From: Scyliorhinus canicula | Taxonomy: Eukaryota | Length of the DNA stretch: 64,000 nt | Reading direction: 5' to 3' | Assembly: GCF_902713615.1 (NCBI RefSeq) | Contig: NC_052166.1 | Span: 11,496,531 to 11,560,530 of the forward strand | Part shown: in pieces, positions 1 through 64,000 of the stretch | Layout: each line of letters opens with the position of its first letter | Position numbering within the stretch: position 1 is the stretch's first letter | Notes under the pieces: generated by a model | What the model saw: only the letters and a program-made list of their open reading frames with translations | Told to the model about the DNA's origin: nothing | Database searches by the model: none | Program-made: the position numbers and the translations under genes

Positions 1-1498
1 ATATGAATGGATGTGGAACAGAGAGAAGTAGACCTTGGAAAAAAGGCAACAGGTTTAGTTAAAGGATCTGGATCAGCGCAGACTGGGAGCGCCGAAGGGC
101 CTGTTCCTGTGCTGTAATTTTCTTTGTTCTCTGTTGTACTGATGATTCCAGGGTAGTTTTGGTCCACAAAGAATGTAAATCAGGATAAAAATTCACGTAT
201 GCAAGAATAAGAAAATATTAGCTTGATACGGTTCATTGGAAGTTGGGATAGTTGAAATGCATATGTCCAACCCGGTGTTGGATTAGTCAAGGGTTAAAAC
301 TTCCCTGACACAACGCAGAAGGAATAATTCTGAGATTGTAGAACGAAGAGTAAAAGACAGATGGGTAAATAAAATAGGTTCACGATCATGTTTCTGTTTT
401 AAACAAAAGAACGGTGGTGACAAAATGACGTCTGGTGGAGAACTCTTCCCTTTTCAAACCAGCAGAGAATTGGCCCTTGCTTGTTAATGGATCTGGTATG
501 TCTCTCTTGTGGGGACCATGAATTGAATTCAATTTGAATCGGTTTTTGGAGCAGGCAAGGATCTGAATTAGGGGTTTACCCCTGTCCACACTCTGAGCTC
601 TGCCTTTGGAACTCCGATAAAGTAATAAAAAAAAGCTGAAGATGCATTTTTATTTGGGAATTAGAAACCTTAAGTTTAGAATTGTCAGATATATTCAGAT
701 TAGTTAACCCACTCTGTCCCAAGCAGAATGGGTCTTTTGTGTTTTACTTTACAAATAACTGCACGTGGAACAAGATTTGTAGTGGCTTCGGGAACTGGAG
801 ATAGTGGGATGGGGAGGGGGGGGGGGGGGGAGGATATGGCTTATAGTAAGGTGGCTAACTAAACAGGCAAAAGCACGTCAGGGTCAGGTTCAAGCGCTAC
901 AGAATCAGGCGTGTAACCACGAGGAAAATCAATATGAAAAGGTTGTTAAAATATGAGAACTATTATCTCGATTTTTTAATAAATGTTTTTCTTGGGTTTT
1001 CAAGCATTGTATATTTACAGGTGTACACAAAAAAGAAAAAAGGGAAAAACTGAGAAGACATTTTACACAAGATAAAAACAACAACGCTAAATAGTTAGCG
1101 AAATCACGTGACTCACAAGTAAAGAAAAACATGTAGTGGGTGGGGGAGGGGACTGGGAAGGTATATATAATGGTTCCTTCCATGCTGCTTTCTGGGTCTG
1201 AAATGTAGAGGAGCAGGTCTACTGCATAGAGCGAAACCTCTATGAGGTACTTCCACTTGACTCTGTCGAAGGCCTTTTCTGCGTCCAGGGAGATAATCAA
1301 CTCTGCGTTCTGTCCCATGATGGTGCCATTATCACGTTCAGCAGGCGTCAGATCTTCAAGGCCAGTGCAGTCGCAAATTTTTAACGGAAGTTGGCCGGGA
1401 ACTCTTCTGGTCGGTCTGCCCCATGGAGTTAATACTTTCCATGATCTCACCCAGTGCTAGTGGTGCGTCCAAGCCCTGTTTCCTGTCCTCCCCGATGA
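1..1498. repeat. 3' end of a further upstream duplication unit
   Basis: Matches about 11828-13319 and ends at the same junction, so the array extends left of the window. Confidence 0.9.
968..1498 (-). mobile_element. Internally deleted L1-clade LINE 3' fragment (copies at about 12790-13319, 25375-25867, 37456-38170)
   Basis: RT motifs IISLDAEKAFDRV and a degenerate YADD (LYAVDLLLYISDP); AATAAA/A-rich tail on the minus strand at the left end. Confidence 0.8.
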
Positions 1499-2291
1499 TA
1501 GTTTCAATATAAGCAATCACCATGAGATTAATTAAATTTGGTAATGAACTGTCATTGGAAATGAATGTAATTTGAAAATGAATTGTAGTTAATAATGAAT
1601 TAACTTTTCAATTGAACTGTATTTAATAATGAATTTGGTAATATTGAGTCATGTATTTTGATTAGAGTCGGACCTTGATTGACCGACAGGTGACTGGAGA
1701 TGCCAGGCAGGTATTGGTTCGAGTCTGTGATTCACCACGCTGTGCGTTCAGGATCAAGAGGTTGGATATGTGGCCATCTAAAATGGCCGACTGTAGTGGA
1801 TGATGGAAAATGTGGTCAGCTTTGGGACACAGACAAGCTGCAGCTTATGGATCTTCAAACAACCACTCAGACATATGCAGGAACTGACACCTGCAAATGG
1901 CCATTCAAGGCGATTAAAGAAACAATGGGACCGTCACATTATCTTCCAGATGAGACGGCACCAAGCTCCTGGTCGGAGCCGCCCAGGATTGACCATTGAG
2001 TACCCACCCCAAAAGTGATGTGGCAGCCACTGACTGGATGTGAACAATCAGAGGATGGCGCCCTGAGGAATTCATTGACAGGGAACCAGAAAACGCCCTC
2101 AAAAGGGGCAGGGAAAACTCAAGCCAGTTAAAAGACTGATTTCTGTCTCTTTTGGACCAGCTCTGGACCACCAAATGCAGCACAGCTCCGGATATCAGCC
2201 ACGTTTAAGAACCCGCGACAACTACCGAAAGACGACCATCCAACACAGTCAACCCACTCGACCTCTAGCAGCACACGTGAGGAAATGGATA

Positions 2292-2800
2292 AGAACAAAG
2301 AACAAAGAAAATTACAGCACAGGAACAGGCCCTTCGGCCCTCCCAGCCTGCGCCGATCCAGATCCTTTATCTAAACCTGTCTCCTATTTTCCAAGGTCTA
2401 CTTCCCTCTGTTCCCGCCCATTCATATACCTGTCTAGATGCTTCTTAAATGATGCTATCGTGCCTGCCTCTACCACCTCCGCTGGTAAAGCGTTCCAGCA
2501 CCCACCACCCTCTGCGTAAAAAACTTTCCACGCACATCTCCCTTAAACTTTCCCCATCTCACCTTGAAATCGTGACCCCTTGTAACTGACACCCCCACTC
2601 TTGGGACAAGCTTGTTGCTATCCACCCTGTCCATACGTCTCATAATTTTGTAGACCTCAATCAGGCCCCTCCTCAACCTCCGTCTTTCCAACGAAAACAG
2701 TCCTAATCTACTCAACCTTTCTTCATAGCTAGCACCCTCCATAGCAGGCAACATCCTGGTGAACCTCCTCTGCACCCTCTCCAAGGCATCCACATCCTTC
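2292..2800 (-). mobile_element. 5'-truncated CR1 LINE (copies at 14112-14620 + 14970-15322, and 26660-27168)
   Basis: Translation LERVQRRFTRMLP...LFSLERRRLR...FFTQRVV, with a TTCTTTG-repeat tail. Confidence 0.9.
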
Positions 2801-2801
2801 T

Positions 2802-3135
2802 GGGGAGCACGGTAGCATGGTGGTTAGCACAACTGCTTCACAGCTCCAGGGTCCCAGGTTCGATTCCCGGCTGGGTCACTGTCTGTGCGGAGTCTGCACG
2901 TTCTCCCCGTGTGTGCGTGGGTTTCCTCCGGGTGCTCCGGTTTCCTCCCACAGTCCAAGGATGTGCAGGTTAGGTGGATTGGCCATTGTAAATTGCCCTT
3001 AGTGTCCAAAATTGCCCTAAGTGTTGGATGGGGTTACTGGGTTATGGGGATAGGGTGGAGGCGTGGGCTTGGATAGGGTGCTCTTTCAAAGAGCCGTGCA
3101 GACTCGATGGGCCGTTTCTGCACTGGAAATTCGAA
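2802..3135 (+). mobile_element. tRNA-derived V-SINE (HE1-like); equivalents at 15339-15672 and 27170-27503
   Basis: Pol III A/B boxes (TAGCATGGTGG, GGTTCGATTCC), V-domain GGGTTTCCTCCGGGTGCTCCGGTTTCCTCCCAC, CR1-like tail. Confidence 0.9.
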
Positions 3136-3828
3136 TTGGTAAAAAAATTGGTTAAGTCAAGGTCGTTCAAATTGACAGTCATAGTCTTAGAGTATATGAG
3201 CGGGTGATTTCTTAAGTATATACTAAAATTGTGACCAATAAATAGATTGTGATTGAACTGAATACACGGGGTACACACTCACACTGTGGTTACAAAGAGC
3301 TCTGATAGATTTCTGATTTAATGGATGGTGAGTGATACATGGAATCGAATGCATACTGATACATTGGATGATACCCGAAGGATGGAGTATTGCAGATTCT
3401 GATATAATTGATGATGCCTAATTGATGGGGTGTGATAGGTTCCGGTTTAATAGATTGTGTCTGTTGGATGGGCTCTGATATTTACTGGTTTATCGGATGG
3501 TGTATGACGAATGCACTCCGATAGTTATTAATTTATTAATTTTAGAAATGGAATTCAGGTGACAGCGAGTCAAATAGATAAGTCTCTGATTGATCTGGGC
3601 TGGCCTGATATATCGGGTCTGACAGGCGACGTCTGTTCAGCGGGAAGGTTTGAACTGGGTTTAACTGATCGGGACTAAATGTCGAGTCTCTGGTGGATGG
3701 GATTTCATTATCTGGACTCAGTGCGATGTTTTGGCGACTGACAGAAGAGGCCCGTCTCGCTTGTTGTCCAAAGCTCCTCTCATGGTCGACTGTGACCACC
3801 ACATGGTTCCTCCTTGTACAGATTCCAA

Positions 3829-3948
3829 CCAATCAGCGGCGCGAACCGGCGTTCCATTTTATGTTACCGTTTCCACGAGCAACCACGTCGCATTGTTCTC
3901 GCTGTCCAATCGGAACTCGTGTTTGCTTCACAGAATTCGGTATAAATA
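3829..3948 (+). promoter_or_regulatory. Tubulin copy 1 core promoter (two CCAAT boxes + TATA)
   Basis: CCAAT at 3829-3833 and 3906-3910; TATAAATA at 3941-3948, about 60 bp upstream of the ATG. The arrangement is conserved in all four copies. Confidence 0.8.
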
Positions 3949-4005
3949 GCGCGAGCGGGAAGACACGCAACACATTGAGAGGAGCTGTGAATATAACAGG
4001 AAATT

Positions 4006-8126
<4,121 letters not shown>

Positions 8127-8196
8127 GATCCATTCATTTAGAAATCGTAATGGTTTAACTTAAATTCACATTGGTATTATAAAGTTTATTTAAGAC

Positions 8197-8202
8197 AATA
8201 AA
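8197..8202 (+). terminator. Poly(A) signal of tubulin copy 1 (equivalents at 20758-20763, 32804-32809, 50745-50750)
   Basis: AATAAA lies 70 bp after the stop codon, and this block is conserved in the diverged copy 4 3' UTR. Confidence 0.7.
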
Positions 8203-8675
8203 GTATTTAAATTTTCTTTGGAATACTCTCATTATTTGTCTCCGTAACCGGCCGGGCTTGCAAATCGGGATCTGAAGAGAAATATTTGAAGGTACAACAG
8301 TTTCAATGGACACAGAAAGTAGGTCAAATGCAACAAGCTCCACAGGGCGCAGGCCGAGAGTCACAGAGCAATTCAATTATCGAAACACTGTCCTCTGGAA
8401 TAGGTGGATCGAAAGTATAAGGGGTTTCATTGATTTGTGCCTGAGTTAGTGGCCTCTGTTGGTTTCGGGTTACGAGCAGGAATGCGACTGAGTTCTGAAC
8501 AAGCTGGTTATTCGTGATTTGTATTTTTTTGGCCGGTGAGATTGTATTCGCATTTGGAACTTGCTGGAAAGTTTAACGTTTACAATCGTTTGCAATTACT
8601 TTGTAGTTGCGCTATCGCACTAGTCAAATGTTCGCATATGTCGACCAAATATGATACTGAATCCTGGGAGGCTGG

Positions 8676-9461
8676 TGTTGAAGTCAGATTTAGGAAGAAG
8701 ATTTTGGATAAAGGTACCCTGACTTCGATGCCTGTATAAGAGGCATCTTGTATGAATAGATAGTGTATAAACAATGCATGTGATTTTATAACCTAAGAAT
8801 TACTAATATTAGAAAGGGCAGATACACAATTAAAGTAAGTTGCACAAAATGACTGTCAGCTGAGTTAGCAATTCTAAAGACACAAAATGGCCTTTAGCTG
8901 AATTAGCCACATTCCTGAGCAACTATTAGCCGGGTCAAGTAGTAAACTGGTATAAATGACAGCATTTAATTACAGACAGCAGAGATAGCCAGTGAGACAA
9001 AGAAGATTGATATTAAACCATTGAATGGGAAACAGACATGGGAGATTCTAGGGAAGCAAGGGAGACATGCACAGAGAAATACAAGGAGCATTGTTCATTC
9101 TCGCCAGCCCATGGTCGCCGACGCAGTCAGGAGGGATAACTTTACAGTTAGTATGAGTGACTTCTTCATTCAGTCAGGAGCTGGTTAAGGTACCAACCCA
9201 CGTTGCATAATGTCAACTTTAATTGGATATATAACTAATGTATCTAATCTATAATCAATAACATTGGACAAGGTTAAGCTGAAATGGGCTGTGTAGCTGT
9301 TTAGAAAAATGTACAAGAATGGATGTTTTCCTTTGTTCGGTGGAGAGATGGTCTGAGACTTTACCAGACGCCATCTCCCCGCCGGCGAAATAAACCATTT
9401 GATGCGAGGACCAGCAGCCCTGGGCGCTGGGTGATTTCTTTGAGATCCTCTCCCGCTAACA
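8676..9461 (+). mobile_element. Endogenous retrovirus 5' LTR (786 bp), unit A
   Basis: TGTTG...TAACA termini and AATAAA at 9389-9394. Begins where similarity to the copy 4 3' flank (CCTGGGAGGCTG, about 51196-51207) ends, and is followed by a PBS. Confidence 0.8.
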
Positions 9462-9464
9462 GTT

Positions 9465-9482
9465 TGGTGCAGTGATTCGGAT
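9465..9482 (+). promoter_or_regulatory. Primer-binding site, tRNA-His type (also 22026-22043, 34072-34089)
   Basis: TGGTGCAGTGATTCGGAT is a 16/18 match to TGGTGCCGTGACTCGGAT, the complement of the vertebrate tRNA-His 3' end; it starts 3 nt after the LTR CA. Confidence 0.8.
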
Positions 9483-11185
9483 TCTTCCGTCGACCGATAT
9501 CGTCAGAGACCCGGGTGAGTAAATTTACTCATTATAAATATAAACTTATCCCGGGGACTGGACAGAATTTGGCGGCTAACGAATTCCGAACCTGTGAACA
9601 GGGTCTGACCAGCAGTCAAACGGCTGTGGGTAGCTAAGGTAGGCGTTATCTGGTATTGTCTGAAAGTGCTTAGAGGTGTGGAAAATGTAAGTGACTGACT
9701 TGTGATCCGATAAAAAGCCAAGAGATGTGTCGACTACAAGTTACACTCCAGCAAAAGCCGACCTCTGAGAGTAATTTCCTGATGGGTCTAGTCCCAGGAA
9801 ATCATGACAAGTAAAACGATAGAGCTCGAGTGGGTACAACAGTGGTCCCCTGTGTGTCATCTGGAAACCAGAACAAAAGTTTATCGATAAGATGATTAAA
9901 TCCAATTTGAACTTTATTGAATGGTGAGGTTTCATGCAAGGGTGACGCCCCGAATTCACACAAAGTTTAGATCTTCAATCACTATTTAGATTAAAAATAC
10001 ATCTCAAATAAAAAGAAAAGGAATAAAATCAAATAAAACTAAATCCAAAATACAGACCTCGGGTTCATTGAGAAATGAGGAGGGGAAGGTACAACGTCCC
10101 TTTTCCTCCCCCTGAAGTATTGTAAACCAATTGATCAAATTTGGAAGACACACTGCTGCACAGTAAAAAGGGCTGGAACGCTCAATAAGCTTTTTTATTC
10201 AGAAATATCCGGGGATGACAGATCCACCGAGCCGCGTGCTGTACACCGAAGATGACCCCACCCCCCCTCCCCCGCTCTACAAGAAAAATGAGTAAAGTAA
10301 ATATAAGATTAAAGTTAGAATCGTCACAACTGGGGTTCTGTCTAAAAGAAATTCAGACTGTTTCAAATTTTTAAGATCAGATTTGAGTTTCAGATTAAGC
10401 CATTCAAGCCGTCCTGGCCAGTGCCTCCAAGATAAACTGGGCAGGAATCCAATTCATTTGAGAAAAAAAAACGATAAGGTTTCTTTCAAATACTGGGTAA
10501 GTAGAGAACATTGGAAATTGATTTCAGTTCAAAGAACAAGAAAAAAACTTGCGTAAAATTAAAGAAAATAACAAAATAAGTTTTAGATTATGTGAAGGGA
10601 CGCAATTGCGTTCCAAGTTCTCCGTCCACTGTCCAACCCTTTCGGTTTTGGAGAGAAATTAAACATTTCAGCAGACAGTTGATCTGTTCTAAATTGTCCC
10701 CAAAAAATATACGTCTCTGAGACTAGCGAATGCCTATAAAATCAATCATTGGAAATTGACATCAATGGAATACAATAAATATTTTTTTACGAGGAAGGCC
10801 AATGGAAGATCTTGTTCATTATTTGAATTAAGCGATTGTGAAATTGCTGTCTCTTTGACAATCTGTAGCCATGAGAGAAAGCGAACAGTTAACTATGATA
10901 TTTGCGAGCTGTGAGAATGTGTGTGTTTGGTTTGTGGCTGTTCATATATCTCTGTAACATTTATCTTCTGAGAAGTTACCTTGAGTTTACAAGGACGTGT
11001 ACCTAATTAATTTTGGTCAAAGCACTGAAGCAGGTTCCTTTGTGAGTGTGGTGATATTTGTGTGTCGTCTGATATTGTGATTTCGAGATCATAGTTTGAG
11101 TAGTTTAAGTCAAACCGATAACAAACTGAAATGTAATTAACAAATCTTTCACTTCGACCGTTAGGACCCAAGATCCATGTTTACT

Positions 11186-11964
11186 TATGCATTTTTGAAG
11201 ATCAAATTCAAGAGCGGACGAGATGGTCAATGGAAGAGTCCTAGGGAAAATTGGTGTACAGAGAGATCTGGGAGTTCAGGTCCATTATACCCTGAAGGTG
11301 GAAACACAGGTCGATAGAGTGGTCAAGAAGGCATACAGCATGCTTGCCTTCATCAGACGGGGTATTGAGTACAAGAGTCGGCAGGTCATGATACAGTTGT
11401 ATGGGACTTTGGTTAGGCCACATTTAGAATACTGCGTGCAGTTCTGGTCGCCACATTACCAGAAGGATGTGGATGCTTTAGAGAGGGTGCAGAGCAGGTT
11501 CACCAGGATGTTGCCTGGTATGGAGGGTGCTAGCTATGAAGAAAGGTTGAGTAGATTAGGATTGTTTTCATTGGAAAGACGGAGGTTGAGGAGATTGAGG
11601 TCTACAAAAGTATGAGAGGTAGGGACAGGGAGGATAGCAACAAGCTTTTTCCAAGAGTGGGGCTGTCAATTAAAAGAGGTCACGATTTCAAGGTGACAGG
11701 GGAAAAGTTTAAGGGAGATGTGCGTGGAAAGATTTTTACGCAGAGGGTGGTGGGTGCTGGAATGCTTTGCCAGCGCAGGTGGTAGAGGCGGGTACGATAG
11801 CATCATTTAAGATGCATCTGGACAGATATATGAATGGATGTGGAACAGAGAGAAGTAGACCTTGGAAAAAAGGCAACAGGTTTAGTTAAAGGATCTGGAT
11901 CAGCGCAGACTGGGAGCGCCGAAGGGCCTGTTCCTGTGCTGTAATTTTCTTTGTTCTCTGTTGT
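11186..11964 (+). mobile_element. 5'-truncated CR1 LINE (copies at 23765-24542, 35821-36606; tail at 1-137)
   Basis: CR1 ORF2 C-terminal motifs LVRPHLEYCVQFWSPH and LERVQSRFTRMLPG, then a GAAGGGCCTG...CTGTAA 3' tail. Confidence 0.9.
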
Positions 11965-14621
11965 ACTGATGATTCCAGGGTATTTTTGGTGCACAAAGAA
12001 TGTAAATCAGGATAAAAATTCACGTATGCAAGAATAAGAAAATATTAGCTTGATACGGTTCATTGGAAGTTGGGATAGTTGAAATGCAAATGTCCAACCC
12101 GGTGTTGGATTAGTCAAGGGTTAAAACTTCCCTGACACAACGCAGAAGGAATAATTCTGAGATTGCAGAACGAAGAGTAAAAGACAGATGGGTAAATAAA
12201 ATAGGTTCACGATCATGTTTCTGTTTTAAACAAAAGAACGGTGGTGACAAAATGACGTCTGTTGGAGAACTCTTCCCTTTTCAAACCAGCAGAGAATTGG
12301 CCCTTGCTTGTTAATGGATCTGGTATGTCTCTCTTGTGGGGACCATGAATTGAATTCAATTTGAATCGGTTTTTGGAGCAGGCAAGGAGCTGAATTAGGG
12401 GTATTCCCCTGTCCACACTCTGAGCTCTGCCTTTGGAACTCCGATAAAGTAATAAAAAAAAGCTGAAGATGCATTTTTATTTGGGAATTAGAAACCTTAA
12501 GTTTAGAATTGTCAGATATATTCAGATTAGTTAACCCACTCTGTCCCAAGCAGAATGGGTCATTTGTGTTTTACTTTACAAATAACTCCACGTGGAACAA
12601 GATTTGTAGTGGCTTCAGGAACTGGAGATAGTGGGAAGGGGGGGGGGGGGGAGGATATGGCTTATAGTAAGGTGGCTAACTAAACAGGCAAAAGCACGTC
12701 AGGGTCAGGTTCAAGCGCTACAGAATCAGGCGTGTAACCACGAGGAAAATCGATATGAAAAGGTTGTTAAAATATGAGAACTATTATCTCGATTTTTTTA
12801 TAAATGTTTTTATTGGGTTTTCAAGCATTGTATATTTACAGGTGTACACAAAAAAGAAAAAAGGGAAAAACTGAGAAGACATTTTACACAAGATAAAAAC
12901 AACAACGCTAAATAGTTAGCGAAATCACGTGACTCACAAGTAAAGAAAAACATGTAGTGGGTGGGGGAGGGGACTGGGAAGGTATATATAATGGTTCCTT
13001 CCATGCTGCTTTCTGGGTCTGAAATGTAGAGGAGCAGGTCTACTGCATAGAGCGAGACCTCTATGAGGTACTTCCACTTGACTCTCTCGAAGGCCTTTTC
13101 TGCGTCCAGGGAGATAATCAACTCTGCGTTCTGTCCCATGATGGGGCCATTATCACGTTCAGCAGGCGTCAGATCTTCAAGGCCAGTGCAGTCACAAATT
13201 TATAACGGAAGTTGGCCGGGAACTCTTCTGGTCGGTCTGCCCCATGGAGTTAATACTTTCCATGATCTCACCCAGTGCTAGTGGTGCGTCCAAGCCCTGT
13301 TTCCTGTCCTCCCCGATGATAGTTTCAATATAAGCAATCACCATGAGATTAATTAAATTTGGTAATGAACTGTCATTGGAAATGAATGTAATTTGAAAAT
13401 GAATTGTAGTTAATAATGAATTAACTTTTCAATTGAACTGTATTTAATAATGAATTTGGTAATATTGAGTCATGTATTTTGATTAGAGTCGGACCTTGAT
13501 TGACCGACAGGTGACTGGAGATGCCAGGCAGGTATTGGTTCGAGTCTGTGATTCACCACGCTGTGCGTTCAGGATCAAGAGGTTGGATATGTGGCCATCT
13601 AAAATGGCCGACTGTAGTGGATGATGGAAAATGTGGTCAGCTTTGGGACACAGACAAGCTGCAGCTTATGGATCTTCAAACAACCACTCAGACATATGCA
13701 GGAACTGACACCTGCAAATGGCCATTCAAGGCGATTAAAGAAACAATGGGACCGTCACATTATCTTCCAGATGAGACGGCACCAAGCTCCTGGTCGGAGC
13801 CGCCCAGGATTGACCATTGAGTACCCACCCCAAAAGTGATGTGGCAGCCACTGACTGGATGTGAACAATCAGAGGATGGCGCCCTGGGAATTCATTGACA
13901 GGGAACCAGAAAACGCCCTCAAAAGGGGCAGGGAAAACTCAAGCCAGTTAAAAGACTGATTTCTGTCTCTTTTGGACCGGCTCTAGACCACCAAATGCAG
14001 CACAGCTCCGGACATCAGCCACGTTTAAGGACCCGCGACAACTACCGAAAGACGACCATCCAACACAGTCAACCCACTCGACCTCTAGCAGCACACGTGA
14101 GGAAATGGATAAGAACAAAGAACAAAGAAAATTACAGCACAGGAACAGGCCCTTCGGCCCTCCCAGCCTGCGCCGATCCAGATCCTTTATCTAAACCTGT
14201 CTCCTATTTTCCAAGGTCTACTTCCCTCTGTTCCCGCCCATTCATATACCTGTCTAGATGCTTCTTAAATGATGCTATCGTGCCTGCCTCTACCACCTCC
14301 GCTGGTAAAGCGTTCCAGCACCCACCACCCTCTGCGTAAAAAACTTTCCACGCACATCTCCCTTAAACTTTCCCCCTCTCACCTTGAAATCGTGACCCCT
14401 TGTAACTGACACCCCCACTCTTGGGACAAGCTTGTTGCTATCCACCCTGTCCATACGTCTCAGAATTTTGTAGACCTCAATCAGGTCCCCCCTCAACCTC
14501 CGTCTTTCCAACGAAAACAATCCTAATCTACTCAACCTTTCTTCATAGCTAGCACCCTCCATACCAGGCAACATCCTGGTGAACCTCCTCTGCACCCTCT
14601 CCAAGGCATCCACATCCTTCT

Positions 14622-14968
14622 GGGGAGCATGGTAGCATGGTGGTTAGCATAAATGCTTCACAGGTCCAGGGTCCCAGGTTCGATTCCCGGCTGGGTCACT
14701 GTCTGTGCGGAGTCTGCACGTCCTCCCCGTGTGTGCGTGGGTTCCCTCCGCGTGCTCCGGTTTCCTCCCACAGTCCAAAGATGTGCGGGTTAGGTGGATT
14801 GGCCATGATAAATTGCCCGTAGTGTCCTAAAAAGTAAGGTTAAGGAGGGGGGGGTTGTTGGGTTACGGGTATAGGGTGGATATGTGGGTTTGAGTAGGGT
14901 GATCATTGCTCGGCACAACATCGAGGGCCAAAGGGCCTGTTCTGTGCTGTACTGTTCTATGTTCTATG
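14622..14968 (+). mobile_element. V-SINE present only in unit B
   Basis: Full-length, with a (TTCTATG)n tail, inserted into the minus-strand CR1. Confidence 0.9.
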
Positions 14969-16387
14969 TTAATGTGGCGACCAGAACTGTACGCAGTATT
15001 CCAAATGTGGCCGAACAAAAGTCCTATACAACTGTAACATGACCTGCCAACTCTTGTAGTTAATACCCCGTCCGATGAAGGCAAGCATGCTGTATGCCTT
15101 CTTGACCACCCTATCGACCTGCGTTGCCAACTTCAGGGTACAATGGACCTGAACTCCCAGATCTCTCTGCACATCAATTTTCCCCAAGACCCTTCCATTG
15201 ACCATATAGATCTTGAATTTGATCTTCCAAAATGCATCACCTCGCATTTGCCTGGATTGAACTCGATCTGCCATTTCTCTGCCCAACTCTCCAATCTATC
15301 TATATTTTGTTGTATTCTCTGCACCGAGCCGGCCATTTGGGCAGCACGGTAGCATGGTGGTTAGCACAACTGCTTCACAGCTCCAGGGTCCCAGGTTCGA
15401 TTCCCGGCTGGGTCACTGTCTGTGCGGAGTCTGCACGTTCTCCCCGTGTGTGCGTGGGTTTCCTCCGGGTGCTCCGGTTTCCTCCCACAGTCCAAGGATG
15501 TGCAGGTTAGGTGGATTGGCCATTGTAAATTGCCCTTAGTGTCCAAAATTGCCCTTAGTGTTGGATGGGGTTACTGGGTTATGGGGATAGGGTGGAGGCG
15601 TGGGCTTGGATAGGGTGCTCTTTCAAAGAGCCGTGCAGACTCGATGGGCCGTTTCTGCACTGTAAATTCAAATTGGTAAAAAAATTGGTTAAGTCAAGGT
15701 CGTTCAAATTGACAGTCAAAGTCTTAGAGTATATGAGCGGGTGATTTCTTAAGTATATACTAACATTGTGACCAATAAATAGATTGTGATTGAACTGAAT
15801 ACGTGTGTGATCACCTTCCGATACACGGGGTACACACACACACTGTGGTTACAAAGAGCTCTGATAGATTTCTGATTTAATGGATGGTGAGTGATACATG
15901 GAATCGAATGCATACTGATACATTGGATGATACCCGAAGGATGGAGTATTGCAGATTCTTATATAATTGATGATGCCTAATTGATGGGGTCTGATAGGTT
16001 CCGGTTTAATAGATTGTGTCTGTTGGATGGGCTCTGATATTTACTGGTTTATCGGATGGTGTCTGATGAATGCACTCCGATAGTTATTAATTTATTAATT
16101 TTAGAAATGGAATTCAGGTGACAGCGAGTCAAATAGATAAGTGTCTGATTGATCTGGGCTGGCCTGATATATCGGGTCTGACAGGCGACGTCTGTTCAGC
16201 GGGAAGGTTTGAAATGGGTTTAACTGATCGGGACTAAATGTCGAGTCTCTCGTGGATGGGGTTTCATTATCTGGACTCAATGCGATGTTTTGGCGACTGA
16301 CAGAAGAGGCCAGTCTCGCTTGTTGTCCAAAGCTCCTCTCATGGTCGACTGTGACCACCACATGGTTCCTCCTTGTACAGATTCCAA

Positions 16388-16507
16388 CCAATCAGCGGCG
16401 CGAACCGGCGTTCCATTTTATGTTACCGTTTCCCCGAGCAACCACGTCGCATTGTTCTCGCTGTCCAATCGGAACTCGTGTTTGCTTCACAGAATTCGGT
16501 ATAAATC
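16388..16507 (+). promoter_or_regulatory. Tubulin copy 2 core promoter (TATA variant TATAAATC)
   Basis: Homologous to the copy 1 promoter; the TATA box at 16500-16507 has an A>C change at position 8. Confidence 0.7.
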
Positions 16508-16564
16508 GCGCGAGCGGGAAGACACGCAACATATTGAGAGGAGCTGTGAATATAACAGGAAATT

Positions 16565-20687
<4,123 letters not shown>

Positions 20688-21236
20688 GATCCATTCATTT
20701 AGAAATCGTAATGGTTTAACTTAAATTCACATTGGTATTATAAAGTTTATTTAAGACAATAAAGTATTTAAATTTTCTTTGGAATACTCTCATTATTTGT
20801 CTCCGTAACCGGCCGGGCTTGCAAATCGGGATCTGAAGAGAAATATTTGAAGGTACAACAGTTTCAATGGACACAGAAAGTAGGTCAAATGCAACAAGCT
20901 CCACAGGGCGCAGGCCGAGAGTCACAGAGCAATTCAATTATCGAAACACTGTCCTCTGGAATAGGTGGATCGAAAGTATAAAGGGTTTCATTGATTTGTG
21001 CCTGAGTTAGTGGCCTCTGTTGGTTTCGGGTTACGAGCAGGAATGCGACTGAGTTCTGAACAAGCTGGTTATTCGTGATTTGTATTTTTTTGGCCAGTGA
21101 GATTGTATTCGCATTTGGAACTTGCTGGAAAGTTTAACGTTTACAATCGTTTGCAATTACTTTGTAGTTGCGCTATCGCACTAGTCAAATGTTCGCATAT
21201 GTCGACCAAATATGATACTGAATCCTGGGAGGCTGG

Positions 21237-22022
21237 TGTTGAAGTCAGATTTAGGAAGAAGATTTTGGATAAAGGTACCCTGACTTCGATGCCTGTATAA
21301 GAGGCATATTGTATGAATAGATAGTGTATAAACAATGCATGTGATTTTATAACCTAAGAATTACTAATATTAGAAAGGGCAGATACACAATTAAAGTAAG
21401 TTGCACAAAATGACTGTCAGCGGAGTTAGCAATTCTAAAGACACAAAATGGCCTTTAGCTGAATTAGCCACATTCCTGAGCAACTATTAGCCGGGTCAAG
21501 TAGTAAACTGGTATAAATGACAGCATTTAATTACAGACAGCAGAGATAGCCAGTGAGAAAAAGAAGATTGATATTAAACCATTGAATGGGAAACAGACAT
21601 GGGAGATTCTAGGGAAGCAAGGGAGACATGCACAGAGAAATACAAGGAGCATTGTTCATTCTCGCCAGCCCATGGTCGCCGACGCAGTCAGGAGGGATAA
21701 CTTTACAGTTAGTATGAGTGACTTCTTCATTCAGTCAGGAGCTGGTTAAGGTACCAACCCACGTTGCATAATGTCAACTTTAATTGGATATATAACTAAT
21801 GTATCTAATCTATAATCAATAACATTGGACAAGGTTAAGCTGAAATGGGCTGTGTAGCTGTTTAGAAAAATGTACAAGAATGGATGTTTTCCTTTGTTCG
21901 GTGGAGAGATGGTCTGAGACTTTACCAGACGCCATCTCCCCGCCGGCGAAATAAACCATTTGATGCGAGGACCAGCAGCCCTGGGCGCTGGGTGATTTCT
22001 TTGAGATCCTCTCCCGCTAACA
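21237..22022 (+). mobile_element. ERV 5' LTR, unit B
   Basis: Duplicate of 8676-9461. Confidence 0.8.
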
Positions 22023-25000
22023 GTTTGGTGCAGTGATTCGGATTCTTCCGTCGACCGATATCGTCAGAGACCCGGGTGAGTAAATTTACTCATTATAAAT
22101 ATAAACTTATCCCGGGGACTGGACAGAATTTGGTGGCTAACGAATTCCGAACCTGTGAACAGGGTCTGACCAGCAGTCAAACGGCTGTGGGTAGCTAAGG
22201 TAGGCGTTATCTGGTATTGTCTGAAAGTGCTTAGAGGTGTGGAAAATGTAAGTGACTGACTTGTGATCCGATAAAAAGCCAAGAGATGTGTCGACTACAA
22301 GTTACACTCCAGCAAAAGCCGACCTCTGAGAGTAATTTCCTGATGGGTCTAGTCCCAGGAAATCATGACAAGTAAAACGATAGAGCTCGAGTGGGTACAA
22401 CAGTGGTCCCCTGTGTGTCATCTGGAAACCAGAACAAAAGTTTATCGATAAGATGATTAAATCCAATTTGAACTTTATTGAATGGTGAGGTTTCATGCAA
22501 GGGTGACGCCCCGAATTCACACAAAGTTTAGATCTTCAATCACTATTTAGATTAAAAATACATCTCAAATAAAAAGAAAAGGAATAAAATCAAATAAAAC
22601 TAAATCCAAAATACAGACCTCGGGTTCATTGAGAAATGAGGAGGGGAAGGTACAACGTCCCTTTTCCTCCCCCTGAAGTATTGTAAACCAATTGATCAAA
22701 TGTGGAAGACAGGTGGATTTCAATAGACACACTGCTTCACAGTAAAAAGGGCTGGAACGCTCAATAAGCTTTTTTATTCAGAAATATCCGGGGATGACAG
22801 ATCCACCGAGCCGCGTGCTGTACACCGAAGATGCCCCCCCCCCCCCCCCTCCTCAACAAGAAAAATGAGTAAAGTAAATAGAAGATTAAAGTTAGAATCG
22901 TCACAACTGGGGTTCTGTCTAAAAGAAATTCAGATTGTTTCAAATTTTTAAGATCAGATTTGAGTTTCAGATTAAGCCATTCAAGCCGTCCTGGCCAGTG
23001 CCTCCAAGATAAACTGGGCAGGAATCCAATTCATTTGAGAGAAAAAAACAATAAGGTATCTTTCAAATACTGGGTAAGTAGAGAACATTGGAAATTGATT
23101 TCAGTTCAAAGAACAAGAAAAAAACTTGCGTAAAATTAAAGAAAATAACAAAATAAGTTTTAGATTATGTGAAGGGACGCAATTGCGTTCCAAGTTCTCC
23201 GTCCACTGTCCAACCCTTTCGGTTTTGGAGAGAAATTAACCATTTCAGCAGACAGTTGATCTGTTCTAAATTGTCCCCAAAAAATATACGTCTCTGAGAC
23301 TAGCGAATGCCTATAAAATCAATCATTGGAAATTGACATCAATGGAATACAATAAATATTGTTTTACGAGGAAGGCCAATGGAAGATCTTGTTCAGTATT
23401 TAAATTAAGCGATTGTGAAATTGCTGTCTCTTTGACAATCTGTAGCCATGAGAGAAAGCGAACAGTTAACTATGATATTTGCGAGCTGTGAGAATGTGTG
23501 TGTGTTTGGTTTGTGGCTGTTCATATATCTCTGTAACATTTATCTTCTGAGAAGTTACCTTGAGTTTACAAGGACGTGTACCTAATTAATTTTGGTCAAA
23601 GCACTGAAGCAGGTTCCTTTGTGAGTGTGGTGATATTTGTGTGTCGTCTGATATTGTGATTTCGAGATCATAGTTTGAGTAGTTTAAGTCAAACCGATAA
23701 CAAACTGAAATGTAATTAACAAATCTTTCACTTCGACCGTTAGGACCCAAGATCCATGTTTACTTATGCATTTTTGAAGATCAAATTCAAGAGCGGAAGA
23801 GATGGTCAATGGAAGAGTCCTAGGGAAAATTGGTGTACAGAGAGATCTGGGAGTTCAGGTCCATTATACCCTGAAGGTGGAAACACAGGTCGATAGAGTG
23901 GTCAAAAAGGCATACAGCATGCTTGCCTTCATCAGACGGGGTATTGAGTACAAGAGTCGGCAGGTCATGATACAGTTGTATGGGACTTTGGTTAGGCCAC
24001 ATTTAGAATACTGCGTGCAGTTCTGGTCGCCACATTACCAGAAGGATGTGGATGCTTTAGAGAGGGTGCAGAGCAGGTTCACCAGGATGTTGCCTGGTAT
24101 GGAGGGTGCTAGTTATGAAGAAAGGTTGAGTAGATTAGGATTGTTTTCATTGGAAAGACGGAGGTTGAGGAGATTGAGGTCTACAAAAGTATGAGAGGTA
24201 GGGACAGGGAGGATAGCAACAAGCTTTTTCCAAGAGTGGGCTGTCAATTAAAAGAGGTCACGATTTCAAGATGACAGGGGAAAAGTTTAAGGGAGATGTG
24301 CGTGGAAAGATTTTTACGCAGAGGGTGGTGGGTGCTGGAATGCTTTGCCAGCGCAGGTGGTAGAGGCGGGTACGATAGCATCATTTAAGATGCATCTGGA
24401 CAGATATATGAATGGATGTGGAACAGAGAGAAGTAGACCTTGGAAAAAAGGCAACAGGTTTAGTTAAAGGATCTGGATCAGCGCAGACTGGGAGCGCCAA
24501 AGTGCCTGTTCCTGTGCTGTAATTTTCTTTGTTCTCTGTTGTACTGATGATTCCAGGGTATTTTTGGTGCACAAAGAATGTAAATCAGGATAAAAATTCA
24601 CGTATGCAAGAATAAGAAAATATTAGCTTGATACGCTTCATTGGAAGTTGGGATAGTTGAAATGCATATGTCCAACCCGGTGTTGGATTAGTCAAGGGTT
24701 AAAACTTCCCTGACACAACGCAGAAGGAATAATTCTGAGATTGTAGAACGAAGAGTAAAAGACAGATGGGTAAATAAAATAGGTTCACGATCATGTTTCT
24801 GTTTTAAACAAAAGAACGGTGGTGACAAAATGACGTCTGGTGGAGAACTCTTCCCTTTTCAAACCAGCAGAGAATTGGCCCTTGCTTGTTAATGGATCTG
24901 GTATGTCTCTCTTGTGGGGACCATGAATTGAATTCAATTTGAATCGGTTTTTGGAGCAGGCAAGGAGCTGAATTACGGGTTTTCTCCTGTCCACACTTTG

Positions 25001-28000
25001 GAACTCCGATAAAGTAATTAAAAAAAGCTGAAGATGCATTTTTATTTGGGAATTAGAAACCTTAAGTTTAGAATTGTCAGATATATTCAGATTAGTTAAC
25101 CCACTCTGTCCCAAGCAGAATGGGTCTTTTGTGTTTTACTTTACAAATAACTGCACGTGGAACAAGATTTGTAGTGGCTTCAGGAACTGGAGATAGTGGG
25201 ATGGGGGGTGGGGTGGGGGGGGGGGGGGAGGGGGAGGATATGGCTTATAGTAAGGTGGCTAACTAAACAGGCACAAGCATGTCAGGGTCAGGTTCAAGCG
25301 CTACAGAATCAGGCGTGTAACCACGAGGAAAATCGATATGAAAAGGTTGTTAAAATATGAGAACTATTATCTCGATTTTTTAATAAATGTTTTTATTGGG
25401 TTTTCAAGCATTGTATATTTACAGGTGTACACAAAAAAGAAAAGGGGAAAAACTGAGAAAACATTTTACACAAGATAAAAACAACAACGCTAAATAGTTA
25501 GCGAAATCACGTGACTCACAAGTAAAGAAAAACATGTAGCGGGTGGGGGAGGGGACTGGGAAGGTATAATGGTTCCTTCCATGCTGCTTTCTGGGTCTGA
25601 ACGAGACCTCTATGAGGTACTTCCACTTGACTCTGTCGAAGGCCTTTTCTGCGTCCAGGGAGAGAATCAACTCTGCATTCTGTCCCATGATGGGGCCATT
25701 ATCACGTTCAGCAGGCGTCAGATTTTCAAGGCCAGTGCAGTCGCAAATTTTTAACGGAAGTTGGCCGGAACTCTTCTGGTCGGTCTGCCCCATGGAGTTA
25801 ATACTTTCCATGATCTCACCCAGTGCTAGTGGTGCGTCCAAGCCCTGTTTCCTGTCCTCCCCGATGATAGTTTCAATATAAGCAATCACCATGAGATTAA
25901 TTAAATTTGGTAATGAACTGTCATTGGAAATGAATGTAATTTGAAAATGAATTGTAGTTAATAATGAATTAACTTTTCAATTGAACTGTATTTAATAATG
26001 AATTTGGTAATATTGAGTCATGTATTTTGATTAGAGTCGGACCTTGATTGACCGACAGGTGACTGGAGATGCCAGGCAGGTATTGGTTCGAGTCTGTGAT
26101 TCACCACGCTGTGCGTTCAGGATCAAGAGGTTGGATATGTGGCCATCTAAAATGGCCGACTGTAGTGGATGATGGAAAATGTGGTCAGCTTTGGGACACA
26201 GACAAGCTGCAGCTTATGGATCTTCAAACAACCACTCAGACATATGCAGGAACTGACACCTGCAAATGGCCATTCAAGGCGATTAAAGAAACAATGGGAC
26301 CGTCACATTACCTTCCAGATGAGACGGCACCAAGCTCCTGGTTGGAGCCGCCCAGGATTGACCATTGAGTACCCACCCCAAAAATGATGTGGCAGCCACT
26401 GACTGGATGTGACCAATCAGAGGATGGCGCCCTGAGAATTCATTGACAGGGACCCAGAAAACGCCCTCAAAAGGGGCAGGGAAAACTCAAGCCAGTTAAA
26501 AGACTGATTTCTGTCTCTTTTGGACCGGCTCTAGACCACCAAATGCAGCACAGCTCCGGACATCAGCCACGTTTAAGGACCCGCGACAACTACCGAAAGA
26601 CGACCATCCAACACAGTCAACCCACTCGACCTCTAGCAGCACACGTGAGGAAATGGATAAGAACAAAGAACAAAGAAAAGTACAGCACAGGAACAGGCCC
26701 TTCGGCCCTCCCAGCCTGCGCCGATCCAGATCCTTTATCTAAACCTGTCTCCTATTTTCCAAGGTCTCCTTCCCTCTGTTCCCGCCCATTCATATACCTG
26801 TCTAGATGCTTCTTAAATGATGCTATCGTGCCTGCCTCTACCACCTCCGCTGGTAAAGCGTTCCAGCACCCACCACCCTCTGCGTAAAAAACTTTCCACG
26901 CACATCTCCCTTAAACTTTCCCCCTCTCACCTTGAAATCGTGACCCCTTGTAACTGACACCCCCACTCTTGGGACAAGCTTGTTGCTATCCACCCTGTCC
27001 ATACGTCTCATAATTTTGTAGACCTCAATCAGGTCCCCCCTCAACCTCCGTCTTTCCAACAAAAACAATCCTAATCTACTCAACCTTTCTTCATAGCTAG
27101 CACCCTCCATACCAGGCAACATCCTGGTGAACCTCCTCTGCACCCTCTCCAAGGCATCCACGTCCTTCTGGGGAGCACGGTAGCATGGTGGTTAGCACAA
27201 CTGCTTCACAGCTCCAGGGTCCCAGGTTCGATTCCCGGCTGGGTCACTGTCTGTGCGGAGTCTGCACGTTCTCCCCGTGTGTGCGTGGGTTTCCTCCGGG
27301 TGCTCCGGTTTCCTCCCACAGTCCAAGGATGTGCAGGTTAGGTGGATTGGTCATTGTAAATTGCCCTTAGTGTCCAAAATTGCCCTTAGTGTTGGATGGG
27401 GTTACTGGGTTATGGGGATAGGGTGGAGGCGTGGGCTTGGATAGGGTGCTCTTTCAAAGAGCCGTGCAGACTCGATGGGCCGTTTCTGCACTGTAAATTC
27501 AAATTGGTAAAAAAATTGGTTAAGTCAAGGTCGTTCAAATTGACAGTCATAGTCTTAGAGTATATGAGCGGGTGATTTCTTAAGTATATACTAACATTGT
27601 GACCAATAAATAGATTGTGATTGAACTGAATACGTGTGTGATCACCTTCCGATACACGGGGTACACACACACACTGTGGTTACAAAGAGCTCTGATAGAT
27701 TTCTGATTTAATGGATGGTGAGTGATACATGGAATCGAATGCATACTGATACCCGAAGGATGGAGTATTGCAGAATCTGATATAATTGATGATGCCTAAT
27801 TGATGGGGTCTGATAGGTTCCGGTTTAATAGATTGTGTCTGTTGGATGGGCTCTGATATTTACTGGTTTATCGGATGGTGTATGATGAATGCACTCCGAT
27901 AGTTATTAATTTATTAATTTTAGAAATGGAATTCAGGTGACAGCTAGTCAAATAGATAAGTGTCTGATTGATCTGGGCTGGCCTGATATATCGGGTCTGA

Positions 28001-28209
28001 CAGGCGACGTCTGTTCAGCGGGAAGGTTTGAACTGGGTTTAACTGTTCGGGACTAAATGTCGAGTCTCTGGTGGATGGGGTTTCATTATCTGGACTCAGT
28101 GCGATGTTTTGGCGACTGACAGAAGAGGCCAGTCTCGCTTGCTGTCCGAAGCTCCTCTCATGGTCGACTGTGACCACCACATGGTTCCTCCTTGTACAGA
28201 TTCCAACCA

Positions 28210-28418
28210 GTAAGAAGTCTTACAACACCAGGTTAAAGTCCAACAGGTTTGTTTCAAACAACAGCTTTCGGAGCACGGCTCCTTCTTCAGGTGATCACCT
28301 GAAGAAGGAGCCGTGCTCCGAAAGCTCGTGTTTGAAACAAACATGTTGGACTTTAACCTGGTGTTGTAAGACTTCTTACTGTGCTCACCCCAGTCCAACG
28401 CCGGCATCTCCACATCAT
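28210..28418 (+). mobile_element. Non-autonomous Penelope-like element (inverted pLTR palindrome) with 12-bp TSD
   Basis: Absent from copies 1, 2 and 4. TSD AGATTCCAACCA at 28198-28209 and 28419-28430. Arms of 87 bp at 28208-28294 and 28295-28381, with no spacer and 3 mismatches. Contains a hammerhead motif. Confidence 0.8.
28296..28330 (+). ncRNA. Minimal type I hammerhead ribozyme motif
   Basis: CAC-CTGAAGA-A-GGAGC-CGT-GCTCC-GAA-AGCT-C-GTG: core CUGANGA/GAAA, 5-bp stem II, palindromic AGCT stem III, NUH site CUC (cleavage after 28327), stem I CAC/GTG. Confidence 0.72.
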
Positions 28419-28427
28419 AGATTCCAA

Positions 28428-28547
28428 CCAATCAGCGGCGCGAACCGGCATTCCATTTTATGTTACCGTTTCCCCGAGCAACCACGTCGCATTGTTCTCG
28501 CTGTCCAATCGGAACTCGTGTTTGCTTCACAGAATTCGGTATAAATA
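28428..28547 (+). promoter_or_regulatory. Tubulin copy 3 core promoter
   Basis: CCAAT at 28428-28432 and 28505-28509; TATAAATA at 28540-28547. Confidence 0.78.
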
Positions 28548-28604
28548 GCGCGAGCGGGAAGACACGCAACACATTGAGAGGAGCTGTGAATATAACAGGA
28601 AATT

Positions 28605-32733
<4,129 letters not shown>

Positions 32734-33282
32734 GATCCATTCATTTAGAAATCGTAATGGTTTAACTTAAATTCACATTGGTATTATAAAGTTTATTTAA
32801 GACAATAAAGTATTTAAATTTTCTTTGGAATACTCTCATTATTTGTCTCCGTAACCGGCCGGGCTTGCAAATCGGGATCTGAAGAGAAATATTTGAAGGT
32901 ACAACAGTTTCAATGGACACAGAAAGTAGGTCAAGTGCAACAAGCTCCACAGGGCGCAGGCCGAGAGTCACAGAGCAATTCAATTATCGAAACACTGTCC
33001 TCTGGAATAGGTGGATCGAAAGTATAAAGGGTTTCATTGATTTGTGCCTGAGTTAGTGGCCTCTGTTGGTTTCGGGTTACGAGCAGGAATGCGACTGAGT
33101 TCTGAACAAGCTGGTTATTCGTGATTTGTATTTTTTTGGCCAGTGAGATTGTATTCGCATTTGGAACTTGCTGGAAAGTTTAACGTTTACAATCGTTTGC
33201 AATTACTTTGTAGTTGCGCTATCGCACTAGTCAAATGTTCGCATATGTCGACCAAATATGATACTGAATCCTGGGAGGCTGG

Positions 33283-34068
33283 TGTTGGAGTCAGATTTAG
33301 GAAGAAGATTTTGGATAAAGGTACCCTGACTTCGATGCCTGTATAAGAGGCATCTTGTATGAATAGATAGTGTATAAACAATGCATGTGATTTTATAACC
33401 TAAGAATTACTAATATTAGAAAGGGCAGATACACAATTAAAGTAAGTTGCACAAAATGACTGTCAGCTGAGTTAGCAATTCTAAAGACACAAAATGGCCT
33501 TTAGCTGAATTAGCCACATTCCTGAGTAACTATTAGCCGGGTCAAGTAGTAAACTGGTATAAATGACAGCATTTAATTACAGACAGCAGAGATAGTCAGT
33601 TTGAAAACGAAGATTGATATTAAACCATTGAATGGGAAACAGACATGGGAGATTCTAGGGAGGCAAGGGAGACATGCACAGAGAAATACAAGGAGCATTA
33701 TTCATTCTCGCCAGCCCAAGGTCGCCGACGCAGTCAGGAGGGATAACTTTACAGTTAGTATGAGTGACTTCTTCATTCAGTCAGCAGCTGGTTAAGGTAC
33801 CAACCCACATTGCATAATGTCAACTTTAATTGGATATATAACTAATGTATCTAATCTATAATCAATAACATTGGACAAGGTTCAGCTGAAATGGGCTGTG
33901 TAGCTGTTTAGAAAAATGTACAAGAATGGATGTTTTCCTTTGTTCGGTGGAGAGATGGTCTGAGACTTTACCAGACGCCATGTCCCCGCCGGCGAAATAA
34001 ACCATTTGATGCGAGGACCAGCAGCCCTGGGCGCTGGGTGATTTCTTTGAGATCCTCTCCCGCTAACA
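33283..34068 (+). mobile_element. ERV 5' LTR, unit C
   Basis: Duplicate of 8676-9461. Confidence 0.8.
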
Positions 34069-37000
34069 GTTTGGTGCAGTGATTCGGATTCTTCCGTCGA
34101 CCGATATCGTCAGAGACCCGGGTGAGTAAATTTACTCATTATAAATATAAACTTATCCCGGGGACTGGACAGAATTTGGCGGCTAACGAATTCCGAACCT
34201 GTGAACAGGGTCTGACCAGCAGTCAAACGGCTGTGGGTAGCTAAGGTAGGCGTTATCTGGTATTGTCTGAAAGTGCTTAGAGGTGTGGAAAATGTAAGTG
34301 ACTGACTTGTGATCCGATAAAAAGCCAAGAGATGTGTCGACTACAAGTTACACTCCAGCAAAAGCCGACCTCTGAGAGTAATTTCCTGATGGGTCTAGTC
34401 CCAGGAAATCATGACAAGTAAAACGATAGAGCTCGAGTGGGTACAACAGTGGTCCCCTGTGTGTCATCTGGAAACCAGAACAAAAGTTTATCGATAAGAT
34501 GATTAAATCCAATTTGAACTTTATTGAATGGTGAGGTTTCATGCAAGGGTGACGCCCCGAATTCACACAAAGTTTAGATCTTCAATCACTATTTAGATTA
34601 AAAATACATCTCAAATAAAAAGAAAAGGAATAAAATCAAATAAAACTAAATCCAAAATACAGACCTCGGGTTCATTGAGAAATGAGGAGGGGAAGGTACA
34701 ACGTCCCTTTTCCTCCCCCTGAAGTATTGTAAACCAATTGATCAAATGTGGAAGACAGGTGGATTTCAATAGACACACTGCTTCACAGTAAAAAGGGCTG
34801 GAACGCTCAATAAGCTTTTTTATTCAGAAATATCCGGGGATGACAGATCCACCGAGCCGCGTGCTGTACACCGAAGATGACCCCCCCCCCCCCCCCCCCC
34901 CCACCCCGCTCTACAAGAAAAATGAGTAAAGTAAATAGAAGATTAAAGTTAGAATCGCCACAACTGGGGTTCTGTCTAAAAGAAATTCAGATTGTTTCAA
35001 ATTTTTAAGATCAGATTTGAGTTTCAGATTAAGCCATTCAAGCCGTCCTGGCCAGTGCCTCCAAGATAAACTGGGCAGGAATCCAATTCATTTGAGAGAA
35101 AAAACAATAAGGTATCTTTCAAATACTGTGTAAGTAGAGAACATTGGAAATTGATTTCAGTTCAAAGAACAAGAAAAAAACTTGCGTAAAATTAAAGAAA
35201 ATAACAAAATAAGTTTTAGATTATGTGAAGGGACGCAATTGCGTTCCAAGTTCTCCGTCTACTGTCCAACCCTTTCGGTTTTGGAGAGAAATTAACCATT
35301 TCAGCAGACAGTTGATCTGTTCTAAATTGTCCCCAAAAAATATACGTCTCTGAGACTAGCGAATGCCTATAAAATCAATCATTGGAAATTGACATCAATG
35401 GAATACAATAAATATTTTTTTACGAGGAAGGCCAATGGAAGATCTTGTTCATTATTTGAATTAAGCGATTGTGAAATTGCTGTCTCTTTGACAATCTGTA
35501 GCCATGAGAGAAAGCGAACAGTTAACTATGATATTTGCGAGCTGTGAGAATGTGTGTGTGTTTGGTTTGTGGCTGTTCATATATCTCTGTAACATTTATC
35601 TTCTGAGAAGTTACCTTGAGTTTACAAGGACGTGTACCTAATTAATTTTGGTCAAAGCACTGAAGCAGGTTCCTTTGTGAGTGTGGTGATATTTGTGTGT
35701 CGTCTGATATTGTGATTTCGAGATCATAGTTTGAGTAGTTTAAGTCAAACCGATAACAAACTGAAATGTAATTAACAAATCTTTCACTTCGACCGTTAGG
35801 ACCCAAGATCCATGTTTACTTATGCATTTTTGAAGATCAAATTCAAGAGCGGACGAGATGGTCAATGGAAGAGTCCTAGGGAAAATTGGTGTACAGAGAG
35901 ATCTGGGAGTTCAGGTCCATTATACCCTGAAGGTGGAAACACAGGTCGATAGAGTGGTCAAGAAGGCATACAGCATGCCTGCCTTCATCAGACGGGGTAT
36001 TGAGTACAAGAGTCGGCAGGTCATGATACAGTTGTATGGGACTTTGGTTAGGCCACATTTAGAATACTGCGTGCAGTTCTGGTCGCCACATTACCAGAAG
36101 GATGTGGATGCTTTAGAGAGGGTGCAGAGCAGGTTCACCAGGATGTTGCCTGGTATGGAGGGTGCTAGTTATGAAGAAAGGTTGAGTAGATTAGGATTGT
36201 TTTCATTGGAAAGACGGAGGTTGAGGGGAGACCTGATTGAGATCCACAAAAGTATGAGAGGTAGGGACAGGGAGGATAGCAACAAGCTTTTTCCAAGAGT
36301 GGGGCTGTCAATTAAAAGGGGTCACGATTTCAAGGTGACAGGGGAAAAGTTTAAGGGAGATGTGCGTGGAAAGATTTTTACGCAGAGGGTGGTGGGTGCT
36401 GGAATGCTTTGCCAGCGCAGGTGGTCGAGGCGGGTACGATAGCATCATTTAAGATGCATCTGGACAGATATATGAATGGGTGTGGAACAGAGAGAAGTAG
36501 ACCTTGGAAAATAGGCAACAGGTTTAGTTAAAGGATCTGGATCGGCGCAGGCTGGGAGCGCCGAAGTGCCTGTTCCTGTGCTGTAATTTTCTTTGTTCTC
36601 TGTTGTACTGATGATTCCAGGGTATTTTTGGTGCATGAAGAATGTAAATCAGGATAAAAATTCACGTATGCAAGAATAAGAAAATATTAGCTTGATACGG
36701 TTCATTGGAAGCTGGGATAGTTGAAATGCATATGTCCAACCCGGTGTTGGATTAGTCAAGGGTTAAAACTTCCCTGACACAACGCAGATGGAATAATTCT
36801 GAGATTGTAGAACGAAGAGTAAAAGACAGATGGGTAAATAAAATAGGTTCACGATCATGTTTCTGTTTTAATCAAAAGAACGGTGGTGACAAAATTACGT
36901 CTGGTGGAGAACTCTTCCCTTTTCAAACCAGCAGAGAATTGGCCCTTGCTTGTTAATGGATCTGGTATGTCTCTCTTGTGGGGACCATGAATTGAATTCA

Positions 37001-37279
37001 ATTTGAATCGGTTTTTGGAGCAGGCAAGGAGCTGAATTAGGGGTTTTCCCCTGTCCACACTCTGAGCTCTGCCTTTGGAACTCCGATAAAGTAATAAAAA
37101 AAAGCTGAAGATGCATTTTTATTTGGGAATTAGAAACCTTAAGTTTAGAATTGTCAGATATATTCAGATTAGTTAACCCACTCTGTCCCAAGCAGAATGG
37201 GTCTTTTGTGTTTTACTTTACAAATAACTGCACGTGGAACAAGATTTGTAGTGGCTTCAGGAACTGGAGATAGTGGGAT

Positions 37280-37314
<35 letters not shown>

Positions 37315-38169
37315 GGATATGGCTTATAGTAAGGTGGCTAACTAAACAGGCACAAGCATGTCAGGGTCAGGTTCAAGCGCTACAGAATCAGGCGTGTAAC
37401 CACGAGGATAATCGATATGAAAAGGTTGTTAAAATATGAGAACTATTATCTCGATTTTTTTAATAAATGTTTTTATTGGGTTTTCAAGCATTGTATATTT
37501 ACAGGTGTACACAAAAAAGAAAAAAGGGAAAAACTGAGAAGACATTTTACACAAGATAAAAACAACAACGCTAAATAGTTAGCGAAATCACGTGACTCAC
37601 AAGTAAAGACAAACATGTAGTGGGTGGGGGAGGGGACTGGGAAGGTATATATGATGGTTCCTTCCATGCTGCTTTCTGGGTCTGAAATGTAGAGGAGCAG
37701 GTCTACTGCACAGAGCGAGACCTCTATGAGGTACTTCCACTTGACTCTGTCGAAGGCCTTTTCTGCGTCCAGGGAGATAATCAACTCTGCGTTCTGTCCC
37801 ATGATGGGGCCATTATCACGTTCAGCAGGCGTCAGATCTTCAAGGCCAGTGCAGTCGCAAATTTTTAACGGAAGTTGGCCGGGAACTCTTCTGGTCGGTC
37901 TGCCTCATGGAGTTAATACTTTCCATGATCTCACCCAGTGCTAGTGGTGCGTCCAAGCCCTGTTTCCTGTCCTCCCCGATGACTGGCATGTCCATCGAGG
38001 AACCGTTTCATCCCTGCTGGGGGTGTGTGAGGTGAACAGCCCTTGGTAGAAGGCCTCGAAGGTTTTGTTGACCATTTCTGGGTCTGTCTCTATTGTGCAT
38101 CTGTTGTCCCGGATTCGTCACCAGGTGTTAGGTGTTGTCCATATAAAGCTTTTCCTGTCCAGGCCGAAC

Positions 38170-38880
38170 ACGTCTGTTATTCAGGGGATGGTATATGCAA
38201 CAGAAGAGGGCCTAACAAAGGGAAACCCCGGAGTGCATCCAACAGGTAAGTAAGGTTAATCCCAGAGGAACGGGGGACAGAAGCCCCCCACCAGGATAGT
38301 GACATGGAAAGTAAGCGGACTCAACAGCCCAGTGAAAAGATCCAGAGCCCTCACCCACCTAAGAAACATGAAAACCGACATAGTCTTCCTCCAAGAGATG
38401 CACCCGAGAGAGAAGGACCGACTGTGGATAAGGAAGGGCTGGGTGGGACAGACCTACCATTCCTGTTATGGGACGAGAGCCAGGGGGTGGCACTGTTATC
38501 AGTGGGAGGACAATGTTTAGGGTGACGAAGATGGTTACGAACCCAGGAGGATGGTACATCTTGGCCAGTGGAGCACTGGGCGGGGCACAGGTACTTCCAG
38601 TTAAAGTGTACGCTCCCAACTGGGATGACACAAAATTAATTAAAAAGGTCATGACAGAAGTCCCCGACATAGCAACGTACTTACTAATCATTAAGGGGGC
38701 AGGCTCCAATGACTGACAGATCAATCCCCAAAACAGTGAAGAACTCAAACATGGCAAAGAAACTCTGTCTTTTACGGAACAGAAGGGGACGATGGACCCT
38801 TGGAGGTTCACCCACCCAGGAGAAAAGGAGATATCCTTCTCCCCAGTACACAACGTATATACCAGAATTCACTTTTTTGT
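38170..38880 (+). mobile_element. L1-clade ORF2 endonuclease remnant (continues at 42263-42385)
   Basis: Translation IVTWKVSGLNSPVKR...DIVFLQE, VYAPN and DPWRFTHPGEKEISFS; after the Rex1 insertion it resumes with FWEVLKATIRGEII. Confidence 0.8.
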
Positions 38881-41800
38881 CAATCTCGAGATTGAGCCCC
38901 GGTTTCCGGTTGCGGAACGTACCTACTGCTTTCTTTGGCATGCAGTCGTCCACACCTTTGCTGATGAAGTCTGTGACGGTGGTGGCATACTCACTTAAGT
39001 TGGTCGCTGAGTTCTTAAATATGGACTAGTCCACTGTCTCTAAGCAGTCACGTAAGAGCTCTTCTGTTTCCTCGGAACAGCACTGAATGACCTTCTTAGC
39101 TGGATTCTCCCGCTTGAGTTTCTGCTTATATGCCAGGAGGGCCCAGGGAGGGAACAGACCACGGGAATCAGCCCAACCTGCCTCAGGAAGCTCCTGCCCA
39201 CGATCCTGGAGCCCCGAATAACGGAGACCCCACACGTGGACCCGAATGTGCTGCAAGGTATTCACGTGCCCGCAGAATGCCGGGACCCATCCGGATCGCA
39301 AACATGCACCCCGAGCAACCCCTCTACCTCAAACAGCACCCGGGGCCCTGCCAGATGCGACCCGGAAATGTAAACAGCGCCCTGGTCGCCATCAGTGCCC
39401 TGGACCCCGCCAGACGCAACCACCTACCTTCCACAAGATCAGACTTCTCTCATCGGATCTCAGGATCACCCAGCCGCAACCGCCGACCGAGGAAGTGAGG
39501 GAAACGTGGCGGTCTCCAGTTTAGACTGAAGCACCGCGGTTTCAAGTCCCCTCTCCCCAGCATACTCCTGGCAAGCATCCAAGAAATTGAAAACAAGTTG
39601 GATGAACTTAACGCCAGACTTAGCTCTCAGCTGGAAGTAAGATATTGCTGTGTGCTCTGTTTCACAGAGACATGGCTCACCCCGGCCTCACTCGACTGTG
39701 CCATACAACCTGAAGGCTTCTTAATTCACCGGGCGGACCGCACCGCATCATCAGGCATAGCAAAGAATGGAGGGCTTTGCCTCCTCATCAAATCCTCCTG
39801 GTGCTTGAATGTGGCGACCCTGACGACCTACTGCTCCCCGGACCTGCAATACCTGACTGTGAAGTGCCTCCCACACTATCTTCCACGTGAGTTCACTTCA
39901 GCCATTATCACAGTGGTCTACATCCCTCCCCAGGCAGAAGTGAGGAAAGCGCTGGACGAACTGTACAGTTATAAACAACTACGAACCAGAATACCTGGAG
40001 GCCTTGTTCATCGTGGCTGGAGACCTCAGCAAGGCCAAGCTCAAGAGCGCACTGCCAAAATTCCACCAGCACATCTCCTGTCCCACCAGGGCAACAACAC
40101 TCTTGGCCACTGCTACTCAAACATCAAGGGTGCCTACCGTTCCATCCCCCGACTGCACTTTTGGAAATCAGACCATAAGACAGTGCCCCTTCTCCCGGCA
40201 TACAAGCAGAAACTCGAGTGGGAGAATCCAGCAAAGAAGGTTGTGAAGTGCTGGTCCAAGGAAACTGAAGAGCTCTTATGTGACTGCTTAGAGACAGCAG
40301 ACTTTTCCATATTTAAGAACTCAGCGACCAACTTAAATGAATATGCCACCACCGTCACAGACTTCATCAGCAAATGTGTGGAAGACTGCGTGCCAAAGAA
40401 AGCAGTACGTACGTACCCCATCCGGAAATTATAGCTCAATCGCGAGATTGACTCCCTACTGAAGGACCGATGTGAGGCATTCAAGTCAGACGACCCTGAC
40501 CTATACAGTTACGACCTCCACAAAGCTATCCTAGATGCCAGGAGAGAATATCAAACCATGCTAGACTCTCGGCGATTGTGGCAAGAACTAGGCAACATAA
40601 CGGGCTACAAAGCAAAGACGAGCAGTATATCCAGCAGCAGCGCACCCCTCCCCAATGAACTCAACGCTTTCTATGCTCGGTTCGAGTAGGTAACCAACAA
40701 TCCACTGTCGAGCTCCCCAGCAGTCCATAACTCACCCAGATCGGCGTCCCTCGGAAGGCCATGGACCCGGACGGGATCCCTGGTCGTGCACTCAGAACCT
40801 GCACAGACCAGCTGGCAGAGGTGTTCGTGGACATCTTTAACCTGTCCCTACTCCCACCTGCTTCAAGAAGACACCATCATAGGATTGCCAAAGAGGAACC
40901 AGGCAGCGTGCCTCAATGACTACCATCCGGTGGCCCTGGCTTCAGTCAAAATGAAGTGCTTCGAGAGGTTGATCATGAATCGCATCACCTCCATACTCCC
41001 AGAACACCTTGACCACTGCAATTCGCATACTGTCGCAACTGGTCCACAGCAGACGTCATTTCCCTGGCCCTACGCTCATCCCTGGAGCATCTCGACAACA
41101 AGGACTCCTACATCAGACTCCTATTTATTGACTACAGCTCCGCCTTCACGACCATAATCCCAGCCAAGCTCATATCAAAGTTCACAAACCTAGGACTTGG
41201 CTCCCCACTCTGCAACTGATCCTCGATTTTCTGACCAGCAGACCACTATCAGTAAGAATGAACAACAACACCTCCTCCACAATAGTCCTCAATACCGGGG
41301 CCCCGCAAGGGTGCGTACTTAGCCCCCTACTCTACTTCCTGTACACACACGACTGCACGGCAAAATTTGGTTCCAACTCCATCTACAAGTTTGCTGACGA
41401 TACGACCATAGTCCCCGGATCTCGAATAACGACAGAGTCAGAATACAGGAGGGAGATAGAGAACCTAGTGGACAACAATCTCTCCCTCAATGCCAGCAAA
41501 ATTAAAGAGCTGGTCATTGACTTCAGGAAGCAAAGTGCTGTACACACCCCCGTCAGCATTAACGGGACCGAGGTGGAGGTGGTTTGCAGTTTCAAATTCC
41601 TAGGGGCAAACATCTCCAAAGATCTGTCCTGGTCCACCCACGCCGATGCTACCACCAAGAAAGCACAACAGCGCCTATACTTCCTCAGGAAAGTAAGGAA
41701 ATTCGGCGTGTGCACGTTAACCCTTACCAACTTTTAAAGATGCACCATAAAAAGCATCCAATCTGGCTGCATCACAGCCTGGTATGGCAACGGCTCAGCC

Positions 41801-42262
41801 CAGGACCTCAAGAAACTTCAGAGAGTCGTGAACACTACCCAGTCCATCACACGAACCCACCTCCCATCCATTGACCCCCATCTACACCTCCTACTGCCTG
41901 GGGAAAGCCGACAGCATAATCAAAGACCCCTCCCACAGGGCTTACTCACTCTTCCAACTTCTTCCATCCGCCAGGAGATACAGAGGTCTGAGAACACGCA
42001 CGAACAGACTCAAAAACAGCTTCTTCTCTGCTCTTACCAGACTCCTAAATGACCCTCTTACGGACAGACCTCATTGACCCTGTATGCTTCATCCGATGCC
42101 GGTGCTTATGTAGTTACATTGTATATCTTGTGTTGACCTATTACATATTTTATTTTATTTCCTTTTCTTCCCATGTACTGATTGATCTGCTGAGCTGCTC
42201 GCAGAAAAATACTTTTCACTGTACCTTGGTACACGTGACAATAAACAAATCCAATCCAATCC
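38881..42262 (+). mobile_element. Decayed Rex1/Babar-like LINE with an inverted 5' fragment
   Basis: Motifs LCFTETWL, VYIPPQA, GAPQGCVLSPLLY, KFADDTT and KKAQQRLYFLRK; (AATCC)n tail at 42248-42262. Segment 38881-39140 is an inverted copy of about 40193-40452. Many stops and frameshifts. Confidence 0.8.
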
Positions 42263-42629
42263 AGTATACGGGGAACAACCAAAATGGGGAGGTCTCACCC
42301 TCCACCTTTTGGGAAGTGCTAAAGGCTACAATTAGAGGGGAAATAATCACTTTCAAATCACAAAGAGATTGGGAGGAAAGGATTGGGTCGTGAGTCGCGT
42401 CGTGAGGTCACCTGTCTGCTCGCCCCTTTCCGTCACTGATACTCTTGATATCACGCCGTCCCCTCGGTCTATTGTTGCCAGGAATGATCTTCTCCAGTTT
42501 CCTTTGTGTTCAGTGGGTTTTGTAGGCTGCAATTTCCAATACATTGACTATGTTGGGTCCGATTGGGAGGAGAGCCACCTGATGTGCGTCCGCTCAGCAC
42601 ATCGCCGCCACCGAAAGTCTGTAAGACAT

Positions 42630-43140
42630 TAGTAAGGCCACACTTGGAAAACCGTGTACAGTTGAGGTCACCATATTACACGACCGAAATTATTTAACTA
42701 GAAAGCGTGCAAAAAAGATTTGCTGGGATGCGACCGGGACTTGATGGCTTGAGTTATAAGGAGAGGCTGGATAGACATGGACATTTTTCCCGGGAGCATA
42801 GTAGGCTTCGGGAATAAAAATATGAAATAATGAGGGTCATAGATAATGCACATAGTCAATATATTTTCTCAAAGGTAGGGGAGTCTAAAAATAGAGGGCA
42901 CAGATTTAGGGTGAGGGGGGGCAGAGATACAAAGGGCTCCAGAAAGGGCAACTCGTTCACAGAGGGTGGTGAGTGTTGGGAATGAGCTACCAGAGGCAGA
43001 TGCGGTACAATTCTGTCTTTTAAAACACATTTAGACAGTTATATGGGTAACATGGCTGGAGAGAGACATGGGCCAAATAGGTACAATTGGATTTGTTAAC
43101 TGGTAAAAACTGAGCGGGCCGAAGGACATTTTCCATGCTA
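42630..43140 (+). mobile_element. Old degraded CR1 3' fragment
   Basis: Degenerate LVRPHLE...FTRM region and a GGGCCGAAGG tail, which resumes at 44761. Confidence 0.7.
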
Positions 43141-44760
43141 TTAGAATAGATGGCATTGAGGTGCGTAGGGAAGAATTGTTGGCAATTCTGGACAAGGTAA
43201 AAATAGATAAGTCCCCGGGGCCTGATGGGATTTATCCTAGGATTCTCTGGGAAGCCAGGGAAGAGATTGCTGAGCCTTTGGCTTTGATTTTTATGTCATC
43301 ATTGGCTACAGGAATAGTGCCAGAGGACTGGAGGGTAGCAAATGTGGTCCCTTTGTTCAAGAAGGGGAGTAGAGATAACCCCGGTAACTATAGGCCGGTG
43401 AGCCTCACGTCTGTTGTGGGTAAAGTCTTGGAGAGGATTATAAGAGATACGATTTATAATCATCTAGATGGGAATAATATGATTAGGGATAGTCAGCATG
43501 GTTTTGTGAAGGGTAGGTCATGCCTCACAAACCATATCGGGTTCTTTGAGAAGGTGACTGAACAGGTAGACGAGGGTAGAGCAGTTGATGTGGTGTATAT
43601 GGATTTCAGTAAAGCGTTTGATAAGGTTCCCCACGGTCGGCTATTGCAGAAAATACGGAGGCTGGGGATTGAGGGTGATTTAGAGATGTGGATCAGAAGT
43701 TGGCTAGTTGAAAGAAGACAGAGAGTGGTAGTTGATGGGAAATGTTCAGAATGGAGTTCAGTACCACGAGTGGCGTACCACAAGGATCTGTTCTGGGGCC
43801 GTTGCTGTTTGTCATTTTTATAAATGACCTAGAGGAGGGCACAGAAGGTTGGGTGAGTAAATTTGCAGACGACACTAAAGTCGGTGGAGTTGTAGACAGT
43901 GTGGAAGGATGTTGCAGGTTACAGAGGGACATAGATAAGCTGCAGAGCTGGGCTGAGAGGTGGCAATTGGAGTTTAATGTAGAGAAGTGTGAGGTGATTC
44001 ACTTTGGAAAGAATAACAGGAAAGCGGAATATTTGGCTAATGGTAAAATTCTTGGCAGTGTGGATGAGCAGAGGGATCTCGGTGTCCATGTACACCCAGT
44101 TGCCACCCAGGTTGATAGGGTTGTGAAGAAGGCCTATGGTGTGTTGGCCTTTATTGGTAGAGGGATTGAGTTCCGGACCCATGAGGTCATGTTGCAGCTG
44201 TACAAAACTCTGGTACGGCCGCATTTGGAGTATTGCGTACAGTTCTGGTCGCCTCATTATAGTAAGGACGTGGAAGCTTTGGAATGGGTGCAGAGGAGAT
44301 TTACCAGGATGTTGCCTGGTATGGAGGGAAAATCTTATGAAGAAAGGCTGATGGACTTGAGGTTGTTTTCGTTAGAGAGAAGAAGGTTAAGAGGTGACTT
44401 AATAGAGGCATACAAAATGATCAGAGGGTTAGATAGGGTGGACAGTGAGAGCCTTCTCCCGCGGATGGAGGTGGCTAGCACGAGGGGACATAGCCTTAAA
44501 TTGAGGGGTAATAGATATAGGACAGATGTCAGAGGTAGATTTTTTACGCAAAGAGTGGTGAGGCCGTGGAATGCCCTACCTGCAACAGTAGTGAACTCGC
44601 CAACATTGAGGGCATTTAAAAGTTTATTGGATAAGCATATGGATGATAATGGCATAGTGTAGGTTAGATGGCCTTTAGTTTTTGACTTCCCATGTCGGTG
44701 CAACATCGTGGGCCGAAGGGCCTGTACTGCGCTGTATCGTTCTATGTTCTATGTTCTATG
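43141..44760 (+). mobile_element. 5'-truncated CR1 LINE (RT domain, frameshift near 43765)
   Basis: Motifs KSPGPDGI, NYRPVSLTS, DFSKAFDKV, GVPQGSVLGP and KFADDTK; (TTCTATG)3 tail. Confidence 0.93.
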
Positions 44761-45056
44761 TAACCTCCATGTCTCTGTGACTATTGGCCAAGTGCGGGAA
44801 AATGGGACCAGAATACATTGGTGGGCCTTTTTCGTGCGGTAGATGTCCATGATTTTATTCTGATGTAATTGATTGTGTCTGAAGGACAGGCTCTGATATA
44901 TTCTGAGTCAAAGGATTGTGCCTGATGGAAGGTGTCAGATAGATTCTGATTGAAAGGACGGTGTATTTTTGACGGAGGCTGATAGGTTCTGATTTAATGG
45001 ATGTTGTCTCATCGATGGGTCTAATTTTGTGATTCAATGGGTGGTGCCTGACATAT

Positions 45057-45381
45057 GGGTGGCACGGTAGCACAGTGGTTATTAGCACTGTTGATTCACA
45101 GCGCAAGGTCCCAGGTTCGATTCCCGGCTTGGGTCACTGTCTGTGAGGAGTCTGCATGTTCTCTGCATGAATTTCGTCCGGGTGCTCCGGATTCCTCCCA
45201 CAGTCCAAAGCTGTGCAGCTTCGGTGGATTGGCCATGCTAAATTTCCCGTAGTGTCCAAAAAGGTTAGGTGTGGGTTTCGTGGATAGGGTGGAGGTGTGT
45301 GATGAAGTAGGATATTTTTTCCAAGGGCCGGTGCAGATTCTATTGATCGAATGGCCACTCTGCATTGTAAATTCTATGATA
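45057..45381 (+). mobile_element. V-SINE, diverged
   Basis: tRNA head, V-domain and GTAAATTCTATGA tail. Confidence 0.85.
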
Positions 45382-45858
45382 TGGCTCTGATGGATTCTGA
45401 TATATTTGATGACACCTGAAGGGCGCCTTGTAGATTTTGCTCAAATAGATATTGCCTGATTGATGAGGTCTGAAAAGGTCTAGATTAATGGATTGTGTCT
45501 GTTGGATGGGCTCTAATATTTACTGGTTTACCAGATGGTGTCTGATGAATACACTCCGATACATAGTGATTTATTGATTTTAAAAATGGAATTCACATGT
45601 CAGCGAGTCAAATAGATAATGGTCGGACTGATCTGGTCTGGTCTGATATATCTGGTCTGACAGGCGACGCCTATTCAGGGGGAACTGGTTTTAACTGATC
45701 GGGACTAAATGTCGAGTCTCTGGTGGATGGGATTTCATTATCTGGACTCAGTGCGATGTTTTGGCGACTGACAGAAGAGGCCAGTCTCGCTTGTTGTCCG
45801 AAGCTCCTCTCATGGTCGACTGTGACCACCACATGGTTCCTCCTTGTACAGATTCCAA

Positions 45859-45978
45859 CCAATCAGCGGCGCGAACCGGCATTCCATTTTATGTTACCGT
45901 TTCCCCGAGCAACCGCGTCTCATTGTTCTTGCTGTCCAATCGGAACTCGTGTTTGCTTCACAGAATTCGGTATAAATA
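45859..45978 (+). promoter_or_regulatory. Tubulin copy 4 core promoter
   Basis: CCAAT at 45859 and 45936; TATAAATA at 45971-45978. Confidence 0.78.
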
Positions 45979-46035
45979 GCGCGAGCGGGAAGACACGCAA
46001 CACATTGAGAGGAGCTGTGAACATAACAGGAAATC

Positions 46036-50674
<4,639 letters not shown>

Positions 50675-52615
50675 GATTCATTAATTTACAAATTCCAATG
50701 GTTTAACTTTAATTAATATTGGTATTATAAAGTTTATTTAAGACAATAAAGTATTTAAAATTATTTTGGACTACTTTCGTTTGTTGTCTCCGCAAGTGAC
50801 AAGGGTTGAAAGTCGGGATCGAAAGGGAAATATTTGACGGTAGTTGAGTATCAATAGACACAGAAAATAGGTCAAGTCCAACAAGCTCCACAGGGCGCAG
50901 GCCGGGAGTCACCGAGAAATTCAATTATCAAAACACTGTCCTCTGGAATAGGTGGATCAAAGACATAATAGGTTTAGTTGATTTGTGCGTTATTTCGTGG
51001 CCGCTCATTGTTTGGGGTTACGAGCAAGAATTTGATTAGGTTTTGAAAGACCTGGTTATTCGTGATTTGTTAATGCTTGATTCGCATTTGGAACTTGCAG
51101 GGAAGTTTAACGTTTACAATCGTTTGCAATTACTTTATTTCGTTATCGCACTACTCAAATCATCGCAAAATGTGGACCCACTATATATACTGAATCCTGG
51201 GAGGCTGACCTCCCCCAGTACCACAGTCGATATTGATCAGAGCGAAACATTCAAGAATCATCGAATCACACAGCAAAAGTGACGCCTCGCCAATCGAGTC
51301 TGCACCGACACGGTAAAAACACCCGACCTACCTCATTCCATTTGCTAGCACTTGGTCCATAGCCTTGAATATTATGACGTGCCAAGGGCTCATCCCGAGA
51401 CTTTGTAATGTAGGTGAGGCAACCCACTTCTACCACCCGCCCATGCGCAACATTCCACACCGTCACCACCATCTGGGTAAAAAAATGTTTTCCTCACAAC
51501 CACCCCACCTCCCCATACATTCTGCCATTTAAAATGTGCCCCCTCGTGACTCTAACCCCTCAACTAAGGGAACAAAGGCTCTCTATCCTCCCTGGCAATG
51601 CCTCTCATAATATTTTACACGCGATCAGTCTTGTCTGCTCAAAGATAACCCAGGCCTATCTAACCTTTCTCCATAACTTAAATTTTCCAGATAAGATTCT
51701 GGCGAATCTTATACCAGTAACGTGACGACCATAATTGCAAACAGTGCTCCAGCTGTGGCCTCAGCAAAGTTCTATACAACTCCAACATGACTTATCTTCT
51801 TTTGTAATCCATGTCTCGATTGATAATGGCAAGTGTCCAGTATGTCTTTTTCAGTACTCCGTTCACCTGCTGTTCCACCTTCAGGGATCTATGGACACAT
51901 ACTGCAAGGTTCCGTTGTTCCTCACAACTATCTAGTGCCGTGTCATTCATTGAATGCGTCCTTATCAAATTACTCATTCCCACGGGTATTGCCTCAAACT
52001 GTTCAGGGTTAAATTCCATCTGCCACCTATCTGACCCTTCGACCATCCTGTCTATTTCTTCTTGTAGCCCAAGACAATCAACCTCACTGTTAATTATGCG
52101 ATCATTATTTGAGTCATCTGCAAACTTATTGATCTAATCGTCTATGTCATTTATACATATGACGAATAATAGGGGACCCAGCACAGATCCCTGTAGTAAG
52201 TCAAAGGACAGTGAATCCCAGTCACTAAAGCAGATGTCTGTCATCACGCATTGTCTCCCAGAACTAATCAATTTTTGAATCAACCTAATGAAATTACCCT
52301 GTATTCCACCTGCACTTTCCTTCTTTATAAATCTCCCATGTAGGACTGGTCAAAAGTTTGCTGAAATCCATGTAAACTACACCAAATGCACTACCCTCAT
52401 TTACACACCTGGTCACCTTCTCAAAACTTTCAGTCCCCTGTGTTAGGTATGACCTCCCTCTGAGCAAGCCATGCTGACTATCGCTGATGATAGCCATGAT
52501 GTGGAGATGCCTGCGTTGGACTGGGGTGAGCACAGTAAGACCCTACAACACCAGGTTAAAGTTCAACAGGTTTGTTTCAAATCGCTAGCTTTCGGAGCAC
52601 TGCTCCTTCCTCAGG

Positions 52616-52970
52616 AAATTTTTATCATAGAATTTGCAGTGCAGAAGGAGGCCATTCGGCCCATCGAGTCTGCTCCGGCTCTTGGAAAGAGCACCCTACC
52701 CAAGGTCAACACCGCCACCCTATCCCCATAACCCAGTAACCCCACCCAACACTAAAGGCAATTTTGGACATTAAGGGCAATTTATCATCGTCATTCCACC
52801 TAACCTGCACATCTTTGGACTGTGGGAGGAAACCGGAGCACCCGGAGGAAACCCACGCACACACGGGGAGGATGTGCAGGCTCTGCACAGTGTTGCCCAA
52901 GCCGGAATCGAACCTGGGACCCTGGAGCAGTGAAGCAAATGTGCTATCCACAATGCTACCATGCTGCCCA
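52616..52970 (-). mobile_element. V-SINE at the centre of the Penelope-like palindrome
   Basis: Full-length SINE in reverse complement. Confidence 0.88.
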
Positions 52971-52981
52971 AGCCAGTCCAA

Positions 52982-53020
52982 TTCACCTGAGGAAGAAGCA
53001 GTGCTCCGAAAGCTAGTGAT
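52982..53020 (+). ncRNA. Minimal hammerhead ribozyme motif (second copy, one stem II mismatch)
   Basis: TCAC-CTGAGGA-A-GAAGC-AGT-GCTCC-GAA-AGCT-A-GTGA. The opposite arm (minus strand, about 52583-52615) has a perfect stem II but has lost the 5' strand of stem I. Confidence 0.6.
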
Positions 53021-53199
53021 TTGAAACAAATCTGTTAGACTTTAAACTGGTGTTGTAAGACGTCTTACTGTATCCCTGATGAAACATTGCCTCTTAAGTA
53101 GAGATTGATTCTCTACTTCAGAATTTTCTTCAATGGTATCACTATAACTGACGTGAGAATCAGTGGGCTGTACTCTTCTTTGTCAGTGTTACCTTCCTT

Positions 53200-54432
53200 A
53201 CTGCCTCACTACACGCTTTGACGTCCTAAACATCGGCTACCTTAGTTGCTGGACTACAAGTCCAGTTCCTATTCCCTGCCAAATTAGTTTAAACCTCCCA
53301 AAGAGGACTAGAAAACTTCCCTCCCAGGATATTGGTGCCCCTCTGGTTCGGATACAACCCACCCTGCTTGTAAAGGTCCCACATTCCCCAAAATGCGCTC
53401 CAATTATCCAAATACCTGAAGCCCTCCCTCCTACACCATCCCTGCAGCCACCTGTTCAACTGCACTCTCTCCCTATTCCTAGCCTCGCTATCACGTGGCA
53501 CCAGCAACAAATCAGGAGCTGACAACTCTGTCCTGACTTTTAACTTCCAGTCTAACTCCCTAAACTCGTTTATTACATCTACATCCCTTTTCCTACCCAC
53601 GTCGTTGGTACTAATTTGCACCACAACTTCTGGCTGCTCCCCCTCCCCCTCCCCTTAAGGATCCTGAAGACACGATCCAAGACATCCCTGGCCCTGGCAC
53701 CCAGCAGGCAACATACCTTCTGGGAGTCTTGCTGGCGACCACAGAATCTCCTATCGATTCCCATAACCATTGAGTCCCCAACACCATTGCATTTCTATCC
53801 CCCCCCCCCTCTTCCCTTCTGAGCCCCAGAGCCAGACTCAGTGCCAGAGACCTGGCCGCTAGGGCCTTCCGCCGGTAGGTCTTCCCCCCCAAAAGTATCC
53901 AAAATGGTATACTTGTTTTGAAGGGGAGCGGCCACGAGGGATCCCTGCATTGTCTGCCTATTCGTTTTCTTTCCCCTTACTGAAACCCAGCTACTCATGT
54001 CCTGTACCTTGGGTGTGGATACCTCCCTGTAATTCGTCACTATTACCACCCTTTGCCTCCCGCATTATCCGCAGGTCATCCAGCTCCAGTTCCCTCACAC
54101 AGTCCCTGAGGAGCTGGAGTTGGGTGTACTTCCCGCAGGTATAGTCAGCGGGGACACCGGTGGTATCACTCACCACCCACACCCTAAAGGAGGAGCACGC
54201 AACTGCCCTAGCCTCCATCCCCTCTTACCTTACAGAGTATAGCTGCACTGAGGACCAACTGGAACTCCGCACTCCGACTCTGCTCCCAGTCAGCTGCAGT
54301 CTTTGTAAACATCCGGCTACCTTCATGCTATGAGGAACTGAAGGAAATGAAATGAAAGAAACACCTTACTCCCTACTCACGTAACTCCCTTAGTCACCAA
54401 ACTCTCACTATAGCACTCAAATTCAGCACTAT
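53200..54432 (-). mobile_element. Degraded CR1 5' part (ORF1)
   Basis: Homologous to ORF1 at 62547-63482 (MEARAVACSS...), with several frameshifts. Confidence 0.85.
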
Positions 54433-54481
54433 TGCCGAGGATTTTGGCAAAGGTTGGTATCATGCTTGGAGGGCCGAAGGG

Positions 54482-54614
54482 NNNNNNNNNNNNNNNNNNN
54501 NNNNNNNNNNNNNNNNNNNNNNNNNNNNNNNNNNNNNNNNNNNNNNNNNNNNNNNNNNNNNNNNNNNNNNNNNNNNNNNNNNNNNNNNNNNNNNNNNNNN
54601 NNNNNNNNNNNNNN
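54482..54614. other. Assembly gap (133 N)
   Basis: Run of N. Confidence 1.
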
Positions 54615-54835
54615 GCCCTTCGGCCCACGATGTTGTGCAGAACTTTTGCCCTAGGTTAATCATAGATTATCATAGAATTTTGGACACTAAGGGCAATTTA
54701 TCATGGCCAATCCATCCAACCTGGACTGTGGGAGGAAACACACGCACACACGGGGAGGATGTGCAGACTCCACACAGACAGTGATCCAAGCCGGAATCGA
54801 ACCTGGAACCCTACCGTGCTGTCCGTATTTTCTGG

Positions 54836-55007
54836 GCGAATTAAGCATTTTGACCAACTGCTTGCATCAAAATTCACTATTTTTTGCCAAACAGCCTTTT
54901 TTGGGAGAAAAGTGATTTTCTTGCGAATTAAGCATTTTGACCACCTGCTTGAATCAAAATTCACTATTTTTTGCCAAACCGTCTTTTTTGGGAGAAAAGT
55001 GAATTTC
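54836..55007. repeat. 2 x 87-bp tandem repeat
   Basis: GCGAATTAAGCATTTTGACC... starts at 54836 and 54923. Confidence 0.85.
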
Positions 55008-56790
55008 TCCCAGCCGGAATCGAACCTGGGACCCTGGACCCTGGAGCAATTATGCTATCCAAATGCTACCGTGCTGCCTTTAAGAACAAATTGCATATCA
55101 GAGACACGCAGTATCTGTTCCTTGAACAAGTTCCACATTTCACTAGTTTCCTTCCCTGACAACCTAAGTTCCCAACTTATGCACTTCAATTCCTGTCTGA
55201 CAGAATTGTATTTACCCTTCCCCCAATTGTAAACCTTGCCCTGTTGCATGCACCTATCCCTCTCCATTACTAAAGTGAAAGTCACAGAATTGTGGTCACT
55301 ACCTCCAATATGCTCCCCCACTAACAAATATATCACCTGCCCTGGTTCATTACCAAGTACCAAGACCAATATGGCCTCCCCTCTGGTCGAACAATCTACA
55401 TACTGTGTTAGAAAAGCTTCCTGGACACACTGCAAAAACACCACCCCACCCAAACTATTTGATCTAAAGAGTTTCCACTCAATGTTTGGGAAGTTGAAGT
55501 CACCCATGACTACTACCCTGTGACTTCTGCACCTTTCCAAAATCTGTTTCCCAATCTGTTCCTCCACATCTCTGCTGCTATTGGGGGGCCTATTGAAAGT
55601 TGCCAACAAGGTGACTGCTCCTTTCCTATTTCGGTTTCAACCCATACTACCTCAGTAGGCAGATCCTCCTCTGCCTTTCTGCAGCTGTTATACTATCTCT
55701 AATTAATAATGCCACCCCCCCCCCCCCCACCTATTTTACCATCCTCCCTAATCTTGTTGAAACACCTATAACCAGGGACCTCCAACAACCATTTCTGCCC
55801 CTCTTCCATCCAAGTTTCCGTGATGGCCACCACATCGTAGTCCCAAGTACCGATCCATGCCTTAAGTTCACCCACCTTATTCCTGATGCTTCTTGTGTTG
55901 AAGTATACACACTTCAACGCATCTTCTTGGCTGCAAGTACTCTCCTTTGTCAGTGTTACCTGCCCCACTGTGTCACTAGGTGCTTTGGCGTCCTGAATAT
56001 CGGCTTCCTTAGTTGCTGGACTACAAATCTGGTTCCCATTCCCCTGCCAAATTAGTTTAAATCCTCCCGAGGACGACTAGAAAACATCCCTCCCAGGATA
56101 TTGGTGCCCCTCTGGTTCAGATGCAACCCGTCCTGCTTGTACAGGCCCCACCTTCCACAGAATGCACTCTAATTATCCAAATACCTGAAGCCCTCCCTCC
56201 TACGCCATTCCTGCAGCCACATGTTCAACTGTACTCTCTCCCTATTACTAGCCTCGCTATCACGCGGCACAGGCAACAAACCAGAGATGGCAACTCTGTC
56301 TGTCCTGGCCTTTAACTTCCAGCCTAACTCCCTAAACTTGTTTATTACCTCCACACCCCTTTTCCTACCTACGTCATTGGTACCATTGTGCACCCCCCCC
56401 CCCCCCCCCCTTCAGGATCCTGAAGGCCCGATCACAGACATCCCTGGCCCTGGCACCCGGGAGGCAACATACCTTCAGGGAGTCTCGTTTGCGACCACAG
56501 AATCTCCTATCTATTCCCCTAATCATTGAATCTCCTATTACTATTGCTTTTCTATTCTCCTCCCTTCCCGCCTGAGCCCCAGAGCCAGACTCAGTGCCAG
56601 AGGCCTGGCAGCTAGGGCCTTCTCCCGGTAGGTCACCCCCCCCCCCCAAAAGCATCCAAAACGGTTTACTTGTTTTGAAGGGGAACGGCCACGAGGGATC
56701 CCTGCACTGTCTGCCTGTTAGTTTTCTTTCCCCTGACTGTAACCCAGCTACTCTTGTCCAGTACGGCAACAAACCAGAGATGGCAACTCT

Positions 56791-57130
56791 GGCAGCACGG
56801 TAGCATGGTGGTTAGCATCAATGCTTCACAGCTCCAGGGTCCCAGGTTCGATTCCCGGCTGGGTCACTGTCTGTGCGGAGTCTGCACGTCCTCCCCGTGT
56901 GTGCGTGGGTTTCCTCCGGGTGCTCCGGTTTCCTCCCACAGTCCAATGATGTGCGTGTTAGGTGGATTGGCCAGGCTAAATTGCCCTTAGTGTCCTAAAA
57001 AAATAATGTTAATGGGGGTTGTTGGGTTACTGGTATAGAGTGGATACGTGGGCTTGAGTAGGGTGATCATTGCTCGGCACAACATTGAGGGCCGAAGGGC
57101 CTGTTCTGTGCTGTACTGTTCTAAAATAAA
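56791..57130 (+). mobile_element. V-SINE inserted in CR1 ORF1, TSD AGTAC
   Basis: TSD at 56760-56764 and 57131-57135, with a 26-bp 5' filler at 56765-56790. Confidence 0.9.
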
Positions 57131-57501
57131 AGTACCTTGGGTGTGGCTACCTCCCTGTAACTCTTCTCGATAACCCACTCTGCCTCCCGGATGATCTGAA
57201 GTTCATCTAGCTCCAGTTCCCTAACACGGTCTCTGAGGAGCTGGAGTTGGGTGCACTTCCTGCAGGTTTAGTCAGTGGGGACACCGGTGGTATCCCTCAC
57301 CACCCACATCCTACAGGAGTAGCATGCAACTTCCCTAGCCTCCATCGTCACTTACTTTACAGAATATAGCTGCCCTGTAGACCAACTGGACCTCCGCCCT
57401 CCGACTCTACTCCCAGTCAGCTGCACTCTGTAAACTCCTGGGACCCTTCTTGCTCTTTGTGGAAATGAAATTAAAGGAGTACCTTGCTCCCTCCTCAACT
57501 A

Positions 57502-57719
57502 ACTCCCTCAGTCACCAAACTCCCACTATAACACTCAAATGCACCAAGTTCAGCACTGCCTCAGCCACCAAACTCTCACTATCGCACTCAAATGCACCAA
57601 GTTCAGCACTCCCTCAGTCACCAAACTCTCACTATAGCACTCAAATGCACCAAGTTCAGCACTCCCTAAGTCACCAAACACTCACTATAGCACTCAAATG
57701 CACCACGTTCAGCACTCCC
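57502..57719. repeat. 4 x 53-bp tandem repeat in a CR1 5' UTR
   Basis: Units start at 57502, 57555, 57608 and 57661 (ACTCCCTCAGTCACCAAACTCTCACTATAGCACTCAAATGCACCAAGTTCAGC). Confidence 0.9.
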
Positions 57720-58718
57720 GTATTGTTCTTTGTTGTTTGTTTTTTTGTTCATTCAGGATTCACGTTGACTGCTGCAGAAGTGCCTATCTGTCCGCTGACT
57801 AGAGAAGTCCATTATTACTATTGGCCATCCACTGTCACCCCACCACCTCTGAACCCCCAGTCACTCCTGTCACTGCACCCCGCACCTCCACCCTGTAAAG
57901 ACTGGCTGCTTCTGTTGCCAGGAGCTTGTCTCTGTCTACGCTCCATCTCTGTCTAGGCTCCATCTCTGTCTACGCTCCTTGGAAGAAGTAGCCCTGCCAT
58001 CAGCCTCCAACAAGGAATACTGCTTTTCTCATGGGAGCCCCGGGAACTCCTGAACTACTGAGCTGTTTCTCTTGGACTGCCTGGTAGTCACCCATCCCCT
58101 TCCTTCCTCAAGTACCTTCCACTGTGGTGTAATCACCTCCCTAAACGTGCTATCTCAAATACTCTGACTCAAGATGCTCCACAACGTCCTCATTCGCTGT
58201 CTCAGCAATGATCTTAAAGGTTGCAGAAACTGCAGTTGGACATACTTGCTACAAAATTAGTTAACTCATACCAACACTGACAGAAAAAGCAAAACTATAC
58301 TATGGCAAATCAGTTGGCTCAGCAATATCATATTCTAAGAGTCTGTTTCAAAGGCATTGCAAAAGACAGATGGTGCCTGAAGATCAACTAGCACTTGCCC
58401 ATATAAATCCATGCTCCGAGACATCAAAAACATTCTAATTCATCATCTATACATTAAGGACAGGAAAGAAGTTGTAAACGTCTTTATTCATGTCAGTGGG
58501 CCAGTCGGCACAATGGGGAATAAAATCGGTTGATGACCATCGCCCTCTGGAAATAAATCTCAGATTAACCATTCATGCCTGAAGCGAACTGAGAAATATC
58601 ATCTCCAAATGTAAGAACATAATTAGTAACACTGCGGGTTGTGGATTGGACAGGGTTAATAAGCAACTCCTTTCATGTTCCACAGCCAGTGCCTGTATTC
58701 CACAGAGAAGCAAAAGAT

Positions 58719-59084
58719 GGGCAGCACGGTAGCACAGTGGTTAGCATAAATGCTTCACAGCTCCAGGGTTCCAGGTTCGATTCCCGGCTGGGTCACTGTC
58801 TGTGCGGAGTCTGCACGTCCTCCCCGTGTGTGCGTGGGTTTCCTCCGGGTGCACCGGTTTCCTCCGGGTGCTCCGGTTTCCTCCCACAGTCCAAAGATGT
58901 GCGGGTTAGGTGGATTGGCCATGCTAAATTGCCCGTAGTGTCCTAAAAGGTAAGGTTAAGGGGGGGAGGGTTGTTGGGTTACGGGTATAGGGTGGAAACG
59001 TGGGTTTGAGTAGGGTGATCATCGCTCGGCACAACATTGAGGGCCGAAGGGCCTGTTCTGTGCTGTACTGTTCTATGTTCTATG
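58719..59084 (+). mobile_element. V-SINE with a short internal duplication in the V-domain
   Basis: Full-length; GGTTTCCTCCGGGTGC is duplicated at about 58837-58875. Confidence 0.9.
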
Positions 59085-59416
59085 CGAGGGGAGAACAGAG
59101 GCCGAGTGCCAAGTTGAAAGCAAGAGCCATAGTGCGCTAGATTGTGATAAATATTAAACTACAAAATATTAATGATTACTGAATTACTTCACATTTTGTC
59201 TCCCGCTGATTCCTACTTCGCACAGTCTTCCTTTTACAACTGGTTATTATGTATATGTCAATGTTAGCTGTCCGCCTCTTCTCATACTCTTCCATCTCTT
59301 TAATTATTTACCTTTTGACTTCACCTCCGAACTTTCTATATAGATAGATAGAGAAATACAGCACAGAACAGGCCCTTCGGCCCACGATGTTGCGCCGAAC
59401 TTTTGTCCTAGGTTAA

Positions 59417-59625
59417 TCATAGAATTTTGGACAATTTGTCATGGCCAATCCACCCAACCTGCACATCTTTGGACCGTGGGAGGAAACCGGAGCACCCGGA
59501 GGAAACCCACGCAGTCACGGGGAGGACGTGCAGACTCCACACAGACAGCGACCCAAGTCGAAATCGAACCTGGGACCCTGGAGCTGCGAAGCAATTGCGC
59601 TATCCACAATGCTACCGTGCTGCCC
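59417..59625 (-). mobile_element. V-SINE embedded in the CR1 3' UTR (equivalent at about 54660-55079)
   Basis: tRNA head + V-domain + AAATTCTATGA end, flanked by TTAA at 59413-59416 and 59626-59629. Confidence 0.85.
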
Positions 59626-59658
59626 TTAAGAAGTTAACCTACACTCCCTTATTCTACC

Positions 59659-62463
59659 CTAATCCAAGTACCTATCCAATAGCCGTTTGAAGGTCCATAA
59701 ATTTTCCGACTCAACTACTACCACAGGCAGTGCATTCCATGCCCCCACTACTCTCTGGGTAAAGAACCTACCTCTGACATCCCCTCTATATCTTCCACCA
59801 TTTATCTTAAATTTATGTCCCCTTGTAATGGTGTGTTCCACCCGGGGAAAAAGTCTCTGACTATCTACTCTATCTATTCCCCTGATCATCTTATAAACCT
59901 CTATCAAGTCGCCCCTCATCCTTCTCCGTTCCAATGAGAAAAGGCCCAGCACCCTCAATCTTTCCTCGTATGACCTACTCTCCATTCCAGGCAACATCCT
60001 GGTAAATCTCCTCTGCACCTTTTCCAAAGCTTCCACATCCTTCCTAAAATGAGGTGACCAGAACTGCACACAGTACTCCAAATGTGGCCTGACCAAGGTT
60101 TTGTACAGCTGCATCATCACCTCACGGCTCTTAAATTCAATCCCTCTGCTAATGAACGCTAGCACACCATAGGCCTTCTTCACAGCTCTATCCACTTGAG
60201 TGGCAACTTTCAAAGAACAATGAACATAGACCCCAAGATCTCTCTGCTCCTCCACATTGCCAAGAACCCTACCATTAACCCTGTATTCCGCATTCAGATT
60301 TGTCCTTCCAAAATGGACAACCTCACACTTGTCAGGGTTAAACTCCATCTGCCACTTCTCAGCCCAGCTCTGCATTCTATCTATGTCTCTTTGAAGCCGA
60401 CAACAGCCCTCCTCACTATCCACAACTCCACCAATCTTCGTATCATCTGCAAATTTACTGACCCACCCTTCCACTCCCTCATCCAAGTCGTTAATGAAAA
60501 TCACAAACAGCAGAGGACCCAGAACTGATCCCTGCGGTACGCCACTGATAACTGGGCTCCAGGCTGAATATTTGCCATCCACCACAACTCTCTGTCTTCT
60601 ATCGGTTAGCCAGTTTGTTATCCAACTGGCCAAATTTCCCACTATCCCATGCCTCCTTACTTTCTGCATAAGCCTACCATGGGGAACCTTATCAAATGCC
60701 TTACTAAAATCCATGTACACTACATCCACTGCTTTACCTTCATCCACATGCTTGGTCACCTCCTCAAAGAATTCAATAAGACTTGTAAGGCAAGACCTAC
60801 CCCTCACAAATCCGTGCTGACTATCCCTAATCAAGCAATGCCTTTCCAGATGCTCAGAAATCCTATCCCTCAGTACCCTTTCCATTACTTTGCCTACCAC
60901 CGAAGTAAGACTAACTGGCCTGTAATTCCCAGGGTTATCCCTATTCCCTTTTTTGAACAGGGGCACGACATTCGCCACTCTCCAATCCTCTGGTACCACA
61001 CCTGTTGACAGCGAGGACGAAAAGATCATTGCCAACGGCTCTGCAATTTCATTTCTTGCTTCCCATAGAATCCTTGGATATATCCCGTCAGGCCCGGGGG
61101 ACTTGTCTATCCTCAAGTTTTTCAAAACGCGCAACACATCTTCCTTCCTGACAAGTATCTCCTCAAGCTTATCAGTCTGCTTCACGCTGTCCTCTCCAAC
61201 AATATGGCCCCTCTCATTTGTAAATACTGAAGAAAAATACTTGTTCAAGACCTCTCCTATCTCTTCAGACTCAATACACAATCTCCCGCTACTGTCCTTA
61301 ATCGGACCTACTCTCACTCTAGTCATTCTCATATTTCTCACGTATGTGTAAAAGGCCTTGGGGTTTTCCTTGATCCTACCCGCCAAAGATTTTTCATGCC
61401 CTCTCTTAGCTCTCCTAATCCCTTTCTTCAGTTCCCTCCTGGCTATCTTGTATCCCTCCAGCGCCCTGTCTGAACCTTGTTTCTTCAGCCTTACATAAGT
61501 CTCCTTCTTCCTCTTAACAAGACATTCAACCTCTCTTGTCAACCATGGTTCCCTCACTCGACCATCTCTTCCCTGCCTGACAGGGACATACATATCAAAG
61601 ACACGCAGTACCTGATCCTTGAACAAGTTCCACATTTCACTTGTGTCCTTCCCTGACAGCCTATGTTCCCAACTTCTGCACTTCAATTCTTGTCTGACAG
61701 CATTGTATTTACCCTTCCCCCAATTGTAAACCTTGCCCTGTTGCACGCACCTATCCCTCTCCATTACTAAAGTGAAAGTCACAGAATTGTGGTCACTACC
61801 TCCAAAATGCTCCCCCACTAACAAATCTATCACCTGCCCTGGTTCATTACCAAGTACTAAATCCAATATGGCCTCCCCTCTGGTCGGACAATCTACATAC
61901 TGTGTTAGAAAAGCTTCCTGGACACACTGCACAAACACTACCCCATCCAAACTATTTGATCTAAAGAGTTTCCACTCAATGTTTGGGAAGTTGAAGTCGC
62001 CCATGACTACTACCCTGTGACTTCTGCACCTTTCCAGAATCTGTTTCCCAATCTGTTCCTCCACATCTCTGCTGCTATTGGGGGGCCTATAGAACACTCC
62101 CAACAAGGTGACTGCTCCTTTCCTATTTCTAACTTCAACCCATATTACCTCAGTAGGCAGATCCCCCTCGAACTGCCTTTCTGCAGCTGTTATACTATCT
62201 CTAATTAACAATGCCACCCCCCCACCTCTTTTACCATCCTCCCTAATCTTGTTGAAACATCTATAACCAGGGACCTCCAACAACCATTTCTGCCCCTCTT
62301 CTATCCAAGTTTCCGTGATGGCCACCACATCGTAGTCCCAAGTACCGATCCATGCATTAAGTTCACCCACCTTATTCCTGATGCTTCTTGCATTAAAGTA
62401 TACACACTTCAACCCATCTCCTTGCCTGCAAGTACTCTCCTTTGTCATTGTTACCTTCCCCAC
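59659..62463 (-). CDS. CR1 ORF2: APE endonuclease + reverse transcriptase (934 aa)
   Basis: Motifs YFNARSI, AITETW, MGDFN, SDHN, DFSKAFD, PQGSVLGP and FADD, with no stops. The true start codon is uncertain. Confidence 0.95.
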   Translation of the reverse strand: MGKVTMTKESTCRQGDGLKCVYFNARSIRNKVGELNAWIGTWDYDVVAITETWIEEGQKWLLEVPGYRCFNKIREDGKRGGGVALLIRDSITAAERQFEGDLPTEVIWVEVRNRKGAVTLLGVFYRPPNSSRDVEEQIGKQILERCRSHRVVVMGDFNFPNIEWKLFRSNSLDGVVFVQCVQEAFLTQYVDCPTRGEAILDLVLGNEPGQVIDLLVGEHFGGSDHNSVTFTLVMERDRCVQQGKVYNWGKGKYNAVRQELKCRSWEHRLSGKDTSEMWNLFKDQVLRVFDMYVPVRQGRDGRVREPWLTREVECLVKRKKETYVRLKKQGSDRALEGYKIARRELKKGIRRAKRGHEKSLAGRIKENPKAFYTYVRNMRMTRVRVGPIKDSSGRLCIESEEIGEVLNKYFSSVFTNERGHIVGEDSVKQTDKLEEILVRKEDVLRVLKNLRIDKSPGPDGIYPRILWEARNEIAEPLAMIFSSSLSTGVVPEDWRVANVVPLFKKGNRDNPGNYRPVSLTSVVGKVMERVLRDRISEHLERHCLIRDSQHGFVRGRSCLTSLIEFFEEVTKHVDEGKAVDVVYMDFSKAFDKVPHGRLMQKVRRHGIVGNLASWITNWLTDRRQRVVVDGKYSAWSPVISGVPQGSVLGPLLFVIFINDLDEGVEGWVSKFADDTKIGGVVDSEEGCCRLQRDIDRMQSWAEKWQMEFNPDKCEVVHFGRTNLNAEYRVNGRVLGNVEEQRDLGVYVHCSLKVATQVDRAVKKAYGVLAFISRGIEFKSREVMMQLYKTLVRPHLEYCVQFWSPHFRKDVEALEKVQRRFTRMLPGMESRSYEERLRVLGLFSLERRRMRGDLIEVYKMIRGIDRVDSQRLFPRVEHTITRGHKFKINGGRYRGDVRGRFFTQRVVGAWNALPVVVVESENLWTFKRLLDRYLD

Positions 62464-62546
62464 TGCATCACTACGTGCTTTGGCGTCCTGACTATCGTCT
62501 ACCTTAGTTGCTGGACTACAGATCCGGTTCCCATTCCCCTGCCAAA

Positions 62547-63482
62547 TTAGTTTAAACCCTCCCGAAGAGTACTAGAAAACCTCCCCCCCAGGATATTGGT
62601 GCCCCTCTGGTTCAGATGCAACCCGTCCTGCTTGTACAGGTCCCACCTTCCCCAGAATGCGCTCCAATTATCCAAATACCTGAAGCCCTCCCTCCTACAC
62701 CATTCCTGCAGCCACGTGTTCAACTGCACTCTCTCCCTATTCCTAGCCTCGCTATCACGTGGCACCGGCAACAAACCAGAGATGACAACTCTGTCTGTCC
62801 TGGCCCTTAACTTCCAGCCTAACTCCCTAAACTTGTTTATTACCTCTACACCCTTTTTCCTACCTACATCGTTGGTACCAATGTGCACCACGACTTCTGG
62901 CTGCTCACCCTCCCCCTTCAGGATCCTGAAGACACGATCAGAGACATCCCTGGCCCTGGCACCCGGGAGGCAACATACCTTTCGGGAGTCTCGCTCGCGA
63001 CCACAGAATCTCCTATCTATTCCCCTAACCATTGAATCTCCTATTACTATTGCTTTTCTATGCTCCCCCCTTCCCTTCTGAGCCCCAGAGCCAGACTCAG
63101 TGCCAGAGACCTGGCCGCTGGGGCCTTCCCCCGGTAGGTCATCCCCCCCAACAGCATCCAAAACGGTATACTTGTTTTGAAGGGGAATGGCCACGAGGGA
63201 TCCCTGCACTGTCTGCCTGTTAGTTTTCTTTCCCCTAACTGTAACCCAGCTACTCTTGTCCAGTACCTTTGGTGTGGCTACCTCCCTGTAACTCTTCTCT
63301 ATGACCCCCTCTGCCTCCCGGATGATCCGAAGTTCATCCAGCTCCAGCTCCAGTACCTTAACACGGTCTCTGAGGAGCTGGAGTTGGGTGCACTTCCCGC
63401 AGGTATAGTCAGCGGGGACACCAGTGGTATCCCTCACCACCCACATCCTACAGGAGGAGCATGCAACTGCCCTAGCCTCCAT
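62547..63482 (-). CDS. CR1 ORF1: zinc finger/leucine zipper + SGNH esterase-like domain (311 aa)
   Basis: CxxC...CxxC, heptad leucines, and SGNH blocks IGDS, HIGTND and DGLH. Confidence 0.92.
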   Translation of the reverse strand: MEARAVACSSCRMWVVRDTTGVPADYTCGKCTQLQLLRDRVKVLELELDELRIIREAEGVIEKSYREVATPKVLDKSSWVTVRGKKTNRQTVQGSLVAIPLQNKYTVLDAVGGDDLPGEGPSGQVSGTESGSGAQKGRGEHRKAIVIGDSMVRGIDRRFCGRERDSRKVCCLPGARARDVSDRVFRILKGEGEQPEVVVHIGTNDVGRKKGVEVINKFRELGWKLRARTDRVVISGLLPVPRDSEARNRERVQLNTWLQEWCRREGFRYLDNWSAFWGRWDLYKQDGLHLNQRGTNILGGRFSSTLREGLN

Positions 63483-64000
63483 CCCCTCTTACTTTACAGA
63501 ATTAGCTGCCCTGTGGACCAACTGGACCTCCGCCCTCCGACTCTGCTCCCAGTCAGATGTACTCTAAACTCCTGGTTCCCTTCACGCTCTTTGATAAATA
63601 TAGGAAATTAAATGAAAAGAGTACCTTACTCCCTCCTCACCTAACTCCCTCAGTCACCAAACTCTCACTGTAGCACTCAAATGCCACAAGCTCAGCACTC
63701 AGTGCAAACAAAGTCTGCACTGTATCTAGCCCCTATTTATACTGTGACTCTAGCTTCTAAAAACTGGCCTAATGCAATTAACTAATTAACAAGCTCCAGC
63801 TGCAAGTAAGTCCAAGTAGAACCTTGTTTAAAGCTGATTCAAAATTCACCTTCTTATAGACCAAACAGCAACTTTTAAGTTAATTAACTAAATAAAAGAA
63901 ATGTGTTGTTTCTCGTGTCTTAATAAAGCTCGCAGTCTCAAATGTGGAGAAGATGCTTTATTGTAAGTTCGTTCACTCTTCAGAGCTGTTTCCTAAGGTT

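What the first reader, a model, noticed from the sequence alone, without database searches (positions are those of the whole stretch)
28198..28430. Young hammerhead-ribozyme-bearing palindromic retroelement in a tubulin promoter
Seen: a 209-bp insert in copy 3 only, with a perfect 12-bp TSD and a spacerless 87+87-bp palindrome. The right arm reads CAC CTGAAGA A GGAGC CGT GCTCC GAA AGCT C GTG, a complete minimal type I hammerhead with an extra A after A9 and a self-complementary AGCT stem III. Established: Penelope-like elements carry minimal hammerheads in their pLTRs, thought to cleave as dimers, and often integrate with an inverted pLTR copy; an extra A after A9 occurs in a viroid (CChMVd) hammerhead. 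Inference: a non-coding, ribozyme-containing element family was mobile after the very recent tubulin triplication. It places a potential cruciform or hairpin next to the distal CCAAT box, about 120 bp upstream of the TATA box.
Basis: partly seen in the sequence, partly recalled or inferred. Interest (0 to 1): 0.85.

Follow-up and report, generated by a model that had tools for sequence, protein, structure and literature searches.

The report
Palindromic stub of active Penelope retrotransposon
A 209-base hairpin-shaped insert upstream of one tubulin gene copy is the ribozyme-bearing end of a very common, still intact Penelope-type retrotransposon; it is an ordinary kind of insertion, but many copies begin at one fixed point, which likely marks where the element's RNA starts and would explain how such hairpins form.

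Summary
In detail: a 209-bp insert with a 12-bp TSD in tubulin copy 3 only, an 87+87-bp spacerless palindrome (3 mismatches) and a minimal type I hammerhead. It is not a separate non-coding family. Both arms are the end of an autonomous Penelope-like element (PLE) with a 905-aa RT plus GIY-YIG ORF, intact in at least 12 near-identical copies; its ribozyme 33-mer occurs 12,351 times in the genome. Inverted copy, 37-nt tail, TSD, extra A and palindromic stem III are all published PLE features. Such 190-280-bp palindromes are the family's commonest head-to-head product (32 of 45), and this exact junction occurs only twice in the genome. New detail: 35 of 100 copies start within 2 nt of a TATA/initiator-defined +1, 57 of 57 pairs have one long and one short arm, and 0 of 98 start at the ribozyme cut site. 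This fits two cDNAs primed from both target strands on uncleaved RNA and run off its 5' end (inferred). The ribozyme lies upstream of the tubulin TATA box and is predicted to be locked in the hairpin. The scan noted the same class earlier in two other shark genomes.

The parts
28198..28209 (+). Left target-site duplication (12 bp); its last 2 nt are microhomology with the short arm
28208..28294 (-). Short (inverted) arm: PLE leader +3 to about +89; its hammerhead is mutated at N17 and 1.1 (28262, 28261)
28295..28418 (+). Long arm: PLE leader +3 to +126, ending in the AT of the element's start codon; 1 mismatch (28343) to full-length copy L095
28296..28330 (+). Minimal type I hammerhead: stem I 28296-28298/28328-28330, core from 28299, extra A 28306, stem II 28307-28319, palindromic 15.1-16.1, predicted cut after 28327
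   Evidence: descriptor in PMC4209133
28382..28418 (+). 37-nt PLE 'tail', present on one arm only
   Evidence: PMC8557442, PMC11167929
28419..28430 (+). Right target-site duplication (12 bp); supplies CCA of the distal CCAAT box (28428-28432), which stays intact
28505..28545 (+). Proximal CCAAT (28505) and TATAAA (28540) of alpha-tubulin copy 3, unchanged by the insertion
28605..32736 (+). Alpha-tubulin copy 3 coding region (ATG at 28605, then four exons whose matched stretches are free of stops)

Best explanation
The insert is a head-to-head pair of copies of the hammerhead-bearing end of an autonomous Penelope-like retrotransposon, likely made when the element's protein cut both strands of the target 12 bp apart and primed two short cDNAs on the uncleaved 5' leader of its own RNA. 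One cDNA would start at about +126 and the other at about +88 (the two initiation sites that define the 37-nt tail). Both would run off the RNA 5' end at about +1, 28-30 nt below the element's TATA box, and be joined end to end by host repair. Shown: parent element, arm coordinates, TSD, end distributions, ribozyme conservation. Inferred: that +1 is the transcription start, twin priming, run-off, end-joining. At this locus the ribozyme is likely inert: it lies upstream of the tubulin TATA box and is predicted to be trapped in the 87-bp hairpin if transcribed.
For: Parent: 12 stop-free frames of 925 codons (905 aa from ATG) in 11 of 20 loci chosen for long frames, mean nucleotide divergence 0.25%; RVT_1 E=7e-9; GIY-YIG core with two internal cysteines and a CX4CxxC linker; direct pLTRs plus an inverted copy. 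Counts: 12,351 exact 33-mers, 35,664 relaxed 29-mers, 1,515 short palindromes. In the first 100 exact matches, 3' ends fall at 86-94 (45) or 123-131 (49), and 5' ends at -2..+2 in 35, against 9 over the 28 positions from -30 to -3. 57 of 57 head-to-head pairs have one long and one short arm; 54 of 57 have an 11-16-bp TSD, mode 12. TATATAAA lies at -30 and +1 sits in a TCCATT context; a TATA-like box is kept at the same spacing in older subfamilies whose spacer has diverged. 0 of 98 copies picked by +36..+68 start at the cut site; only 171 palindromic junctions lie near it, all subfamilies counted, against 1,515 near +1 for the youngest alone. Junctions are varied and some carry templated snippets; this one occurs twice. 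In vitro, the anole PLE cuts and extends both strands, starts at two sites bounding the tail and uses uncleaved RNA (PMC11167929). Stem II pairing probability is 0.94 for the 41-nt motif alone and 0.00 in the whole insert.
Against: No RNA 5' end was observed: only contigs were available. D. virilis Penelope has an internal TATA-less promoter (PMC2377424), so a TATA-driven start is not the class rule. Among 32 ORF-bearing copies only 2 start at -1/+1, and 5 more were cut off by the locus edge. 25 of 98 copies start between +8 and +34, so the peak has a broad shoulder. One 2.9-kb head-to-head unit with the same junction sits at two sites with different flanks (L031, L032), so whole palindromes can sometimes be copied or converted. 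Some simple junctions recur among the 50 listed. The 100-copy samples are the first matches on one contig, and the 5' extension was ungapped.
Confidence: 0.7

Rival explanations
1. Same parent element, but the palindrome arises by self-priming or fold-back of one cDNA (or an antisense template, as Arkhipova et al. 2013 proposed), and the pile-up near +1 reflects reverse-transcriptase stalling or template switching at the hammerhead structure rather than the RNA's 5' end.
For: PMC3846280 proposes self-priming from junction palindromes. Many junctions lie in or next to the ribozyme and are self-complementary. No direct mapping of the transcription start was possible.
Against: The peak is just upstream of the ribozyme, at the TATA/initiator spacing. 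Fold-back of one cDNA does not by itself explain why every pair has exactly one +88 and one +126 end at a 12-bp stagger (57 of 57). Arms differ in start point and some junctions hold extra templated bases.
Confidence: 0.2
2. The short palindrome is a non-autonomous, ribozyme-bearing element family (retrozyme-like) that is transcribed and mobilised as a unit by the PLE protein.
For: 1,515 short palindromes of similar size. L031 and L032 show one long palindromic unit at two sites. Animal retrozymes are reported as PLE derivatives (bioRxiv 10.64898/2026.07.22.740005).
Against: This junction occurs at 2 sites in the genome, and the second lacks this copy's private mutations and has a different long-arm end. 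Junctions are diverse. There is no tandem array. The ribozyme is predicted to be sequestered. The insert has no TATA box.
Confidence: 0.06
3. It is a MITE of a TIR DNA transposon, and the hammerhead is a chance match.
For: Short, palindromic, TSD-flanked, high copy number.
Against: Both arms match the pLTR/ORF start of an RT/GIY-YIG element; arms are unequal; the centre varies between copies; the ribozyme shows constraint and covariation.
Confidence: 0.01
4. Whatever its origin, the insert changes expression of tubulin copy 3 (cruciform next to the distal CCAAT box, 221-bp displacement of upstream sequence, or internal PLE promoter activity).
For: It abuts the CCAAT box; the inverted repeat is 87 bp with no spacer; D. 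virilis Penelope carries internal regulatory sequence (PMC2377424).
Against: CCAAT, TATA and their spacing are intact; the proximal promoter differs from copy 1 by 2 of 189 nt; copy 3's matched exon stretches have no stop; the element's TATA box and +1 are missing; three other copies of the gene exist. No expression data were available.
Confidence: 0.15

Closest known systems
Endonuclease-positive Penelope-like elements of the Neptune/Nematis type (Craig et al. 2021, PMC8557442; passages read)
   Same: Single RT plus C-terminal GIY-YIG ORF, CX2-5CxxC linker, two cysteines inside GIY-YIG, pLTR, inverted 5'-truncated copy, 30-40-bp tail on one end, hammerhead in the pLTR.
   Different: Here most head-to-head insertions sampled consist of the leader alone (190-280 bp) and start at one fixed point. 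Neptune versus Nematis was not resolved; no named reference sequences were at hand.
Minimal hammerheads of metazoan PLEs (Cervera and De la Pena 2014, PMC4209133; parts 1-2 of 4 and passages read)
   Same: No true helix III, extra nucleotide between 9 and 10.1, G10.1-C11.1, palindromic 15.2-16.2, thousands of dispersed copies, dual motifs 100-700 bp apart on opposite strands.
   Different: Stem II is 5 bp and stem I 3-4 bp here; the main text has no occurrence of 'shark' (supplements not read); the two motifs here are only a few nt apart.
Poseidon of Anolis carolinensis (Frangieh et al. 2024, PMC11167929; parts 1-2 of 4 and passages read)
   Same: Two initiation sites bounding the tail, both strands cut and extended, AT-rich targets (TSDs here are 68% A+T), uncleaved RNA used as template.
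   Different: Different clade. There the ribozyme overlaps the start codon and initiation is 111-118 nt into the ORF; here the ribozyme is about 90 nt upstream of the ATG and the long end coincides with the ATG. Their main text does not use 'palindrom' or 'transcription start'.
Adineta vaga Penelope insertions (Arkhipova et al. 2013, PMC3846280; passages read)
   Same: Head-to-head inverted pLTR 37 bp shorter than the direct one, 8-10-bp TSD, putative TATA and initiator in the pLTR.
   Different: They propose self-priming on an antisense template; they had few copies and the passages read give no end statistics.
Non-LTR retrozymes (bioRxiv 10.64898/2026.07.22.740005; part 1 of 5 and passages read)
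   Same: Non-coding, type I hammerhead, PLE-derived.
   Different: Retrozymes are head-to-tail tandem repeats with a ribozyme in each unit; this insert is a single head-to-head pair.

Membership tests
EN+ Penelope-like element | [quoted passage not shown] | tested here: met
   905-aa ORF, RVT_1 E=7e-9; GIY-YIG E=1e-3, just under its cut-off, on a C-terminal piece; motifs
EN+ Penelope-like element | Direct pLTRs, often with an adjacent inverted copy | tested here: met
   (L093-L103)
EN+ Penelope-like element | 30-40-bp tail on one end | tested here: met
   37 nt here; 57 of 57 pairs have one long and one short arm
EN+ Penelope-like element | Target-site duplication | tested here: met
   12 bp here; 54 of 57 have 11-16 bp
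Neptune/Nematis clades | CX2-5CxxC linker between RT and endonuclease | tested here: met
   residues 753-761 of P0002; feature defined in PMC8557442
Neptune clade proper | RT phylogeny with named Neptune references | not tested
   No named PLE references among the 120 homologs listed
PLE minimal type I hammerhead | Conserved core with N7, loop II and N17 free | tested here: met
   73 of 98 copies picked outside the ribozyme cover +7..+35; the four common polymorphisms are N7, two loop II sites and N17 (C/A/T, never G); core and stem positions are 68-73 of 73
PLE minimal type I hammerhead | Covariation of stems I and II and palindromic 15.2-16.2 | tested here: met
   A second family in the genome keeps the core and extra A with different paired letters; in its 25 motifs stem I pairs in 23, 14, 19, 17 and inner stem II in 20, 11, 19, 20; 460 matches against 127 for the reversed control. 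88 of 100 listed have a palindromic 15.2-16.2 (my count by eye). Copies of that family are old and degraded.
PLE minimal type I hammerhead | Self-cleavage as a dimer or with protein help | not testable with these tools
   Needs a bench assay
Non-LTR retrozyme | Head-to-tail tandem units, each with a ribozyme | tested here: not met
   Single head-to-head pair
Non-autonomous family mobilised as a unit | Many copies sharing one fixed structure and private mutations | tested here: not met
   Junction at 2 sites, left-arm variant at 1 site
MITE / TIR DNA transposon | Terminal inverted repeats of equal extent shared with a transposase-coding parent | tested here: not met
   Unequal arms; the parent is a retroelement

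The most novel reading that the evidence does not exclude
Penelope-like elements integrate by obligatory twin priming: the two nicks of a 12-bp staggered cut are extended from the two tail-bounding sites, and when the protein binds the 5' leader of a normal TATA-initiated, ribozyme-uncleaved transcript both cDNAs run off at +1. This yields thousands of MITE-like hairpins as the main product of an autonomous retroelement, and gives one explanation for the head-to-head structure, the one-sided tail and the dispersed 'solo' hammerheads of animal genomes.
Probability: 0.55. Interest if true: 0.6.

Novelty: new member of a known kind. Interest (0 to 1): 0.35.

Why it matters
The locus itself is ordinary: one of more than a thousand like insertions. 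Its value is as an example from a very young, very abundant PLE family with many intact copies in a cartilaginous fish. Craig et al. 2021 call the origin of PLE tandem/inverted structures still undefined. The end statistics here (fixed +1 start, one long and one short arm in every pair, 12-bp stagger, no use of cleaved RNA) make a twin-priming run-off model directly testable, and the intact 905-aa ORF would allow an in vitro system for a linker-bearing PLE. They also warn that TSD-flanked palindromes of about 200 bp in such genomes can look like MITEs or miRNA precursors.

Tried and rejected
DNA search of the genome with 28295-28418 returned nothing because common words are skipped; patterns were used instead. 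Rfam gave no hammerhead hit; the miRNA hits reflect the long hairpin and are below gathering scores. Single-strand folds of the motif are not better than shuffles (z from -1.7 to +1.0), as expected for a ribozyme without helix III. Sequencing runs: no holder is on record as RNA. Contigs of 4 of 24 listed runs were laid; the empty-site form seen in three DNA runs carries the copy 1/2 letter, so presence or absence in other individuals is undecided, and contigs cannot show RNA starts or cuts. The MAFFT alignment of ribozymes from two families misaligned stem II and was replaced by structure-anchored counts. The bacterial promoter scan does not apply to this organism. The first look-up of earlier findings was empty. 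Literature searches for a prior twin-priming or transcription-start account of PLE palindromes and for shark PLEs listed no paper that states it, judged from titles and the starts of abstracts except for the papers read. The library lacks most subscription papers (for example Evgen'ev and Arkhipova 2005 and Arkhipova 2006, seen only as citations), and no supplements were read, so novelty of the model is not established.

Full report
Observation. The window holds four tandem alpha-tubulin genes (ATG at 4006, 16565, 28605, 46036). Only copy 3 carries 209 extra bases (28210-28418) between two identical 12-mers; copies 1, 2 and 4 have the 12-mer once. The insert is an 87+87-nt spacerless inverted repeat with 3 mismatches plus a 37-nt unpaired extension on the right. 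Rfam gave no hammerhead hit.

Parent element. A relaxed 29-nt ribozyme pattern matches 35,664 times in the 4.2-Gb genome and the exact 33-mer 12,351 times; reversed controls match 0 times. Upstream of many copies lies a reverse-transcriptase frame. Of 20 loci fetched for long frames, 11 hold 12 stop-free frames of 925 codons, flanked by direct repeats of the same segment and usually an inverted copy. They differ by 0.25% on average. The 905-aa protein has RVT_1 (E=7e-9), a C-terminal GIY-YIG core with two internal cysteines and a CX4CxxC linker, the Neptune/Nematis signature in Craig et al. 2021 (PMC8557442). The closest named homologs are shark proteins at 82-91% identity, so the host is most likely a cartilaginous fish. 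Numbering from an A that I call +1, 30 nt below the first T of the pLTR TATATAAA and 124 nt above the ATG, the right arm is +3..+126 with one mismatch and the left arm is +3..+89 with two.

The insertion is typical. I mapped the first 100 exact matches on contig C1. 3' ends are bimodal: 45 at 86-94, 49 at 123-131, 6 elsewhere. Among 57 head-to-head insertions (45 rows from that sample, 12 from the long-frame loci), all 57 have one long and one short arm, and 54 have an 11-16-bp TSD, mode 12, 68% A+T (lengths above 12 are partly inflated by microhomology; one nested locus gave two rows). 32 of the 45 span 280 bp or less (my count). Genome-wide, 1,515 palindromes of this subfamily have their centre just above the ribozyme. 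Inverted copy, tail and TSD are described in PMC3846280 and PMC8557442, and Frangieh et al. 2024 (PMC11167929) trace the tail to two internal initiation sites.

Not a separate family. The window's junction occurs at 2 sites in the genome and its left-arm variant at 1; the second site lacks those mutations. The 50 junctions listed are varied, though a few simple ones recur, and some contain short templated repeats. Against full independence, one 2.9-kb head-to-head unit with the same junction sits at two sites with different flanks (L031, L032).

Ribozyme. The extra A and the palindromic 15.2-16.2 are conserved traits of PLE minimal hammerheads (PMC4209133). In 98 copies picked by sequence outside the ribozyme, 73 cover it; the four common polymorphisms are N7, two loop II positions and N17 (never G), while core and stems stay at 68-73 of 73. 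A second family in the genome keeps the core and extra A but changes stem I, stem II and the palindrome in a compensatory way (460 matches against 127 control; pair counts). So the motif is under ribozyme-like constraint in the parent. Cleavage was not tested. At this locus the left-arm copy is mutated at the cut site, and the right-arm stem II has pairing probability 0.94 alone, 0.007 in the 124-nt arm and 0.00 in the whole insert.

Mechanism. 5' ends pile up: 35 of 100 at -2..+2 and 14 at +3..+6, against 9 over -30..-3 (the pattern could not see starts beyond +6). In the second sample 25 of 98 start between +8 and +34 and none at +36, the ribozyme cut. Palindromic junctions near the cut number 171 for all subfamilies, against 1,515 near +1 for one. 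+1 lies 28-30 nt below a TATA box that older subfamilies keep at the same spacing, in a context that fits the vertebrate initiator consensus (recalled, not from a call). I infer that +1 is the RNA's 5' end, that uncleaved RNA is the template, and that two cDNAs primed from the two strands at +88 and +126 run off at +1 and are joined by repair. This agrees with the anole PLE in vitro: both strands extended, two start sites, unprocessed RNA used, and ORF sequence downstream of the start sites required, which in a pLTR-ORF-pLTR transcript exists only beside the 5' leader. Against: no RNA end was seen; D. virilis Penelope has a TATA-less internal promoter (PMC2377424, passages read); only 2 of 32 ORF-bearing copies start at -1/+1, with 5 more cut by the locus edge; self-priming (PMC3846280) is not excluded.

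Age and host effect. Copies 1-3 differ by 0.74% (1-2), 0.99% (1-3) and 0.97% (2-3) over 9 kb. Insertion on the copy-3 lineage is the simplest account. The insert's 3 changed bases in 211 suggest it is about as old as the triplication rather than much younger, with wide error. Loss from other copies by gene conversion cannot be excluded, and polymorphism is undecided. The TSD restores the distal CCAAT, the proximal promoter differs from copy 1 by 2 of 189 nt, and the matched exon stretches of copy 3 have no stop. The insert lacks the element's TATA box and lies above the tubulin TATA box, so the ribozyme should not be in tubulin mRNA. Any effect on expression is untested.

Verdict. A real, well-described but ordinary stub of a young autonomous PLE: a new member of a known kind. 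Two earlier notes of this scan on other shark genomes reached the same identification (seen after my own analysis). Interest 0.35.

Noticed in passing
window 52479-53082: An older-subfamily head-to-head insertion of the same PLE: long arm on the minus strand (about 52496-52615), short arm on the plus strand (about 52983-53071), 12-bp TSD with one mismatch (52479, 53071), with about 365 bp of other repeat sequence in its centre.
   Followed up: partly
window 19216-19217: Tubulin copy 2 has a 1-bp deletion in its long exon relative to copy 1 that shifts the frame: a young pseudogene or an assembly error.
   Followed up: partly
L031 and L032 (G000:C1 1.72 Mb and 2.84 Mb): The same 2.9-kb head-to-head PLE unit with the same internal junction lies at two sites in opposite orientation with different flanks and TSDs: whole-unit re-mobilisation or gene conversion.
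   Followed up: partly
L228-L257: A second, older minimal-hammerhead family with different stems and a different 4-nt palindrome; its parent ORF was not sought.
   Followed up: partly
L105 and L132: Two insertions of different length share the same 13-bp TSD inside homologous flanking repeats, a hint of a preferred target site.
   Followed up: no
L035:1090-4162: A long tandem array with a 39-bp period whose unit contains the first 30 nt of the ribozyme-bearing leader, lying between two PLE arms; a possible satellite or retrozyme-like by-product.
   Followed up: no
L104: Three head-to-tail PLE units at 2,707-bp spacing, shorter than the 2,984-bp full unit.
   Followed up: no
window 1-51200: The four tandem alpha-tubulin genes encode nearly identical proteins with a divergent C-terminal part ending in EEEE without a terminal tyrosine.
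   Followed up: no
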